Shown: positions 1 through 64,000 of the stretch, one piece after another
How the letters are laid out: the number at the start of each line of letters is the position of its first letter
How positions within the stretch are numbered: position 1 is the stretch's first letter
From: Gammaproteobacteria bacterium
Lineage (GTDB): Bacteria > Pseudomonadota > Gammaproteobacteria > Eutrophobiales > Eutrophobiaceae
Direction: 5' to 3'
NCBI GenBank assembly: GCA_021773215.1
Contig: JAJFKM010000012.1
Location: forward strand, 4,922 to 68,921
Length of the DNA stretch: 64,000 nt
Program-made: the position numbers and the translations under genes
Notes under the pieces: generated by a model
The model's input: the letters and a program-made list of their open reading frames with translations, nothing else
Databases searched by the model: none
What the model was told of the DNA's origin: nothing

Positions 1-2305
1 ACAGATTAAAGTCATTTACATACAGTGAACCCAGAAAGATCTGTAATGTTTCAAAAATATTTTCCACTGGCACGTTCAACATTTCTGCTCTAGTGCGATC
101 AATATCCAGATAATATTGGGGTGTACTGGAATCAGTTGTACTGAATACCTGTGTTAATTTCGGGTTTTGATTAGCCACTCCAGCAAGCTCCCAGGTTGCT
201 TTTTCAAGCGCGGGCAAGCCCACTCCACCGCGATCCTGTACTATCATTTTGAAACCACCACCACGCCCCATACCACGCACAGGTGGTGGATCGATGACAA
301 AAAATGTTGCACCCTGGATACTGCTTAATGCGCCATAGAGCTGACCTAGAATTGCACTGGCTGATTGATCTTTGCCCCGTTCTTCAAAGGGTTTCAATAA
401 AACAAACATGGCTGCAGAATTACTTGCCGTTGTAAACGTTGCTGCGGATAAACCAGCAATTGCAACAACATTAGTTATGCCCGGGTTTTCTTGTGCAATC
501 CGGGTTGCTTCCTGTACGACCTCGTTAGTTCTTTCCAAAGAAGCGCCCTTAGGCAGATCAATTACTGTAATCAAGTAACCTTGATCTTGTTGCGGTATAA
601 ACCCACCCGGCACTTTCTGAAACATGAGATAAGTACATGCAATCAAGATAAGAAAAATGCACATCATAATGACAGGGCGGCGCACCAGAACACAGATTAC
701 CTTTCCATACTTTTGTTTGCCGCTATCAAACATGTAATTAAAGGCGCGGAAAAACCAGTTAGTTTTATGGGTTTCAACCTGACCATTATTAATATGTTTT
801 GGAGCCCTTAATAATAATTTTCCAAGCGCAGGACTGAGCGTTAAGGAATTAAATGCTGAAATAACTGTGGCAACAGAAATGGTCAGTGCAAATTGTTTGA
901 AAAATGCACCCGGGATTCCACCGAGAAATGCAGTAGGAATGAACACTGCGACCAGTACCAGTGCCATAGAGATCAGGGCACTACCCACTTCTGTCATGGT
1001 AATTCTTGCCGCGTCTCTTGGTGACATACCTTTTTCCAGATTTCTCTGAATATCTTCGACGACAACAATCGCATCGTCCACAACAATACCAATCGCTAAC
1101 ACCAATCCAAATAAGGACAAATTATTTAACGAATAACCTACAGCCGACATGACAGCGAAGGTACCAATTAATGAAACCGGGATTGCTACAATTGGAATCA
1201 CTGCTGCACGCCAGGATTGTAAAAACACAATGATGACCAACACCACAAGAATAATCGCTTCAAAGATAGTCAGATAAACTTTATCTATCGACTGCTCGAT
1301 GAACTCTGTCGGGTTATAAACGATGCGGTATGCTATTCCAGGCGGGAAAGATTTCGATAATTTGTCCATCGTATTGATGATTTGATCGGCTGTTTCCAAG
1401 GCATTACTTCCTGGACGCTGAAAAATACCAATTGCGACGGCATTTTTACCATTAAGGTAACTATTTCTCACATAGTCACGACCACCAATTTCAATCCGTG
1501 CAACATCTTTTAAACGCGTCAGTCGGCCATCTTCACCGCGTTTTACGATGACATTTTCAAACTGATCGGCTTCAATAAAACGCCCTTGAGCAGTGATTGT
1601 GTATTGAAAGGCGTTGTCTGTTGCCATTGGTGGTTGCCCAAGTTTACCAGCAGCAACCTGTACATTCTGTGCTCGTAGCGATGCGACTACTTCCTGTGCT
1701 GATAATTGGAAGGCGGTCATCCTTTCCGGGTTTAACCATATGCGCATGCTGTATTCACGCGCACCAAACACAACAAGATCACCTACTCCCTCTATACGTG
1801 CGATTTCATCGCGCACCTGTAGTAAAGCGTAATTACTGATATACAGTTCATCCAGACTATTATCCGGCGATTCAAGATGCACCACCATCATTAAATCCGG
1901 TGAACTTTTCTGGGCAATGATACCGAGTCGTCTTACTTCTTCTGGTAATCTGGGTTCTGCCTTGGCAATACGATTTTGTACCAGCACCTGTGCCGTATCG
2001 AGATCAGTACCTTGCTTAAATGTTATGGTTAATGACATCGCACCATCACTGGTTGATTGCGATGTCATATAGAGCATGTTCTCTATACCATTAATTTCCT
2101 GCTCAATGGGTGTGGCAATCGTCTTTGCAATGACTTCCGGCGATGCACCCGGGTAACTGGCATTTACAACTATCGTTGGTGGCGCGATCTCTGGATATTG
2201 CGTGATAGGTAAGTCGCTATAGGATAAGGTTCCAACGATAACAATCAGTATAGAAATAACTGCAGCGAAGCGAGGTCTGTCGATAAAAAAATGACCGAAT
2301 TTCAT
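1..2305 (-). CDS. RND (HAE1 family) multidrug efflux permease, AcrB-like. It runs off the window edge at its 3' end, so only the N-terminal ~768 aa are present.
   Basis: The minus-strand frame is open from ATG at 2305-2303 to position 1 and was not listed because it has no stop in the window. The N-terminus MKFGHFFIDRPRFAAVISILIVIVGTLS matches AcrB MPNFFIDRPIFAWV. An internal LAIGIVVDDAIVVVE motif is present at ~1040-1090. It lies directly downstream of the adaptor gene. Confidence 0.85.
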   Translation of the reverse strand, partial: MKFGHFFIDRPRFAAVISILIVIVGTLSYSDLPITQYPEIAPPTIVVNASYPGASPEVIAKTIATPIEQEINGIENMLYMTSQSTSDGAMSLTITFKQGTDLDTAQVLVQNRIAKAEPRLPEEVRRLGIIAQKSSPDLMMVVHLESPDNSLDELYISNYALLQVRDEIARIEGVGDLVVFGAREYSMRIWLNPERMTAFQLSAQEVVASLRAQNVQVAAGKLGQPPMATDNAFQYTITAQGRFIEADQFENVIVKRGEDGRLTRLKDVARIEIGGRDYVRNSYLNGKNAVAIGIFQRPGSNALETADQIINTMDKLSKSFPPGIAYRIVYNPTEFIEQSIDKVYLTIFEAIILVVLVIIVFLQSWRAAVIPIVAIPVSLIGTFAVMSAVGYSLNNLSLFGLVLAIGIVVDDAIVVVEDIQRNLEKGMSPRDAARITMTEVGSALISMALVLVAVFIPTAFLGGIPGAFFKQFALTISVATVISAFNSLTLSPALGKLLLRAPKHINNGQVETHKTNWFFRAFNYMFDSGKQKYGKVICVLVRRPVIMMCIFLILIACTYLMFQKVPGGFIPQQDQGYLITVIDLPKGASLERTNEVVQEATRIAQENPGITNVVAIAGLSAATFTTASNSAAMFVLLKPFEERGKDQSASAILGQLYGALSSIQGATFFVIDPPPVRGMGRGGGFKMIVQDRGGVGLPALEKATWELAGVANQNPKLTQVFSTTDSSTPQYYLDIDRTRAEMLNVPVENIFETLQIFLGSLYVNDFNL

Positions 2306-2311
2306 TTTAAC

Positions 2312-3496
2312 TTATCCTTTTTGATCAACAGGTATTGTTATCGAACCTGCTTCGGGGGATACCTTCATTCCTGCTCTAACACGTTGAATTCCATTTATGA
2401 TAATCCTGTCTTCCTTATTTAGTCCGGAACGGATAACGCGTAAGCCATCTTGCGTGTTTCCAGGTTTAATTTGGCGACGCTCAACAGTATCGTTTTCATC
2501 CAGTACGTAAACAAAACGTATAGTCTGATCAACACTGATCGCAGAATCAGGAATGAGTAATGCTTCATAAGGACCTTCACCCAAAAGTTTTACATCCGCG
2601 AACATGCCGGGTATGAGGAGGTATTCCGGGTTTTCGACTATTGCTCGACCACGCATCGTCCCGGTGGCCAGATCAATTTGATTGTCAACAAAGTCCATTT
2701 TGCCTTTATGCAAATACTCTTCTTCATCGGCAAGACGCAGCAATACCGGATTAGGTGTCATGCGCGAACTTTTACGAGTACCGGCCATGTCCATGCGCGT
2801 GTAATGTAAGACACTTTGTTCATCCGCTGTGAAATAAACGTAAATAGGATCAAGAGAAACAATGGTGGTTAATAAACTGGAATCGAAATCACCACCCGTC
2901 ACCAGATTTCCTTTAGTTATACGGGTACGACTAATACGACCATTTATGGGTGATTTAATATGCGTAAACTCTACATTTAACCCTGCCGCTTTTATCGCTG
3001 CCTTTGTCGATTCTAATGCTGCAATTGCAACGCGTTTCTGACTTCCGCGTGAATCGAGTTCTTCTTCTGAAATTGCTCGCGATTTGTATAATTTTTCTGC
3101 TCTTGTCAGATCATTTTCAGCAAGTTCAAGCGCTGCTTTAGCACGGGTTAATTCAGCCTTGGCTTGATCCAGAATGGCTTGATAAGGGCGTGGGTCAATC
3201 ACATAGAGCAAATCGCCAGCCTTTACTAAACTCCCTTCTTCAAAATAGATAGATTGTAAGTAACCACTTACTCTTGGTCGTATTTCAACAGATTCAACCG
3301 CATAGAGCCTACCGGTAAATTCATCCCAATCGGTGACATCGTTAATCAGAGGCGTCGCCACTGTTACCTGTGGGGCTGGTTGTTCGGGAGGTGGCACTTG
3401 TGAGGAATCTTTTTCACAAGCCACAAGCATCATCAAGATAAACGTAAATAGGATACGTGCCTGATATATAGGATGACTTATAAATAATTTGTTCAT
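2312..3496 (-). CDS. RND efflux periplasmic adaptor (membrane fusion protein, AcrA-like lipoprotein)
   Basis: 394-aa ORF with a signal peptide and lipobox (LMMLVAC), coiled-coil hairpin region and beta-barrel domain typical of MFPs. It sits immediately upstream of the RND permease on the same strand. Confidence 0.85.
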   Translation of the reverse strand: MNKLFISHPIYQARILFTFILMMLVACEKDSSQVPPPEQPAPQVTVATPLINDVTDWDEFTGRLYAVESVEIRPRVSGYLQSIYFEEGSLVKAGDLLYVIDPRPYQAILDQAKAELTRAKAALELAENDLTRAEKLYKSRAISEEELDSRGSQKRVAIAALESTKAAIKAAGLNVEFTHIKSPINGRISRTRITKGNLVTGGDFDSSLLTTIVSLDPIYVYFTADEQSVLHYTRMDMAGTRKSSRMTPNPVLLRLADEEEYLHKGKMDFVDNQIDLATGTMRGRAIVENPEYLLIPGMFADVKLLGEGPYEALLIPDSAISVDQTIRFVYVLDENDTVERRQIKPGNTQDGLRVIRSGLNKEDRIIINGIQRVRAGMKVSPEAGSITIPVDQKG

Positions 3497-3549
3497 GCGA
3501 GTTTTAACCTTAAAGTCTAGACATTATAATGACACGACAACTATTGCTA

Positions 3550-3563
3550 ACTGACCAGTCAGT
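3550..3563. promoter_or_regulatory. Putative TetR operator: inverted repeat ACTGAC-CA-GTCAGT in the tetR/efflux divergent promoter region
   Basis: 6-bp arms that are exact reverse complements, located in the 135-bp gap between the divergent tetR and adaptor genes. GTCAGTCAGT extends to 3567. Confidence 0.25.
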
Positions 3564-3631
3564 CAGTATTATAAGTGCATCTTTAGCTTGCGCAACTACT
3601 ATTTCAATAATATGACCAAGGTATATTTAAT

Positions 3632-4246
3632 ATGAATGCAGAACCAGCATCGTGTCGACGTAAGGAAGGCCGACCCAAAGAAATTCTCACAGCAGCATTA
3701 CAAGAGTTTTCAATTAATGGATTTGCTGGCACCCGGCTGGAAGATGTTGCCACGCGCGCAGGAATCTGCAAAGGCACTATTTATTTGTATTTCAAATCAA
3801 AGGAAGAACTATTTGTTGAAGTAGTTAGAGACCGAATATTGCCTCATATTGAGCAACTGGAAAACATCAACGAACGTCCAGAAGGCACTGCCAAAGTCCT
3901 CCTGCGACAACAACTAACGACTATTTATCAAGAGTTACTTTCTACGGATGCACGGTTCATTCCCAAATTGATTATCAGTGAAGGTTCTCGCTTTCCAGAA
4001 CTCGCCCAATTTTATTTTGAAGAAATTATTACCCGTATTCACAAGGTGAGCCAAAGTATCATTGCACGTGGCGTAACGGCAGGTGAATTTAGAGAATCAG
4101 CATTGAACTGGGAGCAGCAAGCCATACTCGGTCCAGCATTATCAGCGGTAATCTGGATAACCGTATTTAATGAATTTGAAGCATTAGATCTGGATGCTTA
4201 CCTGAAAACACATATAGATTTATTGCTACATGGCTTAGAAAAATAA
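3632..4246 (+). CDS. TetR/AcrR family transcriptional repressor, divergent from the efflux operon
   Basis: N-terminal TetR HTH signature (GFAGTRLEDVATRAGICKGTIYLYFKSKEELF) on a 204-aa protein. The divergent arrangement with the MFP-RND operon is classic acrR/acrAB organisation. Confidence 0.85.
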   Translation: MNAEPASCRRKEGRPKEILTAALQEFSINGFAGTRLEDVATRAGICKGTIYLYFKSKEELFVEVVRDRILPHIEQLENINERPEGTAKVLLRQQLTTIYQELLSTDARFIPKLIISEGSRFPELAQFYFEEIITRIHKVSQSIIARGVTAGEFRESALNWEQQAILGPALSAVIWITVFNEFEALDLDAYLKTHIDLLLHGLEK

Positions 4247-4278
4247 GCTGCGGCGAATGTTTTTTATTGATCCGCAGT
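4247..4278 (+). terminator. Weak hairpin after tetR (GCTGCGG...CCGCAGT with a T-run in the loop)
   Basis: 6/7-bp stem directly after the tetR stop. It is not a canonical stem plus U-tract. Confidence 0.15.
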
Positions 4279-4321
4279 TACGCTTCGATAACACTAATGT
4301 AACCAAATTCTTCCTTAGCAA

Positions 4322-4756
4322 TTGAAAAACACAACTACAACTACAACAACACCTTGCTCATTAGTTCGTCGTCTTGCAGCATTATTCTACGATTGCTTAT
4401 TACTCACCACCGTTCTGTTTTTTGCCACCGCCATCTTAATGCCGTTCGTCGGCGGCGATGCGATTGAAAGCGGTAATCTTTCCTACAACGTCTTTCTATT
4501 ATTAATTAGCTACCTGTATTTCGCTTGGCATTGGGTAAAAGGCGGGCAAACATTAGGCATGCGTAGCTGGCATATTTTTGTCATTAACGATTCAATGCAA
4601 AAACCAAACTGGAAACAGGCATCGCTAAGATTCTTCTCTGCACTGCTGTCTTTATTATTGCTCGGGCTTGGTTTTCTCTGGTCTTTATTTGATAAAAACA
4701 AACTCGCTTTGCATGACCATCTTTCAAAAACCAGATTGATTGTAAGCAAGGATTAG
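4322..4756 (+). CDS. RDD family small membrane protein
   Basis: Three transmembrane segments plus the RDD-domain signature (WHWVKGGQTLGMR, ALHDHLSKTRLIV). The listed start is a TTG with an odd poly-Thr stretch, so the true start is probably downstream. Confidence 0.5.
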   Translation: MKNTTTTTTTPCSLVRRLAALFYDCLLLTTVLFFATAILMPFVGGDAIESGNLSYNVFLLLISYLYFAWHWVKGGQTLGMRSWHIFVINDSMQKPNWKQASLRFFSALLSLLLLGLGFLWSLFDKNKLALHDHLSKTRLIVSKD

Positions 4757-4766
4757 TTTAAATAAT

Positions 4767-5828
4767 TTAATAACTATTACTTAGCCTGTAATAGATATAA
4801 GAAAAAACCGCAATCGTAGGCAAACAAACACTTAGAAATGTCGGCACGCCGTAAACAATGCCAAGATGGCCGCTCACCTGATTTAATAAATGAAAAGTAA
4901 TACCGATTAGAGCACCAATAAAAACACGTTGGCCTAAACCCATTGGTCGCGCCTCACACCTGACAACACAGATTGACAACAATATCATCGCGATGATTGA
5001 AAATGGGCTGATCAATTTTGACCAGAAAGCTTGCACATATTGTTTGCTACTTTGATTATTGGCCTTGAGATAATCGATATAACTAATCAAGCCTATAATA
5101 GACAAATAACGTGGCTTGATGGTAACCATATTAATAACCTCTGGGCTTAATAATGCTTCCCACTCAGCGGTATCGTAATGATTGTTTGTTACTTGTTCCT
5201 CAGTAATTTCAGTTTTTAAAATATCATGCAGCACCCATTTATCTTGATCATATTCTGCGTGCTTTGCATAGATACTCGACCTCAGATGATGTTCTTTATC
5301 GAATTCATAAATGTAGATTTCCTCAACCCGGTCTCCAGGCAATATCTTTCTTATATTGATGTAATTATCGCCATCACGAGACCAAAACCCGTGCTTTGTT
5401 TTCATAGAAATTTGCTTGGTCAACGCGATTGAACGTTTCTGTTGCGCAGCCTGTTCTGTCACTGGCGCTATTACTTCTCCGATTAATATGCTGATAACAA
5501 CAAAGACCAGGCCCGTCTTGATTAATGAATAGGCCAACTGCGCTTGTGATACTCCTGACGTGCGTATAACCGCCAGTTCAGATGTGTTTGCTAGCATACC
5601 AAGTGCCGCCATACTGCCAATGACAATCGCTATCGGAAAAAGCTCATAACTCAACCGTGGGATGGTTAGCAGCACATATTGAATAGCATCTGCTACTCCG
5701 TAATTACCTCGGCCAGTATCATCGAGTTGATCTACCAAAGAGAAAAATGAAAATACGGCAACCAGTGCAAACAAAGCTAATATGCTGGTAACGAGAATGC
5801 TTCGCCCTATGTATCGATCAAGTATCAT
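4767..5828 (-). CDS. lptG: LPS export ABC permease LptG
   Basis: 353-aa YjgP/YjgQ family protein starting MILDRYIGRSIL. It sits immediately downstream of lptF and divergent from pepA, as in E. coli and Pseudomonas. Confidence 0.85.
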   Translation of the reverse strand: MILDRYIGRSILVTSILALFALVAVFSFFSLVDQLDDTGRGNYGVADAIQYVLLTIPRLSYELFPIAIVIGSMAALGMLANTSELAVIRTSGVSQAQLAYSLIKTGLVFVVISILIGEVIAPVTEQAAQQKRSIALTKQISMKTKHGFWSRDGDNYINIRKILPGDRVEEIYIYEFDKEHHLRSSIYAKHAEYDQDKWVLHDILKTEITEEQVTNNHYDTAEWEALLSPEVINMVTIKPRYLSIIGLISYIDYLKANNQSSKQYVQAFWSKLISPFSIIAMILLSICVVRCEARPMGLGQRVFIGALIGITFHLLNQVSGHLGIVYGVPTFLSVCLPTIAVFSYIYYRLSNSY

Positions 5829-5833
5829 TTATT

Positions 5834-6943
5834 TCACGGACCATCTGCTGGAATAAATTGATGTTCATCGCCATCTTTTTTCATGTATCTATATTTTGGC
5901 AAATAATAAAATGTCAGTAATACCGCTATTAATATTATGTGCACCCACCACAAGCCAATGAAACCAGGTAAAACATCTCGGCTCAGTAAGGTCTTTGCAA
6001 TACCGAGTAAATTGCTATAAATGAGATAGATTGAAATGCCAATTACAAATGGCATATATCGTCGTTCACTGGTATGAGATTGAATCAAAACTATTGCAAG
6101 TAGTGACAACAACAAACAAGACAAGATGAGTGAAATACGCCATTGAAACTCGGCTTGATGAACCTTATTGTCGGAACCCATTATTTCAGTCGTCAATAAC
6201 GCCCCGGTCTTCCCGCCAGCGGCGTTGCTCTCTGCACTCTCGGTAAGAATGGCGTATTTTTCATATTCAGTAATCTGATAATCGAGTAAGCCTGGTTCCG
6301 CTACATAGCGACGTCCATCACTGAAGACGATATATTTATTTCCTGATTTTTCATCCACTTTAAAACGAGCGCTATCAGAGGTTAGAACACCAAGGTTTGC
6401 CTGTTGTCTTACTTGCAGAAAGACCTCCTCCATTGAAACGTTATCGGGTGATGGTTTCTGAACGTAAACGACACGGTCACCTTTACTGAACTCCTTAAAC
6501 TGCCCGGCTTTAATCCCTGAAATATCAGATTCCTGTTTGGCTCGCTCTTTCAGATTATGTACACCCTGTTCTGCCCAAGGCGCAAAATAAAGAGTAATCA
6601 CAGACACAAACAAACAAAACACCATAGCAAATCGTAGCACCACGCCAATTTGAAATAGCTTACTTACACCAGACGCGGCCAGTATCACCAGCTCTCTATC
6701 ACTAGACATACGCGAAAAGGCGAGCAACATGCCAACAAGTATTGAAATCGGTAAAATCTTTGGCAACGTCGCTAACATCTTGTAAGCCAACATTAAGAAC
6801 ACCATATCTGCCGGCAGACTGCCTTCAGCCGCATCTGCAAGAAAACCAACGAACCGGTTACTCGCAATAACAAGGATAAGCAAACTGAGTATCCACAAAA
6901 ATTTTTGCATTAACTCCCTGTAGATATAATGCTGGATAATCAT
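5834..6943 (-). CDS. lptF: LPS export ABC permease LptF
   Basis: 369-aa YjgP/YjgQ family protein (MIIQHYIYREL...) with a large periplasmic domain between TM3 and TM4. Conserved divergent partner of pepA. Confidence 0.85.
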   Translation of the reverse strand: MIIQHYIYRELMQKFLWILSLLILVIASNRFVGFLADAAEGSLPADMVFLMLAYKMLATLPKILPISILVGMLLAFSRMSSDRELVILAASGVSKLFQIGVVLRFAMVFCLFVSVITLYFAPWAEQGVHNLKERAKQESDISGIKAGQFKEFSKGDRVVYVQKPSPDNVSMEEVFLQVRQQANLGVLTSDSARFKVDEKSGNKYIVFSDGRRYVAEPGLLDYQITEYEKYAILTESAESNAAGGKTGALLTTEIMGSDNKVHQAEFQWRISLILSCLLLSLLAIVLIQSHTSERRYMPFVIGISIYLIYSNLLGIAKTLLSRDVLPGFIGLWWVHIILIAVLLTFYYLPKYRYMKKDGDEHQFIPADGP

Positions 6944-7139
6944 AATTCTGGCCTCATACTAAGACTCGGCTTTGCTTAGTTGAAGATAAATGAATAAACT
7001 TGACTAAAATTACGGTTTTGACCATTTTTCACTGTTTTTAACAAAAAACGAAACGATTATGACACGCTTGTTGTCAAAGTGCAGAATAAATTAACCAAAC
7101 AATCATCTACACAAAGGTGTTAATAACCCTGGAGCTGGC

Positions 7140-8630
7140 ATGGATTTCAATATAAAAAGCGGTAACCCTGAGAAACAACGAACAGCTTGCGTAATTGTTG
7201 GTGTTTTTGAATCACGACGACTATCAACGGCAGCCAAAGCCATTGATGCGGTGAGTAAAAAATACCTGTCTAACCTGATTCGTCGTGGCGATATGGATGG
7301 CAACAAAGGGCAGTACTTATTACTACACAATGTTCCTGGCATGATTGCCGACCGTGTATTATTGATCGGTTGTGGTAAAGAAAGAGAAATCGATGATAGA
7401 AATTACTGCACAATTATAGCGAATAGTACTCAAGCATTAAATAATACAGGCTCTCTTGATGGTGTTAACTATCTCAGCGAATTGGCGATAAAAGGACGCG
7501 ACCATCACTGGAAGATCCGGCAAGCAGTTCAAGTTGCAGAATACAGCTTGTATCAATTCGATGAATTAAAAACAAAAAAGAAAGCGAACAGACGTCCATT
7601 ACGAAAAATTACATTTACCGTGCCAACGCGCCGTGAATTGCCACAAGGCGAAATCGCCATGCAAGAAGGTCTAGCTATTGCCAATGGTATTAAGTTCACC
7701 CGTGATCTTGCTAACAGACCTTCTAACGTATGCACACCAACCTATCTTGCACAACAAGCAACTGCTCTAGGCAAAGTACATCGTTCACTGACGGTAGAAA
7801 TATTAGAAGAAGCCGATATGAAAAAACTGGGTATGGGATCCTTGCTCTCTGTATCCCAAGGCTCTGCCAGACCCGCAAAATTAATTATCATGGAATATAA
7901 AGGCTCTAAAAAAGCGCAAAAACCGATTGTACTGGTTGGTAAAGCCGTTACCTTTGATACTGGCGGCATATCTCTTAAGCCCGGTGCAGCAATGGATGAA
8001 ATGAAATACGATATGTGTGGCGGCGCCAGTGTTTTTGGCACAATTTCCGCTGTAGCAGAACTTGGCTTACCGATAAATGTTGTCGGTGTGATTCCTGCTG
8101 TTGAAAACATGCCTAGTAGTACAGCAACCAATCCGGGCGATATCTTTACCAGTATGTCCGGGCAAACCATTGAAGTGCTCAATACTGATGCCGAAGGTCG
8201 ATTAATATTGTGCGATGCCATTACCTACAGTGAACGTTTTAACCCTGAAGTCGTTATCGATATTGCCACCCTAACGGGTGCAGTTGTAATCGCCCTTGGG
8301 AAACACGCAACAGGCTTATTAAGTAATCACAATCCCTTGGCAAGAGAGTTACTCAATGCCGGTGATGAATCTGGTGATCGTGCCTGGCAACTACCGCTAT
8401 GGGATGATTATCAACAACAATTGAATAGTCCCTTCGCGGATATGGCTAATATCGGCGGTCGCGATGCAGGTACTATCACAGCAGCTTGTTTCTTATCGCG
8501 CTTTGCAGAAAAATATCATTGGGCTCATTTGGATATTGCAGGCACGGCCTGGATTTCGGGAAATAATAAAGGCGCAACTGGACGGCCAGTTTCATTATTA
8601 ATGCAATATATTCTTAATCAAGCAAAGTAA
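7140..8630 (+). CDS. pepA: Leucyl aminopeptidase (M17) PepA
   Basis: N-terminus [24 protein letters not shown] closely matches E. coli PepA. The NTDAEGRL active-site motif is present and the length is 496 aa. Confidence 0.9.
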
Positions 8631-8649
8631 TCTCGGGATTGATTGACTA

Positions 8650-9090
8650 ATGTCGCGTGTTGATTTTTACATCTTGCCAGACGGTAACAGTGTAGACAGG
8701 TTCGCCTGCGCCATTACAAGCAAAGCCTGGACAAGTGGAAACCGGGTGCATATCCATACGCAATCTGAAGAAAATTCGACCAAGTTTGATGATTTACTTT
8801 GGGTTCATAAAGATATCAGTTTCATACCTCACGAAGTATTTGATGGGAATATCAAGGATGAAACTCCTGTTACGATTGGTCATGGCAACGATTACCCATG
8901 TCCATCACAAGTCATGGTTAATCTTAGTTCTGACATTCCTGATTTTGCATCCAGTTTCGATAGGGTAATTGAGATTGTCGGTGGTAATGAGTCTAATAAA
9001 CATTTAGCGCGTCAACGTTATCGCCAATATAAAGAAGCTGATTACGAAATACATGATCACAAGATTGAAGACTTGACTGAAAATGATTGA
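8650..9090 (+). CDS. holC: DNA polymerase III chi subunit
   Basis: 146-aa protein starting MSRVDFYILPDG, the chi family signature. It occupies the conserved pepA-holC-valS position. Confidence 0.8.
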   Translation: MSRVDFYILPDGNSVDRFACAITSKAWTSGNRVHIHTQSEENSTKFDDLLWVHKDISFIPHEVFDGNIKDETPVTIGHGNDYPCPSQVMVNLSSDIPDFASSFDRVIEIVGGNESNKHLARQRYRQYKEADYEIHDHKIEDLTEND

Positions 9091-9481
9091 TTCTTCGCAT
9101 ACCCCGCCTAAGCCATTATCTGATTCAGACCGAAATAATCTAGTTAATCGGATTGATGAGCTAGAACAACTACTAGCTAAAAAAAAGACAGAATCAAAAC
9201 AAGCAAAACTACCGCGTTTAAAAGTAGGTACAGATGGTATCCCTGTTTTAGTAGATCTCTTCAGCCAGGATGACCTGAACCAGGACCTGGAACAAACTTT
9301 TGAGCAAATTGATAAAGACGACCAGCTTATTAATGACATCATTGATAAAGTCGATAAGGAAATATCTGGGGATCTGGATGAATTAATTCTAATGCTCAAG
9401 GACAGCATCATTGATGAAGTCAAAACGCGATTACTCGAAGAATTTCATATCAAAAAAGACAACGCCGACAAAAAGGAATAA
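9083..9481 (+). CDS. Hypothetical acidic coiled-coil protein between holC and valS
   Basis: 132-aa ORF overlapping the holC stop by 8 nt. It is charged and coiled-coil-like, with no recognisable domain. Pseudomonas also carries a small hypothetical gene at the same position. Confidence 0.45.
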   Translation: MIDSSHTPPKPLSDSDRNNLVNRIDELEQLLAKKKTESKQAKLPRLKVGTDGIPVLVDLFSQDDLNQDLEQTFEQIDKDDQLINDIIDKVDKEISGDLDELILMLKDSIIDEVKTRLLEEFHIKKDNADKKE

Positions 9482-9590
9482 CAGGAAAATCCCTAATAAA
9501 GATTGCTCTAAACGGTCTTCATGTGGACAATACGCCTCCCAATGATAGGGCTTCTTATCATTTAGCCTAAAATAGAATTTGTTATTAAAG

Positions 9591-12368
9591 ATGGATAAAA
9601 CCTATAAGCCCGAAACAATAGAAGCCAATTGCTACGAGAATTGGGAGAAGAAAAATTACTTCGCGCCCGGAAACGATAGCGAGGAATCCTATTGCATCAT
9701 GCTGCCTCCTCCTAATGTGACGGGAAGCTTGCACATGGGTCATGCCTTTCAACAAACCTTAATGGACGTTTTGACGCGTTATCACCGTATGAATGGCAAT
9801 GACACTTTGTGGCAATGTGGCACAGACCACGCTGGTATCGCCACCCAGATGGTTGTTGAACGTCAACTCCAGGAAAAAGATATCTCACGACATGATCTTG
9901 GACGAGAAAAATTTATTGAAGCGGTTTGGGACTGGAAAGAACACTCGGGCAATACCATTACTCGCCAATCACGCCGACTAGGAACATCAATGGACTGGTC
10001 ACGCGAGCGATTCACCATGGATGATGGTCTATCAGAAGCAGTCAAAGAAACCTTTGTACGCTTACATGATGAAGGCTTGATCTATCGTGGCAAACGTCTG
10101 GTCAACTGGGATCCCGTTTTACATACGGCGATATCCGATCTTGAGGTTATCTCTGAAGAAGAGAACGGTCATCTGTGGCACATGCGTTATCCGTTGAAAA
10201 CACCTGTTGATGGCCTCGAATATATTGTTGTTGCTACAACTCGTCCGGAAACGATGCTCGGCGATGCGGCAGTTGCAGTACACCCTGATGATGAACGCTA
10301 TAAAGACTTGGTCGGCAAAGAAGTATTGCTCCCTTTAACTGATCGTACATTACCTGTAATAGCCGATGATTATGTTGACCCGGAGTTCGGAACTGGCTGC
10401 GTAAAGATTACCCCCGCACATGATTTCAATGACTATGAAATGGGTGAACGGCATAACTTAGAAAAAATAAATATTTTTACTGTTGATGCTGCACTAAATG
10501 ATGAGGCGCCAGAGAAGTATCGTGGCATGGATCGTTATGAAGCAAGAAAACAAATCGTCACCGATCTTGAGCAACAAGGATTACTCGATAAGATAGATGA
10601 GCATAAGTTAATGGTGCCGCGTGGTGATCGCTCACATGCGGTTGTTGAACCTTATCTAACCGATCAATGGTATGTAAAGATCCAGCCGCTCGCTGATCCT
10701 GCCATCAAGGCGGTAAAAGATGGTGACATAAAATTCGTACCTGCAAACTGGGACAAGACCTATTTTGAGTGGATGAACAATATTCAAGATTGGTGTATCA
10801 GCCGTCAGCTCTGGTGGGGTCACCGTATCCCGGCCTGGTATGACGATGAAGGCAATATTTATGTTGGTCACGATGAGGCTGCTGTCAGAGAGAGAAACAA
10901 TCTGGGTGATATCAATCTCAAACAGGATGAAGATGTACTCGATACATGGTTCTCATCTGCCTTATGGCCCTTCTCTACTTTGGGCTGGCCTGATAAAACA
11001 CCAGAGCTAGATAAATTTTACCCGACGAATGTTTTAGTCACCGGCTTTGACATCATCTTCTTTTGGGTCGCGCGCATGATTATGTTCGGGCTTAAGTTTA
11101 TGGACGATGTTCCATTCAAGGAAGTATATATTCATGGTTTGGTTCGCGACGGTGAAGGGCAGAAGATGTCCAAGTCTAAAGGCAATGTGCTTGACCCGAT
11201 CGACTTGATAGATGGCATTGAGCTTGAAGAACTAATTAGTAAACGTACAAGTGGCATGATGCAGCCACAAATGGCCGCAAAGATTGAAAAAGCAACGCGT
11301 AAACACTTTCCTGACGGGATTGAATCTTATGGAACGGACTCTTTACGATTTACCTTTGCGTCATTAGCAACACAAGGTCGATTTATTAATTTTGAAACTG
11401 GTCGCATTCAAGGTTATAGAAACTTTTGTAATAAGCTATGGAATGCCGCGCGCTACGTCATAAGCAATGTAGAGGCACAATCGATTAAACTCAATGAAGG
11501 CGATATGAAGTTTGGCTTGGCTGAAAGATGGATTGCCAGCAAATTATCTGCTGCAGTCGCAGCAACACATGAAGGCATGAAAACCTATCGCTTTGATCTT
11601 GCCTCGCAAGCCCTCTATGAATTCACCTGGGATGAATACTGTGACTGGTATATTGAGTTATCCAAAACAACTTTAAATAGTACTGGGGCAAGCGAAGCAC
11701 AAAAGCGCGGCACACTCTATACATTATTAAATGTACTCGAGACCTTACAACGCGCCCTCCATCCTTTTATCCCTTTTATCACCGAAGAACTTTGGCATCG
11801 AGTAGCAGCCTTGCTTGATAAAAAAGGAGAGAGCGTCATGCTTGAACCTTTTCCAAAACCAGATGAATTTGAGACAGATAATAAGTCAGTAGAGCAAATT
11901 GAATGGATTAAATTATTTATTATGGGTGTGCGCCGTATACGCGCAGAACGAGATATATCGCCGGGGAAAACATTAAACGTATTTGTGCGTAACGGTTCAA
12001 CCGATGAGTGCCAATGGTTAGATGAACATCAGAACTATATGAAAGCGCTGGGACGGATCGATTCGATCCAGTCCACTGAAGATGATATGGATGATGCCGT
12101 TATGGCTTTAGCTGGTGAAATGACGCTTCTCGTTCCTCTAGCTGATATCATCGATCCAGAGGCTGAGAAAAAACGATTAGAGAGTACAATTGAAAAACTG
12201 CAAAAAGAGAAGTCCGGCATGGAAGGTAAATTGAACAATAAAAGCTTTGTTGAACGCGCGCCCGCAGATGTGGTCGAAGGCGTAAAGCAAAAGCTTGCTG
12301 ATAAAGCAAACGAAATTGAAACCTTTGAAACACAGCTTAAATCAATATCAAAACTACTAGAAAATTAA
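9591..12368 (+). CDS. valS: Valine--tRNA ligase
   Basis: Start chosen at [11 protein letters not shown] (E. coli MEKTYNPQDIE). Class I HMGH motif ([13 protein letters not shown]) and KMSKS are present, with a C-terminal coiled coil. The listed ORF begins 12 nt upstream at 9579. Confidence 0.95.
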
Positions 12369-13048
12369 TGTTTAGTACTATCAAAGAAGAAATCGACGTT
12401 GTCTTCGAACGTGACCCGGCAGCACGTTCAATACTGGAGACGATCTTCACCTGCCCGGGGTTTCAAGCTATTATTTTGCATCGTTTTAATCATTGGCTGT
12501 GGAACAAAAAATTGTATTTCATCGCCCGCTTGATGGCGCACTTTGCCCGTTTCATTACCGGAATTGAAATCCACCCCGGCGCACAAATTGGGCGACGTTT
12601 TTTTATCGATCATGGTATGGGAATTGTTATCGGTGAAACCTCAGAAGTAGGCGATGACGTTTCAATTTATCACGGCGTAACATTGGGTGGCACAACCTGG
12701 AATAAAGGAAAACGCCACCCTACTCTGGAAAATAATGTCGTCATCGGTGCAGGCGCAAAGGTATTAGGACCTATTACTCTAGGCGCTGGAACGCGGGTTG
12801 GTTGTAATGCCGTGGTTGTTAAAGACACGCCTGAATGTGCAACCGTTGTTGGTGTGCCCGGGCATATCATCGTGAAACGTAAAGAAGAAGATAAAGATGC
12901 GCAGCGAGAGGCCATGGCAAAAAAGATAGGTTTTACTGCTTATGCCGAAAGCAAAGATATGCCCGATCCAGTACAAAATGGCTTGGAATCAGTATTAGAC
13001 CACCTACATAAGGTGGAAAAAGAGATAGAAGAACTTAAAAAGAAATGA
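12368..13048 (+). CDS. cysE: Serine O-acetyltransferase (short form)
   Basis: Left-handed beta-helix hexapeptide repeats ([41 protein letters not shown]). The start ATG overlaps the valS stop (TAATG). Confidence 0.85.
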
Positions 13049-13260
13049 CTAGCGAAAAAGACCCGAATATATTTCAAATTGCATTGAGCCTGTTAGCCTC
13101 TTTCTTTGGCGTTCAATCCCAGGAAAATATGGACCGTGATGAAGCCTATATAGAAAAAAATGGTATTAAAGTCTATGTCATCATGGGGTTTTTCTTGGTT
13201 TTTTGTCTGCTTATTACACTCTTTGGTATTGTTCAAATAGTCTTGCATTTCGTTCAATAA
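13045..13260 (+). CDS. Small membrane protein, DUF2970-like
   Basis: 71-aa ORF with two hydrophobic helices. It overlaps the cysE stop by 4 nt. The family assignment is from memory of the motif. Confidence 0.45.
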
Positions 13261-13364
13261 AAACCTCAAACTTCAGCAAGACCGCTTTCCTCATAAAATT
13301 TTAACCAATTGATTTAATTGGTAATTTTTACATAAAACCATATCCGACTAATTTTGTCTGATAT

Positions 13365-13389
13365 ATACTTGACTAAAACACTAGGTTAT
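13365..13389. promoter_or_regulatory. Putative IscR type-1 binding site overlapping the iscR/suf promoter -35 (TTGACT)
   Basis: ATACTTGACTAAAACACTAGGTTAT matches ~22/25 positions of the type-1 consensus ATASYYGACTRWWWYAGTCRRSTAT. It lies ~50 bp upstream of the iscR start. Confidence 0.35.
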
Positions 13390-13435
13390 GTGAACCTTGC
13401 CGTCCCAAATATGGGCAATGTTAGAGAAATAAACC

Positions 13436-13891
13436 ATGAAAATGACAACCAAAGGCCGTTATGCCGTAACTGCAATCCTCGATGTGGCGTTACATGATAG
13501 TAACGGCCCAGTGAATCTGTCGGATATTTCTCAGCGTCAGGATATATCGCTGACCTACCTTGAGCAGCTATTCAGCAAATTAAAAAAGAACGGCCTCGTT
13601 GAAAGTGCGCGTGGTCCAGGTGGCGGTTACCGTCTGGCGCAAGATGCTGACCAAATTACCGTTGCCAAAGTCATCTATTCTGTTGATGAACCGATAGATG
13701 TTACGCGATGCAAAGGTAAACAAAACTGCCAAGGCGACTTACGTTGTCTTACGCACGATTTATGGATGGAATTAAATATGCACATTTCAGGTTTTTTGAA
13801 TGGTCTTACTTTGGCCGATTTAATCAACCGCAATAACGTTAAACAAGTATCTGAACGACAAGATGTCATCATGATGCAATTACAAAGTTGA
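13436..13891 (+). CDS. iscR: Rrf2-family [2Fe-2S] transcriptional regulator IscR
   Basis: [20 protein letters not shown]... and [12 protein letters not shown]. The three conserved cluster-ligand Cys are present ([13 protein letters not shown]). Confidence 0.85.
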
Positions 13892-14253
13892 TAAATACTA
13901 TGACTACAGAAGCTGCAATTAACCTTACCGACACTGCTAAAAAACATATAGAAACTGTCCTTGCCAAAGATACGGATGGTATTGGTTTACGCGTTGGCGT
14001 GAAAACCACCGGCTGTTCCGGCTATCAATATGTTATTGAAACGGCGAAGGCAATTAATGATGAAGAAAAGATTATTGAATCAAATGGCATCAAGATCGTT
14101 ATTGATGACCAAAGCCTACGCTATCTCGCGGGAACTGAACTCGACTTTGTACACGAAGGATTGAGTGCCGGTTTTAAATTCAACAACCCTAATGTTGAAG
14201 ATGCCTGTGGTTGTGGTGAAAGCTTTAGCCTTAAACAAGGTATGGAGAATTAA
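13888..14253 (+). CDS. sufA: A-type Fe-S cluster carrier (SufA/IscA/ErpA family)
   Basis: 121-aa protein with the CSGYQY...CGCGESF C-terminal motif characteristic of A-type carriers. Confidence 0.8.
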
Positions 14254-14254
14254 G

Positions 14255-15703
14255 ATGTCTACTAATACTGAAAACATGGAAGAGCTTGTTGGCAAAGACT
14301 ACGAACATGGCTTTGTCACTGACATTGATACAGATACAGTAGCGCCGGGTCTTAACGAAGAGACCATTGCATTTATCTCAAAAAAGAAAGAAGAACCTAA
14401 GTGGCTGCTTGAATGGCGTCTAAAAGCATATCGGCATTGGCTAACCATGGAAGATCCAACCTGGGCGCATCTTGATATAGAGCACATTGATTATCAAGCA
14501 ATTTCATATTATTCCGCACCTAAATCGAAAGATGATGGCCCAAAAAGTCTAGACGAAGTCGATCCAAAATTATTAGAGACCTATGAAAAATTAGGTATCC
14601 CATTACAAGAACAAAAATTCCTGGCAGGTGTTGCCGTTGATGCAGTTTTCGACAGTGTCTCTGTTGCAACAACCTTTAAAGGCAAGCTTGCCGATGCCGG
14701 TGTTATTTTTTGTTCCTTTTCTGAAGCCGTAAAAGAACATCCCGAGCTTGTTAAAAAATATCTGGGCTCGGTAGTCCCGGCTGCAGATAATTTTTTCGGT
14801 GCATTAAACTCAGCGGTCTTCACCGATGGTTCGTTTGTATATATCCCAAAAGGTGTGCGATGCCCTATGGAGTTATCGACTTACTTTAGAATCAATGCTT
14901 CCAACACTGGACAGTTTGAACGTACGTTGATCATTGCTGATGAAAAAAGTCATGTCAGTTATCTCGAAGGCTGTACTGCACCGATGCGCGATGAAAACCA
15001 ATTACATGCTGCGGTTGTCGAGTTAGTTGCCTTGGAAGATGCAGAGATCAAATACTCAACCGTACAGAACTGGTATCCCGGGGATGAGAATGGTGTTGGT
15101 GGCATTTATAACTTTGTCACCAAACGCGCTGATTGCCGCGGGAATAACTCTAAAGTTTCCTGGACACAAGTCGAAACCGGCTCGGCAATTACTTGGAAAT
15201 ATCCTAGTTGTATTTTAAAGGGCGATAATTCAGTCGGTGAATTTTATTCCGTTGCGGTAACGAATAACTATCAACAAGCAGATACCGGCACGAAGATGAT
15301 ACACATTGGCAAGAACACCAGTAGCACCATCATTTCTAAAGGTATCTCTGCGCGACATGCTCAGCAATCGTATCGTGGGCTAGTCAAGATAAGTAAAAGC
15401 GCGGAAAACGCACGAAACTATACGCAGTGTGATTCCTTATTAATGGGTGACCAATGTGGCGCGCATACCTTCCCTTATATCGAAGCTAAAAACTCAAGCG
15501 CTACTGTTGAGCATGAAGCCTCCACATCAAAGATTGGTGATGATCAATTATTTTATTGTATGCAACGTGGCATCAAGGAAGAAGATGCCGTCAATATGAT
15601 CGTGAATGGTTTCTGTAAAGAAGTCTTCAAGGAATTGCCGATGGAATTTGCGGTAGAAGCACAGAAGCTATTAGGCATCACACTCGAAGGTGCTGTCGGT
15701 TAA
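14255..15703 (+). CDS. sufB: Fe-S cluster assembly scaffold SufB
   Basis: Start chosen at [10 protein letters not shown], one nt after the sufA stop with a GGAG RBS. The listed ORF starts upstream at 14165 with a sequence that overlaps sufA. ~482 aa with conserved SufB C-terminal core. Confidence 0.9.
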
Positions 15704-15744
15704 TAGACAGCGAATAAAGAATTTAAATATTTCAGGTATAGACA

Positions 15745-16494
15745 ATGTTAAATATCCAAAACTTACATGCAAAAATAGGTAACAAAGAAATACTCAAAGG
15801 TTTAAACCTGAGTGTTAATGCCGGTGAAGTACATGCCATCATGGGACCGAATGGTTCTGGTAAAAGCACATTAGCCAATGTCCTTGCGGGCAGAAATGGT
15901 TATGACGTCACCAAAGGCACAGTTGAGTATGAAGGCAATAATTTACTCGAACTTGCGCCAGAAGAACGCGCCTGGGCTGGCGTGTTTCTCGCCTTTCAAT
16001 ACCCGGTAGAAATACCTGGTGTTAATAACGTTTATTTATTAAAAGCGGCAGTTAATGCGGTACGTAAATATCGTGGCGAACCTGAATTAGATGCTGTCGA
16101 ATTTCTAGGGCTGATCAAAGAAAAGATGAAGATCGTCAAGATGAAAGAAGACCTGCTCAATCGATCTGTTAATGAAGGTTTTTCAGGCGGCGAGAAGAAA
16201 CGTAACGAGATATTTCAAATGTCAGTACTTGAACCAAAGCTTGCCATTCTCGATGAAACGGATTCTGGTCTTGATATCGATGCATTAAAAATTGTCTCTG
16301 AAGGCGTGAATAGTTTACGTAACGAAGAACGCTCAATTATTTTAGTCACGCATTACCAACGCCTGTTGGATTACATTAAACCTGATCACGTACATGTACT
16401 AAGCAATGGCAAGATTATTAAGTCTGGCGGGCCTGATCTAGCATTAGAGCTTGAAGAAAAAGGTTATGACTGGATTAAGGAAGAAGCTGCGTGA
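15745..16494 (+). CDS. sufC: Fe-S cluster assembly ATPase SufC
   Basis: Walker [13 protein letters not shown] signature FSGGEKKR and Walker [13 protein letters not shown]. Length 249 aa. Confidence 0.9.
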
Positions 16495-17813
16495 GTACAG
16501 AAATACAAAATTATATTAGCGACTTTGACCAGTTAAAAAATGATGACTGGTTTGCTGAAAGTCGTCAATCAGCTTTAAATATTTTCAAAGAGACTGGGTT
16601 TCCAAACTCAAGACTTGAAAATTGGAAGTATACTGACGTGCGTCCAATCAAGAAAAAATCATTTTCCAATGTAACAGAGGCAACTGTTTCAATCAGCATT
16701 GAAGAAATTAATGCGATACGATTTGATGGCCTAGATTGCATAGAAGTAGTTTTCATTAATGGTGTGTTTTCAAAAGAACATACCCGGCTTGATGGATTAG
16801 AAAAAGGTTTAGACGTAGAAAATATGCTGGATGCTTTGGCAAATGACAAAGATCTGCTAGCGAAGCATTTAACAAAGTATGCAGATGACAAAATCAGTCC
16901 TTTCACCGCGTTAAATACCGCATTTATACAAAACGGTACGTTAATTAATGTGTCGGCTAATACTGTCATAGAAAAACCAATCCATATTTTATATCTATCA
17001 AAAGATAGCAATAGTGCACTTGCTACACACCCTAGAAATCTTATTGTTATGGGTGAGAATTCCGAAGCAACTGTAATTGAAAGTTATATTGGTCTTGATG
17101 ATGCAAATTATTTTACCAATGCAGTAACAGAGGTTGCTTTATCAACCAGTGCAATCCTTAAACACTATAAGATTCAACAAGAAAGTTTGAATGCCTATCA
17201 TATTGGCAACCTGAATGTGATGCAGGGCAAGAATAGTAAACTTGAATCGCATTCAATTTCGCTGGGTGGTGCTTTGGTTCGCAATGATATTCATGGACAG
17301 CTTGCTGCTGAAGGTGCAGAGATCATCATGAACGGCTTATACATGACCGGTGATAAACAACATGTGGATAACCACACTCGTGTTGATCACTTAAAGCCAC
17401 TCACACTCAGTACTGAAAACTATCGCGGTGTACTCAATGGGAAAAGTCGCGCTGTCTTTAATGGGAAGGTCATTGTTCACAAGGATGCACAAAAGATTGA
17501 AGCGCATCAAAATAATGCCAACTTACTATTATCCGATGATGCAGAGATTGACACTAAACCTGAACTAGAGATCTATGCCGATGATGTTAAATGCACTCAT
17601 GGTGCAACCGTCGGTCAACTAGATCAAAACATGCTGTTCTATTTACGTTCACGTGCAATTGATGAAGAAACAGCACGCAGTTTATTAACCTATGCATTTG
17701 CTGACGAACTTATCAGCAATATAAGCTTTGCGCCGATTAGAAACCGCCTGGAACGTCTAGTCATCGGCCAACTACCCGATGCCGCCTTGATTCGTGAGTT
17801 TACTAATGAATAA
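16491..17813 (+). CDS. sufD: Fe-S cluster assembly protein SufD
   Basis: 440 aa. It overlaps the sufC stop. The SufB-paralog C-terminal beta-helix region is present. Confidence 0.85.
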
Positions 17814-19068
17814 TTCTAATACAGCAAAGACTATAACAAATACATCTGCTCCGTTTGATGTAGATAGATTTCGTAAAGATTTCCCTATATTGAATGAACA
17901 GGTGCATGGAAAGCCACTTGTATATCTTGATAATGCTGCTACTGCACAAAAACCAAAACAGGTTATTGAAACCATAGATGCATATTATCGAGAGACAAAT
18001 TCCAATATTCATCGTGGAGTACATACGCTTAGCGAAAAAGCGACTGTGATTTACGAAAAAGCACGTGGCAAAGTTAAAGAATTTATTAATGCCGCCTCAA
18101 CAAAAGAAATCGTGTTTGTGCGTGGTGCAACGGAAGGCATCAACCTTGTCGCGCAGAGTTTTGGTCGTAACACGCTAAAGGCCGGTGATGAGATCATTAT
18201 CACTGAACTCGAACATCATTCGAATATTGTACCTTGGCAAATTCTTAGTGAACAAACTGGCGCAACGCTGAAATATATTCCGATTAATGATGCGGGTGAA
18301 TTAATTCTCGAAGAGTATGAAAAATTACTCAGCGATAAAACACGCATTGTTGCCGTTGGTCATATCTCTAACGCATTGGGCACGATCAATCCGATCAAAA
18401 ACATTATCGACAAAGCCCATGCCGTTGGTGCAAAAGTAATAGTTGATGGTGCTCAAGCCGTACCCCATACACGAGTTGATGTTAAAGATCTCGATTGTGA
18501 TTTCTATGTCTTCTCCGGCCATAAGCTATTCGGACCAACCGGCATTGGCGTGCTCTATGGCAAAGAAGCCATATTAGAATCGATGCCTCCCTATCAAGGT
18601 GGTGGCGATATGATCCAAATGGTCACCATGGAAAAGAGTACCTATAACGCCTTACCCTATAAGTTCGAAGCAGGGACACCTCATATCGCAGGAGTCATTG
18701 GTCTAGGCGCAGCGATTGATTATGTGAGTGAGCTTGGACTTGAAGCCGCTGCACAATATGAAATCGAACTACTTGATTATGCCAGTGAGCAAGCATCTCA
18801 AGTTCCTGGCTTGAATTTTGTAGGTACTGCGAAAAGCAAAACGAGTATTCTTTCATTCACATTGGATGGTATCCATCCACACGACATCGGCACCATACTA
18901 GATGGCGAAGGTGTCGCGATTCGTGCTGGGCACCATTGTGCGATGCCGGTAATGGAACGTTTCAATATTCCAGCAACAGCCAGAGCTTCATTTGCCTTCT
19001 ACAATACACGGCAAGAAGTAGATGCCTTAATACAAGCCATCGATAAATGCCAGAAGGTATTCAACTAA
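17794..19068 (+). CDS. sufS: Cysteine desulfurase SufS (class II)
   Basis: PLP-lysine motif [16 protein letters not shown] and the RAGHHCA active-site Cys loop. Length 424 aa. Confidence 0.9.
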
Positions 19069-19514
19069 TGTTTGATATAAAAGATCTATATCAGGAAGTG
19101 ATCGTCGATCACAATCGTAGCCCACGAAATTTTGGCAAGCTTGATGATGCCGATACTACGCTTGAAGGTTTTAATCCTCTTTGCGGTGATAAGTTAACGC
19201 TCTATCTTAAAACCGATGGCAAAAAAATTAACGACATCGCATTTGATGGTTCAGGCTGTGCCATCTCAGTCGCATCAGCATCATTAATGACGGATGCCAT
19301 GAAGGGCATGTCATTAGACGAGGCAGAAATACTATTTAATGAGTTTCATAACTTAGTCACCACCGATGATGACTATGATGCAGAAAGTTTAGGGAAATTG
19401 GCAGCATTAGCTGGCGTTAAAGATTATCCCGCCAGAGTTAAATGCGCTTCACTTTGTTGGCACACGCTGCATTCAGCACTGCAAGGTGATCACACTCCCG
19501 TTAAAACAGAATAA
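19068..19514 (+). CDS. sufU: SufU-type sulfur acceptor/scaffold (IscU/NifU-like, zinc type)
   Basis: NPLCGD, GCAIS and PARVKCASLCWHTL motifs match SufU rather than IscU. The start overlaps the sufS stop (TAATG); the listed ORF begins at 19047. Confidence 0.7.
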   Translation: MFDIKDLYQEVIVDHNRSPRNFGKLDDADTTLEGFNPLCGDKLTLYLKTDGKKINDIAFDGSGCAISVASASLMTDAMKGMSLDEAEILFNEFHNLVTTDDDYDAESLGKLAALAGVKDYPARVKCASLCWHTLHSALQGDHTPVKTE

Positions 19515-19527
19515 TAAATAAATTGTC

Positions 19528-20085
19528 ATGCAAGAAAATAAACCTATAACGTTAGAACGCGACTGCGAAGCAGTCTTAATTCCAGTCGGCACACCATTAG
19601 AATTACCCGAGGGAACCGTTGTATTAATAACTCAATCATTGGGCGGAAGTTATACCGTCAACGTTAATGGCAACCTCGCCCGTATTGCGGCAAAAGATGC
19701 AGATGCCCTTGGTTTTGAAATTGAAGACAGCGTTGATGAAACAGTAGAAAAAGAACTTACTGGTGACGGCAGCGTTGATGAAGATTTAGTCTGGGATCAA
19801 ATGCGAACCTGTTATGACCCGGAGATACCTATAAACATTGTTGAGCTTGGTCTCATCTATGAATGCGATATTACGCCACTCGGCGCTGATGGTAATCAAA
19901 TCGACATTGTCATGACATTAACAGCTGCAGGATGTGGCATGGGTGACTTTCTAGCTGAAGATGTTCGTACGAAGGTACTAACCTTGCCTAATGTAACTCG
20001 GGTTAATGTCAGCGTTACCTTTGAACCACCCTGGAGTCAGGAAATGATGTCGGAGGCAGCACGACTAGAGACGGGGATGTATTAA
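19528..20085 (+). CDS. sufT: SufT-like Fe-S assembly protein (DUF59/MIP18 family)
   Basis: DPEIPINIVELGLIY, the hallmark of DUF59. Confidence 0.7.
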   Translation: MQENKPITLERDCEAVLIPVGTPLELPEGTVVLITQSLGGSYTVNVNGNLARIAAKDADALGFEIEDSVDETVEKELTGDGSVDEDLVWDQMRTCYDPEIPINIVELGLIYECDITPLGADGNQIDIVMTLTAAGCGMGDFLAEDVRTKVLTLPNVTRVNVSVTFEPPWSQEMMSEAARLETGMY

Positions 20086-20086
20086 T

Positions 20087-20425
20087 ATGGCAGGTTGGTT
20101 TAACGTCGTGCCTGAAACAGAACTATTACCCGGAAAAGCAAAATTAGTTGATGTTGATAATGTGATGATCGCAGTCTTTAACCTAGACGGCGAATACCAT
20201 GCGGTTGAAGATGTCTGTACTCACGATGGTTCTCCCATGCTTGGCTGTGGTCTTGAGCCAGAACAAGTCATCGATGGTGCAGAAATCATCTGTCCACGAC
20301 ACGGCGCGCGTTTTTGTATCAAAACAGGCAATGCTTTAACACCACCCGCCTATGAGCCAACCACAACTTTTCCAGTCCGAGTAGAAAATGGAATGGTGCA
20401 AGTAACCGACGACCGTTGCGACTAA
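20087..20425 (+). CDS. Rieske [2Fe-2S] ferredoxin-like small protein
   Basis: CTHDG...CPRHGARF Rieske ligand boxes. It sits 1 nt after the sufT stop. Confidence 0.75.
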   Translation: MAGWFNVVPETELLPGKAKLVDVDNVMIAVFNLDGEYHAVEDVCTHDGSPMLGCGLEPEQVIDGAEIICPRHGARFCIKTGNALTPPAYEPTTTFPVRVENGMVQVTDDRCD

Positions 20426-20433
20426 AGGCACAA

Positions 20434-20557
20434 TAAAAATGCACTTTTTCTATAATAGCAGCGTCAGCTCCGTGCTCAATTCCTCATGTATTATCTATAC
20501 ATTCCGGGTTTCCGCGCGGTGCTTCCTTGCTCTTACAGAAAAATCACTATTTTTATC
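20434..20557 (+). repeat. Copy A (most divergent) of a ~124-bp interspersed intergenic repeat; ends with the AAAAATGCAC...TCACTATTTTTAT pattern
   Basis: Aligns along its full length with 37696-37819 and 50278-50401 (roughly three quarters identity to each by eye). It starts 9 nt after the Rieske gene stop. Confidence 0.6.
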
Positions 20558-20721
20558 AGTCCCTTCAAAAAAACATAGATTTCCAGCTTTAAATTAACAT
20601 TTTCGGCTAGATTACTGCTTTATATACAAAATTAATGTCATTGGTAGTTTCATCAACGACCCTGTAACACGTATAATCTCGCGATTTGATAATAAGTAAA
20701 GATCTAGGGAGATTTGGTTAA

Positions 20722-21168
20722 ATGGCACTTGAAAAAACACTCACGATAATTAAGCCTGACGCTGTTGCCGCAAACAACGCCGGCAATATATTAGCGCTGA
20801 TAGAAGCAGCAGGCCTTCGTGTTATTGCAGCAAAAATGCTGCATATGTCAGATAAGCACACAGAAGTACTCTATGAAGAACATAAGGAACGCCCTTTTTA
20901 TGCTTCATTAGCCGGTTATATGACATCCGGTCCGGTATTGGTAATGGTGCTTGAAGGTGAGAATGCCGTCTCCATCTTGCGTAACATCATGGGAGCAACA
21001 GTCCCCAAAGAGGCAGAAACCGGTACTATTCGTAACCTCTATGCCGAACATGAACAAAAAGATGGCGCACTAGAAAATGCGATACATGGTTCAGACAGTA
21101 GCGCTAGCGCTGAAAGAGAAATTGACTTTTTCTTTAAAGCTGATGAAATTTGCCCACGAACACGATAA
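20722..21168 (+). CDS. ndk: Nucleoside diphosphate kinase
   Basis: [17 protein letters not shown]-terminus and the active-site NxxHGSD (NAIHGSDS). Confidence 0.9.
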
Positions 21169-21174
21169 AAAGGC

Positions 21175-22263
21175 ATGACTGATAAAACCAATCTCCTTGA
21201 TTACGATAGAAAATCTCTAGAAGCATATTTCGATGAGATTGGCGATAAGTCTTTTCGCGCGCAACAAGTTATTAAATGGATATTTCATCATGGTGTAATT
21301 GATTATCCATCGATGACTAATTTGAGTAAGAACTTACGCAGCAAGCTTGAAAAAAATACCGTCATTAAACTACCGGAAATAGTTACGGAACAAAAATCTG
21401 AGGATGGCACACGCAAATGGCTTGTCCAGTTAGATAACAAAAACTCTGTTGAGACAGTATTCATCCCCGAGAATGATAGGGGTACGCTCTGTATTTCATC
21501 ACAAGTCGGCTGCCCGCTGGACTGCAAGTTCTGTTCAACAGCACAGCAAGGCTTCAACCGTAACCTTACTACCAGTGAAATAATCGGTCAGGTCTGGATT
21601 GCCAACAAAGCATTAGGTTGTTTTGAAAGCGGCAAACGTATGATTACAAATATCGTATTCATGGGTATGGGCGAACCCTTACTCAATTATACCAATGTCC
21701 TAAAAGCCATAAATTTATTAACAGACGATCTGGCATTCGGTCTTGCACGTCGACGCGTCACTGTCAGCACCTCAGGGATCATCCCTGAGATAGACAGACT
21801 GAAAGATGATACAAATGTCAGTCTCGCCATTTCATTACATGCCAGCAACAATGAACTCCGAAATAGTATTGTTCCCATAAACCGCTCGTATCCACTGGTC
21901 GATCTACTGGCGGCATGTAAACGCTTTTCTGAAGGCCGGGATGACGATGCCGTTACAATTGAATACGTCATGCTCAACGGTGTAAATGATAGTGTTCAGG
22001 ATGCGCGTGACCTTGTGAAATGTTTGCAGGGCCTACCTTCTAAAGTAAACCTGATACCGTTTAACAAATTCCCGGGCACCAATTATACTTGTTCGGATAT
22101 GGATACGATAAATGCATTCAGAGATATATTGATGAAGGCTGGGATATTCACCATTACGCGTAAGACACGTGGCGATGATATCGATGCAGCTTGCGGTCAG
22201 CTTGTCGGTAAAGTGGCATCCAAAGCAGCTCGCCATCAAAAAAATCAAGCAGGGTTAATCTAA
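21175..22263 (+). CDS. rlmN: 23S rRNA m2A2503 / tRNA m2A37 methyltransferase RlmN (radical SAM)
   Basis: Radical-SAM CPLDCKFCST motif. The conserved ndk-rlmN linkage supports the call. Confidence 0.9.
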   Translation: MTDKTNLLDYDRKSLEAYFDEIGDKSFRAQQVIKWIFHHGVIDYPSMTNLSKNLRSKLEKNTVIKLPEIVTEQKSEDGTRKWLVQLDNKNSVETVFIPENDRGTLCISSQVGCPLDCKFCSTAQQGFNRNLTTSEIIGQVWIANKALGCFESGKRMITNIVFMGMGEPLLNYTNVLKAINLLTDDLAFGLARRRVTVSTSGIIPEIDRLKDDTNVSLAISLHASNNELRNSIVPINRSYPLVDLLAACKRFSEGRDDDAVTIEYVMLNGVNDSVQDARDLVKCLQGLPSKVNLIPFNKFPGTNYTCSDMDTINAFRDILMKAGIFTITRKTRGDDIDAACGQLVGKVASKAARHQKNQAGLI

Positions 22264-23039
22264 TGCCGTTATTAAAACAAAACATCATTCTTATACTGGC
22301 AGTTCTTATTACACTTAGTGCCTGTAATCAGGTACGCCCATCAAATCAAAACATAAGCGCATCACAGACTACCAATGAAGTTGCTGCTGCTAATCTTGAC
22401 CTTGGCATTGAGTATATGAAACAAGGTGCCTATGAAAACGCATTAAAAAATCTGGAAAAAGCAAAAAAAGCCGACCCTAACTATGCACCAATATATAATG
22501 TCACCGGTTTACTATATCAACAACTTGGTGACAGTAAAAAAGCTGAAGAAAATTTTAAACGCGCGTTGAACATAAATAATAATGATTCGTCGACTCTTAA
22601 TAACTATGCTAATTTTCTGTGTCAGCAAAACAGGCTTGAAGAAGCGGAGAAAACCTTCTTAAGGGCTGCAGCAAACCCATTATATGAATCACCAGAAATT
22701 GCTATCACTAATGCTGGTTTATGTCTCAGTAATAATCAGAGAGAAAATGAAGCGGAGAAATATTATAGACAAGCATTACAATTAAATCCGCGCGTCCCAC
22801 AAGCATTGATAAAAATGTGTGAAATATCATTCAAACTTCCAAATCATTTATCAGCAAGGGGCTACTTACAACGTTACCAGCAAGTTGCCCGTCATACTGC
22901 AAAAAGTCTCTGGCTAGGGATACAGATAGAACAAGAACTCGGTGACAAAGATGCCGTATCCAGTTATGTGTTACAGTTGAAAAACAATTACCCCGACTCT
23001 CAAGAAGCGGCACGATTACGTGAATCAAGGATTCAATAA
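22263..23039 (+). CDS. pilF: Type IV pilus biogenesis/stability TPR lipoprotein PilF/PilW
   Basis: Lipobox LTLSAC followed by TPR repeats. Conserved position between rlmN and rodZ as in Pseudomonas. Confidence 0.7.
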   Translation: MPLLKQNIILILAVLITLSACNQVRPSNQNISASQTTNEVAAANLDLGIEYMKQGAYENALKNLEKAKKADPNYAPIYNVTGLLYQQLGDSKKAEENFKRALNINNNDSSTLNNYANFLCQQNRLEEAEKTFLRAAANPLYESPEIAITNAGLCLSNNQRENEAEKYYRQALQLNPRVPQALIKMCEISFKLPNHLSARGYLQRYQQVARHTAKSLWLGIQIEQELGDKDAVSSYVLQLKNNYPDSQEAARLRESRIQ

Positions 23040-23950
23040 TGTCTGAAACTTCAAATAATAATAACGCAGAGTTATTTGACACTCCGGGACTGCTACTTCG
23101 TACGCAACGTGAAAAACAAGGTCTATCGGCACAAGAAATTGCAAAGCGTACTCACCTCGATATAAAAATAGTTGAATCAATTGAACAAGACAGTGATGAA
23201 GGAATGCCCGCTGCGACTTATGTGAGAGGGTATCTGCGCAGTTACGCCAAGATAGTAGGTGTTGATCCAGATCATATCATCACGCTTTATAATTCCGATT
23301 CACCTCAACTACCACCTGAAATCATACCTGAAGTGAAACAACCATCACAGGTAAGTAGCAGCGACAAACCTGTTAAAGCATTCACCTATCTGATAACACT
23401 GGGACTCGTATTATTATTATTGATCTGGTATCAAAGTAACTTTGTTGTAGAGACTTCATCAAGTAATGAGCCAGAAAATTACAATTCACAAACAACTATT
23501 AATGGTGTTGATATTACATACGATGTCATAAATCATCCGAGCTCTTGGCAATCTCCTAAAATTATTCCAGAAGTCGAATCTACCTCGCCGACAACTATCA
23601 AGCATGACGACACGCTTGAATTGCAATCTGATAATGGAGAACAATCGATTGGCATAATATCTATCGATGGTATTGAGAATAGAACACCTTCATCTAACAC
23701 TGGATCTGGTCCTGACATAATTGATTTGGAAGTGAAACGAGATTCCTGGATTGAAATAAGTGATGCCAATGATAAAAGATTATTTCATGACCTTGCGCTT
23801 GGCGGTGAAAAATTATCCATACATGGAACAGCGCCATTTAGAATATTATTCGGCTTTTCACCGGGCGTCACTATCAAATTTAATGGCAAAGCATTTAATC
23901 ATTCGCGTTATTCCAATAACGGTATTGCCCGATTCAAATTACCTGAATAA
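23039..23950 (+). CDS. rodZ: Cytoskeleton protein RodZ (HTH, TM, C-terminal periplasmic domain)
   Basis: N-terminal XRE-type HTH (GLSAQEIAKRTHLDIKIVESIE), a single TM helix (LITLGLVLLLLIWY) and a C-terminal DUF4115-like region. Confidence 0.75.
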   Translation: MSETSNNNNAELFDTPGLLLRTQREKQGLSAQEIAKRTHLDIKIVESIEQDSDEGMPAATYVRGYLRSYAKIVGVDPDHIITLYNSDSPQLPPEIIPEVKQPSQVSSSDKPVKAFTYLITLGLVLLLLIWYQSNFVVETSSSNEPENYNSQTTINGVDITYDVINHPSSWQSPKIIPEVESTSPTTIKHDDTLELQSDNGEQSIGIISIDGIENRTPSSNTGSGPDIIDLEVKRDSWIEISDANDKRLFHDLALGGEKLSIHGTAPFRILFGFSPGVTIKFNGKAFNHSRYSNNGIARFKLPE

Positions 23951-24027
23951 CAATTGAGTTGTTCGTAAAATACATTCGTTTCTTTCTGCTAAACTGCGCT
24001 TTTTCTTGAACGACTATTGGAGACTTT

Positions 24028-25299
24028 TTGATGGCTAAGATACAAGCGATTCGTGGAATGCATGACATACTCATGCAAGACACGCCGCGCTGGCAATACC
24101 TGGAAGAGTCCATCAGTGCTATCTTGAAACAATATACGTATCAGGAAATTCGACTGCCAATAGTTGAAAAGACCGAACTGTTCAAACGATCTATCGGGGA
24201 CAACACAGATATTGTTTCCAAGGAAATGTATAGCTTCGATGATAGAAATGAAACCAGTCTAACGTTAAGACCTGAAGGGACAGCTGGCTGTGTCCGGGCA
24301 GGAATTGAGCATGGCTTGTTCCATAATCAAACCCAACGACTTTGGTATATCGGGCCAATGTTTCGACACGAACGTCCACAAAAAGGACGACAACGTCAAT
24401 TTCATCAGATCGGTGTAGAGGCATTTGGCTTTACTGGTCCCGATATAGATGCCGAACAAATATTAATGTGTGCTCGAATATGGAAGGCACTCAATCTAAG
24501 TGATATTAGTCTTGAAATAAATTCGCTTGGGACTAGTGAATCACGTGCAAACTACAGAAAAATTCTGGTCGATTATTTCTCATCCCATAAAGACCAACTT
24601 GATGATGATAGCCTCGTGCGGTTAGAACAAAACCCACTACGCATACTCGACAGTAAAAACCCGGATCTGCAGGCTATAATAAATGAGTCTCCAACTCTAG
24701 ATGAGCATTTAGATAATGAATCTGCCGATCACTTTGCTGGTCTGAAGGGAATACTGGATAGTGCTGGAATTGTATACAAGGAGAATCCAAGGCTTGTTAG
24801 AGGTCTGGATTATTATGGAAAAACGGTCTTTGAGTGGATCACCACGCAGCTCGGCGCACAGGGCACTGTTTGTGCTGGTGGGCGTTATGACGGCTTGGTT
24901 GAACACCACGGCGCTACACCAACACCCGCTGTCGGATTTGCTATGGGTCTTGAGCGTTTACAAGAATTAATCGATTTCAGCAAGATCACAGACACGCATT
25001 CACCACATGTATATTTAATATTATCCGGGGAACAAGCTACAGAACGTGGGATATTATTGGCTGAACAACTTCGAGACCAGCTTCCTGATCTTAGGGTTTT
25101 GACTCATTGTGGTGGAGGCAGTCTGAAAAGCCAATTCAAGAAGGCAGACAAATCTGGGGCACAACTCGCACTTGTGTTAGCAGAAGATGAAATCGTACAA
25201 AATCAGGTGTCTATCAAGTTTTTACGTGCGGAAACCCCACAAACCATAGTCAAATGGCCTGAAATAGCAAATTTCCTTTCTACAAGCTTGTCGTTCTAG
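24028..25299 (+). CDS. hisS: Histidine--tRNA ligase
   Basis: [12 protein letters not shown] matches E. coli MAKNIQAIRGMND. Class II motifs are present. Length 423 aa. Confidence 0.9.
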
Positions 25300-25410
25300 G
25301 CTATTAGCGTAATTAGCACTAAACAAACGTAAAACCCACGTTATAATGTGCGCCCTCTGCGAGTGGTAATACCACACTGAGCAATCAAGAACTCCCAGGA
25401 GATTTTAGAA

Positions 25411-26043
25411 GTGGACGTTTACAAGACAGAAGAAGAACAAGTTGAAGCCATGAAAACGTGGTGGAAAGAAAACGGCAATTCGATAATTGCTGGTGTTGTT
25501 ATTGGCATTACGGCAATTTTTGGTTGGCGTGCCTATGATAGCCATATGGTCGTGCAGTCCGAACAGGCTTCAGTACTATATGAACAGATGATAGTTGCGG
25601 CCCGTAAAGATGACGATGAGAACACCCTCGTTTATGCCAACCGCATCATCAATGACTATAAATCCAGCACCTATGCCGTATTTGCATCGCTGATGCTGGC
25701 TAAAACTGCCGCTGAAGCTGGCGAACTTGAACAAGCCGAAACACATTTGCGTTGGGTGCTGCAAAATAACTCTCAAGCAGAATTTGAGCATATTGCACGC
25801 TTACGTCTGGCACGCGTTTTAATCGCCAGCGAAAAGCTAGAACTCGCAACTGAAACGCTAAATGTAAACGAGCCAGGTGACTTTGTTGCTCGCTATGATG
25901 AATTGCGCGGTGACATCTATGTCAAGCAAGGTAAATCGGATGAAGCAGTTAAAGCCTATGAAAAGTCGCTTGCAAACACAAAAGGATCTGGAGATGCACA
26001 GTCAGTTTTGCAAATGAAACTCGATGATTTAGGTAGAAGTTAA
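25411..26043 (+). CDS. yfgM: YfgM-like TPR membrane protein (ancillary SecYEG partner)
   Basis: N-terminal charged segment and a single TM (IIAGVVIGITAIFGW) followed by a TPR-like domain. Conserved hisS-yfgM-bamB-der order. Confidence 0.7.
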   Translation: MDVYKTEEEQVEAMKTWWKENGNSIIAGVVIGITAIFGWRAYDSHMVVQSEQASVLYEQMIVAARKDDDENTLVYANRIINDYKSSTYAVFASLMLAKTAAEAGELEQAETHLRWVLQNNSQAEFEHIARLRLARVLIASEKLELATETLNVNEPGDFVARYDELRGDIYVKQGKSDEAVKAYEKSLANTKGSGDAQSVLQMKLDDLGRS

Positions 26044-26044
26044 T

Positions 26045-27388
26045 TTGTATTCACCTTTGCGTACCCTAATATTACTCATTATTTTTTCTACTTGCGTTAG
26101 CTGCAGTAGCACACAAAAACTTGCTGAGTCTATTTTTGCGAGCGACGACGATAATTCTGAACCACCATCGCCGCTGGTTGATATCGTTGCAACCGCTGAT
26201 CTGAACCAAGTCTGGTCAGAGAATATCGGCAAAGGTACAGATGAATTATTCATCAAACTTACCCCGGTAGTTATGGGTGAACACGTCTTCATCGCCGATA
26301 CTCGTGGAGAGATCGTCGCCCTTTTTGCCGACTCAGGTAAAAACGTCTGGGAAAATGACAGTGATCTTCCTATCACAGGAGGACCTGGTGCTGATGAAAA
26401 TCTTGTCTTAGTCGGAACCAGCGAAGGTGATGTGCTTGCTCTTGCTAGTGAATCCGGAGAAGAAGCCTGGCGTACAAAAGTCTCTAGTGAAATTTTATCG
26501 CCACCACGAGAATCGGATGGTGTCGTCGTCGTTAGGACAATTGATGGAAAAATATTCGCACTTGATGCAACCACTGGTGATCGTCTCTGGATCTATGACC
26601 GCACAGTACCTAATCTAACATTACGTGGCACCAGCACACCTATCATTGCCAATGGTCTGGTTATCGCTGGATTTGATGGCGGCAGGCTCACGGCTCTTGA
26701 ATTGAAAACCGGCAAATTAATCTGGGAAGCAAAAGTCGCCATTCCACGTGGCAGAAGTCAACTTGAGCGCATGGTTGATATCGATTCTCAACCTTTGATT
26801 TTAGACGATTCAATCTATGTCACTACATTTCAGGCCAATGTCTCAGCATTATCATTAGACACGGGCCAAGTACTTTGGCAACGAGATATCTCCTCACACT
26901 CTGAGTTAAGTGCTGATGCCGAACACCTTTATGTTACCGATTATCTGGGAAATATCTGGGCTCTCGATCGCTTTTCAGGTGGCTCCGTCTGGAAGCAGGA
27001 AAAATTGGCACACAGGAAAGTAACTGGTCCGGCTATTCTCGGCGATAAAGTCATTGTTGGTGATCTAGAGGGATATTTACATTGGTTAGATAAAGAAACA
27101 GGAGACTTTGCAGCTCGGGTTGAAGTAGAAGAAGACCCTATCCTGACAAAGCCCATTGTTGCAAATGGCATGCTCTTCGCCTATTCAAGCGGGGGCAAAT
27201 TGGCTGCATATACTTACAAGAATAACGAAGTAACCGGTAGGCCAAACAAGCCTGTCGTAGTTAAAGAAGAACCTAAAACCAAAGATTCAAAAAAATCAGC
27301 TAAGAATCCCGCAGAAAATGAAGAAGAAAGCTCTTTCTTTGGTGGTTTTCTGGACATATTCTCTGGTGATGACGAAGAAGATGAATAA
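26045..27388 (+). CDS. bamB: Outer membrane protein assembly factor BamB (PQQ-repeat beta-propeller lipoprotein) with an unusual charged C-terminal tail
   Basis: Signal peptide and Cys lipid site (STCVSCSS), then eight PQQ-like repeats. The final ~55 aa are low-complexity Lys/Glu/Asp-rich and end in DDEEDE. Confidence 0.8.
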   Translation: MYSPLRTLILLIIFSTCVSCSSTQKLAESIFASDDDNSEPPSPLVDIVATADLNQVWSENIGKGTDELFIKLTPVVMGEHVFIADTRGEIVALFADSGKNVWENDSDLPITGGPGADENLVLVGTSEGDVLALASESGEEAWRTKVSSEILSPPRESDGVVVVRTIDGKIFALDATTGDRLWIYDRTVPNLTLRGTSTPIIANGLVIAGFDGGRLTALELKTGKLIWEAKVAIPRGRSQLERMVDIDSQPLILDDSIYVTTFQANVSALSLDTGQVLWQRDISSHSELSADAEHLYVTDYLGNIWALDRFSGGSVWKQEKLAHRKVTGPAILGDKVIVGDLEGYLHWLDKETGDFAARVEVEEDPILTKPIVANGMLFAYSSGGKLAAYTYKNNEVTGRPNKPVVVKEEPKTKDSKKSAKNPAENEEESSFFGGFLDIFSGDDEEDE

Positions 27389-27439
27389 AACTTCGACATT
27401 ACTAATGAATAACGCAACCTCACAACTCTAGCAACAACT

Positions 27440-28837
27440 ATGAAACCAGTTATCGCTATCGTTGGTCGACCCAACGTCGGCAAGTCTACCTTTTTCAATC
27501 GTCTGACATCCACTCGTGATGCCCTCGTAGCCGATCGACCGGGTGTAACCCGTGATCGTCAATACGGCGTAGCACAACATGCTTCACGCTCATTCCTGAT
27601 CATTGATACGGGTGGTATTGGCGAAGAAGATCATGACAGCGAAGAAGTCGCTGATCTGATGACCGAACAGTCGATGCTGGCAGCAAGTGAGGCTTCGGTA
27701 TTGGTCTGGCTGGTCGATGGTCGCGATGGATTAACCGCTGTAGATGAGATTCTATCTGCTGAATTTCGAAAGCTGGATAAACCGATATTTTTAGCCGTCA
27801 ATAAAATTGAAGGCTATGAAAGCGAAGTAGCCATCAGCGACTTCTACCGTCTTGGTATAGATTCAGTATGGCCGATCTCATCCAAACGTGGCGACGGAAT
27901 AGCAAACTTACTCGATGCTGTATCAGATATTATTCCTGATACAACTGAAGATGAAGATGAAGAATTAGAAGGCATCGCAGTTTCAGTTTTAGGTCGTCCT
28001 AATGTGGGCAAGTCTACTTTAGTAAATCGAATGCTCGGTGAAGAACGTGTACTTACCTTTGACCATCCCGGCACAACACGCGACAGTATAAAGATACCGT
28101 TCGAGAAGAATGGAAAGGATTATATCTTAATCGATACCGCGGGTGTACGTAGAAAAAGCAAAGTGCATGACATGGTTGAAAAATTCAGCATCTTAAAATC
28201 ATTCGAAGCAATTGATGCCGCTAATATCATTGTTTTAGTCATCGATGCCAGTGAAGGCGTTACTGATCAAGACACTACTCTATTAGGCATGATAGAAGAC
28301 AGTGGTAAATCTCTCATTATCGTAGTGAATAAATGGGATGGCATGGAAACCTCGGACAAAGAGCGTGTAAAGGATTTACTATCACGCAAATTCAGCTTTA
28401 TCGATTACGCACAATATCACTTCACATCAGCATTACACGGTACTGGTGTCGGCAATATATTTAAAACCATAAACAAGATCGAAAAATCGCTGGACATCAA
28501 TGTCTCGACATCCGACATGACCGACATACTCGAAGATGCCGTCGCAAAACACCCACCGCACATGGTACAGGGAAGAAGAATCAAACTACGCTACGCTCAC
28601 CTAGGGGGCACCGACCCCATCCGCGTGATAATACACGGTAATCAAACCGACAAAGTCCCCGATGCCTACAAACGCTATCTAGCCAGTGTATTTCGTAAAC
28701 GATTAAAATTAGTAGGAACGAATGTATTAGTCGACTTCAAACACGGCGACAATCCATTCAAAGGCAAAAAGAATGTACTAACGCCAAGACAAGTTAGTAA
28801 ACGAAGACGTTTAATGAAGTTTGTAAAAAAGCGTTAA
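27440..28837 (+). CDS. der: Ribosome biogenesis GTPase Der (EngA), tandem GTPase domains
   Basis: Two G-domains with GRPNVGKST P-loops at residues 9 and ~185, followed by a KH-like C-terminus. Confidence 0.9.
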   Translation: MKPVIAIVGRPNVGKSTFFNRLTSTRDALVADRPGVTRDRQYGVAQHASRSFLIIDTGGIGEEDHDSEEVADLMTEQSMLAASEASVLVWLVDGRDGLTAVDEILSAEFRKLDKPIFLAVNKIEGYESEVAISDFYRLGIDSVWPISSKRGDGIANLLDAVSDIIPDTTEDEDEELEGIAVSVLGRPNVGKSTLVNRMLGEERVLTFDHPGTTRDSIKIPFEKNGKDYILIDTAGVRRKSKVHDMVEKFSILKSFEAIDAANIIVLVIDASEGVTDQDTTLLGMIEDSGKSLIIVVNKWDGMETSDKERVKDLLSRKFSFIDYAQYHFTSALHGTGVGNIFKTINKIEKSLDINVSTSDMTDILEDAVAKHPPHMVQGRRIKLRYAHLGGTDPIRVIIHGNQTDKVPDAYKRYLASVFRKRLKLVGTNVLVDFKHGDNPFKGKKNVLTPRQVSKRRRLMKFVKKR

Positions 28838-28913
28838 CTCAAAATTTTCTTAAATCAATAATCCTTTTAACTGATGTATCGATCGATACTGATCATTTAC
28901 ATTCTCTTTTGAT

Positions 28914-29792
28914 TTAATATTTTTTTGGTACAAACGTCTGTGTATGCATCGCCGAGCGTTTATAGCCTTTTTCTTCCTTCAGTGGCGGAATTTTCGGAAC
29001 TTTAGGTTTTAAATCCTTATACGGAATCAGATCCAATAGGTGTGATATACAATTCAGCCGTGCACGTTTCTTATCATCTGAAGGAACAACATACCAAGGA
29101 GCTTGTGGAATATCTGTATTGAAAAACATTTCATCTTTACACTTGGAGTAATCCATCCATCTCGATCTGGATTCCATATCCATGGGACTGAGTTTCCATA
29201 ATTTGTGCCGCTCCAAAGCACGTCCCTGAAAGCGCCTTTCCTGCTCTACATTACTAACCGAAAACCAATACTTAATAAGGATAATTCCTGACCGCACCAA
29301 CGAGCATTCGAATTCAGGGCAAAAACGCAAAAACTCCTTATACTCCTCCTCTGTACAAAAACCCATTACCCTTTCTACTCCGGCACGGTTATACCAACTC
29401 CTGTCAAACAGAACGATCTCACCTGCAGCAGGAAGATGCGCGATATAGCGCTGAAAGTACCACTGCGTTTTTTCACGTTCAGTGGGTGCGGGTAACGCGA
29501 CGATATTACAGATCCGGGGACTCATGTGTTCAATAATGCGTTTGATTACTCCACCTTTACCAGCGGCATCGCGACCCTCAAATACCACCGCCACTTTAAG
29601 CCCCTTCTTCGTTACCCACTCTTGCAACTTAACTAGTTCTACCTGAAGCCGAAATATTTCTTCTTCATAAAATTTTTTCGATAGCTTCTCTTCTTTTTCC
29701 CCTCTCAGCCTTGGATCATCTTCATGATATGCATCCACTATTGCTGTTACCTTCTGCTTGGTAGTTTTTTTCTTAGCCATAATTTTTCCCAT
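28914..29792 (-). CDS. Polyphosphate kinase 2 family protein (single-domain PPK2)
   Basis: Walker A EGRDAAGKGG, the FDRSWY motif and a lid region. Length 292 aa. Confidence 0.8.
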   Translation of the reverse strand: MGKIMAKKKTTKQKVTAIVDAYHEDDPRLRGEKEEKLSKKFYEEEIFRLQVELVKLQEWVTKKGLKVAVVFEGRDAAGKGGVIKRIIEHMSPRICNIVALPAPTEREKTQWYFQRYIAHLPAAGEIVLFDRSWYNRAGVERVMGFCTEEEYKEFLRFCPEFECSLVRSGIILIKYWFSVSNVEQERRFQGRALERHKLWKLSPMDMESRSRWMDYSKCKDEMFFNTDIPQAPWYVVPSDDKKRARLNCISHLLDLIPYKDLKPKVPKIPPLKEEKGYKRSAMHTQTFVPKKY

Positions 29793-30313
29793 TTAATTTG
29801 TGGTTTAGTTTCCAACTGCACTACTTATAAAATACTGGGACAACTATTGTTGTGATTACGTTGCATTGTTCCATCAAACCACCCTACTGTGCATTTGACC
29901 TCTCAGTTTAAGCATAGACGATCATTTCTTTATAGTATTGATCTAGATCAGATCAACACGGAAAATTAAATTAAAGAGAAATCAAAAAAGGCCGGTGTAT
30001 TTCGTAAATGATCAATGAAGATTGCAAAGAAAAAGTTAGTCTGGATTTGTTAATGCCATCAGGCAAGAACAAACCCAGTCTATGATTTAAGTAACTTTAA
30101 TGTACAGTTTAAAATCCACCACTAAATGCCTTTATCGTATCAACTAATCGTTCAGGTATTGAATACTAACAAACTTAAAGCACAAGAATCCTATAGATAA
30201 TCACCAAAAACCCACTTATACTGAAATCGTTTTTTGAAATGATTACAGGGAACATGTCCATCAGACATCCACTCCCTGCCGAAATATCAACCTAACATGG
30301 TATAAGGATATTT

Positions 30314-30871
30314 ATGAAAAACGAACATCTTAATCGTAGAGAATTTCTCTGCAACAGCGGCAAAACCCTTGCTGGTGTTGTCGTTGCGTCATCCGGCGCT
30401 GTCACTCTTATCTTCCCTGCTACTGGCTGGTCTGCTCAACTTGCAGTGCTAAACGAGCATGAAAGCAAGACCTTGCTTCGTATGACCCGGGAGATGTTTC
30501 CGCATGACAAGATCGAAGATAAGTTTTATGCCGTTGTCGTAACAGCCTTGGATACCGATGCCAGTGGAAATGCGGATACAGCAAAACAACTTAAAGCTGG
30601 CGTTGCTAATCTCGACAAGCTCGCACAAGGAGACTGGCAGGCACTGTCAGCCGACAAGCGTGGGGCTGTACTGAAGCAAATCGAAACCACTGCTTTTTTT
30701 AATAGCGTTAAATCCAAATGCGTTACGGGCATATATAACAACAAAGACCTATGGGATCACTTCGGTTACGAAGGTTCTTCTTCAGAACACGGTGGTTATA
30801 TTAATCGCGGTTTTGATGATCTGGATTGGTTACCTAATCCACCTGAATCCGATAGCCCAAAAGCGCATTAA
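30314..30871 (+). CDS. Tat-exported small subunit of a two-component GMC dehydrogenase (gluconate 2-dehydrogenase subunit 3 family)
   Basis: Twin-arginine signal NRREFLCNSGKTLAGVVVASS. It lies immediately upstream of the GMC flavoprotein; the pairing is typical of membrane-associated sugar/polyol dehydrogenases. Confidence 0.65.
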   Translation: MKNEHLNRREFLCNSGKTLAGVVVASSGAVTLIFPATGWSAQLAVLNEHESKTLLRMTREMFPHDKIEDKFYAVVVTALDTDASGNADTAKQLKAGVANLDKLAQGDWQALSADKRGAVLKQIETTAFFNSVKSKCVTGIYNNKDLWDHFGYEGSSSEHGGYINRGFDDLDWLPNPPESDSPKAH

Positions 30872-30889
30872 CATTTAAGGAGAGACGTC

Positions 30890-32458
30890 TTGGCCAAGAT
30901 CGATTTTTACGATAACTCTGCCGTAGTCATTATTGGATCTGGTGCCGGTGGGGGTACTTTGGCAAACGAACTTTGCCAAAAAGGCATTAAAGTAGTCTTA
31001 TTAGAAGCAGGTAAGCACCATACCATTGCCGACTTTGTTAATGACGAATGGCCTTCCTTTAGTCAATTGGCCTGGTTAGACAAACGTACTACCTCTGGTG
31101 ATTGGCGTGTTGCAAAAGATTTTCCGAACCTGCCAGCATGGATCTGCAAAACTGTCGGCGGCACTACGACACATTGGGCGGGTGCCAGTCTTCGAATTCA
31201 GGATCATGAATTCAGAGCAGAAACACATTATGGAAAAATAGATGACGCTAATCTTATAGATTGGCCACTTACTCTGAAAGATCTTGAACCTTACTATGCC
31301 AAGGCTGAAGACAAGATGGGCGTGACACGTACGAATGGCATTCCCGGTCTACCCGGCAACAATAATTTTAAGGTCATGCACGCCGGTGCGAAAAAGCTCG
31401 GTTATAAAGAAGTGCATACGGGACGCATGGCAATCAACAGTCGTCCACGAAACGGTCGTGCGGCATGTCAACAGATTGGTTTTTGTTTTCAAGGTTGTAA
31501 GTCAGGGGCAAAATGGTCAACCTTGTATACTGAGATTCCTGCAGCTGAAGCTACCGGTAATCTAGAACTACGATCCGAATCACATGTATTACAAGTAAAA
31601 CATGATGCAGAAGGTAAAGTCAGCGGTGTGTTGTACGCTGATAAAGATGGCAATCAACATTTGCAAAAAGCGCGTATCATTTGCGTCGCAGGTAACTCAA
31701 TTGAATCTCCGCGTTTATTATTAAATTCAGCTACCTCTATGTATCCAGATGGCCTGGCAAATTCTTCTGGTCAAGTTGGTAGAAACTATATGCGCCATAC
31801 AACGGGTTCAGTCTACGCAACGTTTGAAAAACCTGTACACATGTATCGTGGTACCACTATGGCTGGGATCATTGCTGATGAAAATAAACATGATACAAGC
31901 AGAGGCTTTGCTGGTGGTTATGAAATGGAGACCTTATCACTCGGCCTACCGTTCATGGCTGCGTTTCTAGACCCCGGTGCTTCCGGTAAAAAGTTTAGTG
32001 ATGCATTAGAAGATTATGACCACATGGCGGGCATGTGGATTGTTGGTGAAGATATGCCGCAAGAAAAAAATCGCGTTACATTACATGCAACAGAAAAAGA
32101 TCAGCACGGACAACCCGTACCTAATGTTCATTTCGATGATCACAAAAATGATATTGCGATGCGTAATCATGCTTATAAACAAGGCACTTTGGTATACGGT
32201 GCAGCCGGTGCAAAGACAGTTTGGGAAACACCACCTTACCCATCAACGCATAATTTAGGTACCAACCGTATGAGTACGAAAGCGACTGATGGTGTCTGTA
32301 ATGGCTTTGGTCAAACTCACGATATTAAAAACTTGTTTATTTCGGATGGCAGTCAATTCACTACTGGTGCGGCAGAAAACCCTACACTAACAATCGTGAC
32401 ACTAGCTATTCGACAAGCAGATTATATTGCTGAACAGATGGGTAAAAAGAATATTTAA
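30890..32458 (+). CDS. GMC family FAD-dependent oxidoreductase (dehydrogenase flavoprotein subunit)
   Basis: Rossmann FAD motif IIGSGAGGG near the N-terminus, a GMC C-terminal domain and the conserved active-site His/Asn region (HNLGTNRM). Length 522 aa. Confidence 0.85.
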   Translation: MAKIDFYDNSAVVIIGSGAGGGTLANELCQKGIKVVLLEAGKHHTIADFVNDEWPSFSQLAWLDKRTTSGDWRVAKDFPNLPAWICKTVGGTTTHWAGASLRIQDHEFRAETHYGKIDDANLIDWPLTLKDLEPYYAKAEDKMGVTRTNGIPGLPGNNNFKVMHAGAKKLGYKEVHTGRMAINSRPRNGRAACQQIGFCFQGCKSGAKWSTLYTEIPAAEATGNLELRSESHVLQVKHDAEGKVSGVLYADKDGNQHLQKARIICVAGNSIESPRLLLNSATSMYPDGLANSSGQVGRNYMRHTTGSVYATFEKPVHMYRGTTMAGIIADENKHDTSRGFAGGYEMETLSLGLPFMAAFLDPGASGKKFSDALEDYDHMAGMWIVGEDMPQEKNRVTLHATEKDQHGQPVPNVHFDDHKNDIAMRNHAYKQGTLVYGAAGAKTVWETPPYPSTHNLGTNRMSTKATDGVCNGFGQTHDIKNLFISDGSQFTTGAAENPTLTIVTLAIRQADYIAEQMGKKNI

Positions 32459-32469
32459 AAGCAGTATGA

Positions 32470-33627
32470 TTAATACTGTAACTGAACACCAAAAGTAAAC
32501 AAATCAACATCCCTACCAGCATAACCGCTGGCGTTGTTATCGCCGCTTATATAATTAAAATTTAATTTAGCGTTATTACCCGAGATAACGTAATTCGTAC
32601 CGATCTCAATAGAATCACTCGTTTTTGCATCGCTAGGATTATTTTCGACGTACCTGAAATAAGGTTGAAATTTACCCCAAGCAATTACCTTGGGGAATAA
32701 ATAAGCGACCGTAGCAAAAGTTGAATGGCCGTCAAACAGGCAGGAGCAACCGGCTAATCCTGCTGCGGGCGGTGTAGCTAGAGTAAAGTCAGAATGAAAT
32801 TTTTTATATTCTGCTTCGATAGTAAAAACGCCACCATCATCGAGAACAGTCTCTGACAAAACATCGAAGGTATAGCCAAAAAAGTCGCCTTGTTCAATTG
32901 AGCTACCCGAACCGCCAGATTGTTGTTGAAATGCGAAGGCAAGCGTTAACAGATTGCCTTGTTCGCCAAAATAACTAGAACTTGAGTAATAGACCGGATT
33001 GGATTCTATATCCAGAAAACTATAAGAAATGCGCGCACTGTAGAGTAAATGATTATCTTGATTACTCTGGCCTTTCAAACCATCAAATATTCCTAATGCA
33101 TAATGCACTCTGCCAGTCGTACCCCAAAACACACCGCCTTCACTTCGACCCAATGTGCCAGCGCTAGCGCCGTAACCAGAAGGAAAAAGCGGCTGTGTGT
33201 ATTGGTTCCAATTGAGTGAATAGAATGGACCATTTTTATCAATACGATCGGAAGGTACTAATGTACGACCGATCCAAACATTAATACTGGGGTTAAATTC
33301 AAACCTTGCTATAGCATCCATCATAAATGTCTTTTGATGATTCTGCTTATCGGTATTCACATAAAACTTCAGGTATTTATGTACCTGTGCTTCAAAATAG
33401 AATCGTATGCTATCAAATGAAAATTCATTATTATTATCGAAATCACTTTTTCTTGAATCAAGCTGCATGCGAATACCTGTGCCTGCAGTAAGCCACAGGG
33501 TATCGCTATGTTCGAATTTAACACCGGCAATGACTGGCGCAGTAAACATAAATGAAAGACTAGCGATTAATAGACATATAGTCCGACGAAAGAGATTGCC
33601 TGTACTTAATCTTTTTACGTGAATCAT
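32470..33627 (-). CDS. Putative outer-membrane beta-barrel porin (paralog 1 of a tandem pair)
   Basis: Signal peptide, alternating amphipathic beta-strand pattern, Gly/Ser/Tyr-rich loops and a C-terminus ending in aromatic residues (FGVQLQY). Family not assigned. Confidence 0.5.
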   Translation of the reverse strand: MIHVKRLSTGNLFRRTICLLIASLSFMFTAPVIAGVKFEHSDTLWLTAGTGIRMQLDSRKSDFDNNNEFSFDSIRFYFEAQVHKYLKFYVNTDKQNHQKTFMMDAIARFEFNPSINVWIGRTLVPSDRIDKNGPFYSLNWNQYTQPLFPSGYGASAGTLGRSEGGVFWGTTGRVHYALGIFDGLKGQSNQDNHLLYSARISYSFLDIESNPVYYSSSSYFGEQGNLLTLAFAFQQQSGGSGSSIEQGDFFGYTFDVLSETVLDDGGVFTIEAEYKKFHSDFTLATPPAAGLAGCSCLFDGHSTFATVAYLFPKVIAWGKFQPYFRYVENNPSDAKTSDSIEIGTNYVISGNNAKLNFNYISGDNNASGYAGRDVDLFTFGVQLQY

Positions 33628-33673
33628 TTACATGCCTTATGTTTAAGATTTAAACGTATGTATGGATTTCAAT

Positions 33674-34834
33674 TTAATACTGTACTTGAATCCCAAAAGT
33701 AACTTTATCAACATCCCTGCCAGCATAACCGCTGGCATTAGTATCACCGCTAACATAGCTCAAATTCAGTTTCGCTTTATGGCCTGAAATAACATAGTTT
33801 GAACCGACTTCAAAAGAATCACTTGATGCAGCGCCACTTGGATTATTTTCGACATAACGAAAGTAGGGTTGAAACTTACCGAAACCTATAACCTTTGGGA
33901 TTAGATAACTTACGGTAGCAAAAACTGAGTCACCATCGAACAAACAAAAACAATCTGCTATACCAGCAGCCGGTGTTGATACAGAACTAAAATCCGCATC
34001 AAAATTTTTATACTCTGCTTCAACAGTGAACACGCCTTTGCCGGGCAGTACTGTTTCGGATAACAGATCAATCGAATAACCAAAATAATCACCTTGTTCT
34101 ATAGCGCTACCACTACCGCCATCTTGATTTTGTAAGGTAAGCGCAACGGTAAATAAATCACCCTGCTCACCAAAGTAAGTAGAGCTGGTGTAATAACCGA
34201 AGTTGGATTCGACATTCAGGAAATTATAAGTGAGTCGAGCAGCATAAAGTTTATTGTTAGATTGATTACTAAAACCTTTCAGACCATCAACAATCCCCAA
34301 TGCGTAATGAAACTTGCCTGTTGTCCCCCAAAATACGCCGCCTTCACCGCGCCCCAGACTTCCCGCAGCTCCACCTAATTCAGTAGGATACAAAGGCTGA
34401 CGATATTGGATCCAATTCATACCATAAAAAGGTCCACTCATCCCGATACGGTTTCCAGGAACGACCAGGCGGCCTACCCAAAGATTAAAACTCGGATGCA
34501 ATTCAAAGCGAGCCATCGCATCAATGAGATCGGTAGAGTCATGGTTCTGCTTATCGGTATTAATACTAAACTTCAGGTATTTATGGACTTGTGCAGCGAT
34601 GTACACACGAATACTGTCGAATGACACTTCAGAATTATTATCCAAATCACTTTTTCTAGAATCCAGTTGCATACGGGCACCACCACCAATGCTTAACCAG
34701 ACAGTATCACTGTGCTCAAACTTTACGCCACTCATGACTGGCATAGTGGCTAATAAAACAGTGCTTAATATTATGAGTTTGGTGATATTACGAACGTATG
34801 TATTACGGAGGTGTTGGAATTGCACCTTAAACAT
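33674..34834 (-). CDS. Putative outer-membrane beta-barrel porin (paralog 2, roughly 60% identical to the 32470-33627 gene)
   Basis: Same architecture and colinear similarity to paralog 1 (GVKFEHSDT..., RMQLDSRKSD..., ...FGIQVQY). Confidence 0.5.
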   Translation of the reverse strand: MFKVQFQHLRNTYVRNITKLIILSTVLLATMPVMSGVKFEHSDTVWLSIGGGARMQLDSRKSDLDNNSEVSFDSIRVYIAAQVHKYLKFSINTDKQNHDSTDLIDAMARFELHPSFNLWVGRLVVPGNRIGMSGPFYGMNWIQYRQPLYPTELGGAAGSLGRGEGGVFWGTTGKFHYALGIVDGLKGFSNQSNNKLYAARLTYNFLNVESNFGYYTSSTYFGEQGDLFTVALTLQNQDGGSGSAIEQGDYFGYSIDLLSETVLPGKGVFTVEAEYKNFDADFSSVSTPAAGIADCFCLFDGDSVFATVSYLIPKVIGFGKFQPYFRYVENNPSGAASSDSFEVGSNYVISGHKAKLNLSYVSGDTNASGYAGRDVDKVTFGIQVQY

Positions 34835-35032
34835 ATGCTTACCCTTTTTATTAGTTTGCTACCCCCCACAACTTAGTAAGCAATTCGCTAATACTCTACA
34901 TCTCTTTCTTTTAGTCTCGATAGACTAAGCTTTTCCATAGACAAGACAGGCAAGCTAATTATATTTAGTCTTAGATATACAGATATTTTTAATATGTTGT
35001 TTTAAAAATATTAATGCAGATTCAAGCTACGA

Positions 35033-36094
35033 CTATATTTTATTATATTTTTCTTTTAAGGTCTCAAGAATAACGTTTGCATCTGCCCCTGTTGACCATT
35101 CACCATCTTTATTCATGATAATAACTTCTGTCTTATCGCCGACGCCGGTCAAGCTTAACTGATAAGCTGTGCCTTCATCTTCATCATCACCCCAGAATTT
35201 TAATTTAGATAAAAGTCCTTTTTCTTCTTTTTCACCTTCCGGCATAAAGTAACGGAAATCATAAGTCCCTTTTTCTTGATCGCTAGCTTCAATCACGTAC
35301 TCAGAACGTTCTAATATCATCTGTGCTTCACGCCAGGCGCGTGTGAATTCTTGCGGGATTACCAAATAACTCTTGCCATCACCAACATCAAGTATTTCTG
35401 CCTTGGGTTTTACTGGTTTAGGCTCTTCAACTGGCGCAGTTGAGGCAGTACTTTTTGAACTATTGGAGGTACTTGCTACGTTAGGTATTTCAGTTCCGTA
35501 AAAATGCAGATTCAATTTCCGAATAACTTTCTTTTCCATATCTGTATCGGCCAACGAATCAAGCCATTCACCTTCGGATAAGTCCTGCTTTTCACTCGAC
35601 ATGAATAGCATCGTGCCACCAGACTCATCAGGTTCTGTAAAAATCTTGAATCTATATCTGCTGCTGCCATCTTCTTTCCAAGCTGTTTCAAGCACACCTA
35701 ATTCTGCATCATCCAGATCAATGGCATACTCTCTTTCTCTCCAGAACTCTTTTAGTTTCGGCCATATATCAAAAGAAGAACCTCTCAAGGCTAACCATTG
35801 TTCACCGTCTGCCTCACCGGAACCTAATACCGATCCCTGCCGTTTATTTTGAGAACGCTGCCGTTCAAACTCGCTCAATGATGTCGACTCCTCTCCAGGA
35901 ATCTTTGCCGAGAACTCGCCTTCCGTCACCGTCAGGTCAGGAGGGACTTCCAGAGTGGGCAAGCCCTTGCTTTTTTGATAAGCAGTTCGCTTGTCTGGCA
36001 ACACTTTTTCCAAATCGTCAACGCCTGGAAGGTATGAACAAGCAAGAATAAAGAGAAAACTAAGTATTAAAACGAGATTACGTAAAATCATCAT
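35033..36094 (-). CDS. bamC: Outer membrane protein assembly factor BamC (NlpB lipoprotein)
   Basis: Lipobox FILAC. Located immediately downstream of dapA on the same strand, the conserved dapA-bamC operon. Confidence 0.7.
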   Translation of the reverse strand: MMILRNLVLILSFLFILACSYLPGVDDLEKVLPDKRTAYQKSKGLPTLEVPPDLTVTEGEFSAKIPGEESTSLSEFERQRSQNKRQGSVLGSGEADGEQWLALRGSSFDIWPKLKEFWREREYAIDLDDAELGVLETAWKEDGSSRYRFKIFTEPDESGGTMLFMSSEKQDLSEGEWLDSLADTDMEKKVIRKLNLHFYGTEIPNVASTSNSSKSTASTAPVEEPKPVKPKAEILDVGDGKSYLVIPQEFTRAWREAQMILERSEYVIEASDQEKGTYDFRYFMPEGEKEEKGLLSKLKFWGDDEDEGTAYQLSLTGVGDKTEVIIMNKDGEWSTGADANVILETLKEKYNKI

Positions 36095-36101
36095 TGTGTA
36101 T

Positions 36102-36989
36102 TTATATAACTCCAGCCTGTTTCATGGCATCTAGTAATTTGGGTTCCGCTGATTCAGACATCCAGGTCATTGGCAGTCTTATACCTGCTTGGATAAAGCC
36201 TAATTTGTGTAAGGCCCATTTCACGGGTATTGGATTCGATTCAATAAATAATTCTTTATGCAGACCGTTAAGCCTATTGTCAATTGCGGTTGCACCTTCA
36301 ACGTCACCACTCAATGCTAATTGACACATCTCATGCATTGCCTTGGGCGCAACATTGGCGGTAACCGAAATCACCCCATCCCCGCCTTCAAGAATAAAGT
36401 CTTTGGTAGTCTCATCGTCCCCTGTTAACAGAAGAAAATCAGCGCCCGCACCATCACGTATCTGCTTAACCCTTGTCAGGTCTGCTGTCGCTTCTTTAAC
36501 ACCGATTATATTTTTTACCGATGCTAAACGAATAATCGTTTCAGGCAACATATCACAAGCCGTTCTGCCGGGCACATTATAAAGAATTTGTTGTATATCA
36601 ACCGCCTCTGCCACAGCCTTATAGTGCAAATATAGACCTTCCTGAGTCGGCTTATTATAGTAAGGCGTGACCAATAGGCACGCATCTGCCCCAACTTCTT
36701 TGGCACATTTCGTTAATGAAATCGCTTCAATCGTTGAATTTGCACCAGTACCTGCAATTACTGGTATACGACCATTAACGATATCAACCATCTGCTTAAT
36801 CACAGCACAATGTTCTTTTTCAGTTAATGTGGCAGATTCGCCAGTTGTTCCCACAGCAACAATGGCATCAGTGCCCTGCTCAATATGGAATTCGAGCAAA
36901 TTCTTCAAGGCCTGACTATCTACTACTGTATCTGGGTGCACCCCTGCTAACATCGGAGTGACAATGGCAACCATACTTCCGGTAAACAT
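36102..36989 (-). CDS. dapA: 4-hydroxy-tetrahydrodipicolinate synthase
   Basis: [14 protein letters not shown]-terminus, the GTTGES motif and the active-site Lys region (IIGVKEA). Confidence 0.9.
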
Positions 36990-37159
36990 ATGAATAGTTA
37001 TTATGAGTAATTGACAAAAACGTGTATGGTACTTAATGAAGTAACCCTATGACAAGGACATTAGTCTTTATATAATGTGCATTACAGCTAGATATCCACA
37101 TTGACGCTATAATACAGACCAATAACATAGAAATTACCTAAATATTCCCCAAGTTTAAG

Positions 37160-37687
37160 ATGCAAAACTATCTCGTTGTCAGTGCTCTGGTCGAAAATTC
37201 CAGTGAAATCATTCGTAAATTCTCAAAACTGTCTAAGTCCAGCGGCTGTAATATCGTCGATAGTCGGTTTAAAGTTCTCGGACATGAACTTTCCCTAATG
37301 ATTTTCCTGACTGGTACCTGGGATGCCATTGCTAAAATCGAAGATATGCTTGGAATTCTCGCACAGGAACACCAAATCAAGATCCTCACGAATCGAACTA
37401 CTGTAGACAAATTACAAGGCGACTCCATGCCCTATGCGGTAGACGTTGTCGGGCTCGACCAATCCGGGATCATATTCGATATCACCGATTTCATGTCGAG
37501 CAATAATCTAATTATTCATGAAATGGCATCAAATACCTATGAGGCTTCAATGACTGGCGCCAAGATGTTTTCCTTACATATGATGGTCAATATCCCGTCA
37601 GATTCGTCTATCGCATCTATTCGCGGTGATTTCATTGAATTTTGTGATCGTCTTAATCTTGATGCCATAATGGAGCCTGTAAAATAA
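37160..37687 (+). CDS. gcvR: Glycine cleavage system transcriptional repressor GcvR (tandem ACT domains)
   Basis: NYLVVSALVENSSEIIRKFSKL...SGCNIVDSRFKVLGHE parallels E. coli GcvR HYLVITALGADRPGIVN...CGCNIEDSRLAMLGEE. The conserved dapA / gcvR-bcp neighbourhood supports the call. Confidence 0.75.
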   Translation: MQNYLVVSALVENSSEIIRKFSKLSKSSGCNIVDSRFKVLGHELSLMIFLTGTWDAIAKIEDMLGILAQEHQIKILTNRTTVDKLQGDSMPYAVDVVGLDQSGIIFDITDFMSSNNLIIHEMASNTYEASMTGAKMFSLHMMVNIPSDSSIASIRGDFIEFCDRLNLDAIMEPVK

Positions 37688-37695
37688 GGGTACTC

Positions 37696-37819
37696 CTAAA
37701 AATGCACTTTTTTTGCGATTGCTTTGTCAGCGCCGTACTCGAATCCTCATGTATTTCACATACACTGCGGTTCTGCGTGCGTCGCTTCCTCACACTCACA
37801 AAAAAATCACTATTTTTAG
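37696..37819 (+). repeat. Copy B of the ~124-bp interspersed intergenic repeat (CTAAAAATGCAC...TCACTATTTTTAG)
   Basis: About 85-90% identical to copy C at 50278-50401 by eye. Terminal inverted repeats of 8-9 bp (CTAAAAAT/ATTTTTAG). It starts 9 nt after the gcvR stop. Confidence 0.7.
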
Positions 37820-37898
37820 AAGCACTCTAAGTAATAACAATTGCTATTATGTCTACGAGTAAAAATAAATTATTAAATAAGTGGGTAACAATTTAATT

Positions 37899-38366
37899 AT
37901 GAGTAAAGTCAGTATTGGGAAAAAAGTTCCCGCATTCACTCTGCCAGCAACCGGCGATCAAACCATCAAACTCTCAGCGCTTAAAGGAAAAAATATTGTT
38001 TTATATTTTTACCCTAAAGACAGTACCCCAGGATGCACACTGGAAGGTCAAGACTTTCGCGACAACATTCGTAAATTCAGTTCCCGCAACACCATCATAC
38101 TCGGGGTCTCACGGGATAAGATATCTTCACACGAAAAATTTAAAGAGAAACAATGCTTCCCTTTCGATTTACTATCTGACGAAGACGAGACGCTCTGTAA
38201 TCTATTCGATGTCATTAAAGAAAAAAATATGTATGGAAAAATACATATGGGCATTGAACGTTCAACCTTCTTGATTGACGAAAAAGGAATCTTGCGTAAA
38301 GAATGGCGCAAGGTAAAAGTAAAGGAACATGTCAATGAGGTTCTTGAAGCCTTGAAAGCACTTTGA
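37899..38366 (+). CDS. bcp: Thiol peroxidase Bcp (peroxiredoxin Q/BCP)
   Basis: FYPKDSTPGCT peroxidatic Cys motif. The start is assigned at MSKVSIGKK; the listed ORF starts at 37881. Confidence 0.85.
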   Translation: MSKVSIGKKVPAFTLPATGDQTIKLSALKGKNIVLYFYPKDSTPGCTLEGQDFRDNIRKFSSRNTIILGVSRDKISSHEKFKEKQCFPFDLLSDEDETLCNLFDVIKEKNMYGKIHMGIERSTFLIDEKGILRKEWRKVKVKEHVNEVLEALKAL

Positions 38367-38385
38367 ATTAATTTTCTATACCACT

Positions 38386-39792
38386 ATGTCATCAAATAAT
38401 AGCGCTCGCCTTTTTGTACTTGATACAAATGTACTCATGCATGACCCTGCCTCACTGTTTCGTTTTCAAGAACATGATATTTTTATTCCGATGGTCGTGC
38501 TGGAAGAGCTTGATCATGCCAAGAAAGGGGTTTCTGAAGTTGCTCGAAATGTTCGCCAAGTAAGTCGTTTTATTGATGAATTAATTAATGATGCAGAGGC
38601 CGATGACATTAATAATGGTTTGAAACTTAATTCAGCAAGAACATTAAATGGCAATACTGAACCTTGTGGGAGAATGTATTTACAAACACAAATATTGCCT
38701 GACAGTTTACCGGAATCGTTACCTGGCAAAAACGCAGATAATACTATTTTAGGGACAACACTCTCCTTACAAAAAAAGTATCCGGATAAAATCGTTACCT
38801 TAATTTCTAAAGACATTAACCTGCGGATTAAAGCACATATCCTGGGTATCAAGACGGAAGACTACACCAGTGATCAAGTATTGGATGATGCTGATTTACT
38901 TTATACCGGTATCAATGAGTTACCTGCCAACTTTTGGGATACAAAATCTGAAGCACTCACATCGTGGCAAGAAGATATGCGCACCTTGTATGAAATAAAG
39001 GGGCAACCACTTGAAGAGTGCTATCCGCACCAAAGCCTTTACACGGATGAAGGCTCTGGCTTCGAAGCGCTGGTTAAAAAGACAAATACAGATAAAACAA
39101 CATTAGTACATGCCATTGATTATAGAAAGGACAATCATGCCGTATGGGGCGTAAATGCACGAAATCGTGAACAGAATTTTGCCTTAAACCTATTAATGGA
39201 CCCTGATGTCGATATGGTCACTATTCTTGGTGCCGCTGGTACGGGTAAGACTTTACTAACACTCGCTGCCGGTCTGGATCAAGTTATGGAAAAGAAACTC
39301 TATCGTGACATCATCATAACCCGCGTTACTATCCCGGTCGGTGAAGACATCGGTTTCTTACCTGGCACAGAAGAGGAAAAGATGGCGCCGTGGATGGGTG
39401 CATTACTGGATAACCTCGAAGTTTTAACTAGCTCGGAAGAAAGTGACGAATGGGAACGCGGCGCTACCGCAGACATACTAAGCAAACGTATTAAGATTCG
39501 CTCACTTAACTTCATGCGCGGACGCACCTTTCTAAATCGCTTTATTATTGTTGATGAGGCTCAGAACCTGACAGCCAAGCAAATGAAAACACTAATAACG
39601 CGCGCCGGCCCTGACAGTAAATTGATTGTCCTTGGCAATATTTCACAAATAGACACACCTTATCTCACTGAAACGACCTCAGGCCTTACCTATGTCGTAG
39701 ACCGTTTTAAAAACTGGGAACACAGTGGTCATATCACCTTGATGCGTGGAGAACGCTCACGTTTAGCTGATTTTGCCAGCGAAGTTCTCTGA
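38386..39792 (+). CDS. PhoH-like ATPase with N-terminal PIN domain (YlaK type)
   Basis: N-terminal PIN (LFVLDTNVLMHD), then the P-loop GAAGTGKT and a PhoH-family C-terminus (IIVDEAQNL). Confidence 0.8.
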   Translation: MSSNNSARLFVLDTNVLMHDPASLFRFQEHDIFIPMVVLEELDHAKKGVSEVARNVRQVSRFIDELINDAEADDINNGLKLNSARTLNGNTEPCGRMYLQTQILPDSLPESLPGKNADNTILGTTLSLQKKYPDKIVTLISKDINLRIKAHILGIKTEDYTSDQVLDDADLLYTGINELPANFWDTKSEALTSWQEDMRTLYEIKGQPLEECYPHQSLYTDEGSGFEALVKKTNTDKTTLVHAIDYRKDNHAVWGVNARNREQNFALNLLMDPDVDMVTILGAAGTGKTLLTLAAGLDQVMEKKLYRDIIITRVTIPVGEDIGFLPGTEEEKMAPWMGALLDNLEVLTSSEESDEWERGATADILSKRIKIRSLNFMRGRTFLNRFIIVDEAQNLTAKQMKTLITRAGPDSKLIVLGNISQIDTPYLTETTSGLTYVVDRFKNWEHSGHITLMRGERSRLADFASEVL

Positions 39793-39812
39793 TGCGAATG
39801 GCACTTACTTAA

Positions 39813-39937
39813 GCTCTGAAGACAATCATTTTTCTCGTTTTGTCATCCCCGCGCAGGCGGGGAACCAGTGAATATAGTGTGGCTTGCCTAACTGGATTCC
39901 CGCCTAGGCGGGAAAGACAGGCTTAAGTAAGAGTCTA
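39813..39937. repeat. REP-like palindromic element: outer 11-bp inverted repeat CTTACTTAAGC/GCTTAAGTAAG enclosing two GC hairpins (CCCCGCGCAGGCGGGG and CCCGCCTAGGCGGG)
   Basis: Exact inverted repeats were read directly. The inner ends TGTCATCCCCGC...GCGGGAAAGACAGG match the termini of the element at 40810-40885. Confidence 0.5.
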
Positions 39938-40024
39938 CTCTTATAGCACTATAGATTTAGCTTCAGATTAATGAATTCACTGCCGCTATAAATATTGACC
40001 CATTTAATGCATCAATATTTGTGA

Positions 40025-40810
40025 TTGAAACAGACCATGCAACAAGCGATACAACAACATTCTTATTGCGTTCTCCCTAAAGAACAGTCATATCAAAATG
40101 ACTTGATGCTTGCTGCAGATTTTCAACGCGCTGTATTGCCCAAAATTATTGACGTCGATTATCTGGATATTGCTATTACCTACGAACCTTTCGATTCAGT
40201 ATCGGGAGATGTTTATGACTTTATCTTGAATCGTGAAAGAGAATTAGCGATCTTCGTTGGTGATGCAACAGGCCATGGCATTTCAGCAGCACTAATGACC
40301 ATGATGGTACACATCGCCATCGATAGTCTTAAAGCTAATTTATCGACGGATGATTCTCTACGAAAATTAAACCGATTAATAGCCTCGCGTCACACAGGCC
40401 GGTCAGTCAGCAGCGTATTTTTAAGGATCGCACCGGATGGGATGATGAAGGTTTCTCATGCCGGGCATCCATCCATCATTGTTATACCTGCAGATGACTC
40501 TGGCCTTGTTATGTTTGAAGAAGCAGGTTGCGCACTCGGTTTGTTTATTGAAGAACCGGTTAAATATATTGAAGAAACATATCTGTTAAAACCGGGAGAT
40601 AAAATCATTGCTTATACCGATGGTCTTATTGAGTGGCGAAATTCGTTCAAGGAAACCTATGGCCACAACCGGTTACTGAATTTCATAAATGCACATCGAC
40701 AACTGGATTTTGAATCTTTAAAACAAATGATCTATAACGATGCTAAATCGTTTGCACATCATGAAGAGATTAATGATGATTTAACGTTGTTGGTAGCTGA
40801 GTACACTTAG
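40025..40810 (+). CDS. PP2C-type serine/threonine phosphatase domain protein (SpoIIE/RsbU-like), stand-alone
   Basis: Catalytic motifs D-x-x-D (GDVYDF), FVGDATGHG and YTDGL typical of the PPM/SpoIIE family. No sensor domain is present. Confidence 0.7.
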   Translation: MKQTMQQAIQQHSYCVLPKEQSYQNDLMLAADFQRAVLPKIIDVDYLDIAITYEPFDSVSGDVYDFILNRERELAIFVGDATGHGISAALMTMMVHIAIDSLKANLSTDDSLRKLNRLIASRHTGRSVSSVFLRIAPDGMMKVSHAGHPSIIVIPADDSGLVMFEEAGCALGLFIEEPVKYIEETYLLKPGDKIIAYTDGLIEWRNSFKETYGHNRLLNFINAHRQLDFESLKQMIYNDAKSFAHHEEINDDLTLLVAEYT

Positions 40811-40885
40811 TCATTCCCGTCTCGGCTTTGTCTCCTGAGTCGCTCTACTTCCTGCATCCATGCAGACGTACGCGGGAATGACAGG
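40810..40885. repeat. REP-like palindromic element with 10-bp terminal inverted repeat GTCATTCCCG/CGGGAATGAC and an inner palindrome CTGCATCCATGCAG
   Basis: It begins at the last base of the PP2C stop, between the convergent PP2C and perM genes. Its termini share CCTGTCATTCCCGCG with the 39835-39920 element. Confidence 0.5.
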
Positions 40886-40896
40886 CGGGTAAAAAA

Positions 40897-41985
40897 TTAA
40901 GAAGTCTTATCCTGCCCCTGCAAAGTAGGATCATCACTTTCATATGTCGGCCAGACATTGATTAAGGCCTTAACCAGAGTCGCTAATGGAATAGCAAAGA
41001 ACACACCCAGAAAACCCCATAGCCCACCAAAGACAAGAATCGCAACAATGATTGCAACCGGATGTAAATTAACGGCTTCTGAAAAAAGAATCGGTACTAG
41101 AACATTGCCATCAAGAAACTGAATAACACCATAGGAAACCATTAACCAGACAAAGTCTGCTGATAAACCCCATTGGAAGTAAGCAACAAAAGCGATCGGA
41201 AGCGTAACAACAGCAGCACCTATGTAGGGAATCAACACAGACAAACCTACTATCAACCCGAGCAGTGGCGCATAATTAAGACCAAATAAAACAAAAGTAA
41301 TATAGGAAGCACTACCAACAATAATAATCTCGTTGAATTTGCCACGCACATAATTACCTATCTGCGCATCCATCTCGATCCAGATCTCGTTTATTAGCCG
41401 CCTCTCTTTGGGTAGAAAACGACCCAGCCAATCTATGATGAGCTCCTTATCTTTTAGAAAAAAGAAGATCATCAATGGCACTAATACCAGATAGACGAGT
41501 ACCGTAATAATAGCGGGTATCGATGCGACAGAAATCGAAAGCACACTCCCTCCAAGCTCGCTAAAACCCTGACGAATCGTGATGATCAGTTGACTGACAT
41601 AATCTTCTGAGATGAACTCGGGATATTGCCCTGGTAACTGTAATAACAAAGCTTGTCCATTATTGATCATCTCCGGGACTTCCTGAAAAAACTGACTGAC
41701 TTGTTTTGATAATAGTGGCAACAACCCGAATAGAATAAACACCATGAAGGCGACAAATAAGAGATAGACCAGATTAACTGCTAAAAACCTTGAGGGTATT
41801 TTTCTTTGTAACTTGGCTACTCCGCCTTCAAGTAAATAAGCAATGACCAGCGCCGCTAGTAACGGCGCCAACATCTTACCCATTGTCAGTAAGATAACAG
41901 CACTAAGAACCAACAAGACGACTAATAATGCCGCTTGTGGATCAGTAAAGTAGCGTCGATACCATGAATTAATAAACTCAAACAT
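40897..41985 (-). CDS. AI-2E family transporter (PerM/YdiK-like permease)
   Basis: Eight predicted TM helices. The start is chosen at MFEFINSWYRRYF; the listed ORF extends to 42060. Confidence 0.75.
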   Translation of the reverse strand: MFEFINSWYRRYFTDPQAALLVVLLVLSAVILLTMGKMLAPLLAALVIAYLLEGGVAKLQRKIPSRFLAVNLVYLLFVAFMVFILFGLLPLLSKQVSQFFQEVPEMINNGQALLLQLPGQYPEFISEDYVSQLIITIRQGFSELGGSVLSISVASIPAIITVLVYLVLVPLMIFFFLKDKELIIDWLGRFLPKERRLINEIWIEMDAQIGNYVRGKFNEIIIVGSASYITFVLFGLNYAPLLGLIVGLSVLIPYIGAAVVTLPIAFVAYFQWGLSADFVWLMVSYGVIQFLDGNVLVPILFSEAVNLHPVAIIVAILVFGGLWGFLGVFFAIPLATLVKALINVWPTYESDDPTLQGQDKTS

Positions 41986-42249
41986 GTTTTTAATATAGTT
42001 AAATGTTAAGGAAGCTATGATTAAATCATAGTTTCCTTTGGTGCAGGGATGCACCAACATTTTTCAATCAGGTATCTGATTGAAAAATGGAGAAAAACAA
42101 AAATCACATTTTTAGTTTTTCGATTCTAAATAAGTCACGGATGACTTATTCAGAACTTCCTTAAATATTTTCATCATAGCGATATCTTACCTGGACAGCG
42201 AGTTTACATAGGTACGTGTATCTAAATTACTGACAAAATTATATGGTAT

Positions 42250-42282
42250 AAAAAAAAAAGGGCGCCGGAGGGGGTGGCGCCC
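42250..42282 (-). terminator. Strong intrinsic terminator on the minus strand (7-bp GC stem GGGCGCC/GGCGCCC, 9-nt loop, then 10 U in the minus-strand transcript); no gene lies upstream of it on that strand
   Basis: The plus strand reads AAAAAAAAAAGGGCGCCGGAGGGGGTGGCGCCC. On the minus strand this is a hairpin followed by U10. Confidence 0.55.
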
Positions 42283-42514
42283 TATAAAAATACAACAAAA
42301 CTGTTGAGGAGGTTATGCAAATATAAAATTCTATATAGGTCTATAGTGCAGTTGTTGTGCCAATATTTATTTTCAATATAATTCAATGAGTTAGGATACA
42401 ATCAAAACGACTATGTTTAAGAATTGCACTGTGGTGGTTTACTTTTAGAACGCATATGGTGCAATGCAAAAAATGAAATCTATTTTATGAATCTGCTTAA
42501 TATTTAAATATCCA

Positions 42515-43567
42515 ATGGATAAATCACAATTATCAAGCCATATAAAATCGTGGGGGACCGATTTAGGCTTCCAGCAAGTTGGTATTACAACGACTGATTT
42601 GGAACAGGATGAAGCCTACCTCATGAACTGGCTGAAAGAAGGACGCCATGGTGAGATGTCGTATATGCAGCGACATGGTACGAAACGAAGTCGTCCAGAA
42701 GATCTAGTGCCGGGGACCATCAGTGTTATTTCACTGAGAATGGACTACATGCCGCCCTCGAGTAAGCACCCGGCACAGGTATTAAACAATAAGGAACTTG
42801 CTTATGTTTCCCGATATGCGATGGGACGCGATTACCATAAACTTATGCGTCAACGTATCCAGAAACTAGCCACTAAAATAGAGACACAATACGGACAGTT
42901 TGGTTATCGCTGTTTTGTCGATAGCGCTCCAATATTGGAAAAAGCATTGGCAAGAAATGCAGGACTCGGGTGGATTGGCAAGCACAGCAACCTCATTAAC
43001 CCTAAAGCAGGCTCATGGTTTTTTCTGGGGGAGATTTATACTGACTTACCACTCGAGATTGACAAACCTTTTACGGAACATCATTGCGGAAGCTGTAATG
43101 CCTGTATAGACATATGCCCGACTAAAGCTATTGTGGGTCCGATGCAAGTGGATGCCCGTCGTTGTATTTCTTATCTAACAATAGAACTACGTAGTTCTAT
43201 ACCTGAAGAATTTCGCAAGATGATTGGTAACCGTGTTTATGGCTGCGATGATTGCCAATTAATCTGTCCATGGAATAAATTTTCCAAGAACACCGAAGAA
43301 GATGATTTCCGTGTGCGTAACGGTTTGGATCAACCGACATTAATTGAATTATTTGCCTGGACAGAGGCTGAATTTTTAAAGAATACCGAAGGTTCTGCCA
43401 TTCGGCGTATAGGTTACGAGTGTTGGTCGCGAAATATTGCTGTGGGTTTAGGTAATGCAGCTAAAACAGATGAAACATTTAATGCATTAAGAGCTCGAGA
43501 AAACGATCCTTCTGCAATGGTGCGTGAACATGTTGCGTGGGCGCTTGCTCAACATCAGAGTCACTAA
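42515..43567 (+). CDS. queG: Epoxyqueuosine reductase QueG
   Basis: Two 4Fe-4S ferredoxin motifs (CGSCNACIDICP, CDDCQLICPWN) and C-terminal HEAT-like repeats. Length 350 aa. Confidence 0.9.
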   Translation: MDKSQLSSHIKSWGTDLGFQQVGITTTDLEQDEAYLMNWLKEGRHGEMSYMQRHGTKRSRPEDLVPGTISVISLRMDYMPPSSKHPAQVLNNKELAYVSRYAMGRDYHKLMRQRIQKLATKIETQYGQFGYRCFVDSAPILEKALARNAGLGWIGKHSNLINPKAGSWFFLGEIYTDLPLEIDKPFTEHHCGSCNACIDICPTKAIVGPMQVDARRCISYLTIELRSSIPEEFRKMIGNRVYGCDDCQLICPWNKFSKNTEEDDFRVRNGLDQPTLIELFAWTEAEFLKNTEGSAIRRIGYECWSRNIAVGLGNAAKTDETFNALRARENDPSAMVREHVAWALAQHQSH

Positions 43568-43582
43568 GTTATCGTTAATTAA

Positions 43583-44041
43583 CTATTCAGAGAACATCGT
43601 TTCTGTTTCAACATTAAAGACAGTGCCTTCAACACTCATTACACGCACTTTCATACCAGCGGGCATATCTGAACCTTTTACTTTCCAGGTTGAATCATCA
43701 ACCTTAATCTTGCCTACACCATTCACTATTGCTTCATCAAGTGTAAAACTGCGACCGACATATTGTTCACCACGTCGATTAAGATTAGGTTGATCATTAA
43801 CATTAGGATTCGACTTTTTATGGCGTTTATACAAAACTAAACATACGACTGATAGCACACCAAAGATAATGACCTGAATTAAGACGGGCATGTCAGGGAC
43901 CACATAAATTGCCAGACCAACAACAAATGCTGAGATGCCCATCCACAGGAAATATGCCGCGGGTAAAATCATTTCAATAATAATCATCACAACTGCTGCA
44001 ATAAGCCAATGCCAAAATTCAATCTGATCTAACCATTCCAT
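43583..44041 (-). CDS. NfeD family membrane protein (partner of the SPFH protein)
   Basis: N-terminal TM helices and a C-terminal OB-fold beta-domain. It sits immediately downstream of the SPFH gene. The start is chosen at MEWLDQIEF; the listed ORF reaches 44104 and would overlap the SPFH gene by 53 nt. Confidence 0.65.
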   Translation of the reverse strand: MEWLDQIEFWHWLIAAVVMIIIEMILPAAYFLWMGISAFVVGLAIYVVPDMPVLIQVIIFGVLSVVCLVLYKRHKKSNPNVNDQPNLNRRGEQYVGRSFTLDEAIVNGVGKIKVDDSTWKVKGSDMPAGMKVRVMSVEGTVFNVETETMFSE

Positions 44042-44051
44042 AAGTGACTCC

Positions 44052-44993
44052 TTACATTTGGCCGCTTGATGTGTCTTTATCTTTACCAAAGGTCTCTTTG
44101 GCAATCTCGGTAATGCCCGCTATTGAACCGATTACACTACTGGCTTCCAGAGGCATTAGTACTACTTTTGTATTCGGTGCAGAAGCAATCTCTTTTAATG
44201 CCTCGACATATTTTGTTGCAACGAAATAGTTCACAGCTTGTATATCACCTGACGCGATAGCATTAGAAACATCCGTCGTTGCCTTTGCTTCAGCTTCAGC
44301 TTGACGTTCTCTTGCTTCAGCATCACGAAAGGCTGATTCTCTGCGACCCTCTGCTTCGAGGATAGCTGCTCGCTTTTCACCATCTGCTTTTAAGATTTCT
44401 GCTTGTTTGAAACCTTCTGCTTCAAGAATATTAGCTCGCTTTTCACGCTCTGCTTTCATCTGCCGTGCCATCGAATCGACCAAGTCTTTTGGTGGAGAGA
44501 TATCCTTAATTTCAATACGTGTCACCTTAACACCCCACGGACTTGTCGCTTCATCAACTACCTTCAGTAACTGCGCGTTAATCGTGTCTCGTTGTGATAA
44601 TAATTGATCCAAATCCATTGAGCCCATCACGGTACGGATATTGGTCATGGTTAGATTCAGGATCGCACGTGTAAGGTTATTGACCTCGTATGCTGCTTGA
44701 GCGGCGTTAAGCACTTGAAAGAAAACAACACCATCGACCCTAACCATAGCGTTATCTTTCGTAATGACTTCCTGCGAGGGGACATCAACAACCGTCTCCA
44801 TCATATTCATCTTAGCGCCAATTCTATCAAAGAAAGGAATTATGATATGTAGTCCGGGTGACAATGTCCGCGTGTACTCACCGAATCGCTCGACCGTATA
44901 TTCATTACCCTGAATAACAATCGTTACCGCTTTGGTTATGACGACAAAAATAAACAGTGCTAAACAAAATATAAAAAATGCTAATCCACTCAT
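44052..44993 (-). CDS. SPFH/band-7 (stomatin-like) membrane protein
   Basis: N-terminal TM followed by an SPFH domain and a coiled-coil Ala/Glu/Arg-rich C-terminal repeat ([31 protein letters not shown]). Confidence 0.8.
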
Positions 44994-45032
44994 AGTCTAG
45001 TTCCCTTAAAATTAGTAATGTAAATAAATCGA

Positions 45033-45467
45033 TTATTTTATAAAACGTATCGTATATGGGTAACGATAAAGTACGCCTTCGTTCGCTTTGATAGAGGCAA
45101 TAATGACGACAATAATTTGATAGATGATTAACACACCAAGTAATAAAAATCCGACAAAAACCAACATCAATATTGCAGAGACAATAACAGCAATAAGCAT
45201 TGTCAGTTGAAAATTCAGTGACTCTTTCCCCTGATCATTTACAAAAGGCATCTCATCTTTCTTAATCAGCCAAATAATCAGAGGGCCAAGCACACTGCCA
45301 AATGGAATTATATAACCAGAGAAAGAAATAAGATGACACAACGTACCCCATAAACGCTCATCTTTATCAGGTGAGTTCACATCTTCAATGTCTTGAGCCA
45401 TACCGGTCTCCTGCATGAACAGTTCGTTTATACCGAAGATACATGAAGATGCAGGTTTATAGCACAT
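45033..45467 (-). CDS. DUF4870-like small membrane protein
   Basis: Three TM helices. The true start is probably the internal MAQDIEDV. Family assignment is tentative. Confidence 0.45.
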   Translation of the reverse strand: MCYKPASSCIFGINELFMQETGMAQDIEDVNSPDKDERLWGTLCHLISFSGYIIPFGSVLGPLIIWLIKKDEMPFVNDQGKESLNFQLTMLIAVIVSAILMLVFVGFLLLGVLIIYQIIVVIIASIKANEGVLYRYPYTIRFIK

Positions 45468-45654
45468 CTGTTTTCATCCAAAGCAGCGTTGCTCCTCCTT
45501 GCAGGGAGTGACCATGCGCGGCGTCGCGTCTCGCTCTAAATAAAAACAAATACACTCCAATTCCAGCATCTTCATTTATCTTGGGTATAGCGTGTTATTG
45601 TTTTTTTTGCTTGCTGGAAACATTATCATTCCAGAGGTGGTTTGTCTCAGAGAA

Positions 45655-46527
45655 TTATTGGTCGGAGGCCTTATCGTCATTATTTTCCAGATTACCATCA
45701 AAATCCTCATTAACCATGATAGACATGCCTGGAGCCGCTTTATCAAGCCAACCACGAATACGTTTGATTAGAACATCTTCCATTCTATTATAGTAATGAT
45801 CTGCCCCTTCAATCTCTAACTGGGCATATTGTCGATTATTGCCCTTTTTTGCGGCAAGTCGCCGATCGGGCGCCTGATTAATGACATTTTTAAAGTCACG
45901 ACTGCCGTATATATCCAATACTGGGATTTTAGATTTCTCGATCAAGCCGAGTATATCGATGGCTGGCTTTACAAACGGGTACTCTTGTAAACCCAGCGTA
46001 ACTAAAGCGACAATTTTCTGCTTTTCCTCTTTTTCTAGATAGTTCAGCATCGTTGCAGCACCAAAACTATGGCCAATAGCGACGATATTTAGAAATTTAC
46101 GTTCGCGCAGGCAACGCACGGCGGCCTTAATTCTATCTGCCGCCTGTTGCAGAGTTTTGCCATAATCTTCAATCTGATTCTCTGGTGCAATAACCGGCAT
46201 TTGAATCGATAAGGTGGTCCACCCATGCTCAGGCATTGTTGTCCGAATAGGCGATATCGTTTGAGGCCAATCCGCGTGTCCACCCATGGCATGTAGAAGA
46301 ATTACCGCACCATGCGCAGTTTCGTTAGTTTGACTGGTAAATAGTGCTAGAAAATCCTCGCCTTTTGCATCAAGCCATAGAACTTCTGATCCTTTTACAT
46401 TCTCCGCCAATTTTTCAGTAGTCCGTTTCTCCCACTCCCTATCCACACTGTCAGCAGCAACTGACAATGCATTCCCCATAATCAATAAAAAAACTATATT
46501 TAATGTAGCTATCTTCCTCATAATCAC
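45655..46527 (-). CDS. Secreted alpha/beta hydrolase (DUF3530-like)
   Basis: Signal peptide and nucleophile elbow GHSFGA; alpha/beta fold pattern. Length 290 aa. Confidence 0.6.
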   Translation of the reverse strand: MIMRKIATLNIVFLLIMGNALSVAADSVDREWEKRTTEKLAENVKGSEVLWLDAKGEDFLALFTSQTNETAHGAVILLHAMGGHADWPQTISPIRTTMPEHGWTTLSIQMPVIAPENQIEDYGKTLQQAADRIKAAVRCLRERKFLNIVAIGHSFGAATMLNYLEKEEKQKIVALVTLGLQEYPFVKPAIDILGLIEKSKIPVLDIYGSRDFKNVINQAPDRRLAAKKGNNRQYAQLEIEGADHYYNRMEDVLIKRIRGWLDKAAPGMSIMVNEDFDGNLENNDDKASDQ

Positions 46528-46645
46528 CTCTTAGACCTCAGTAACTATTTAGCAACAAGTAGGCCAGATAGTAGCGATGCGTGGGCTGATCAGGTAAAGT
46601 TGCCCCACTTTAAATAGCGTTTAAATCACAGCAAACGATAAATTC

Positions 46646-47320
46646 ATGACTAATTATGTAATCGCACCTTCAATCCTGTCAGCTGACATGGCACGACTCG
46701 GCGAAGAGACCGAAACAGTATTAGCCGCGGGCGCTGATTTTGTCCATATCGATGTCATGGATAACCACTATGTGCCTAATTTGACCTTCGGTCCTGTTGT
46801 CGTCAAGGCCTTACGTGATTATGGCATTAAGGCTACGCTTGATGTGCATTTGATGATCAAACCGGTCGACCGTATCATCCCGGATTTTGCCGCTGCGGGT
46901 GCCAGTTATATTACCTTTCATCCTGAGGCCTCAGAACACGTAGACCGTAGCTTGCAGTTAATTCATGATAATGGCTGTAAGTCAGGCTTGGTATTTAACC
47001 CGGCTACTCCACTTGATGTGCTTGAACATGTTATAGATAAGGTGGACATGATTCTGTTAATGTCGGTAAACCCTGGCTTTGGTGGACAATCTTTCATCAG
47101 CTCGGCCTTGGATAAACTGAGAACGGCAAGAAAATTGATTGACGATTCTGGTAGAGATATCCGACTTGAGATTGATGGTGGTGTCAAAATTAATAACATC
47201 CGTGAAATCGCCGAAGCAGGCGCAGACACCTTTGTGGCTGGCTCAGCTATATTCGGTAGTGATGATTACCAAAAAACAATAACAGCAATGCGAGAACAAC
47301 TAGCCCAAACAAATAGCTAG
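46646..47320 (+). CDS. rpe: Ribulose-phosphate 3-epimerase
   Basis: [31 protein letters not shown] and the [10 protein letters not shown] motif. Confidence 0.9.
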
Positions 47321-47363
47321 TCAAAAACCGATTTATTCATTTTTACCTTGCGCCAATTACATT

Positions 47364-48035
47364 ATGTCTATCAATACACCTGAATTAGTTTTGCTTGATC
47401 TTGACGGTACTTTGGTCGACTCAATACCTGATCTCGCCAATTCAGTTAATAAAATGCTAGTAGAGTTTTCTATCGCAGAAAGAGAAATTAATAGTATTCG
47501 CAATTGGGTAGGCAATGGCGTTGAAAAACTCTTGCACCGTGCATTGACTAATGACATTGATGGCGCGGCAGAGTCCGAACTTTTTGATAGTGCCTTCCCA
47601 AGGTTTATGGATATATATAAAAAAAACATGTGTATCTTGAGCACCTGTTATCCCGGTGTCCGTGAAGGCATCGATTATTTAAAAGGAAAAAATATTAAAC
47701 TTGGGTGTGTCACCAACAAGAGTGGCCAGTTTGTTGGACCGATACTTGAGAAACTAGGTCTTAAGGATGATATGAGTATTATTGTTGCAGGTGACACGCT
47801 TGCTAAAAAGAAACCTGATCCGATGCCTCTCTTGCATGCAGCTTCAGTTTTCGAAGTCGACCCAAAAAAATCATTAATGATTGGTGATTCAGTTAGTGAT
47901 GTTAAAGCTGCACGCGCTGCCGACTTCCAAATCGTTTGTGTCAGTTATGGATACAATCATGGCAATGATATTCGTGATACAAACCCAGATGCCGTTGTTG
48001 ATTCATTAGCAGACTTGCCACAGTTATTTCACTAA
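47364..48035 (+). CDS. gph: Phosphoglycolate phosphatase (HAD family)
   Basis: HAD motif I ([11 protein letters not shown]) and motif IV (GDSVSD). Conserved rpe-gph-trpE order. Confidence 0.8.
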
Positions 48036-48040
48036 AGACC

Positions 48041-49522
48041 ATGATCAACGAAGCCGAATTCGACCAGCTCGCAACACAAGGATATAACCGCATCCCTTTA
48101 ATGCGTGAAGTATTGGCTGATCTTGATACGCCTCTTAGCACCTACATGAAGCTATGTGCCGCACCCTATTCCTATTTATTTGAATCGGTGCAAGGCGGAG
48201 AGAAATGGGGTCGTTATTCCATCATAGGCTTGCCAGCGAAAAAATTTATTACTGCAAATGGCAATCAAATAACGATTAATGAAAATGGTAATGTTATTGA
48301 AGAATATACAGTTGACGATCCATTAGCTGAAATAGAAAAAATCCAACAGTCCTATAAGGTAGCAGAAATTGAAGGCATGCCACGCTTTAATGGAGGGCTG
48401 GTCGGTTACTTTGGTTATGAAACAATTCGATACATTGAGCCGCGCCTATTAAATAAAAACGATAAAGACGACCCCATCGGTTCGCCAGATGTTTTACTTA
48501 TGGTATCTGATGAAGTTGTTGTGTTCGATAATCTTGGTGGCAAACTTTTCATTATTGTTCATGCCGACCCGAGTAATGCTGACGCTTTTAAAATCGCACA
48601 CCAACGCCTAGACGAACTCGTCGATACATTAGCCAATAAACATATCGATAAAACAAAATCGAACGGTTCTCGCACCGTTAATGAAAATGATTTTGTTTCC
48701 GGCTTCACTCAAGAAAATTATGAAGCTGCTGTTGATAGAATAAAAGAATATATTGTTGAGGGTGACTGCATGCAGGTAGTCTTGTCGCAACGCCTTTCTA
48801 TCCCGTTTAAATCAGAACCGATAGATTTATATCGCGCCTTGCGTTGCCTCAATCCTTCACCGTATATGTATTTTCTTGATTTGGACGATTTTCAAATTGT
48901 CGGCTCGTCACCAGAAATACTCGTGCGCCTTGAAGATGACATGGTAACCGTTAGACCGATAGCTGGCACACGTCCGCGTGGGAAGACTGAAGAAGAAGAT
49001 ACAGCGCTTGAAAAAGAACTCTTAGCCGATCCAAAAGAATTAGCTGAACATTTGATGTTGATAGATTTAGGTCGTAACGATGCTGGTCGTGTTGCCGAAA
49101 TGGGTAGCGTGACATTGACCGACAAAATGATCATTGAGCGTTACTCTCATGTCATGCATATCGTCTCAAACGTTACTGGAAAATTAATCAATGGCATGAG
49201 TGCAATTGATGTTTTGCGTGCCACCTTCCCTGCAGGGACCGTCTCTGGCGCACCAAAGATTCGCGCTATGGAGATTATTGATGAACTGGAACCAGTAAAA
49301 CGTGGTGTTTATTCGGGTGCGGTCGGTTATTTATCATGGAATGGTAATATGGATACAGCGATCGCTATACGCACCGCTGTTATAAAAGATAAGACCTTGC
49401 ATATACAGGCAGGCGCAGGCATTGTCGCCGACTCAGTTCCCCGAAATGAATGGGATGAAACCATGAACAAAGGCCGTGCTATTTTTAGGGCCGTTACTCT
49501 GGCAGAAAAAGGATTAACTTAA
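48041..49522 (+). CDS. trpE: Anthranilate synthase component I
   Basis: Chorismate-binding domain with the Trp-feedback motif LFESV. Length 493 aa. Confidence 0.9.
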
Positions 49523-49528
49523 GATATT

Positions 49529-49667
49529 GCCACAGAGGACACGGAGTGCACAGAGGGTTAAGATCTTTAATGTATTTGGTTTAAAAATGAACTACAAAAA
49601 TAACAGTTTAATTAAATTATGATTTTTTATATTTATTTTCCTCTGTGTTCTCCGTGTCCTCTGTGGC
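49529..49667. repeat. 139-bp element between trpE and trpG: 28-bp near-perfect inverted repeats (26/28) GCCACAGAGGACACGGAGTGCACAGAGG / CCTCTGTGTTCTCCGTGTCCTCTGTGGC flanking an AT-rich 83-bp core; MITE-like or integration scar
   Basis: Inverted repeats read directly at 49529-49556 and 49640-49667. It starts 7 nt after the trpE stop and ends 23 nt before the trpG start. Confidence 0.6.
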
Positions 49668-49690
49668 TAATTAATATAGAGTAAATAGTT

Positions 49691-50272
49691 ATGTTATTAA
49701 TGATCGACAATTATGATTCCTTTACCTACAACCTGGTCCAGTATTTTGGTGAGCTGGGGCAAGAGGTAGATGTCTATCGTAATGATAAAATCTCAATAGC
49801 CGAAATAGAAAAACTGGCACCAGAACATCTCGTTATTTCACCGGGGCCATGTACCCCGAATGAAGCCGGTATATCCATTGATGTGATTAATCATTTCAAG
49901 GGAAAAATCCCATTACTAGGTGTTTGTCTTGGTCACCAGAGCATTGGTCAGGCCTTTGGCGGCAAAGTTGTTCATGCACATGATATTATGCATGGCAAGA
50001 CATCAGACATTTATCACAACAACACCGATGTTTTTAAAGGTTTTGAAAATCCTTTTACTGCCACACGTTATCATTCATTGGTTGTTGAAAAAGAATCATT
50101 GCCTGATTGTTTTGAAATTACTGCATGGACACAAAATAAAAATGGCGAGATGGATGAAATCATGGGTCTGCGACATAAAGAACTTGCTCTATCTGGCGTA
50201 CAATTTCATCCAGAGTCGATCCTTACGTCATATGGTCATGAACTTTTATCAAACTTCCTTAACAAATCTTAG
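49691..50272 (+). CDS. trpG: Anthranilate synthase component II (glutamine amidotransferase)
   Basis: GVCLGHQ catalytic Cys motif and the HPES His motif. Length 193 aa. Confidence 0.9.
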
Positions 50273-50277
50273 ATATC

Positions 50278-50401
50278 CTAAAAATGCACTTTTTTCGCGA
50301 TAGCATCGTCAGCCCCGTACTCGAATCCTCATGTATTAACATATACACTGCGGTTCTGCGTGCGGTGCTTCCTCACTCTCACGAAAAAATTACTATTTTT
50401 A
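50278..50401 (+). repeat. Copy C of the ~124-bp interspersed intergenic repeat
   Basis: It begins 6 nt after the trpG stop and is about 85-90% identical to copy B by eye. Confidence 0.7.
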
Positions 50402-50423
50402 GAATTATCTAATGGAATATGTA

Positions 50424-51446
50424 ATGGATATTCAAACTGCACTCAATAATGTCATTGCCGGTAACGATCTAAACCGTGCTGATATGCATTCCGTCATGCA
50501 AACTATTATGCAAGGTGATGCTACGCCGGCACAGATTGGTGGTCTGTTGGTTGCGCTACGCTTAAAAGGCGAAAGTGTTGACGAGATTACCGCTGCTGCT
50601 GAAGTCATGCGCGAATTAGCTAGTAAGGTTGATGTCGATAAAACAAACCTAGTTGATACCTGTGGTACCGGGGGTGATGGCGCTAATACTTTTAATATCT
50701 CAACGACATCTGCTTTTGTAGTTGCTGCTAGTGGTGCCAAGGTTGCCAAACATGGCAATCGTTCTGTTTCCAGTAAGTCTGGCAGTGCCGATGTTCTTGA
50801 AGCTGCAGGCGTAAACCTGGAATTAAATGCCGATCAGGTTGTAAGCTGTATTGAACATGTAGGAATTGGCTTTATGTTTGCCCCGATGCATCACAGCGCT
50901 ATGAAACATGCCATTGGCCCGCGTCGTGAGCTGGGCATTCGAACTCTTTTCAATGTGCTCGGGCCGCTTACTAACCCCGCCGGCGCACCTAATCAGGTAA
51001 TTGGTGTATTTAGTAATGATTGGCTCAAGCCACTTTCTGAAACTTTGAAACAACTCGGTAGTGAACATGTGCTCGTTGTTCACGCAGAAGATGGCCTTGA
51101 TGAAATCAGTATTTCAGCTAAGACATACATCGCAGAATTAAAAGACGGTAAAATTAAAAACTACGAAATTAGTCCGGAAGATTTCGGCATGAATAAACAA
51201 GACATCTCAGCATTAGCCGTCAATGGTGTTGATGATAGTTTAAGCAGAATGCAATCTGTATTAGATAACAACGATGGGGCAGCAAAAGATATCGTTTGTC
51301 TTAATGCTGGTGCTGCTATTTATGCAGCAGGCCTTGTCGATTCAATACAAGAAGGCGTATCAAAGGCACAATCAACAATAGCTTCTGGTGCCGCAAAACA
51401 AAAACTCGAACAACTTATCCAACACAGTCAATCGTTTAAACAATAA
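50424..51446 (+). CDS. trpD: Anthranilate phosphoribosyltransferase
   Basis: GTGGDG motif and the [14 protein letters not shown] region. The start is placed at MDIQTALNN; the listed ORF begins at 50412. Confidence 0.9.
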
Positions 51447-51451
51447 ATATT

Positions 51452-52258
51452 ATGCAAGCTGATACACCTGACATCTTAAAAGACATACTCAACTATAAGA
51501 CTGAGTACGTAGAGCACGTTAAAAGAACGGCCACATTACAAGATCAAAAACATCGTGCCGCCGATTGCGAAGCTACACGTGGCTTTACTGGTAGTTTGCT
51601 TAGAACCATTGCAGAAGGTAAGCCAGCTGTAATTGCTGAAATAAAAAAGGCCTCTCCCAGTCGCGGCATTATCCGCAAAGATTTTCAACCCGATGCCATT
51701 GCTAAGAGTTTTGCAGAGGCCGGCGCCAGTTGTTTATCGGTTTTGACTGATATTCAATATTTTCAGGGTTCGGACGATTATTTAAAACAAGCTCATGCTG
51801 CTTGTGAATTACCGATCATACGTAAAGACTTTATGATTGACCCTTATCAGGTATATGAGGCAAGAGTGATTGGTGCTGATGCTATCTTGATTATTGTTTC
51901 TGCCTTATCGGATATGCAGATGCAAGATCTCGTCGGCACTGCCAATGAGGTTGGTCTGGATGTACTGGTTGAAGTACACGACCGTGTAGAGCTTGAACGT
52001 GGCATGATGTTACGTACACCACTCATCGGTATTAATAACCGAAACTTACATACATTCGAAACGGACCTTGATACAACATTGGGACTTTTAACCGATGTCT
52101 TTCATGATCGCACTGTCGTTACAGAAAGTGGGATTCATACACAGGATGATGTCAGTTTAATGCGTAAAAATAATGTTAATGCCTTTCTTGTTGGCGAGGC
52201 ATTTATGAAAGCAGAAAAACCTGGAGAGGAACTCAAGAAACTATTTTTCAATAATTAA
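51452..52258 (+). CDS. trpC: Indole-3-glycerol phosphate synthase
   Basis: [10 protein letters not shown] motif and the NNRNL motif. Length 268 aa. Confidence 0.9.
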
Positions 52259-52307
52259 TTTTCTAACCTGATGGGAAGCCATCATTTCACAATGGAGCAC
52301 TTAAGTA

Positions 52308-53195
52308 ATGTTTACTCATAATTTAAAAATAAGCGTAATAACTCTAGTATTATCATTCTCATTTATTAATACCGCGTTTGCTGATGAACATGAGCTTGAT
52401 CTGATGTGGGAAGTAGGCGGTTTAGCGAACCCGGAATCAGTTGTCTATGACCCAATACTAAATCACCTATATGTTTCCAATGTTAATGGTGGTCCACTTG
52501 ATAAAGATGGTAATGGTTATATTTCTATCGTTTCTATGGACGGCAGAATTATCAATGAAAAATGGGTTACTGGTTTAGACGGCCCAAAAGGTCTCGCACT
52601 TTCTGGACGTACGCTATACACAGCTGACATTGATGCACTTGTTGCTATAGATGTTAACCATGGTCGCATCACTGATAGATATAAGGTGGCAGATCCTAAA
52701 TTCACGAATGACCTCGCCGCTGCACCAAACGGTGATATTTATATGTCCGATATGTTAGCCAATCGTATTTATTTATTATCAGGAAATACACTCAGCATCT
52801 GGATAGAATCTGATGATCTGGAAGCACCCAATGGTTTAGATGTAGTGGGTGATGATGTCATTCTCGGCGCCTGGGGCGTAATGACCGATGGCTTTGCAAC
52901 TGCTGTTCCTGGCCACTTAAAACGCATCTCTATTAAAGATAAATCAATCACCTCAATTGGTGACGGTTCTGCTGTGGGTAATATGGATGGTGTTGAAGTC
53001 GATAAAGATGGCGGCTTCTATGTCACCGACTGGATGAACGGCAAACTATTCCACATTTCAAGTACTGGTGAAGCAAAAGAAATACTTTCACTCAAACAAG
53101 GCAGTGCTGATCATGAATTTATTATCGAAAAAGACTTGATGTTTATTCCGATGATGAACGACAACATCATGTATGGCTATAAAGTTAAGCGTTAA
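52308..53195 (+). CDS. Secreted beta-propeller protein (SMP-30/gluconolactonase/LRE-like or NHL-like)
   Basis: Signal peptide (FINTAFA) and a repeated pattern of short beta-strands with conserved Asp/Gly/Asn turns. Tentative family. Confidence 0.45.
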   Translation: MFTHNLKISVITLVLSFSFINTAFADEHELDLMWEVGGLANPESVVYDPILNHLYVSNVNGGPLDKDGNGYISIVSMDGRIINEKWVTGLDGPKGLALSGRTLYTADIDALVAIDVNHGRITDRYKVADPKFTNDLAAAPNGDIYMSDMLANRIYLLSGNTLSIWIESDDLEAPNGLDVVGDDVILGAWGVMTDGFATAVPGHLKRISIKDKSITSIGDGSAVGNMDGVEVDKDGGFYVTDWMNGKLFHISSTGEAKEILSLKQGSADHEFIIEKDLMFIPMMNDNIMYGYKVKR

Positions 53196-53205
53196 ACTTG
53201 TACTT

Positions 53206-53235
53206 ATCAACGCCACCAAACTTGGTGGCGTTGAT
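53206..53235. terminator. Perfect 12-bp-stem hairpin (ATCAACGCCACC-AAACTT-GGTGGCGTTGAT) between convergent genes; likely a bidirectional terminator
   Basis: Exact inverted repeat read directly, 10 nt after the stop of the beta-propeller gene. No canonical U-tract follows on either strand. Confidence 0.4.
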
Positions 53236-53279
53236 ATCAATAAACACTTTGAATAAAAAAATCTAGAAACTGACTTTAC

Positions 53280-53468
53280 CTAAATCCCTACTGCTTTTTT
53301 TATTTTCTCAACCTCAGCTTCCCAACGTTTAACCGCCTTTTCGTAGTAAACAAATACACAGTTTTCACATCCACTGTCACAACACTCCGAGGGGATCGGC
53401 TTGTCTGGTTTGTCTGGAAGTTTTAATGAATATTGTTTATGCATTGTATTGTAGGTTGAAGCAAACAA
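53280..53468 (-). CDS. Small Cys-rich protein (oxidoreductase-like domain, CC-x-SGC-x-x-CV)
   Basis: 62-aa ORF with ECCDSGCENCVFVYY, resembling the stand-alone 'oxidoreductase-like' domain family. Assignment is tentative. Confidence 0.4.
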   Translation of the reverse strand: MFASTYNTMHKQYSLKLPDKPDKPIPSECCDSGCENCVFVYYEKAVKRWEAEVEKIKKAVGI

Positions 53469-53532
53469 TTGATTACTATTTTTGAATAACTTTGAGTCTC
53501 GTACCGTAGCTATAACAACGAGTCAGTATTCC

Positions 53533-54624
53533 TTATACATTAAACCTGAATAAGATTACGTCTCCATCTTTAACAATATATTCTTTTCCTTCTGAACGCC
53601 ATTTACCCGCATCTTTGGTACCTTGTTCACCCTTATATTCAATATAATCATCAAAACCTGCAATTTCAGCGCGAATAAAACCACGTTCAAAATCAGTATG
53701 TATCACAGCAGCGGCCTTTGGCGCAGTCGCTCCAATAGGTATAGTCCATGCACGTACTTCTTTCGGCCCCGCAGTAAAATACGTTTGTAAACTAAGTAAT
53801 TTATAACCCGCACGGATAATGCGATTAAGACCCGGCTCTTCCATGCCGAGTGCTTCCAGAAATTCTTGTTTTTCGTCATCTTCTAATTGAGAGACCTCGG
53901 CCTCAATAGAAGCACACACCGGAATCAGTTGTGCATCTTCTTTATCCGCAAGTGCTTGTAATTTTTCTAACCACGAATTTGAATGCAGACCATCTTCTTC
54001 AACATTAGCGATATACAAAGTTGGTTTTAAGGTCAGCAATTGTAAATGTTTAATTGCTTCTAAATCATCTTCAGATAATTCCATTGAACGTACGGGCAGA
54101 CCTTCATCAAGATGCGCATTCAATGATTCAAGTAGATCTTGTTCTTGCTTAGCTGTTTTATCGCCGCTTCGTCCTAACTTTGTTGCCTTTTGCAAAGCCT
54201 TACTTACTGATTCCTGATCAGCCAGACACAGCTCTGTGTTAATCACCTCAATATCTGATATTGGATCAACTTTGCCCGCGACATGTACAATATTATCGTC
54301 ATCAAAACAGCGCACTACCTGAGCAATCGCATGGGTTTCACGGATGTTAGCAAGAAATTTATTGCCAAGACCTTCGCCTTTTGACGCGCCTTCGACTAAG
54401 CCGGCTATATCAACAAACTCCATGGTCGTTGGCACAACCTTTTGAGGGTTTGCTATGCCAGCTAATTGTTCTAAGCGCGCATCAGGCATAGCAACAACAC
54501 CAACGTGTGGATCGATGGTACAGAAAGGATAATTTTCCGCGTCTATCGCTGAATTGGTTAATGCATTAAAGAGTGTTGATTTACCCACATTCGGTAAACC
54601 AACGATGCCACATTTAAATCCCAT
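53533..54624 (-). CDS. ychF: Ribosome-binding ATPase YchF
   Basis: [24 protein letters not shown]-loop and the TGS C-terminal domain. Conserved pth-ychF pair. Confidence 0.9.
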
Positions 54625-54640
54625 AGTGTGTTCCGTATTT

Positions 54641-55246
54641 TTAAGAGGGTGAGTCGGCTTCAGGTTTATTTTTCTTATTCAGTTCTGTCATCAATTTATT
54701 GAGATTGTCCTGAAAGAACTGCTCACTCCTTTCTAAAGCCAAAGAATAAGAGTCTATAATTTGATTTTCCTCATCCGTGCTCGCACGTCCAAGAACATAC
54801 GGCACAACCTTGTCTTTACTACCGGGATGGCCAACACCAATCCTAAGTCGTAAAAATTCACTGCTCCCGGTGCGTTGAATAATATCGCGCAAGCCATTAT
54901 GGCCACCGTGTCCACCGCCTTTTTTCAATCGTGTCGTTCCCGGCTGCAAGTCAATTTCATCATGAACGACCATGACTTGATCGATTGATAACTTGTAATA
55001 ATTCATCAATGCCTGCACAGCAGCGCCACTGTCATTCATATAAGTCTGTGGTTTACATAACCAGCAATCTGTCGAACCACTTTGATATCGACACACTTCA
55101 GCTTGAAACTTTTTATCGGGAGAAAAATTCAGGGAGAGTTTGTTTGCCAAGGCATCGACAAACCAAAAACCGGCATTGTGCCGAGTCATCAAATATTCAG
55201 GGCCTGGATTACCCAGGCCCACTATTAATTTTAAAGAAGCCGGCAC
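54641..55246 (-). CDS. pth: Peptidyl-tRNA hydrolase
   Basis: [12 protein letters not shown] and TRHNAGF motifs. Confidence 0.9.
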
Positions 55247-55252
55247 TCAGAC

Positions 55253-55936
55253 TCAGTCTTCGCCGTCTTTAGCGCCTTCTTCTGGTGCTGCTTCTGCTCC
55301 TTCTGCAGCTTCTGCAGCTTCTGCAGCAGCAGCATCTTCCGCTTCATCGGATGCAAATACTTTTGGTGCATGCACAGAGGCAACTGGTTGAGAATCATCA
55401 CCACCGTGTAAAAGGGCATGAATTTGTACACCCTCAGGTAATTTCAAATCAGACAGATGTAATGTGTCATTGAGCGCGACTTCCAACATATCGACTTCGA
55501 TATATTCAGGCAGGTCTTTCGGTAAACACACGATATCAATATCAGTCATGAGATGGCTAATAACACCACCTTCATTTTTAACACCAGTACACTTTTCTTC
55601 ATTAATATAATGTAATGGGATCCGCATGGTCAGGGTTTCATTAGCATCTACTCGTAGCAAATCTATATGCAAAAGTGTTCGCTTATAGGGATGGCGCTGC
55701 AGATCTTTTAAAACGACACTTTCAGTATCATTACCAATCTTTAATGACAGGATGTGCGAATAAAAAGCTTCATGTTCAAGATTATGCATTACTGCATTAT
55801 GTTGCAGTGTAATCATGCTAGCTTCTTTTCCGGTACCGTAAACAATACCGGGTAATTTGCCGTCACGGCGTAGGCGGCGGCTCGCACCTTTCCCTACATC
55901 TGTCCGTGCTTCGGCGACGAGTTCGAATTCATTCAT
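55253..55936 (-). CDS. rplY: 50S ribosomal protein L25 / general stress protein Ctc (long form with Ala/Glu-rich C-terminal tail)
   Basis: L25 N-terminal beta-barrel (GKGASRRLRRDGKLPGIVYG) plus the Ctc C-domain. The tail AAAAEAAEAAEGAEAA is encoded by short tandem GCAGCTTCT-like repeats. Confidence 0.85.
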   Translation of the reverse strand: MNEFELVAEARTDVGKGASRRLRRDGKLPGIVYGTGKEASMITLQHNAVMHNLEHEAFYSHILSLKIGNDTESVVLKDLQRHPYKRTLLHIDLLRVDANETLTMRIPLHYINEEKCTGVKNEGGVISHLMTDIDIVCLPKDLPEYIEVDMLEVALNDTLHLSDLKLPEGVQIHALLHGGDDSQPVASVHAPKVFASDEAEDAAAAEAAEAAEGAEAAPEEGAKDGED

Positions 55937-56029
55937 TTTAGTACTACTCCTTAATATTTAAAGGTTATTGATTACCTCCTGAGCGCGACCAATCAGGAGA
56001 ATTTGCGCAAAAGGCCTAATCCAGAAACC

Positions 56030-56983
56030 CTAGTCTAAAAACATGGAGCTTAGGGATTCACCTTCTGCAATACGACGCATACTCTCAGCCAGCATTGCTG
56101 CAACGCTGAGTTGTCGAATACGATCACAGGTAGCTGCCTCTGAGCGAAGCGGGATTGTATCTGTTACTACCAATTCATCAAGTCTTGAATTCTCTATATT
56201 TTTAATTGCATTGCCGGAAAGCACGGGATGAGTACAGTAAGCGACCACTTTTACCGCCCCAAAGTCCTTCAAAGCCCCGGCTGCATTGCACAATGTGCCT
56301 GCTGTATCGACCAAATCGTCAATAATCACGCAGGTACGACCATCGACATCGCCGATTATGTTCATAATCTCTGATTCATTCGGATTTGGACGTCTTTTAT
56401 CAATAATTGCCAGATCCGTATCATCCAGACGTTTTGCTAGAGCCCGAGCACGCACCACACCACCCACATCTGGCGAAACCACCATCAAATTAGGGTATTT
56501 ATGCTTCCAGACATCACCCAGCAGGACTGGCGAACCATAAACATTATCCAATGGGATATCAAAAAAGCCCTGAATCTGGTCTGCGTGTAAATCGACTGTT
56601 AAGACCCTGTCTATACCAGCCCCAGCGATCATATTGGCAACTACTTTGGCTGTTATCGGTACCCGTGATGAGCGTGAACGTCGATCCTGGCGCGCATAAC
56701 CCAGATAAGGAATAACAGCATTAACTCGAGCTGCTGATGCACGGCGAAAGGCATCGGCCATGACCAATAATTCCATCAAATTATCATTTGTCGGTGCACA
56801 GACCGGCTGCATGATATAGACATCTCGACCACGGACATTCTCATTGATCTCAACCATGACTTCGCCATCGCTGAATTTGCCAACCGTTATCTTGCCCAAT
56901 GGAATATTCAGATATTCCGCTGCCTCGAGCGCTAATTTTGGGTTTGCATTACCACTGAACAACATCATATTGGAGGTGGTCAT
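56030..56983 (-). CDS. prs: Ribose-phosphate pyrophosphokinase
   Basis: PRPP-binding motif (DLVDTAGTL) and the divalent-cation site. Length 317 aa. Confidence 0.9.
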
Positions 56984-57014
56984 GAACTTGCGTTCTCCAG
57001 GCTATTTAAAAATA

Positions 57015-57091
57015 TGGCTGGGGTACGAGGACTCGAACCTCGGAATGCATGGATCAAAACCATGTGCCTTAACCAACTTGGCCATACCCCA
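57015..57091 (-). tRNA. tRNA-Gln (anticodon UUG), CCA encoded
   Basis: The reverse complement TGGGGTATGGCCAAGTTGGTTAAGGCACATGGTTTTGATCCATGCATTCCGAGGTTCGAGTCCTCGTACCCCAGCCA folds as a cloverleaf (acceptor TGGGGTA/TACCCCA, anticodon stem CATGG/CCATG with loop TTTTGAT, T-stem CGAGG/CCTCG). It is highly similar to E. coli tRNA-Gln and sits in the conserved ispE-tRNA-Gln-prs location. Confidence 0.9.
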
Positions 57092-57130
57092 ATAAATCGT
57101 TTCTAATCTCTTTTTACGAATGAACTGTAA

Positions 57131-57985
57131 TTACACTCTGGTTTGTTCAGTCGCCAATCGTTCCAATAATGGAGATTTATTCATCCCCTTTACAACATAG
57201 CCTTGCCAGTTATCAGGCAATTGTTCTTTCACGGCAGTCGCTGCCTGAAAGTCTGAAAATGGTGCAAATATACATGCGCCAGTTCCAGTTAACCTCGTAG
57301 GTGCAAATTCAGCTAACCAATCCAGCGCATTTGCCACCTCTTTGTAGTGTTTTCGCACTACAGATTCACAGTCATTTATCCCGCCTCTTTCGAGGAAGTC
57401 GCGTATTGTGATTGTCGATGTATTCCGTGTCAAATCATCTGCGCTAAATACTTTTGCTGTAGCAACACTACAACCCGGATGTACGACAAGATAAACGCTT
57501 TCTTCAGGCTCAATTGGCGTCAGATCCTCGCCAATACCTTCGGCCCAAGCCGCTTGAGAATGAATGAACACGGGCACATCTGCCCCTAGCGAAAGTCCAA
57601 TTGTGGCTAGTTCCTTGGTCGATAATCCACAGCTCCATAATTCATTCAAAGCAACTAGTGTCGTTGCAGCATCGGAACTACCACCACCGAGACCACCGCC
57701 AGTGGGAATTTTTTTATCTACTTTTATATCAACACCAAGCTTACAGCCTGTTATTCCCTTCAAGGCATGAGCTGCTTTGACAACTAAATCATCCTCGGCG
57801 GCAACATCCTTTAGGCTTGAACTACGCTCAATCTTATCCGAATCCAAAATAGTAAAATCAATCTCATCAGCCAGCTCAATAAACTGAAATACGGTTTGTA
57901 ACAGGTGGTAACCATCCGGCCGTTGACCTGTTATATGTAAAAAAAGATTTAATTTTGCCGGTGCCGGCCATGCCTTGCTAATCAT
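57131..57985 (-). CDS. ispE: 4-diphosphocytidyl-2-C-methyl-D-erythritol kinase
   Basis: Start chosen at MISKAWPAPAKLNLFLHITG, 4 nt from the lolB stop. GHMP kinase motif (PTGGGLGGGSSDAA). The listed ORF extends to 58096. Confidence 0.85.
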   Translation of the reverse strand: MISKAWPAPAKLNLFLHITGQRPDGYHLLQTVFQFIELADEIDFTILDSDKIERSSSLKDVAAEDDLVVKAAHALKGITGCKLGVDIKVDKKIPTGGGLGGGSSDAATTLVALNELWSCGLSTKELATIGLSLGADVPVFIHSQAAWAEGIGEDLTPIEPEESVYLVVHPGCSVATAKVFSADDLTRNTSTITIRDFLERGGINDCESVVRKHYKEVANALDWLAEFAPTRLTGTGACIFAPFSDFQAATAVKEQLPDNWQGYVVKGMNKSPLLERLATEQTRV

Positions 57986-57989
57986 CAGA

Positions 57990-58583
57990 CTATGTTTTCC
58001 ACTCTTTAATGACCAACTTAAGTTGAATATCATCACTCTTAATAGATAATTTTTCTGGTAGGGAGATACCATTCTGCTCGGTGTAACGTAACACACTCAC
58101 ATTGAACCCAGACTGCTGCATATTTGTGAGTCGACCTTTATCATCAAGTAATAGGTCACTGTAGGTCATATAGGGTTCAGGAACCCCACGTATCCAATAC
58201 TTCAATCCATTAATATGTATCTTCCAGCCCAACGCCTGATAGAGTAATTGTTCTGCTGTGTTGGCTGTCGTTATTTTATTTTTAGGCCCATGCATAACAA
58301 CACCATCTCGGGTGCCTTTTAAAATATATGTCCCTTGACCTAGTGGTGCGATAACTCGCAATTCATAATCTGCATAGGATTGCTCCCACAGCAAGGTGGC
58401 GCTGCCACTGTCTTTCTCGTTCTTTACTCCCAAGCGTCCATTGATATTCCAGGCAGTAATACCATTGATATCAATTTGATGTTCAAGCCATAATTGTGGC
58501 TTTAGGTCTATATCTATTTTTGGTGCAGCACTACACGCAGCTAGCAGAGAAACTGCTAGTAAAAGGGGTAAGAGTCGAATCAC
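57990..58583 (-). CDS. lolB: Outer membrane lipoprotein LolB
   Basis: Lipobox LLAAC. Conserved position upstream of ispE. Length 197 aa. Confidence 0.7.
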   Translation of the reverse strand: MIRLLPLLLAVSLLAACSAAPKIDIDLKPQLWLEHQIDINGITAWNINGRLGVKNEKDSGSATLLWEQSYADYELRVIAPLGQGTYILKGTRDGVVMHGPKNKITTANTAEQLLYQALGWKIHINGLKYWIRGVPEPYMTYSDLLLDDKGRLTNMQQSGFNVSVLRYTEQNGISLPEKLSIKSDDIQLKLVIKEWKT

Positions 58584-60361
58584 GGTTTAAATCGTTTTAT
58601 GACGTCTAACAAGCGATCATCAGTCGGTGTATCTTTGAGTGCAGTATCCCAAATATCTTTCGCTTGCTGTCTATCTCCCCTTACCCAGAGAACTTCACCA
58701 AGGTGCGCAGCAATTTCTGGATCATTCCTCAATTCAAGCGCCTTTTGTAAATATTCAACTGCTTCATCCAGGCGTCCCAGGCGATATAAAACCCAACCCA
58801 TACTATCCAATATATAAAAGTCGCTTGGGCTTAACTCATAAGCACGTTGTATATAACCATAGGCTTCTTCATATCGATCCGTACGATCTGCAAGTGTGTA
58901 ACCCAAGGCATTTAATGCAGTAGCGTTATTCGCGTCTTCTTCAAGAATAGTTTTTAAATCGGCTTCTAATAAATCCATACGCCCCATTTTTTCAGCAAGC
59001 ATTGCGCGAGAATAGAGTATGTCGGCATGACTCTTTTCTTCTATTGCCGCATTAAAAAAATCCATTGCTTCCTGATAACGCTTGGCGTTGATAAGTATTT
59101 CACCTTCGGCCTGTATCAATATAAGTCGACTAGAACCTTTAGATTTTTGTATGGCACGAATATTACTTAATGCTTTATCAACGTCACCTTGCTTGGCAAG
59201 AATAAGGCTTAACCGAATCCGTGCGTCAAGATAGTTTTCTCCACCATGCACACCTTGATATAAATCACTCGCCTTATCTAACTGATCCCTTTCTTCTGCT
59301 ATACGCGCTAAATAATAATTTGAATCAAAAACTCGTTTTTTTAATCCCGTTAAACGTAGAAAATATTTCTCTGCCTCATCAAGCCGATTGGTCTGTAGAT
59401 AAAGCAATCCAAGTGCGTAGAGCACATCGACATTGTTTGGTGCTTGAACGGACAGGAGCTCAAACTGACGTCGGGCGTCATCAAATCTTTTGGCTTCTGT
59501 CAGTAAGCGCGCATAGGCCATACGCATATTAAAATCATCTTCCTTATCCTTAAGAGCAGACTCAATCCACGCCAGTGCTTTATTTGACTCACCTTTCTTT
59601 TGTAATAAAGCAAGGTATGTCATCGCTGCTGCATCGTTGTTTGGTTTCAATTCCAGCACACGTTCCAGCAAATCCTGAGAACGTTCCATATCACCCATCC
59701 TTGCAGTCACATGGGCGAAGGCAAACATGGCTTCAGCATCGTTCATGTGATTTTCCATCAAGCGTTCCATCAATTGTAAAACCGCAGCTTGATCATCTTC
59801 ACGACCAAGAAAATTGGCGATCATCCACAATTTTTGATCAAACTGACCTTGTGAGTTCTCCAGAATAATCTCAAGGTGATATAAGGCCTTATCAATATTC
59901 CCTTCACGCAAGGTCATCACTGTCAAAACCTGATGAGCGTCAGGATTCTCAGGATCAACCTCAACCCAAAGACTGGCAGCTTCATAAGCAGACTCATTAT
60001 CACGAGCATAAACTGATATCCGGGTTGCTCGCTCAATGACTACCGGATCTCGGGTCGATTTGGCTAAATCAAGATAATTATCCACGGCGACATCTATTTT
60101 TCCACGTTGTCCGGCTATTTCAGCAAGCAATATCTTAAAGAGGATATCTTCGGTGAGTTCAATCTTTGGCCGCTCTGGTAAAACTCGTTCGGGGACCGGC
60201 TCAGGCTCTGGCGTAGTTGCAACTACTTCCACTTCTGTTGTCGGCTCTACACTTTCGATACTGGCTTCTTCCTGAGGCACTGTAGTACAGGCGACAACAA
60301 GGAAAGCCAGCATAAATACCGGTAATTTGGATAAAGCCTTATATAGTGAATATCGAGACAT
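58580..60361 (-). CDS. TPR-repeat protein (conserved neighbour of lolB/hemA)
   Basis: Signal/TM at the N-terminus followed by more than 10 TPR repeats. It overlaps the lolB start (ATGA). Pseudomonas has a TPR gene at the same position. Confidence 0.7.
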   Translation of the reverse strand: MSRYSLYKALSKLPVFMLAFLVVACTTVPQEEASIESVEPTTEVEVVATTPEPEPVPERVLPERPKIELTEDILFKILLAEIAGQRGKIDVAVDNYLDLAKSTRDPVVIERATRISVYARDNESAYEAASLWVEVDPENPDAHQVLTVMTLREGNIDKALYHLEIILENSQGQFDQKLWMIANFLGREDDQAAVLQLMERLMENHMNDAEAMFAFAHVTARMGDMERSQDLLERVLELKPNNDAAAMTYLALLQKKGESNKALAWIESALKDKEDDFNMRMAYARLLTEAKRFDDARRQFELLSVQAPNNVDVLYALGLLYLQTNRLDEAEKYFLRLTGLKKRVFDSNYYLARIAEERDQLDKASDLYQGVHGGENYLDARIRLSLILAKQGDVDKALSNIRAIQKSKGSSRLILIQAEGEILINAKRYQEAMDFFNAAIEEKSHADILYSRAMLAEKMGRMDLLEADLKTILEEDANNATALNALGYTLADRTDRYEEAYGYIQRAYELSPSDFYILDSMGWVLYRLGRLDEAVEYLQKALELRNDPEIAAHLGEVLWVRGDRQQAKDIWDTALKDTPTDDRLLDVIKRFKP

Positions 60362-60619
60362 ATTTGCAATTTTTAATTCTATTTTGTTAGATCATTTTGT
60401 CAGATCGTGGCTAAAAATAATACTGTGTATGGCTTATCAGATAATTGAATAGATAAACCTATTACAATTGATTCGAAATGTGGCTATTTGTTCAGTTGGG
60501 TCATATGATTTATATTTGACGTATAAGTCATTGAAATCAATATTTAGCCTGATTTTCCTTGTATTCAGCCACATCATGGCACAGAATTTTCATATAGATA
60601 TCATTTAATTGCCAATATC

Positions 60620-61900
60620 ATGACACTCATTGCCTACGGAATTAACCACTCGACTGCACCGATTGAAGTTCGGGAAAAGGTCAGCTTTGGCAATGATATC
60701 GTCACCGATGCGCTGAATGAGCTGAAGCACCAAAACGGGGTACATGAAGCGGCTATCCTCTCCACCTGTAATCGAACTGAAATTTATTGCAGTGTTGACC
60801 AACAGAATAATCACAACCCGGTAGAGTGGCTGCACAATTTTCATGGAATGAAACAGGATCAGCTGCAGCCTTTTTTGTATAAACATCCGGATCAAAACGC
60901 GGTGCGTCATGTATTGCGGGTCGCTAGTGGTCTTGACTCCATGATATTGGGTGAGCCACAGGTTTTAGGTCAACTTAAAGACGCCTACCAACAAGCCATT
61001 AGTGCTGGCAGTATTGGTCATCAATTAAACCGACTGTTTCAACATTCGTTTCATGTTGCCAAAGAGGTTAGGAGCAATACTGCTATCGGAAACCATCCTG
61101 TTTCTGTGGCTTATGCCGCCGTGCGTCTGGCACAACAAATCTTTGGTGATTTAGAAGATCAAACCGCATTATTGATTGGTGCTGGCGAAACCATTGAACT
61201 CGCTGCAAAACATCTGCACGACAATGGCTTAAAACGCATGATTATAGCTAATCGTACATTAGAACGTTCACAACGCCTGGCAAGTGAATACTCTGGCTAC
61301 GCCATTCAGATTGGTGATATACCAACCCATCTGGCAGAAGCCGACATCGTCATCTCATCGACAGCGAGCCCTTTACCCATTCTTGGTAAAGGTGCAGTTG
61401 AAAGCGCGATAAAAATAAGAAAGCACAAACCTATGTTCATGGTTGATATCGCCGTACCGCGCGATATTGAAGTTGAAGTCGGCGATATGGACGATATTTA
61501 TTTATATAGCGTTGATGATCTAAAGGACATGGTCCAAGAAAATTTAAAGAATCGTCAAGATGCGGCCAAACAAGCAGAAAAAATTATTGATACTCAGGCT
61601 CAAGAATTTATGGATTGGCTGAGTTCACTTGATGCCGTTTCAACAATTCGGGCATTGCGTGGACAAGCTGAACAGATTCAGGAAGACGTTATTCAAAAAG
61701 GATTATCTAAGTTGCGCAATGGTGCTGATCCAGAGACTATCTTGTTGGAAACAGCACGTAATCTTACCAATAAATTAATCCATGTCCCTAGTTCAAAATT
61801 GAGAAACGCAAGCGCCCAAAACCGAGATGATTTACTTCAAGCTGCCGAAGAGTTATACAGTCTGAGAGAACACTCCAATCATAAAGACAAAAAACAGTAG
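60620..61900 (+). CDS. hemA: Glutamyl-tRNA reductase
   Basis: Active-site STCNRTE motif and the NADPH-binding GAGE region (LLIGAGETIE). Confidence 0.9.
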   Translation: MTLIAYGINHSTAPIEVREKVSFGNDIVTDALNELKHQNGVHEAAILSTCNRTEIYCSVDQQNNHNPVEWLHNFHGMKQDQLQPFLYKHPDQNAVRHVLRVASGLDSMILGEPQVLGQLKDAYQQAISAGSIGHQLNRLFQHSFHVAKEVRSNTAIGNHPVSVAYAAVRLAQQIFGDLEDQTALLIGAGETIELAAKHLHDNGLKRMIIANRTLERSQRLASEYSGYAIQIGDIPTHLAEADIVISSTASPLPILGKGAVESAIKIRKHKPMFMVDIAVPRDIEVEVGDMDDIYLYSVDDLKDMVQENLKNRQDAAKQAEKIIDTQAQEFMDWLSSLDAVSTIRALRGQAEQIQEDVIQKGLSKLRNGADPETILLETARNLTNKLIHVPSSKLRNASAQNRDDLLQAAEELYSLREHSNHKDKKQ

Positions 61901-61970
61901 CTATCGCGGCTACTGATAAGTTATTCGCCTATTCAGGCACGATCCCTAAATATTTTTATTAGAATAAACC

Positions 61971-63053
61971 ATGAAAGAATCATTACATTTAAAACTAGAA
62001 AAACTACTAGAACGGCAGGAAGATCTGGAAGGCTTGCTATCTGATCCCGATGTCATTAATAACCAGAATAAATTCCGTGAATTATCACAAGAGTATGCGG
62101 AGGTGCGCCCTATCGTCAGTTGTTTTAACAATTATCGAAAGACTGTTGAAGACATCGACAACGCGAAAGAGATGTTAAAAGATAGTGACCAGGAAATGCA
62201 GGAACTTGCAGTAGAAGAGCTTAAAGAAGCCGAAGCAACACATGAACGACTTGAAGCTGAGCTTCAAGTGTTGCTACTACCAAAAGATCCTGCCGATAAC
62301 AGTAACATATTTCTTGAAATACGCGCCGGCACCGGTGGCGAAGAAGCGGCATTGTTTGCTGGCGATTTAATGCGTATGTATTCACGTTATGCAGAATCAA
62401 GAGGTTGGAATATAGAACATATCAGCGCAACTGAGAGCGATCTGGAAGGTTATAAAGAAGTCATCATGCGTATAATCGGTGAAGGTGCTTATTCAAGATT
62501 AAAATTTGAATCCGGTGCGCATCGTGTACAACGTGTCCCTGAAACCGAATCACAAGGACGTATCCATACTTCAGCATGTACGGTTGCTGTTTTGCCTGAA
62601 GCGGATGAAGTTAGTGAAATAAACATCAACACTGCGGACCTACGTATTGATACCTTTCGTGCATCTGGTGCTGGCGGACAACACGTCAATAAAACTGATT
62701 CAGCAATTCGTATTACTCATATACCTACCAATACGGTTATTGAATGCCAAGATGAACGTTCACAACATAAAAACAAAGCACGCGCGATGTCCTTATTGCA
62801 AGCCAAGCTACTCACTAGCGAACGTGATAAACAACAAAGTGAAGAAGCTGAAAACAGGCGTAATCTGGTAGGCAGCGGCGACCGGTCCGAGCGTATTCGT
62901 ACCTATAACTTCCCGCAAGGCCGTGTTACGGATCATCGTATTAACTTAACACTATATAGCCTAGATGAATTCTTACAGGGCAATGTCGACATGGTCATTG
63001 ATCCCTTAATCAGTGAATATCAAGCCGATCTACTCGCATCGATTAATGACTAA
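61971..63053 (+). CDS. prfA: Peptide chain release factor 1
   Basis: PxT-type tripeptide region and the GGQ motif ([19 protein letters not shown]). Confidence 0.95.
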
Positions 63054-63074
63054 TTAACGATTGATTAAAATGCT

Positions 63075-63911
63075 ATGCAAATAGTTGATGCTATAAAACA
63101 TGCTCAAGAACAACTTCTAGAATCTGACAGTGCAAGACTAGATGCAGAGATTTTGCTCTGTACAGTTTTAAGATGTGAACGTACCCGCCTTTACACATAC
63201 CCTGAACAAAACTTGTCCAATAAAGAGATAAAATCATTCGATGAATTAGTTGGGTTTCGCGCAGAGGGTCATCCAATTGCGCATTTGATTCAGAAAAAAG
63301 AATTCTGGTCACTGGAACTGCAGGTGACCACTGATACACTTATTCCACGCCCCGAAACTGAATTACTTGTTGAGGCAACACTAAATTGTATACCCAATGA
63401 ATCTCCATATTCTGTTCTTGAATTAGGAACGGGTACGGGTGCGATTAGTATCGCAATTGCATACGAACGCCGATTGGCAAACATTACTGCAACTGACATT
63501 AAAGAAAGTGCGCTGCAAGTTGCTCAATTAAATGCTGAATCGCACCAGTTAAATAATATTACTTTTGAAAAGGCCAATTGGTTTGATATAAAAAACATCG
63601 GCTCATACGATTTAATCGTCAGCAACCCACCCTATATTAGTATTGATGATCCACATCTCCATCAAGGGGATGTTCGTTTCGAACCAGAATCAGCATTGGT
63701 ATCAGGAAAAGAAGGGTTAGATGATTTATACATTATTATTACTGGTGCAAAAAAATACCTTGATACAAATGGTTGGTTATTACTTGAGCATGGTTACCAA
63801 CAAGGAAAAGCGATAAGACGGTTACTTGAAGAGAATAATTTCAGTACTATTTCAACATTAAAAGACTATAGTAATTTAGATAGAGTCAGTATCGGACAAT
63901 GGATATCATGA
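63075..63911 (+). CDS. prmC: Release factor glutamine N5-methyltransferase PrmC (HemK)
   Basis: SAM-binding LELGTGTGAIS and the substrate motif NPPY (SNPPYI). Confidence 0.85.
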   Translation: MQIVDAIKHAQEQLLESDSARLDAEILLCTVLRCERTRLYTYPEQNLSNKEIKSFDELVGFRAEGHPIAHLIQKKEFWSLELQVTTDTLIPRPETELLVEATLNCIPNESPYSVLELGTGTGAISIAIAYERRLANITATDIKESALQVAQLNAESHQLNNITFEKANWFDIKNIGSYDLIVSNPPYISIDDPHLHQGDVRFEPESALVSGKEGLDDLYIIITGAKKYLDTNGWLLLEHGYQQGKAIRRLLEENNFSTISTLKDYSNLDRVSIGQWIS

Positions 63912-64000
63912 ACAAATCGAATTCGGATAAAAAAGAACTTGAACCTATAGTGCTTAGAGATAGATTTATATCTTCATTGAAATGTTATTGTGAAAAAAAT
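63908..64000 (+). CDS. 5' fragment of an unidentified ORF running off the window end
   Basis: ATG overlapping the prmC stop (ATGA); the frame stays open to position 64000. Only 31 codons are visible. Confidence 0.2.
   Translation, partial: MNKSNSDKKELEPIVLRDRFISSLKCYCEKN

Follow-up and report, generated by a model that had tools for sequence, protein, structure and literature searches.

Why should five genes sit between der and bamC in a marine gammaproteobacterium, and do they belong together? In the window, by which we mean the whole 64-kb stretch of DNA that was analysed, an open reading frame listing confirmed all five, which are a polyphosphate kinase, a small subunit with its GMC flavoprotein, and two porins (Table 1). 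The preliminary description read them as a self-contained module for the uptake and oxidation of some substrate, perhaps a sugar or polyol. We think, with a probability of about 70%, that the answer is different, and that the der–bamC hot spot holds three functionally independent cargoes: an acetol-dehydrogenase-type gmcB–gmcA pair, the porins and PPK2.

Table 1. Features of the der–bamC interval and its flanks (window coordinates)
Feature	Position	Strand	Basis or remark
der (EngA GTPase), left backbone flank	27440..28837	+	MMR_HSR1 x2 + KH_dom-like; anchor of synteny scan
Single-domain polyphosphate kinase 2 (PPK2), 292 aa	28914..29792	-	PF03976, TIGR03707
PPK2-proximal conserved intergenic stretch, PPK2 promoter side	29793..30011	.	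blastn
Non-conserved junction; site of extra genes in relatives	30012..30188	.	blastn, tblastn
Promoter-like TAGATA-17 nt-TATACT, upstream of small-subunit gene	30194..30222	+	consensus scan
Putative 5' UTR, ~90 nt, sequence-conserved	30223..30313	+	alignment
gmcB-like small subunit with twin-arginine signal (Tat 'hitchhiker' carrier), 185 aa	30314..30871	+	NRREFL, then hydrophobic stretch
gmcA-like GMC flavoprotein, predicted acetol-dehydrogenase-type catalytic subunit, 522 aa, TTG start	30890..32458	+	three-Cys Fe-S motif; without signal peptide
Porin p1, GMC-proximal, OprO/P-superfamily 16-strand barrel, 385 aa	32470..33627	-	model and fold matches
Porin p2, bamC-proximal, tandem paralogue of p1, 386 aa	33674..34834	-	65% identity to p1
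bamC, right backbone flank	35033..36094	-	PF06804 63 bits; adjoins der in L024, L028, L030
dapA, after bamC	36102..36989	-	

The relatives, whose loci (L-numbers) were anchored on Der and mapped by tblastn, are particularly informative. At Der identities of 52–78% all five genes are missing, with der directly abutting bamC in L024, L028 and L030, and a spacing of 1.0–1.3 kb between the two in L022 and L025. The small subunit, GMC gene and porin(s) first appear at a Der identity of 87–88% (L017 and L020), where PPK2 is absent, and PPK2 is confined to the closest clade, at a Der identity of at least 94% (L014, L015, L026 and L006–L012, L011/L012 included). This small subunit–GMC–porin core persists wherever Der is at least 87% identical, except in L016, which lacks the GMC gene and has just a fragmented pseudogene of the porin. 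Around it, the block of the closer relatives varies, with or without PPK2, with a porin that is single, double or decayed, and with anything from zero to eight extra genes at the position of the window's 521-bp gap. The block is lineage-specific and does interrupt an otherwise conserved junction, as had been proposed, and the der–bamC junction is a hot spot of gene gain and loss in this clade of uncultured marine Gammaproteobacteria. The idea of an accessory, strain-variable block survives in part, in that composition varies and the more distant relatives lack it, but the block as a whole is not strain-variable. Because PPK2, the GMC pair and the porins have independent distributions, as L017, L020 and L016 illustrate, the parts do not make up one module.

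What, then, is the dehydrogenase? Its initial description as a Tat small subunit with a GMC flavoprotein was borne out, since both GMC_oxred_N and GMC_oxred_C domains are found in the latter (Pfam), and the two genes form a tight pair; the GxGxxG motif of the GMC protein begins as early as residue 16, too close to the N-terminus for a signal peptide to fit in front of it. This protein is 72% identical (84% positives, 0 gaps, 522 aa) to a GMC protein encoded on the Methylocella tundrae plasmid NZ_LR536451.1, and the small subunit, from a family with 1604 cluster representatives, shares 35% identity (E 3e-41) with the 'gluconate 2-dehydrogenase subunit 3 family protein' encoded in the same cluster. 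The M. tundrae cluster runs from propane monooxygenase (PrMO, four genes) through a sigma-54 regulator, an RHH protein, a 135-aa cytochrome c and a VOC/glyoxalase protein to the small subunit and GMC, and it matches the locus-tag numbering of M. silvestris BL2 gene for gene (Msil_1649-1651, PrMO; Msil_1643, lactoylglutathione lyase; Msil_1641, GMC; PMC7364539); by gene order, the M. tundrae GMC gene would correspond to Msil_1641. Deletion of Msil_1641 leads to acetol accumulation and to loss of growth on 2-propanol or acetone (PMC7364539). Our link from the window to Msil_1641, and to the acetol dehydrogenase (AceDH) of Methylacidiphilum fumariolicum SolV (WP_009059725.1), depends on this synteny in M. 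tundrae and on residue numbers given in a preprint (bioRxiv 10.64898/2026.06.11.731722). We conclude that the dehydrogenase called 'cytochrome-less' is closely related to the recently characterised periplasmic acetol dehydrogenase and is not an incomplete sugar dehydrogenase, and that its substrate is likely to be acetol rather than the sugar or polyol suggested earlier.

The missing cytochrome had been regarded as an anomaly and, indeed, not one open reading frame in the whole 64 kb carries a CxxCH motif, but members of the GmcAB/acetol-dehydrogenase subfamily normally have no cytochrome subunit and work with a soluble cytochrome c (bioRxiv 10.64898/2026.06.11.731722). Could the pair nonetheless be an incomplete or unusual three-subunit sugar or polyol dehydrogenase (of the gluconate 2-dehydrogenase, fructose dehydrogenase, sorbitol dehydrogenase or FAD-glucose dehydrogenase kind), with its cytochrome c subunit lost or encoded elsewhere? 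We find this very unlikely. The closest solved structures are the catalytic subunits of fructose dehydrogenase (FDH) and B. cepacia FAD-GDH (E about 1e-45, about 157–160 bits, 0.79 alignment accuracy in the best stretch), and the small subunit has both a weak Gluconate_2-dh3 match (17 bits, under the gathering score) and, as the top, non-significant fold match of its model, the FDH small subunit (E 0.71). However, such similarity is far below the 72% identity shared with the Methylocella acetol-pathway enzyme, the cysteine motif is of the GFCFQGC and not the CCGNNNCMPIC type, the inter-subunit disulfide Cys of the B. cepacia enzyme (BcGDH) is Gln in the window, and the only cytochromes that recur across 82 homologous loci are small and monohaem, with no recurrent multihaem subunit.

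Of these 82 loci, whose GMC proteins are 73–97% identical to that of the window, 75 have the small-subunit gene immediately upstream of the GMC gene, 31 a GloA-like glyoxalase, 18 RHH_4 and 10 a small monohaem cytochrome c, while porins occur in only three, each of the same lineage as the window. What recurs beside the pair is glyoxalase I, small cytochrome c and the RHH protein, not porins, and this too tells against a self-contained module. A narrower proposal is that porins and dehydrogenase form a functional unit, in which acetol or related oxygenated volatiles, present in sea water at nanomolar levels, enter through FmdC-like porins that are specialised for small polar molecules without charge, and are oxidised by GmcBA in the periplasm. 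The small subunit–GMC–porin adjacency is indeed found in every relative with the GMC pair, with a convergent GMC–porin gap of only 9–25 bp; the sole relative without GMC (L016) has just the decayed porin, and the porin family is linked to urea, which is similar to acetol in size and polarity. This tight junction could reflect more than shared ancestry. Nevertheless, we consider a functional unit unlikely, since the convergent genes are not co-transcribed, the 79 GMC loci from other lineages are porin-less, GMC genes are absent from all four distant porin contexts, one gain and one loss could be enough to explain the co-occurrence within one clade, and general porins pass molecules of 74 Da.

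In our preferred reading of independent cargoes, gmcB–gmcA would encode a soluble periplasmic alpha-beta flavo-iron-sulfur dehydrogenase of the AceDH/GmcAB type. GmcA would fold with FAD, probably covalently bound at His95, and with an Fe-S cluster on Cys193, Cys199 and Cys203, and this signal-less subunit would cross the membrane on the Tat signal of its small partner. The most likely reaction is that of acetol (hydroxyacetone) to methylglyoxal, with electrons passing, we propose, from FAD through the surface Fe-S cluster to a soluble c-type cytochrome encoded elsewhere, which would explain why the operon has no cytochrome subunit. Of this account, the analysis shows which genes these are, how synteny runs across the relatives, the motifs, the neighbour counts and the barrel fold, while the substrate, the type of cluster, the acceptor of the electrons and the selectivity of the porins are inferred. 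The 64-kb window has no gene for a glyoxalase, an acetone-oxidising enzyme or a c-type cytochrome, and so does not supply the context of a pathway.

The porins are what they were first taken to be, namely beta-barrels, with an AlphaFold model of about 16 strands (pLDDT 80, pTM 0.78); p2 orthologues in relatives are 81–90% identical. Homologues that are 49–53% identical head urtABCDE operons in Spongiibacter, Microbulbifer and CP088953, with ure genes nearby, so that three of four distant homologues have a urt context (the fourth, L176, does not). The tandem OprO/P-related porins next to the gmc pair would thus belong to a family that forms the first gene of urea-transporter/urease operons in other marine Gammaproteobacteria. 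From this gene context, their role is probably to let in small polar solutes, and not, as had been supposed, to serve the dehydrogenase alone. It has also to be asked whether they are OprP/OprO-type phosphate or pyrophosphate channels partnering PPK2 in polyphosphate metabolism, given that OprP (2o4v) and OprO (4rjw) are the best PDB matches to the p1 model, that some homologues pass or touch Pfam Porin_O_P, and that PPK2 shares the inter-backbone block. We give this idea hardly any credence: a Porin_O_P search with the window porins is empty even at E 10, L017 and L020 have porins but no PPK2, the gmc pair lies between PPK2 and the porins, which belong to different transcription units, the homologues lie in urea-transport and not pst/pho operons, and the related porin ExtI was judged not phosphate-selective (PMC5877670). 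PPK2 itself is of the class-I type originally assigned (PF03976, 345 bits in Pfam; NCBIfam equivalog TIGR03707 PPK2_P_aer, 368 bits against a cut-off of 301.8) and would regenerate nucleoside triphosphates from polyphosphate.

The gap ahead of the small-subunit gene had been described as an unusually long, AT-rich leader. Its length stands, as 521 bp makes it the longest intergenic gap of the window (the runners-up are 483 and 454 bp), but its GC content of 0.338, against 0.362 across all intergenic DNA, is only mildly unusual. The PPK2-proximal stretch is 72–88% identical to the same position in L015, L090, L014 and L026. At the junction that follows, relatives bear a Na+/H+ exchanger, or eight genes including DJ-1/PfpI, Zn-ADH and LysR; tblastn found no exchanger remnant there, and in blastn an intergenic piece of L012 is weakly similar (74%). 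The TAGATA and TATACT hexamers are invariant in eight loci, including L001 from a different genomic context, while the sequence upstream of them diverges completely among the aligned loci. The idea of a regulatory RNA was not supported: the putative 5' UTR has a minimum free energy of -22.3 kcal/mol (z = -2.85), yet an Rfam search of the gap gave no family match and covariation analysis of the UTR no support. The gap is a divergent promoter region, in which two conserved promoter-proximal stretches meet at a variable indel junction.

How does all this compare with known systems? PPK2 matches the single-domain 'PPK2_P_aer' family at full length, with a GRDAAGKGG Walker A-like motif in its translation and nothing notable that differs, its der-adjacent position being specific to the closest clade. 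The porins are like the FmdC/urt-linked porins, OprP/OprO and ExtI in their ~385 aa, Sec signal, aromatic C-terminus and L3-constricted 16-strand barrel, and differ in being a tandem pair adjoining bamC, with no urt or ure genes in the 64-kb window. They fall under every curated family cut-off (p1 scores 74 bits against 150 for the NCBIfam ExtI porin, NF040900), and their likeness to FmdC, a short-chain-amide/urea porin family as PMC5877670 cites it from Mills et al. 1997, is by description. With the gamma-alpha-beta FAD-GDH of B. cepacia (6a2u; PMC6719666) and Gluconobacter fructose dehydrogenase (7w2j), the window enzyme has in common the GMC fold, the covalent-FAD histidine of BcGDH that aligns with His95 (WHWA in FDH, THWA in the window), three cysteines aligned with the 3Fe-4S ligands, and export by a Tat hitchhiker small subunit; it differs in lacking the trihaem cytochrome c subunit and the inter-subunit disulfide cysteine, in its cluster loop sequence and in its distant identity.

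Close parallels are the AceDH of SolV and the gmcAB of strain IT6 (PMC8630023), which likewise have adjacent genes for a Tat small subunit and a GMC protein of ~522–526 aa with neither signal peptide nor cytochrome subunit, and glyoxalase I adjoins the gmc genes of homologous loci as it does in the AceDH system. Purified SolV AceDH is a soluble alpha-beta enzyme of GmcA (526 aa) and Tat-GmcB, specific for acetol (Km 2.3 uM), that passes electrons to a separate soluble cytochrome c_GJ, and its cluster motif is CDQCGFCFQGCT (bioRxiv 10.64898/2026.06.11.731722). The window motif, C193-Q-Q-I-G-F-C199-F-Q-G-C203 (sequence CQQIGFCFQGCK; class C-x-Q-x-GFCFQGC), shares the GFCFQGC part near FAD, and the spacings of H95, F200, H303, M324, T447, H454 and G493-A-A-E-N497 match those of the residues named for SolV (covalent-FAD His; active-site His/Asn, His, Met and Phe; G-A-x-E-N). 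Three SolV copper ligands are nevertheless missing, with Gln194 for Asp188, Ile196 for Cys190 and no Met in the C-terminal part of the small subunit, so that a [Cu-4Fe-4S] cluster is not expected; the three-cysteine motif is present in 120/120 and 78/80 homologues and the copper ligands in none. A plain Fe-S cluster is predicted instead, and the three cysteines, whose equivalents in BcGDH bind a 3Fe-4S cluster (PMC6719666), suggest [3Fe-4S]. SolV also differs in having a pmoCAB3, glyoxalase and lactate dehydrogenase cluster, none of which surrounds the window pair, whose host is, unlike SolV, a mesophilic marine bacterium. The Methylocella pair sits in a cluster of propane monooxygenase, sigma-54, RHH, cytochrome c and VOC genes, whereas the window's two genes stand alone between PPK2 and porins, but the Msil_1641/M. 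tundrae pair and that of the window have the same CxQ[IL]GFCFQGC three-cysteine class and the same small-then-large gene order.

Our reading of the DNA between der and bamC is that it holds a polyphosphate kinase 2 (PPK2), a dehydrogenase of the acetol-dehydrogenase (AceDH) type, made up of the Tat-signal small subunit GmcB and the GMC flavoprotein GmcA, and a tandem pair of porins placed by fold in the OprO/P superfamily, all sitting in a lineage-specific gene-gain spot, and that each of these proteins belongs to an already known kind. The preliminary description had seen in the same genes a single module that takes up and oxidises a sugar or polyol, which is not supported, the pieces being a PPK2, an acetol-dehydrogenase-type GmcBA and porins with urea-linked relatives. 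Its gene calls are sound: all five ORFs recur in our ORF listing with exactly the boundaries it gave, and profile searches bear out its PPK2 and GMC identities. Indeed, the PPK2 matches the NCBIfam equivalog TIGR03707 over its full length with 368 bits against a cut-off of 301.8, PF03976 covers its residues 36-261 in a Pfam search, and both GMC domains are found in the flavoprotein.

Features of the der-bamC block, its surroundings and the corresponding loci of relatives (window positions unless a locus handle, L, is given)
Feature	Position	Strand	Remarks
Generic ABC-ATPase matches	15745-16494		
Left flank, hisS-yfgM-bamB-der			
PPK2, single-domain	28914-29792	-	TIGR03707 + PF03976
Conserved stretch beside PPK2, ~220 bp	to about 30011		blastn against relatives
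Conserved stretch beside small-subunit gene, ~125 bp	30189-30313		blastn against relatives
Hexamers TAGATA-17 nt-TATACT	30194-30222		
Promoter-like hexamers plus ~90-nt leader	30194-30313; L001:7576-7785		
Small subunit (gmcB), 185 aa	30314-30871	+	twin-arginine signal: NRREFL + hydrophobic stretch
GMC flavoprotein (gmcA), 522 aa	30890-32458	+	TTG start, AAGGAG before start; both GMC domains
Gap between gmcA and p1 stop codons	32459-32469		
Porin p1 (GMC-proximal), ~385 aa	32470-33627	-	barrel model
Porin p2 (bamC-proximal), ~385 aa	33674-34834	-	65% identity with p1
Right flank, bamC-dapA-gcvR-bcp-phoH			
Na+/H+ exchanger of relatives, ~390 aa	L025:11394-12569; L006:13516-14697; L014:12703-13869		
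Porin ORF fragments of a relative	L016:11540-12728		
Variable segment directly upstream of gmcBA	L011/L012:13530-19860		
Recurring gmc cassette, Methylocella tundrae plasmid	L179:9969-13569		

The window comes from a member of the uncultured marine Gammaproteobacteria whose database entries bear names such as "Thiotrichaceae bacterium UBA973/UBA7357/UBA7359". We searched with the Der protein against one genome per species, placed every window protein on the 80 resulting loci and enlarged the set with loci reached via porin and GMC homologues, and the outcome is a series graded by Der identity. At 52-78% identity, der directly adjoins bamC-dapA (L024, L028, L030) or lies 1.0-1.3 kb from it with none of the five block genes between (L022, L025), and the five genes are in this sense not universal at the locus across the family. 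At 86-88% the order is der, small subunit, GMC, a single porin and bamC in L017, and der, two small ORFs, small subunit, GMC, two porins and bamC in L020, while PPK2 is present as well where Der identity is at least 94% (L014, L015, L026 and L006-L012). Between der and bamC of L016 (Der 86%) there are three porin ORF fragments only, with neither the gmc pair nor PPK2; these look like a decaying porin, and an assembly error in this metagenome-assembled genome (MAG) could also explain them. The claim that the block interrupts a conserved der-bamC backbone is thus right at the level of the family, whereas the closest relatives keep the block stably and its parts have been gained and lost independently. 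We found no tRNA, integrase or flanking repeats marking the block, which does not differ from the flanks in GC content; on these grounds we reject a recent mobile-element insertion and read the site as a gene-gain spot that is old and ameliorated rather than as a recent island.

Some close relatives carry extra genes precisely where the window has its gap between PPK2 and the small-subunit gene: a Na+/H+ exchanger and a 40-aa ORF in L006-L010, L014 and L026, and eight genes in L011/L012 (GNAT, MOSC, DJ-1/PfpI, Zn-ADH, LysR, a hypothetical protein, an alpha/beta hydrolase and a small ORF). A Na+/H+ exchanger also occupies the der-bamC spot of the distant L025 (73% Der), but there it has none of the block genes around it. 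As a separate observation, nearly every gene of L010 / L090 (contig_18447, MAG B_MB66) is fragmented, including those for GMC, der, bamB and dapA, most likely through frameshift errors of a long-read assembly rather than pseudogenisation.

At 521 bp this gap is the longest intergenic one in the window, and the preliminary description took it for an unusually long, AT-rich leader that might hold regulatory RNA or operator structure. That proposal is not supported. The GC content, 0.338, differs little from the intergenic mean of 0.362, and what is conserved among relatives are the two ends, the ~180 bp in the middle being unconserved and coinciding exactly with the site of the relatives' extra genes. 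A simple deletion scar is not demonstrable here, since tblastn finds no remnant of the exchanger in the gap; besides the conserved flanks, there is a weak 74% match to intergenic DNA of L012. When eight upstream regions are aligned, including that of L001, where the gmc pair lies in a different genomic context, a pair of promoter-like hexamers is invariant and the sequence 5' of it wholly divergent, and because of this the real leader of the small-subunit gene is predicted to be only ~90 nt. Taken singly, this leader is somewhat more stable in folding than shuffled sequences (z = -2.85), which is insufficient given that the RNAalifold consensus of the 5' UTR reaches only -2.2 kcal/mol, with pair counts no better than shuffles and no covariation support, so we reject a conserved RNA structure; an Rfam E-value scan of 28000-36000 likewise gave no match. 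The hexamers and leader accompany the gmc pair into the unrelated context of L001-L003 at 67% identity, which suggests that the pair moves with its own control region.

Neither porin gives a Pfam match even at E 10, PF07396 included, and the ExtI porin model scores them at 74 and 64 bits, below its cut-off of 150. An AlphaFold model built on an alignment of 41 homologues (pLDDT 80, pTM 0.78) has a signal helix, ~16 strands and a short helix inside a long internal loop, an inward-folded L3, and Foldseek against the PDB returns OprP (2o4v, E 5.9e-12, TM 0.64) and OprO first and OmpF-type porins after them, confirming the beta-barrel that had been proposed for these proteins. A Spongiibacter homologue, 53% identical, passes Pfam Porin_O_P (23.3 vs 20.9), so that membership of the window porins in the OprO/P superfamily is putative, holding only by transitivity and fold. 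Homologues at 48-56% identity come from marine Cellvibrionales-type genera, for example Spongiibacter, Microbulbifer, Pseudomaricurvus and Porticoccus, and in three of the four contexts examined the porin stands first in porin-urtA-urtB-urtC-urtD-urtE, with ureD/gamma/beta or ureE/F/G nearby; in the fourth it is alone among housekeeping genes. This urea linkage is seen in L173-L175 and L178, and no urt or ure genes occur in the 64-kb window. Among characterised proteins, ExtI is reported to be most closely related to FmdC, a Methylophilus porin for urea and short-chain amides (PMC5877670), and this relationship would fit the urea context of the homologues. We think it worth flagging this unannotated family, which repeatedly heads urea-transporter operons.

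Are these porins dedicated to the dehydrogenase? The case for it is based only on adjacency within one clade: porins are found at 3 of 82 GMC loci, all three in the window's own lineage. p1 is convergent with gmcA across an 11-bp gap, both porins are co-oriented with dapA-bamC, and porins and dehydrogenase do not share a transcript. Only 9-25 bp lie between the facing stop codons of gmcA and p1 in all relatives (the window, L012, L014, L017, L020); no terminator is predicted at this junction, and such a distance leaves no room for separate ones. The two porins also differ in their histories. When the window copies are compared with those of L006, L012, L014, L015 and L020, p2 forms a coherent orthologue set (81-90% identity), whereas p1 comes in two allele types ~70% apart, type A in the window, L006 and L020 and type B in L012 and L014, a distribution at odds with the relatedness seen in der, bamC and the small subunit. 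L015 has one porin only, which joins a p2-like N-terminus to a type-B p1-like C-terminus, the outcome expected if the tandem copies recombined unequally.

Turning to the dehydrogenase, its two ORFs are separated by 18 bp. The small protein opens with MKNEHLNRREFL and then a hydrophobic stretch, together the twin-arginine signal that had been proposed, and ends in the conserved FGYEGSS..GGYINRGFDDLDWLP; its methionines are at 1, 57 and 61 only. It reaches 17.2 bits against Gluconate_2-dh3 (PF13618, gathering score 23.4), a domain that some homologues do carry, and its structural model has no significant match in the PDB, the best being the small subunit of fructose dehydrogenase (FDH), a weak one (E 0.71, probability 0.80). 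The family comprises 1604 cluster representatives at 50% identity, and the two-gene architecture is therefore common. Seven small-subunit homologues (P0317, P0325, P0336, P0341, P0354, P0356, P0359; some labelled Pseudonocardia or Marmoricola) start just ahead of the conserved core in alignment A2, without the twin-arginine signal and with long C-terminal tails, and may represent cytoplasmic or otherwise targeted versions. The large subunit has GxGxxG at residues 16-21, no signal peptide and thousands of homologues, the best 120 of which are 77-94% identical and all ~522 aa long, Alphaproteobacteria included; a metagenome scan added 80 further loci (73-97% identity), sampled from the sea, lakes and soil, and searches for sequences identical to the window GMC or to P0208 returned no match. 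Its cluster motif, C193-Q-Q-I-G-F-C199-F-Q-G-C203-K, belongs to the class C-x-Q-x-G-F-C-F-Q-G-C near the FAD, present in 198 of 200 homologues and in all 198 in the same three-Cys form.

For 82 GMC loci we grouped the ten closest ORFs into clusters and annotated a representative of each. Only the small and large pair is constant across unrelated contexts, with the small subunit upstream in 75 of the 82. A GloA-like glyoxalase (PF00903) on the same strand recurs in 31, an RHH_4 protein in 18 and a small monohaem cytochrome c in 10, and no recurring multihaem cytochrome subunit is found; an opposite-strand ORF cluster, c2, has no Pfam match and was taken to be shadow ORFs of GC-rich loci. As a cassette, RHH_4, small cytochrome c, VOC/glyoxalase, small subunit and GMC recur on a Methylocella tundrae plasmid (L179) and in 18-31 of the 82 metagenome loci. 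Directly upstream of gmcBA in L011/L012 lies the variable segment with DJ-1/PfpI, Zn-ADH and LysR genes. The DJ-1/PfpI family includes glutathione-independent glyoxalases, and together with the ADH it would fit methylglyoxal handling.

All of this bears on a point in the preliminary description, which had likened the pair to three-subunit sugar dehydrogenases and noted that the cytochrome was missing. The likeness has a basis, in that the closest solved structures are the catalytic subunits of FDH and of B. cepacia FAD-GDH (E about 1e-45), and C193, C199 and C203 align onto cysteine positions of FDH (8k6k_A), the second Cys of the 'CC' pair being Gln. In BcGDH the aligned cysteines bind a 3Fe-4S cluster (PMC6719666), whereas the Cys of its inter-subunit disulfide is replaced by Gln in the window GMC. 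However, three-subunit FDH, FAD-GDH and gluconate 2-dehydrogenase encode a membrane-bound multihaem cytochrome c, which is absent from the window, its syntenic relatives and the 82 homologous loci. The cytochrome gene is indeed missing, both beside the pair and in the window as a whole; given those loci and the comparison with the SolV and Methylocella enzymes, however, this is simply the normal architecture of the subfamily.

By analogy with those enzymes, GmcBA most likely oxidises acetol to methylglyoxal in the periplasm and passes the electrons to a small soluble cytochrome c. Gene neighbourhoods lend this indirect support, through the GloA-like glyoxalases and small cytochromes c of the 82 loci and the variable segment of L011/L012. 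Counting against acetol, the 64-kb window holds no acetone-oxidising genes, glyoxalase, cytochrome c or CxxCH ORF, and queries with GloA, RHH, small cytochrome c, Urt and Ure gave only generic ABC-ATPase matches. The acetol assignment removes the apparent anomaly by placing a cytochrome-less GMC dehydrogenase in a type biochemically characterised only in 2026. For annotators, the message is that such pairs should not be named gluconate or sorbitol dehydrogenases. For us, the interest is the breadth and conservation of the AceDH-like enzyme outside methanotrophs, its common form being a copper-free, three-cysteine version that is strongly conserved among bacteria of the sea, fresh water and soil, uncultured marine Gammaproteobacteria included. 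This form is a concrete, testable candidate for an enzyme that turns over hydroxyacetone and carbon from acetone in sea water. A far bolder idea, which we regard as a long shot, is that this oligotrophic marine clade pairs porins of the urea/short-chain-amide family with a periplasmic AceDH, together forming an outer-membrane-to-cytochrome-c route that would harvest electrons from trace oxygenated volatiles (for example hydroxyacetone from acetone or isoprene oxidation) with no import; if true, the conservation of three-Cys GmcA (73-80% identity across classes; marine, lake, soil) would mark a widespread and overlooked sink for such compounds.

The closest biochemical parallel is the acetol dehydrogenase purified from Methylacidiphilum fumariolicum SolV, in which GmcA (a GMC protein of 526 aa with FAD bound covalently to His91) and GmcB, which bears the Tat signal, form a soluble alpha-beta heterodimer that is specific for acetol (Km 2.3 uM), yields methylglyoxal and reduces a soluble cytochrome c_GJ encoded elsewhere (bioRxiv 10.64898/2026.06.11.731722). 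The window shares with it the adjacent Tat small subunit and signal-less GMC of ~520-530 aa, with no cytochrome subunit gene, and, judged from published residue numbers rather than an alignment, the spacings of H95, F200, H303, M324, T447, H454 and G493-A-A-E-N497 match SolV residues. The SolV motif, C187-D-Q-C190-G-F-C193-F-Q-G-C197-T, takes part with Asp188 and beta Met144 in binding a [Cu-4Fe-4S] cluster; this copper motif is also absent from Methylocella AceDH (bioRxiv 10.64898/2026.06.11.731722), which makes it a mark of a verrucomicrobial subtype, not of the family. Where SolV has the copper ligands alpha Asp188, alpha Cys190 and beta Met144, the window enzyme has Gln194 and Ile196, its small subunit is free of Met towards the C-terminus, and its Fe-S cluster is predicted to be copper-free.

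Closer still in sequence is the GMC of a Methylocella tundrae megaplasmid (tblastn of plasmids: 72% identity, 84% positives, 0 gaps over 522 residues), whose small subunit is 35% identical to ours (E 3e-41). Around it lie four propane-monooxygenase (PrMO) genes, a sigma-54 regulator, RHH, a 135-aa c-type cytochrome, VOC/glyoxalase, small subunit and GMC, and the RHH, cytochrome c and glyoxalase are of the same families as those enriched around the 82 loci. The porin annotated at the head of this propane cluster has no relationship to those of the window (E 2.2), and we dropped that parallel. In Methylocella silvestris BL2 the locus tags are Msil_1649-1651 (PrMO), Msil_1643 (lactoylglutathione lyase) and Msil_1641 (GMC) (PMC7364539). 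The M. tundrae order fits these numbers gene for gene, and it is via this gene order that the window enzyme is linked to Msil_1641, whose deletion lets acetol build up and leaves the strain unable to grow on 2-propanol or acetone (PMC7364539).

Follow-up and report, generated by a model that had tools for sequence, protein, structure and literature searches.

A ~140-bp hairpin element abutting stop codons in uncultured Gammaproteobacteria, probably a widespread family of foldback-type MITEs

The 64-kb stretch of gammaproteobacterial DNA analyzed here, which we refer to as the window, contains three copies of a hairpin element of about 140 bp whose left ends abut or overlap the stop codon of the preceding gene. 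The copies belong to a dispersed family that is characterized by inverted repeats, a 4-bp target-site duplication, a strong bias in orientation with respect to the upstream gene and a marked asymmetry between its two strands. These properties are best explained by a foldback-type MITE family that would be mobilised in trans, and whose hairpin would be transcribed together with the host gene. The features of the window on which the analysis is based are as follows.

20087-20425, + strand: Rieske-type ferredoxin gene, upstream of copy A
20423-20425, + strand: TAA stop codon of the Rieske-type ferredoxin gene, abutting copy A, with AGG following
20426-20564, + strand: copy A, 139 bp, the most diverged copy (profile E=1.5e-35; hairpin z=-7.2)
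20426-20440 and 20549-20564: end of the left arm, AGGCACAATAAAAAT, and end of the right arm, ATTTTTATCAGTCCCT, of copy A
37160-37687, + strand: gene encoding a GcvR-like ACT-domain protein, upstream of copy B
37685-37687, + strand: TAA stop codon of the gcvR-like gene, its last base being the first position of copy B
37687-37828, + strand: copy B, 142 bp including one flanking base on each side (profile E=3.7e-41)
37687-37703 and 37812-37828: left inverted repeat, AGGGTACTCCTAAAAAT, and right inverted repeat, ATTTTTAGAAGCACTCT, of copy B
37750-37764: apex of the copy B hairpin, TGTAT-TTCAC-ATACA
49691-50272, + strand: trpG, upstream of copy C
50270-50272, + strand: TAG stop codon of trpG, its A and G being the first two bases of copy C
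50271-50410, + strand: copy C, 140 bp, in the intercistronic spacer between trpG and trpD (profile E=2e-40)
50271-50285 and 50395-50410: end of the left arm, AGATATCCTAAAAAT, and end of the right arm, ATTTTTAGAATTATCT, of copy C
50412-51446, + strand: trpD (TIGR01245, E=4e-130), starting 2-14 nt past the right end of copy C
51452-52258, + strand: trpC, in the trpG-trpD-trpC cluster

The window copies and the anatomy of the element

The window was searched using nhmmer with a profile built from family members. Copies A, B and C were the only matches, with E-values of 1.5e-35 to 3.7e-41, and no weaker additional copies were detected in the 64-kb window when the profile search was extended to E<=50. 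A preliminary description of this DNA had reported three + strand copies that align over their full length, and all three were found where it had placed them. It had estimated by eye that B and C are 85-90% identical and that A is about 75% identical, which agrees with the pairwise identities measured over the same coordinates (88.8% for B/C, 75.4% for A/B and 78.6% for A/C). Over all comparisons, identity is 87-89% between B and C and 73-79% between A and either of the other two. The three copies can be aligned end to end, have the same orientation, and are spaced 13-17 kb apart, each following a housekeeping gene. The upstream genes, which had been named correctly as the Rieske gene, gcvR and trpG, are mutually unrelated; the downstream genes are ndk, the gene for a Bcp/PrxQ peroxiredoxin, and trpD-trpC for copies A, B and C, respectively.

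The element is longer than the ~124 bp originally assigned to it. The family element, GGGCACCTCTAAAAAT...ATTTTTAGAGGTGCCC, is ~140 bp long and bounded by 5'-GGG...CCC-3'; the ends of the family consensus are GGGCACCTCTAAAAATGCAC...ATCACTATTTTTAGAGGTGCCC, for a total of about 140 bp, and the modal length is 142 bp when one flanking base is counted on each side. Comparison with copies elsewhere showed that the inverted repeats, which are ~16 bp long with the consensus GGGCACCTCTAAAAAT, extend on each side about 9 bp beyond CTAAAAAT/ATTTTTAG, the pair previously regarded as an 8-9 bp terminal inverted repeat. That repeat is present, but it is only a piece of an element-long hairpin: the interior is likewise self-complementary, and the whole element forms one imperfect hairpin. 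The consensus built from 49 copies pairs the end GGGCACCTCTAAAAAT with ATTTTTAGAGGTGCCC, and the window copies have degenerate versions of both. Folding of the single window copies gave z-scores of -4.7 to -7.2, and none of 200 shuffled sequences folded as well. With the termini placed in this way, the gap of 6-9 nt that had been described between stop codon and element belongs to the element itself, whose left terminus directly adjoins the stop codon or shares bases with it. The element is non-coding, and at 139-142 bp it has no room for a transposase gene. Nested mini-hairpin inserts of 24 nt and 49 nt form a layered set; the 49-nt module, which is found inside some copies, has GTAG/CGTC-like motifs.

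Target-site duplication, occupancy and spread

The four bases flanking GGG...CCC are direct repeats. When left and right flanks of 51 copies were compared, the two were identical at the four positions in 35, 33, 32 and 31 copies, against about 15 in other registers. Perfect repeats (4/4) flank 14 of the 51 copies, for which permutation gave a mean of 1.6 and a maximum of 7, and at least three of the four positions match in 27 of the 51 flank pairs (10.0 +/- 2.4 expected). The result was replicated with metagenome copies, 10 of 54 having a perfect 4-bp duplication where 1.8 were expected. In our first model the duplication was 2 bp long; this model was replaced because the supposed outermost pair of the inverted repeat behaves as a direct repeat, which brings the duplication to 4 bp. 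The central two bases are alike in 22 copies and, for 14 of these 22, the outer two are alike as well (binomial p=5e-5 at an expected rate of 0.23). Moreover, non-palindromic direct repeats are present, namely TATT/TATT, TTAT/TTAT, AGAT/AGAT, ATGA/ATGA and AAGA/AAGA, and hence the duplication is not a mere extension of the inverted repeat. The flank profile is symmetric and AT-rich, of the T-W-W-A type. The duplication is evident at the level of the family, but none of the window copies has a perfect one: copy B has a repeat of 3 bp only (TAA/GGG...CTC/TAA, with slashes marking the ends of the element), and copies A and C have none. This fits the divergence of these copies, which, at 73-89% mutual identity and without a perfect duplication, are old and degenerate.

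Occupancy of the sites differs between related genomes. Among contigs that are 100% identical in GcvR, L120 and L121 contain copy B, with an element identical to that of the window, and L116-L119 contain a different hairpin element at the same TAA. A nested 49-nt insert is present in some instances of this second element and absent from others. In L122, a close relative, copy A is absent and 52 nt of unrelated sequence are found at its position. A search by exact protein match, which returned contigs for two of five proteins, did not recover a precise empty site.

We then consider where the transposition activity might come from. The loci examined, 1.37 Mb in total (about 0.86 + 0.50), contain no autonomous IS with matching ends and no inverted-repeat pair enclosing a gene, and all-against-all clustering of 957 flanking ORFs did not reveal a recurrent transposase. 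Extra matches to the inverted repeat were rejected as a parent IS, being only solo ends, a 34-bp TIR-TIR mini-palindrome in one locus, and related MITEs; one solo end that was inspected as a possible trace of a parent IS is adjacent to ORFs that are housekeeping genes.

The combination of inverted repeats, a 4-bp duplication, dispersed copies and differing occupancy makes it likely that the family consists of MITEs, non-autonomous DNA transposons of the foldback type, and supports the MITE-like reading in the preliminary description at the family level. A DDE-type transposase acting in trans would insert the element into AT-rich T-W-W-A tetranucleotides and duplicate 4 bp. Our guess, prompted by a resemblance in ends and target duplication, is that this transposase may be IS5/Harbinger-like. 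Since TAA and TAG stop codons, with the bases around them, match the target, an insertion there would place the stop codon within the duplication or at the junction and leave the gene with its stop intact. The position of the stop codon within the insertion target had been overlooked before.

The spread of the family was investigated by scanning contigs of a bacterial and archaeal collection containing one genome per species with a degenerate core pattern, CCGTNCTCNANTCCTCATGTATT, which has 20 specified bases. This pattern was found in at least 115 stretches of the species-representative genomes and, among the matches listed, nearly all belong to MAGs of Gammaproteobacteria. Hosts among these listed matches are Thiotrichaceae, Porticoccus, Cellvibrionaceae, Chromatiales, Methylophaga, Acidiferrobacteraceae, Steroidobacteraceae and Ketobacteraceae, together with one labelled Nitrospirales. 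An independent pattern based on the right end was present in 90 stretches of JGI metagenome contigs. Profile searches then gave 138 places in the loci of the genome set and 99 in those of the metagenome set. Taken together, the two scans yielded at least ~200 further copies, distributed over dozens of MAGs and metagenome contigs from Gammaproteobacteria. The inference from three copies in 64 kb that the element is abundant is supported for the family as a whole. Only two orthologous pairs were present among 47 flank sets, and most copies are therefore independent insertions. The host lineages are uncultured Gammaproteobacteria from marine, sediment and groundwater habitats.

No match was found in PLSDB plasmids, INPHARED phages or IMG/VR viral contigs. 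At gathering thresholds, the only Rfam match in the window is a tRNA, and a permissive Rfam scan of copy B gave only sX9, at noise level (E=0.08, 21 bits against a gathering score of 44). A full-text literature search for the core and inverted-repeat strings did not return a relevant paper, and a paper on Thiomargarita MITEs contains no matching sequence. The family has apparently not yet been described. If its classification is right, a well-defined and unusually widespread MITE family is added to the small bacterial set, with hosts from lineages that have hardly any cultured members (Thiotrichaceae, Porticoccaceae, Cellvibrionaceae, Chromatiales and others). Gene and operon prediction in these MAGs, as well as searches for new non-coding RNAs, should mask the element, and strains could be distinguished by whether they have a given copy.

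Orientation, strand asymmetry and the possible role of the hairpin

Of 55 co-oriented upstream ORFs in the genome set, 35 have their stop codon in register with the left end of the element. The in-register stop codons fall at element positions 0-2 (TAA/, TA/A or T/AG, with the slash marking the left end) or at the internal TAA of CTCTAAAAAT. As the inverted repeats and the target are symmetric, convergent genes at the right end should behave in the same way, but only 3 of 25 convergent ORFs are in register there (Fisher p=2e-5 compared with the left end). When the genes on both sides are co-directional, the element is in sense orientation in 36 cases and antisense in 12 (p=7e-4), and the metagenome replicate gave the same picture, with 30 sense against 9 antisense copies and 23 in-register stops at the left end against 1 at the right. 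The shared orientation after a stop codon, which the preliminary description had noted for three copies, is a property of the family. The spacing between the element and the downstream start codon, estimated crudely from ORFs, was too noisy to be informative. We also considered whether insertion biased by replication, together with an excess of genes on the leading strand, could account for the bias; this was rejected, since it cannot give 35 of 38 (p~1e-4 at 65% leading-strand genes). The bias is therefore tied to the gene itself, most simply via selection after insertion. That this selection acts at the level of the RNA is a tentative interpretation, which we would put somewhat short of an even chance.

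The two strands of the element differ as well. On the sense strand, C exceeds G in 49 of 49 copies (skew -0.18), and Shine-Dalgarno-like motifs are nearly absent from its interior (0.02 per copy; the other strand has 4.2). The antisense strand is purine-rich and contains many Shine-Dalgarno-like motifs and AUG codons. It also folds better, at about -60 against -48 kcal/mol for the sense strand, which is about 11 kcal/mol apart, and the minus strand has the better fold in 44 of 47 copies with RNA parameters and in 47 of 47 with DNA parameters; for the consensus, the values are -52.3 (minus) and -32.5 kcal/mol (plus). Polymorphic wobble pairs are mainly antisense (191 against 34 cells), although this count uses the structure predicted from the minus strand, which favours that strand, and excludes three near-fixed G-U pairs of the plus strand. 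The difference between strands in the longest uninterrupted helix is modest (11.0 against 13.9 bp). A mutational strand bias as the source of the wobble asymmetry was rejected on theoretical grounds, since the deamination biases that are known affect the exposed sense or leading strand and would give the opposite sign.

Compensatory changes, affecting 26-29 of 43-49 pairs, are found along the entire stem and thus also in the interior; at one pair, an A-U/U-A flip divides the copies 24:23, and in none of them is the pair broken. In the part of the metagenome sample that is free of the constraint of the search pattern, the interior is ~90% identical to the consensus, and the outer 9 bp of the inverted repeat, which vary in compensatory fashion, are the least conserved (60-80%). 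A conserved interior with variable outer ends is unlike what is expected when binding of a transposase to the ends is the sole constraint. The stem-wide compensatory changes indicate that something beyond transposition maintains the hairpin. The hairpin itself may be maintained, beyond its transposase-binding ends, by RNA-level selection or by a single-stranded DNA intermediate, or the pattern may reflect subfamily structure.

Could the hairpin act as a terminator, as had been considered initially? Neither an intrinsic-terminator nor a sigma-70 consensus is present in any of the three window copies, and promoter and terminator scans of both strands of these copies gave no recurrent signal. An intrinsic terminator was also rejected on the basis that the three copies contain no site combining a GC-rich stem-loop with a U-tract. 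In addition, copy C is located between trpG and trpD in the trpGDC cluster; judging from this operon arrangement, it is probably co-transcribed and would not terminate transcription at that site. The element behaves neither as a classical terminator nor as a promoter. It may plausibly act as a transcribed hairpin, in the 3' UTR or intercistronically, and the sense-orientation bias hints indirectly at such a role.

In the mechanism that we favour, transcripts of the host gene would include the MITE, which would form a long hairpin in their 3' UTR or intercistronic region, and copies that abut a stop codon would survive nearly only when the C-rich, Shine-Dalgarno-free and less perfectly paired strand is in the mRNA. 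Survival in one orientation points to orientation-dependent selection at the RNA level. Our best guess is that the purine-rich antisense strand would be harmful in an mRNA beside a stop codon, possibly through spurious initiation or nuclease processing, with the sense strand being tolerated or mildly useful; an involvement of RNase III is offered as a weak suggestion. Symmetric ends and a symmetric target combined with a 10- to 20-fold orientation bias amount to a natural experiment on the effect of a long hairpin placed after a stop codon in mRNA.

The sense strand could have a more positive role than mere tolerance. The element could be a functional RNA module of the 3' UTR or intercistronic region (a stabiliser, a processing site or a termination context) that is positively selected at gene ends, with transposition accounting only for its spread. 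This reading shares much with the favoured mechanism but adds a function for the host. We regard it as possible but doubtful. Much of the evidence described above would suit such a module: an orientation locked to stop codons despite symmetric ends and target, compensatory changes over the whole stem such as the 24:23 flip, an interior better conserved than the outer inverted repeat, and a sense strand nearly devoid of Shine-Dalgarno-like motifs. Gene ends are also re-occupied by different elements, as at the gcvR site and at the murA end in three loci, and at the murA site the element is conserved like coding sequence and more than the downstream spacer. On the other hand, neither an Rfam match nor a terminator consensus was found, and the RNA in the preferred orientation is the one that pairs less well (-48 against -60 kcal/mol), which is odd for an RNA selected for its structure. 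Covariation can be mimicked by subfamilies derived from different master copies, and the occupancy varies among near-identical strains, so that no individual copy is essential. A more far-reaching proposal, which we hold to be improbable, is a mobile "gene-end module" whose retention would be set by orientation and stop-codon contact, with selection for the structured sense RNA or for the antisense/bottom strand. Such a module would have spread horizontally across several gammaproteobacterial orders, repeatedly re-occupying the same gene termini, and with the nested 24- and 49-nt inserts it would constitute, for uncultured marine bacteria, a hitherto unrecognised layered hairpin system shaping mRNA 3' ends.

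The better fold of the minus strand raises another question, namely whether the element is a hairpin substrate in single-stranded DNA, like attC sites, REP/RAYT or IS200/IS605 elements, with the folded bottom strand being read by a tyrosine or HUH recombinase. Conserved mismatches and bulges, the concentration of polymorphic wobbles on one strand and a fixed orientation to the upstream ORF, as in attC sites, would agree with this, as would length, since the attC repeats of Vibrio are similarly long. But 4-bp duplications and terminal inverted repeats are hallmarks of DDE transposition and not of Y1, HUH or IntI enzymes, and the ends are GGG...CCC and not RYYYAAC...GTTRRRY. Furthermore, the copies are 13-17 kb apart after housekeeping genes and do not form cassette arrays, and no integrase or RAYT-like gene is recurrent in the flanks. 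An integron attC site was rejected for the same reasons, and a single-stranded DNA substrate in general is very unlikely. Even less probable is a multi-copy gene on the minus strand for a small RNA that would be antisense to the upstream gene at its 3' end: the G-U pairs and the consensus fold of that strand would fit, and sX9 is a nominal match at noise level, but promoter- or terminator-like signals are not recurrent on either strand, the ends of the element coincide with insertion junctions and not with transcription signals, and the target duplications and inverted repeats already account for the dispersal. Chance similarity or a shared fragment of a flanking gene can practically be dismissed, given profile E-values of 1e-35 to 4e-41, unrelated flanking genes and at least ~200 further copies in unrelated contexts.

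Comparison with known systems

The MITE family resembles several known repeats. ERIC/IRU elements of Enterobacteriaceae and Vibrionaceae are also non-coding, dispersed, imperfect palindromes of ~127-140 bp in transcribed intergenic regions, and Wilson and Sharp (2006) are reported to have described additional inserts, at fixed positions within the element, in some ERIC copies. ERIC is present in E. coli, but copy B gave no blastn match (word 11, E<=0.01) in 5,426 complete E. coli genomes, and the element is, since no sequence match was found, not an ERIC member. The new family further differs in its hosts, uncultured Gammaproteobacteria from marine, sediment and groundwater environments, and in its 4-bp AT-rich target duplication. 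To our knowledge, its stop-codon orientation lock is far stronger than anything reported for ERIC. ERIC copies inserted at the 3' ends of Yersinia genes unmask an RNase E site located in the 3' inverted repeat and thereby change transcript levels (PMC10969869).

The Correia elements of Neisseria (CREE/NEMIS) are inverted-repeat MITEs of ~100-155 bp that are co-transcribed with their neighbours and whose AT-rich termini can supply stop codons. Their target duplication is TA, and their inverted repeats are 26 bp long and unrelated in sequence. In contrast to the new family they are restricted to Neisseria, and a promoter-like signal or recognisable IHF site was not found in the new family. As RNA, Correia elements form long hairpins that are cleaved by RNase III (PMC10969869). 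Another gammaproteobacterial MITE, QMITE2 of Coxiella burnetii, is located mainly in 3' untranslated regions of ORFs (PMC10969869, PMC5896051) and has direct repeats of 7-9 bp and inverted repeats of 23-29 bp (PMC10969869). By this description it differs from the new family, which has a 4-bp duplication and inverted repeats of ~16 bp; moreover, QMITE2 is confined to one genus, whereas the new family is present in many orders.

As to the origin of the ends, the IS5 family and the eukaryotic PIF/Harbinger-Tourist MITEs have GG(G) termini and AT-rich duplications of 3-4 bp (T-W-A or Y-T-A-R), and IS5/PIF/Harbinger-type transposons generate abundant MITEs. However, the loci searched contain no IS5-type transposase or full-length IS with these ends, and the duplications of the new family (TATT, TAAA, AGAT and others) are looser than YTAR. 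A kinship with IS5/Harbinger, suggested by this resemblance, may serve as a lead. REP/BIME elements, which are mobilised by RAYTs, are likewise short extragenic palindromes at gene ends, often transcribed and nested or mosaic. REP elements are 20-40 bp long, are tagged by GTAG or CGTC and do not duplicate their target (PMC3733652); the new element, in contrast, is 140 bp long and has inverted repeats and a 4-bp duplication.

In summary, the element works like ERIC/IRU, Correia and QMITE2 elements, and it is unusual in its breadth across orders, in its stop-codon orientation lock and in its layered, nested mini-hairpins.

The gcvR 3' site

In the window, copy B of the main element, the ~140-bp hairpin MITE family, begins at the last base of the TAA stop codon of a gcvR-like gene. 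In four contigs, L116, L117, L118 and L119, which encode an identical GcvR protein, the same TAA is followed by a hairpin element other than the main element. This L116-type element, with the ends AGGATGATTGATTAA...TTAATCAATCATCCT, is located at about positions 2526-2735 in L116 coordinates, the same site as 37687-37828 of the window. Moreover, these contigs differ among themselves, with a 49-nt nested insert being present in the L116-type elements of L117, L119 and L116 and absent from that of L118. The gcvR 3' site is a polymorphic hotspot.

Other inverted-repeat elements in the window

Inverted-repeat elements and the tRNA gene of the window (window coordinates)
40811-40882: 72-nt palindromic element, GTCATTCCCG...CGGGAATGAC
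42006-42164: long inverted-repeat pair, intergenic; arms of 24 nt, 83% complementarity
45429-45589: 161-bp inverted-repeat element between two minus-strand ORFs; arms of 27 nt, 89% complementary
49529-49667: 139-bp inverted-repeat element filling the trpE-trpG spacer; arms of 28 nt, 93% complementary (GCCACAGAGGACACGGAGTGCACAGAGG / CCTCTGTGTTCTCCGTGTCCTCTGTGGC)
57018-57091, minus strand: tRNA gene, the sole Rfam match at the gathering threshold across the window
60297-60562: long inverted-repeat pair, intergenic; arms of 22 nt, 82% complementarity

The 139-bp element in the trpE-trpG spacer is unrelated to the main element, and no further copies of it were found in the window or in the fetched loci. 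The 161-bp element has matches of 86-87% in two of these loci, L041 and L111, and it therefore represents another dispersed repeat family. The pair at 42006-42164 encloses a perfect 14-bp hairpin (42058-42089), as well as a stretch, AAAATCACATTTTTAG, that is similar to the main element's right end.

Nested modules and reduced forms

The 72-nt palindrome begins on the final G of the TAG that closes the ORF at 40025-40810. Within this palindrome lies a 49-nt module (GGCTTTG..CTGCATCCATGCAG.CGT) that has matches in 22 fetched loci; the same module is nested, at a fixed position, in many main-element copies and is also the one found within the L116-type element. Hairpin inserts within other hairpin inserts were observed at L059 5478-5772, L068 4-223 and L058 4545-4786, where further palindromic sequence interrupts the loop of the 49-nt module.

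Some main-element copies carry, in one arm (left or right) or in both, a mini-hairpin of 24-26 nt, CACCCCTCAAGGGGGTACCGAGGT(CC) (L097 7204-7390; also L021, L024, L082, L094 and L059). Because its orientation is direct and identical in every case, the mini-hairpin acts like a very small insertion module in its own right.

A 34-bp mini-palindrome at L133 3856-3889 consists of the element's two inverted repeats only, GGGCACCTCTAAAAGTGCATTTTTAGAGGTGCTC, and looks like a main element that has lost its interior by deletion. Solo ends of the main element are also present in L163, L175, L186 and L196. The one in L175 lies beside a sequence (about 3560-3620; CTGAGA...ACCCTTTGAACCTGATCCGGATAGTACCGGCGTAGGGA) that looks like a TPP (THI-box) riboswitch.

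A gene end occupied in three genomes

Main-element copies at the 3' end of a shared 419-aa gene
L002, 715-852
L111, 6322-6460
L113, 5250-5382

The end of this gene, a putative murA, is occupied by the main element in three different species-level genomes. The insertion registers and the outer inverted repeats of the three copies are not the same. Identity among the loci is 73-77% for the element, similar to that of the gene (67-78%), and lower, at 44-64%, for the downstream spacer.

Follow-up and report, generated by a model that had tools for sequence, protein, structure and literature searches.

Among the small regulatory RNAs (sRNAs) under nitrogen control, NrsZ of Pseudomonas depends on NtrC and RpoN, and NfiS and GlnZ are other nitrogen-controlled members. 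NrsZ is longer than the RNA described here, contains repeated modules and is processed, while GlnZ is derived from a 3' UTR. The Qrr RNAs of Vibrio, which depend on sigma-54, LuxO and Hfq and are about 100 nt long, are encoded by stand-alone intergenic genes that combine a -24/-12 promoter and a Rho-independent terminator with an enhancer further upstream, to which an activator of the NtrC family binds (PMC10162802; in part general knowledge). Sigma-54 promoters with an upstream enhancer also drive GlmY/GlmZ (with GlrR) and CrcZ/CrcY (with CbrB), and glmY and glmZ carry IHF sites in addition (PMC4987338; in part general knowledge). GlmY/GlmZ and CrcZ/CrcY act partly by protein sequestration. 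NcS25 of Burkholderia was considered as a further sigma-54 parallel and set aside, as its paper reports no upstream sigma-54 motif. Alphaproteobacterial NfeR1/alpha-r14, and MmgR/alpha-r8 as well, exert their effect by way of anti-Shine-Dalgarno motifs; in NfeR1 these motifs, CCUCCUCCC, are ultraconserved and unpaired, and the RNA has been linked to nitrogen and NtrBC signalling (PMC10746234). NfeR1 has three hairpins, each with CCUCCUCCC, and is transcribed from a sigma-70 promoter with activation by LsrB and repression by NtrC.

The locus analyzed here lies in a 64-kb stretch of gammaproteobacterial DNA (the window), in the spacer that separates minus-strand perM, which encodes an AI-2E-family transporter, from plus-strand queG (42515-43567), both genes being confirmed by Pfam. 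The best explanation for positions 42250-42463 of the minus strand is a self-contained sRNA gene whose product, about 85 nt long, would act in trans, and we regard this reading as probable. With Qrr it shares the stand-alone intergenic setting, the -24/-12 promoter, the upstream enhancer and the terminator; however, the Qrr family (RF00378) does not match the RNA even at E values up to 10, the LuxO site TTGCA-W3-TGCAA is absent, and the predicted gene is single-copy, carries an anti-Shine-Dalgarno seed instead of the Qrr seed and belongs to a different lineage. The layout also resembles that of the GlmY/GlmZ and CrcZ/CrcY genes, including an IHF-like site at 42381..42393, but neither the GlrR site TGTC-N10-GACA nor a CbrB site is present, and these RNAs have no Rfam match here. 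The likeness to NrsZ, NfiS and GlnZ consists of predicted sigma-54 and NtrC control, read from binding-site sequences alone, by which nitrogen status would be passed on to post-transcriptional control; none of the three is homologous to the RNA by Rfam scans. Like NfeR1, the RNA carries anti-Shine-Dalgarno motifs, here CCUCCUC and CCCCCUCC, but these are placed in a single-stranded segment and in the C-rich loop of one hairpin, the alpha-r14 model (RF02344) scores 17.2 bits against a gathering threshold of 58.8, and NfeR1 comes from a different class of bacteria. By analogy, the NfeR1 RNA of rhizobia is the closest mechanistic counterpart of the predicted RNA, and Qrr, NrsZ and GlmY/Z are the closest transcriptional ones, none of them homologous. 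The features of the locus are as follows.

42447..42463, minus strand: putative enhancer dyad 1, TGCACCATATGCGTTCT, 10/14 to the NtrC consensus, centered at about -119
42425..42441, minus strand: putative enhancer dyad 2, TAAACCACCACAGTGCA, 10/14 to the NtrC consensus, centered at about -97
42381..42393, plus strand: IHF-like site ATTCAATGAGTTA, 8/9 to the IHF core WATCAANNNNTTR, centered at about -50
42347..42362, minus strand: predicted sigma-54 promoter TGGCAC-AACAA-CTGCA (-24 GG, -12 GC), from motif match and conservation
42252..42336, minus strand: predicted sRNA of about 85 nt, its 3' end within the U tract and its 5' end inferred
42306..42312, minus strand: CCUCCUC, candidate anti-Shine-Dalgarno-like seed, unpaired in the MFE and centroid folds
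42293..42306, minus strand: small hairpin CAACA-GUUU-UGUUG, from fold and alignment, weakly supported
42283..42292, minus strand: U/A-rich single strand UAUUUUUAUA, directly 5' of the terminator
42250..42282, minus strand: intrinsic terminator, stem GGGCGCC/GGCGCCC (42282-42276, 42266-42260) and U10 tail (42259-42250)
42275-42267, minus strand: terminator loop of 9 nt, ACCCCCUCC
42171..42202, minus strand: perM promoter-like block CTCGCTG...AAGATATCGCTATGATGA, conserved lineage-wide

The hairpin at 42250-42282 had been picked out in a sequence-only reading as a minus-strand terminator with a GGGCGCC stem, a 9-nt loop and a U10 tail, and the sequence matches this description exactly. On the plus strand, A10 (42250-42259) is followed by GGGCGCC (42260-42266), GGAGGGGGT (42267-42275) and GGCGCCC (42276-42282), so that the stem is a perfect 7-bp helix made entirely of G/C pairs. 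The contrast with AT-rich surroundings noted in the same reading is evident in the base composition, with 91% G+C in the hairpin and 72.4% A+T in the spacer (42283-42514). Both strands of the 64-kb window were searched with custom criteria, namely a perfectly paired stem of 6 bp or more containing 5 or more G/C, a loop of 3-10 nt and, directly after it, a run of 7 or more T. This hairpin was the sole match, and 200 block shuffles yielded none. The built-in terminator scan had overlooked the hairpin because it limits loops to 3-8 nt and the loop here has 9. The terminator was present in both the MFE and the centroid folds, with a z score of -3.3.

Related loci were collected by a QueG protein search of genome contigs, which returned uncultured gammaproteobacterial MAGs with QueG proteins 77-95% identical. 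The divergent perM-queG arrangement was retained in L001-L018 and L020. The orthologous sequences fall into clade A, which includes the window, and clade B (L011, L012, L014, L016, L017, and L141). A metagenome scan with the promoter-plus-terminator pattern gave 64 matches, among which were twelve further true copies of marine and coastal origin (TARA, North Sea, Delaware coast, sediments). Roughly 40 of all 64 were false positives, consisting of the 3' end of a human-gut gene together with its terminator. These contigs (within L081-L143) hold a near-identical 95-nt stretch in which the gene end ...AAGCTGAACAACAAGTGA is followed by the terminator GGGCGCCCGCGGGCGCCC, a chance match to the pattern that is unrelated to the sRNA. 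A covariance model trained on 13 sequences of clade A scored 109 bits on the window, where it detected no second copy, and 95 other loci were likewise free of paralogues; weak matches of the model upstream of queG in Methylococcaceae loci (L058, L065, and L066) were traced to an unrelated terminator.

The module, which extends from the dyads to the terminator (about 215 bp), is carried by about 20 distinct related genomes or contigs. Each copy adjoins perM and/or queG and lies between them wherever the contig has both; the gene thus occurs as a single copy at a syntenic position and is not dispersed. This bears directly on the reading of the hairpin as a dispersed REP- or MITE-type element or a functionless relic terminator. 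Nothing beyond the G+C contrast of the hairpin with its surroundings speaks for such an origin; against it, a search of the window tolerating 3 mismatches recovers the hairpin sequence only once, each related locus has one copy in fixed synteny and orientation, and the hairpin shows purifying selection and comes with a matched promoter. A dispersed REP copy had been named at the outset as the case that would undo the proposal, and with a single copy per locus in the same synteny throughout, we consider a REP element or relic extremely improbable.

Conservation of the block in related genomes, which the sequence-only reading had put forward as a check, was found in the form of the module at about 20 loci, with a 3' part conserved far above neutral queG sites. 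The 3' 60 nt of the RNA are 89-100% identical to the window in clade A relatives, except in L006 (79%), while the four-fold sites of queG in the same genomes are 36-67% identical to the window. By this comparison, the 3' part of the predicted RNA is under purifying selection. The terminator stem and the U tract that follows it (7-10 T) are retained in all orthologues. In the minus-strand alignment of the spacer the terminator is invariant, loop included, with the loop ACCCCCUCC and a U8-10 tail in clade A; the loop is mostly C-rich in clade B, where L017 has GCAA instead. One terminator pair shows a compensatory change from C-G to U-A in L011, L012, L016, and L017. U·G and G·U pairs are found in the L007 terminator and at several stem positions of both clades. 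Read from the opposite strand they would become A·C mismatches, and together with the compensatory change they assign the RNA to the minus strand.

The module is present or absent as a unit. It is missing as a whole in L009, L010, L013, L015, and L018, where the perM-queG spacers measure about 100-215 nt, and a rough NJ tree of QueG and PerM suggests at least two independent losses. The existence of several related species without it indicates that the module is dispensable.

The sequence-only reading had looked to 42380-42480 for a minus-strand -35/-10 pair. What lies there instead is the IHF-like site together with the putative enhancer dyads, and the predicted promoter is a sigma-54 -24/-12 element at 42347-42362. 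Sigma-54 promoters follow the -24/-12 consensus TGGCACnnTTnTTGC (PMC8743547), and we required GG at -24, GC at -12 and exact spacing (TGGCAC-N5-TTGCW). All of these are found at 42362-42347, with C instead of T at the -14 position. The promoter sequence, TGGCACAACAACTGCA, is the single match in 64 kb, where 0.08 would be expected. TTGGCA(C/T)-N5-CTGC sits 65 nt 5' of the terminator stem, and across 15 genomes both elements, TTGGCA and CTGC, stay unchanged and exactly spaced, whereas the 5 nt between them vary. Such invariance of GG and GC at fixed spacing, with variable bases in between, is what a functional sigma-54 promoter would be expected to show. A scan for sigma-70 promoters gave fewer matches than in shuffles; the lone minus-strand match, at 42536-42507 inside queG, was dropped as a promoter as it is not conserved in clade B. 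On the evidence of these motifs, the promoter of the RNA is of the sigma-54 rather than the sigma-70 type. Counting 12 nt (±2 nt) from the -12 C (42348) to +1 puts the predicted 5' end near 42336; applied to about 20 distinct orthologous loci, the same promoter-to-terminator measure yields RNAs of 78-88 nt. The proposal that a short minus-strand transcript arises within the spacer of about 230 bp and ends at the hairpin is thus supported by comparative evidence, namely the promoter, the predicted length and the selection on the RNA.

Two putative enhancer dyads lie upstream of the promoter, 21-22 bp apart. Compared with the NtrC consensus TGCACCAnnnTGGTGCA (PMC8743547, PMC4987338), the pair is strong in its outer half-sites (TGCACCA and AGTGCA) and weak in its inner ones, and the left half of dyad 1, TGCACCA, is a perfect NtrC half-site. 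None of 5000 shuffles of the region contained two such dyads, and 51 of 5000 contained one. At least one dyad (at least 9/14) was found in 13 of 14 orthologues and both were found in 9, at fixed positions; in clade B the dyads are clean GCAC-N7-GTGC palindromes. The IHF-like site falls between dyads and promoter and is read on the strand opposite to the latter. At least 8/9 matches recur at this position in 13 of 15 orthologues, with 9/9 in L017, and the conserved columns of the site are the specified positions of the consensus. A sigma-54 promoter would be expected to have an enhancer about 80-150 bp upstream, in many cases with an IHF site in between; sites resembling both were found here, and both are positionally conserved. 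The predicted order of enhancer, IHF site and -24/-12 element is the usual one for sigma-54 promoters that depend on an activator. There is no consensus site for GlrR, LuxO, NifA, NorR, or CbrB, and among the window ORFs scanned against Pfam none encodes an enhancer-binding protein. That the activator is NtrC itself is a tentative assignment, to which we give slightly less than an even chance.

In clade A, the window included, the MFE and centroid folds of the predicted RNA concur. Its 5' part is variable and A/U-rich in this clade. The candidate seed CCUCCUC is retained in 11 of 13 clade A sequences, being replaced by CCUCAUC in L005 and by UCUCCCU in L006. ACCUCCU is identical to the 3' tail of 16S rRNA. 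In the clade A alignment, changes in the small CAACA/UGUUG hairpin are one-sided, with no compensatory pairs. Immediately 5' of the terminator, the minus-strand spacer alignment contains the invariant block CCTCCTCAAC.GTTTTGTTGTATTTTTA, and UGUUGUAUUUUU within the U/A-rich stretch is invariant in clade A. From its sequence, we infer that the stretch UAUUUUUAUA and the poly-U tail form an Hfq-type 3' module. The sequence features of an Hfq-dependent sRNA are thereby present (UAUUUUUAUA, terminator, U10, and unpaired CCUCCUC), and the terminator loop motif CCCCCUCC adds a second C/U-rich motif. The 5' end of the clade B RNAs is a 7-bp stem-loop with CCUC in the loop, whose pairs change one-sidedly and stay paired via G·U; it is followed by single-stranded CCUCUGCUCC and then the terminator. 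The candidate seed is CCUCCUCAAC in clade A and CCUCGAC/CCUCUGCUCC in clade B. The seed region aligns poorly between the clades, and CCUC alone is common to both. The theme that unites the two clades, as judged from the predicted RNAs, is that of C/U-rich anti-Shine-Dalgarno-like motifs ahead of an Hfq-type 3' end.

The window itself offers no target for these motifs. Among the window mRNAs, no GAGGAGG or GGAGGGGG was found at a ribosome-binding site, all occurrences being inside or antisense to coding regions; neither perM nor queG carries a seed-matching G-rich site at its ribosome-binding site, and an RNAduplex target search within the window was uninformative. Whether the predicted RNA acts by anti-Shine-Dalgarno pairing is, in our estimate, an evenly balanced question. 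The lack of a detectable target in the window, together with the two conserved C/U-rich motifs, would also fit a protein-binding or decoy RNA that titrates an RNA-binding protein or the ribosome. Gammaproteobacterial sponge RNAs of the CsrB/RsmZ type use GGA motifs. At this locus, however, the GGA motifs lie on the opposite, untranscribed strand, the RNA is short and has two motifs only, and its Hfq-type 3' end is typical of pairing sRNAs; a decoy is thus unlikely.

A coding function was likewise considered. The sequence-only reading had stated that no minus-strand ORF lies between the terminator and queG. Taken mechanically, this does not hold, as a 39-aa ORF with a TTG start exists (42401..42282), but the ORF is not conserved. 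That ORF and a 12-codon ORF inside the predicted RNA are what could be cited for a small-protein gene or a dual-function RNA. In close relatives, 1-nt indels shift and break the frame of these ORFs, and L003 and L004 have no stop codon at the end of the 39-aa ORF; moreover, there is no Shine-Dalgarno sequence, and the RNA itself bears the anti-Shine-Dalgarno motif. The chance that the locus encodes a small protein or a dual-function RNA is accordingly minimal.

A search against Rfam 15, by a gathering-threshold scan of the window and a permissive scan of 41900-42600, gave no match to the RNA. The permissive scan returned chance-level scores only (RprA, 23.9 bits versus 70; ar14, 17.2 bits versus 58.8). 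The only gathering-level match in the window was a tRNA on the minus strand at 57018-57091 (63 bits), which with its UUG anticodon is probably tRNA-Gln.

The position of the unit upstream of perM on the same strand raises the question of whether it belongs to perM. The perM start is at 41982 and is conserved in all relatives (MFEFINSWY...); the mechanical perM ORF (40897-42060, minus strand) starts at 42060, and its 26 extra codons were rejected as spurious, since relatives start at 41982. The promoter-like block at 42171..42202, which has a good -10 (TATGAT) and no recognizable -35, lies 3' of the terminator and is kept in all relatives, including those without the module; in the module-less L009, L010, L013, and L015 it is found about 30-40 nt before the perM ATG. 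The block probably comprises the perM promoter and a site for a regulator, and, on the sequence comparison, it bounds the predicted sRNA unit and is outside the sRNA itself.

In the window, a segment of about 155-170 nt (41985-42150) that is absent from every relative separates this block from the perM ATG. It contains four consecutive hairpins, e.g., TTTTTCAATCAGGTATCTGATTGAAAAA and TTGGTGCAGGGATGCACCAA, has no repeat elsewhere in the window, and may be a small MITE-like insertion in the perM 5' UTR. One of its hairpins (42038-42057, plus strand; TTGGTGCAGGGATGCACCAA then CATTTTTCAA) is terminator-like and points at queG; a match of this hairpin to Bacteroidetes FopS in Rfam (25 bits versus 56) was taken as chance.

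If the sigma-54 promoter were to drive perM, the hairpin could be a regulated attenuator in a long 5' leader. The shared strand and order would allow this, as would the read-through that any terminator may permit. However, the conserved promoter-like block with its TATGAT-type -10 lies 3' of the terminator and persists in species without the module, the stem and its U8-10 tail are strong and invariant, and no Rfam cis-regulatory family matches. In addition, the 54 nt 5' of the terminator stem contain only 5 G, which makes a competing antiterminator structure impossible. We therefore consider a perM leader or attenuator improbable, somewhat more so than a decoy.

On the other side, a distance of 51 nt separates the dyads from the queG ATG. 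An activator bound there could therefore influence the queG promoter, and the module might have a role in cis as an insulator, by transcriptional interference or as an antisense to a long queG 5' UTR. The spacer of about 100-215 nt in module-less species leaves little room for a long queG 5' UTR, and a role of this kind leaves the strong conservation of the 3' 60 nt of the RNA, loop included, unexplained. A cis role at queG is for these reasons very improbable. Collectively, these comparisons favor an independently transcribed sigma-54-dependent sRNA gene, which we hold to be likely on the evidence of the conserved motifs.

In the mode of action that we propose as the most likely for this sRNA gene, sigma-54 RNA polymerase would bind the -24/-12 element at 42362-42347 and remain closed until remodelled by an enhancer-binding ATPase. 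The activator, which would be of the NtrC type in that the dyads most resemble NtrC sites, would occupy the two dyads at about -97 and -119 and be delivered to the polymerase by an IHF-induced bend at about -50. Transcription would begin near 42336 and end at the strong, unconditional terminator (42282-42250). The resulting RNA would offer single-stranded CCUCCUC and the C-rich loop CCCCCUCC, with the U-rich stretch and poly-U serving as an Hfq-type 3' end. It would then most likely pair with G-rich Shine-Dalgarno regions of mRNAs encoded elsewhere and, whenever the activator is on, keep these mRNAs from being translated; with NtrC in that role, the condition would be nitrogen limitation. Transcription, the exact 5' end, the activator, Hfq dependence, targets and the direction of regulation are all predictions from the nucleotide sequence.

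The metagenome scan also returned two unrelated contigs, by the promoter-plus-terminator pattern only, that have the same layout: L094 (7196-7320, plus strand), which carries CACUCCUCCUUUC, and L121 (1069-954, minus strand), which carries a CCCCCCUC hairpin loop and CUCUCUCCCUC. Both have sub-threshold Rfam matches to mmgR (RF00519, 22 bits). They may represent analogous sigma-54-driven anti-Shine-Dalgarno sRNAs in other bacteria. It is conceivable, although rather doubtful, that a wider class of such RNAs exists in environmental Proteobacteria, in which short sRNAs driven by sigma-54 and an enhancer would carry C/U-rich motifs mimicking the 16S anti-Shine-Dalgarno sequence and would damp translation initiation on mRNAs that depend strongly on their Shine-Dalgarno sequence, under an NtrC-type nutrient-stress activator, as an independent gammaproteobacterial counterpart of NfeR1/MmgR.

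The predicted RNA is a new family of an established kind, a sigma-54- and enhancer-dependent trans-acting sRNA that is absent from Rfam. Sigma-54-dependent sRNAs and anti-Shine-Dalgarno sRNAs are both already established, and these concepts are unchanged by the present locus. It comes from uncultured coastal and pelagic gammaproteobacteria, a lineage at family level for which there are neither genetics nor annotated sRNAs, and adds to it a conserved, well-delimited candidate regulatory RNA gene, whose promoter architecture predicts when the RNA would be made and whose anti-Shine-Dalgarno seeds predict how it may act.

Follow-up and report, generated by a model that had tools for sequence, protein, structure and literature searches.

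The 139-nt inverted repeat lying between trpE and trpG is, with a probability of about 0.7, a small non-coding palindromic mobile copy of the MITE kind, present in some lineages of an uncultured marine gammaproteobacterial group. The window is the whole stretch of DNA that was analysed (64,000 nt), and the loci compared with it are designated by L numbers where they have to be told apart.

The inverted repeat and its position in the trp operon

The window encodes the gene order rpe-gph-trpE-trpG-trpD-trpC, as identified with NCBIfam profiles. The features of the trpE-trpG junction are as follows.

48041-49522, plus strand: trpE, anthranilate synthase component I, with its stop codon TAA at 49520-49522 (NCBIfam TIGR00564, E = 3.9e-174)
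49518-49522, no strand: CTTAA, candidate left copy of a 5-bp target-site duplication, overlapping the trpE stop (from reading of the sequence)
49523-49528, no strand: GATATT, the 6 nt outside the left arm, missing from empty sites and probably the outer end of the element (filled versus empty sites)
49529-49556, plus strand: left arm, GCCACAGAG GA CACGGAG TG CACAGAG G (repeat finder; identical 28-mer in L001 and L002)
49557-49639, no strand: AT-rich core, 83 nt, 14.5% GC, homologous to the core of L130 and to no other core examined
49640-49667, minus strand: right arm, reverse complement of GCCACAGAG GA CACGGAG AA CACAGAG G (repeat finder)
49668-49674, no strand: TA followed by ATTAA, candidate right copy of the target-site duplication
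49675-49690, plus strand: new AU-rich trpG leader with a weak Shine-Dalgarno-like GAG (49679-49681), standing in place of the ancestral 'taaggtaagacc'
49691-50272, plus strand: trpG, anthranilate / aminodeoxychorismate synthase component II (NCBIfam NF006462, E = 1.5e-100)

The repeat finder returned two arms of 28 nt each (49529-49556 and 49640-49667), 26/28 (93%) complementary and 83 nt apart, around a core whose GC content is 14.5% against ~41% for the window. A preliminary description of this DNA had reported the same arms around a core of very low GC, and this is confirmed. The same description had the element filling the whole trpE-trpG gap; however, this gap measures 168 nt, of which the element takes 139, leaving 6 nt between the trpE stop and the stem and 23 nt between the end of the stem and the trpG start. 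A search for the 28-mer with up to 3 mismatches recovered the two arm sites only in the 64 kb window (0/100 dinucleotide-preserving shuffles). Each arm is composed of three tandem 9-nt units, CACRGAG plus 2 nt each (in full, GCC-ACAGAG-GA-CACGGAG-TG-CACAGAG-G), and the sole difference between the left and the right arm is one 2-nt spacer. No inverted repeat was detected by the repeat finder within an arm, which is a direct array of three 9-nt units. The single pairable non-Watson-Crick position of the stem is a G:U on the sense strand, and the RNA fold of the element region has a predicted energy of -63.6 kcal/mol (z = -9.85 versus shuffles).

With its outer bases the element reaches ~147 nt, and it is non-coding, its longest internal ORF having 11 codons. 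This core ORF (MNYKNNSLIKL, 49587-49622) shares its start with a 13-codon ORF, MTYKNAINFKIFS, in the copy of L130; it is not preceded by a Shine-Dalgarno sequence and is therefore probably a chance product of AT-rich DNA. At the borders, TTAA recurs at offsets 6 and 3 from the arms, and the flanking 5-mers are CTTAA/ATTAA in the window (a 4/5 match which, in AT-rich DNA, is not significant alone) and CTTAA/AATAA in L130. A plausible delimitation, read from filled against empty sites, is that the transposed unit consists of GATATT, the inverted repeat and TA, placed between CTTAA and ATTAA, with the trpE stop inside the left copy.

Elsewhere in the window, a repeat with a 33-nt period (44333-44456, ~3.4 copies), which is probably inside a coding region, two 300-nt segments sharing 73% identity (32470-32769 and 33674-33973) and a tRNA gene on the minus strand (57018-57091) were also observed.

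The junction in related lineages and its neighbouring repeats

Many homologues of TrpE, at 80-95% identity, are encoded in uncultured marine assemblies. The operon was compared in the window and in nine other lineages, which share 83-90% nucleotide identity over trpE+trpG and all of which keep the synteny. The trpE-trpG gap is 12-27 nt long in L124, L126, L128, L129, L256, L258, L262 and L265, 217 nt long in L130 and 168 nt long in the window; among the ten lineages, window included, the junction is thus empty in eight and occupied in two. The commonest sequence of the empty site, TAAtaaggtaagaccATG, is a plain translationally coupled junction. In the second carrier lineage (L130-L132), a homologous element with the same GCCACAGAG head occupies the same site. 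Its core shares 86% identity with the window core over aligned columns, with many indels, and the copy is degraded: a nested insert of 52 nt interrupts the left arm, and two units are left of the right arm. Since eight junctions are tight and a homologue is present in L130, the element is an insertion that varies between lineages. The suggestion of a MITE-like inserted element made in the preliminary description is therefore supported by the 12-27 nt empty junctions, by the diverged L130 homologue and by copies with identical or related arms at other loci of other genomes. Conservation throughout the family with no copies elsewhere and no variation at the site, which that description had named as speaking against its reading, was not what was found.

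Over trpE+trpG, the empty lineage L265 is closer to the window (identity 0.899) than the carrier L130 (0.883), although L130 is slightly nearer immediately around the junction. As L130 is not the closest relative of the window, a single ancestral insertion needs recombination or incomplete lineage sorting. The sequences would fit either one insertion, followed by one of these two processes, or two independent insertions at trpE-trpG.

In the ancestor of the window lineage, the element would have landed on the trpE stop codon and on the ribosome-binding site of trpG. The Shine-Dalgarno sequence of the ancestral 12-nt junction is lost, and the weak GAG is what remains. The element would have replaced this coupled junction, so that trpG would now have to be translated from its own AU-rich leader. 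The element is presumably co-transcribed with trpE and trpG and would then fold as a 28-bp stem in the mRNA. The most economical reading is that it would be a tolerated passenger, which may uncouple the translation of trpG and place a duplex of a size suited to RNase III in the mRNA; if the mRNA is affected at all, for instance by being cut by RNase III or by having its trpE 3' end protected, this would be a side effect. The known parallel is that of the Correia elements. The occupied and empty junctions constitute a natural experiment, in which a hairpin of 150 nt is placed between a translationally coupled enzyme pair. For the window itself, the outcome is mostly a clarification: its trp operon is a place struck by small mobile repeats, not a hotspot for tailocins.

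A second repeat, 124-129 nt long, is present in three copies in the window (20431-20558, 37694-37821 and 50276-50404), as well as in L128 (20111-20226) and L129 (12085-12279). The different 124-bp repeat that had been described in the trpG-trpD gap is thus real, and at this place it is an insertion, since the same gap measures 14 nt in L124 and L126. In L129, the repeat is found at trpG-trpD without the trpE-trpG element. It is an imperfect palindrome over its full length (-33 to -36 kcal/mol), and its termini, TCCTAAAAATGCAC...TATTTTTAGAA, resemble CCTAAAAAAGCAG...TTTTTAGG, the outer termini of subfamily A of the array family described below. A third mini-element, GTCATTCCCG...CTGCATGGATGCAGGAAGTAGAGC...CGGGAATGAC, occurs in the window (40812-40893, minus strand), in L130 (about 1870-1945) and in L129 (about 2968-3035). 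Its inner ~50 nt are nested in the left arm of the L130 element (10286-10337) and, likewise, in the 124-nt repeat of L129 (about 12190-12240); being nested in both repeat families, it is a very small sequence with other repeats among its insertion sites. The view that the trp operon has collected two unrelated elements therefore stands insofar as they belong to different families, but both are palindromic, the termini of the 124-nt repeat resemble those of subfamily A and, in relatives, the third mini-element is nested in copies of both.

Other differences were observed around this operon. The gph-trpE gap of L128 (9836-10000) measures 165 nt, against 0-5 nt in relatives, and has the inverted repeat AGAGGCTATTCGG...CCGAACAGCCTCT at its ends, which suggests a small insertion of a fourth kind in the trp operon. 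Furthermore, a gene of the glyoxalase family lies between trpG and trpD in L262 (5088-5453), and an XdhC/molybdo-hydroxylase cluster follows trpC in L130 (13182-17555) and in L256.

A widespread family of heptamer-array hairpins

No further copy was found in the rest of the 64 kb window or elsewhere in ~150 kb of the loci of relatives, and the search for other copies of the 28-bp repeat that had been proposed gave a single pair in the window and copies at other loci in other genomes. Of 185,579 species genomes, two contain the exact 28-mer. One is a gammaproteobacterial MAG (L002), where perfect arms enclose a 91-nt AT-rich core between pyrC and a pyrK-like gene; the other is an Anaerolineae MAG (L001), where the hairpin has a loop of 14 nt and is flanked by thrS and infC. 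The strict two-arm pattern was found in at least 120 metagenome contigs and the single-array pattern in at least 120 viral contigs, with <1 chance match expected for the latter. By BLAST against plasmid records, the arms were also identified on replicons of cultured organisms, namely Bacteroides ovatus (a 12-nt loop, in the gmd-fcl gap), B. finegoldii, Pseudoalteromonas shioyasakiensis (on a megaplasmid) and Gemmatirosa kalamazoonensis (a hairpin nested within a CGCAGAG-array hairpin). The arms are common to the copies of these other genomes, whereas the cores differ, and the window core has no homology beyond AT-richness to any other core examined except that of L130.

The family is defined by two inward-facing arrays of at least three CACRGAG heptamers at 9-nt spacing, an (A/G)CC head and a free core, all of which are found in the window element. 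Indeed, the arms of the latter are inward-facing arrays of 9-nt units headed by GCC, and it therefore belongs to a very widespread family. The end consensus, among the matches listed, reads AAAAAnnnnTTA, then GCCACAGAG..CACAGAG..CACAGAG, then AAAA. The 2-nt spacers are complementary between arms in 43 of 236 cases, and G:U and A:C pairs, relative to gene direction, are balanced (20 versus 24, no bias), in both cases among the matches listed. As spacers are rarely complementary and G:U shows no sense bias, conservation concerns the word of the heptamer and the spacing rather than base pairing. That heptamers look conserved next to free spacers and cores is, however, partly an artefact of the search, the metagenome copies having been gathered by a pattern with heptamers fixed and spacers and core free. 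Copies on the same contig have unrelated cores in 11 of 12 pairs among the matches listed, and the number of units per array is variable, up to ~13 (L165).

Arrays of the viral single-array set that have a neighbour within 300 nt face inward in 19 cases and outward in 0, among the matches listed, and the arrays thus behave as polar ends. Among the matches listed, the median distance to neighbouring ORFs is 21-24 nt and 39 of 65 copies lie between co-directional genes. Single viral arrays are oriented without bias (24 sense versus 26 antisense, among the matches listed); a tandem Shine-Dalgarno or translation enhancer was rejected for them in the absence of such a bias.

Evidence of transposition within the family comes from subfamily A (165 nt, outer termini CCTAAAAAAGCAGTTA...GGTTTTTAGG), of which 14 of 21 copies, among the matches listed, have perfect 5-bp AT-rich target duplications. 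Flanking 5-mer direct repeats also peak 17-19 nt outside the arrays (27 versus 2 in a control in which each left flank was paired with the right flank of another element, among the matches listed). A few family members have flanking direct repeats of 8-9 nt, not 5 nt.

Several observations were made on the distribution of the arrays. Three or four array hairpins with different cores of 66-230 nt are found per 5-7 kb in L142 (2133-5450; four in 7.4 kb), L160 and L203, which implies a very high copy number in some genomes. In the viral contigs L003-L122, mostly of 55-65% GC, short gaps between genes commonly hold single arrays of the form TTAACCACRGAGGACACRGAGnnCACGGAGG, with up to six per viral locus (L052 and L076); the ORFs between the arrays of L076 have no Pfam match. 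The matches in L007, L015, L016 and L103 are coding tandem repeats and are unrelated. On the megaplasmid of P. shioyasakiensis A316 (L263, 1300-1700), a ~240-nt unit with an array hairpin is present as a tandem duplicate upstream of an EAL-domain gene. Other heptamers are used in sister hairpins, namely CACGGAT (L138/L139, in the flanks of a subfamily A copy) and CGCAGAG (Gemmatirosa, L264, 1395-1575), and CACAGAG-array elements sit inside these L138/L139 and L264 hairpins, i.e. as nested insertions between related array families.

Origin of the element and comparison with known systems

In the preferred reading of a mobile copy, the arrays would be end sequences that are read as DNA. The transposase reading them would be provided in trans, and it would have moved the unit into an AT-rich target and duplicated ~5 bp (CTTAA/ATTAA here). 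No transposase, and no autonomous IS or transposon with matching ends, was found in the compared loci or in the plasmid and viral collections, where partners were sought with an outer-end regular expression, as lone ends in the loci, by BLAST of subfamily A against plasmids and by a viral scan. IS1380, whose ends begin with CC, is taken as no more than a lead for the source of subfamily A. A 5-bp target duplication is documented for IS1380 (PMC3281130). Against the mobile-element model stand the single copy in the window, the lack of a matching transposase in these searches, the 4/5 match of the border 5-mers, the 8-9 nt flanking repeats of some family members and the fact that the cores of different copies are unrelated, which is unusual for MITEs derived from one master copy; strict heptamers combined with unrelated cores could mean that a function at the level of the host, and not transposition, maintains the arrays.

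In another reading, the element would be a trp RNA element selected by the host, i.e. an RNase III site, a protector of the trpE 3' end or a device uncoupling trpG, and its mobile appearance would be secondary. The very stable predicted stem (-63.6 kcal/mol, z = -9.85) is in line with this, as are its position inside an operon, like that of the thrS-infC, pyrC-pyrK and gmd-fcl copies, the G:U on the sense strand at its pairable non-Watson-Crick position, and the pairing of the window arms, which at 26/28 is far above the family average even though the core shared with L130 has diverged. Correia elements, moreover, are cleaved or protected by RNase III (PMC2649163, PMC10969869). This explanation is nevertheless unlikely, given that 8 of 10 lineages lack the element and that the stem of the second carrier is broken; family-wide, there is neither spacer covariation nor a G:U strand bias, and single viral arrays are sense in 24 cases and antisense in 26, among the matches listed. 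In a further reading, the heptamer arrays may be binding or recombination sites of a widely conserved protein (attC-like, REP/BIME-like or of the ssDNA-binding type), the inverted pair forming a DNA or ssDNA module. The conserved heptamer and 9-nt spacing with free spacers and cores, the occurrence of the heptamer in at least five phyla and in viral contigs, the sister arrays with CACGGAT (L138/L139) and CGCAGAG (Gemmatirosa), the variable number of units (up to ~13 in L165) and the strict polarity (19 to 0, among the matches listed) would all agree with protein sites of this kind, which we still consider improbable: no candidate protein was found, the 5-bp duplications around whole units of subfamily A point to transposition, and the fact that close relatives differ in having the element speaks against a site essential to the host.

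The preliminary description had further proposed that the repeat could be the scar or attachment region of a larger element, by analogy with Pseudomonas, and had asked for a comparison of the junction in relatives for tailocin or phage cargo. The rpe-gph-trpE...trpG-trpD-trpC order of the window is Pseudomonas-like, and Pseudomonas aeruginosa has its R/F pyocin cluster in the trpE-trpG interval. However, no gene is present between trpE and trpG in any of the nine other lineages; the empty site is the coupled junction TAAtaaggtaagaccATG, elements of the same kind sit at unrelated junctions elsewhere, and no integrase, tRNA or direct-repeat att structure was found at the site. As no sampled relative has cargo genes at trpE-trpG, the reading as a tailocin or prophage scar at an integration hotspot is unsupported, and we regard it as the least probable of all. 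An intrinsic, possibly bidirectional, terminator or an attenuator between trpE and trpG is very improbable as well. The long G+C-containing stem and the family consensus, with A-runs upstream and T-runs downstream (AAAAAnnnnTTA before and TAAnnnnTTTTT after GCCAC...GTGGC), would suit a terminator, but no T-run follows the window stem on either strand, the terminator scan of 49300-50500 returned zero sites, and trpG, trpD and trpC lie downstream without any sigma-70-like promoter match on the sense strand.

Several known binding arrays were also considered. A TRAP site needs 9-11 (G/U)AG triplets with 2-3 nt spacers, and a TRAP-binding array was rejected, as GAG recurs every 9 nt (6-nt spacers) and three times per arm. 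A CsrA-binding array was rejected because most units read AGAG, not GGA. The likeness of TTAGCCACA to a DnaA box, which amounts to 8/9 in the family consensus and 6/9 in the window, was treated as a coincidence.

The arms of the window element mark a large family of intergenic hairpins that crosses phyla and is unusual in design, its ends being iterated heptamers, its spacers free and its cores unrelated. No description of iterated-heptamer ends with unrelated cores was found in Rfam or in the full-text literature, in a limited search. The gathering and E-value scans of the window and 13 loci against Rfam 15 matched no family and gave sub-threshold plant-miRNA-like matches, which are typical of long hairpins; arm strings retrieved primers and eukaryotic sequences only from full texts, which is not proof of novelty. 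A wider possibility, which we put forward tentatively and hold to be less probable than not, is that the 9-nt CACAGAG-type arrays are the recognition module of a very widespread, apparently undescribed class of bacterial and phage DNA elements, kept across at least five phyla by dedicated word-reading transposases or recombinases or by a conserved host nucleic-acid-binding protein. With arrays as recognition modules, the trpE-trpG copy would be one that is datable and can be dissected, since relatives with an empty site happen to exist for it. Should the arrays be read by a specific protein, they would represent either a new way of recognising the ends of mobile DNA in prokaryotes or a conserved intergenic signal of a new kind, and the presence of the family in cultured hosts makes this question directly testable.

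In kind, the element is ordinary; what is unusual is its architecture and its breadth. Of the traits of prokaryotic MITEs, it has the small size and non-coding nature, the terminal inverted repeats and the presence or absence at orthologous sites, whereas in place of several homologous copies in its own genome, one copy was found in the 64 kb window. As a MITE or palindromic intergenic repeat, it is akin in kind to Correia, ERIC, Chunjie and REPIN (PMC3184786, PMC3116915).

Differences from Correia elements are clear: in the Correia copies the core is conserved and includes an IHF site, and TA is duplicated, whereas the family of the window has arrays of 9-nt units, unconserved cores and probably a 5-bp duplication and spans phyla, and the window element itself is not flanked by TA on both sides (TA...TA). 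Its sequence presumably has no similarity to the Correia repeat. The likeness to the Correia elements of Neisseria (CREE/NEMIS) lies in their general plan: both are non-coding, measure ~100-160 bp and have an AT-rich core between terminal inverted repeats of ~26-28 bp, and both are placed beside or between genes, are co-transcribed and form long hairpins (PMC2649163, PMC10969869). CREE can be cut or protected by RNase III and their presence varies between strains (PMC2649163, PMC10969869).

The REP/BIME/REPIN sequences mobilised by RAYT are similar in their short conserved inverted pairs with a less conserved spacer, in their location in operon gaps and in the hairpins they form in mRNA (PMC3116915, PMC3184786). 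However, a REP unit is an imperfect palindrome with a conserved head tetranucleotide, whereas the window arm, in which three 9-nt units follow one another directly, is not a palindrome, and the element is therefore not a REP. Furthermore, REPINs have no target duplication, in contrast to subfamily A. We know of no relation between Chunjie, a MITE found in Geobacter uraniireducens, and the CACAGAG arrays. Chunjie resembles the element in the intact operon around the insertion, the AT-rich target and the very stable predicted fold (PMC3184786, PMC10969869), and differs in its 21-bp terminal inverted repeats, its 9-bp direct repeats and its conserved copies of 178-235 bp in one genome.

Integron attC sites share the conserved imperfect inverted ends, a centre variable in length and sequence and the position between co-oriented genes, but the RYYYAAC...GTTRRRY boxes are absent in that order, for which reason an attC site was rejected; moreover, no integrase or cassette array is near, and the host is a core biosynthetic operon. 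Finally, the eukaryotic class II elements Ac/Ds and En/Spm have subterminal arrays of short transposase-binding motifs, inverted in the two ends, around a variable interior. These elements are eukaryotic and much larger, and they may serve as a mere analogy for the way in which the array ends could work.
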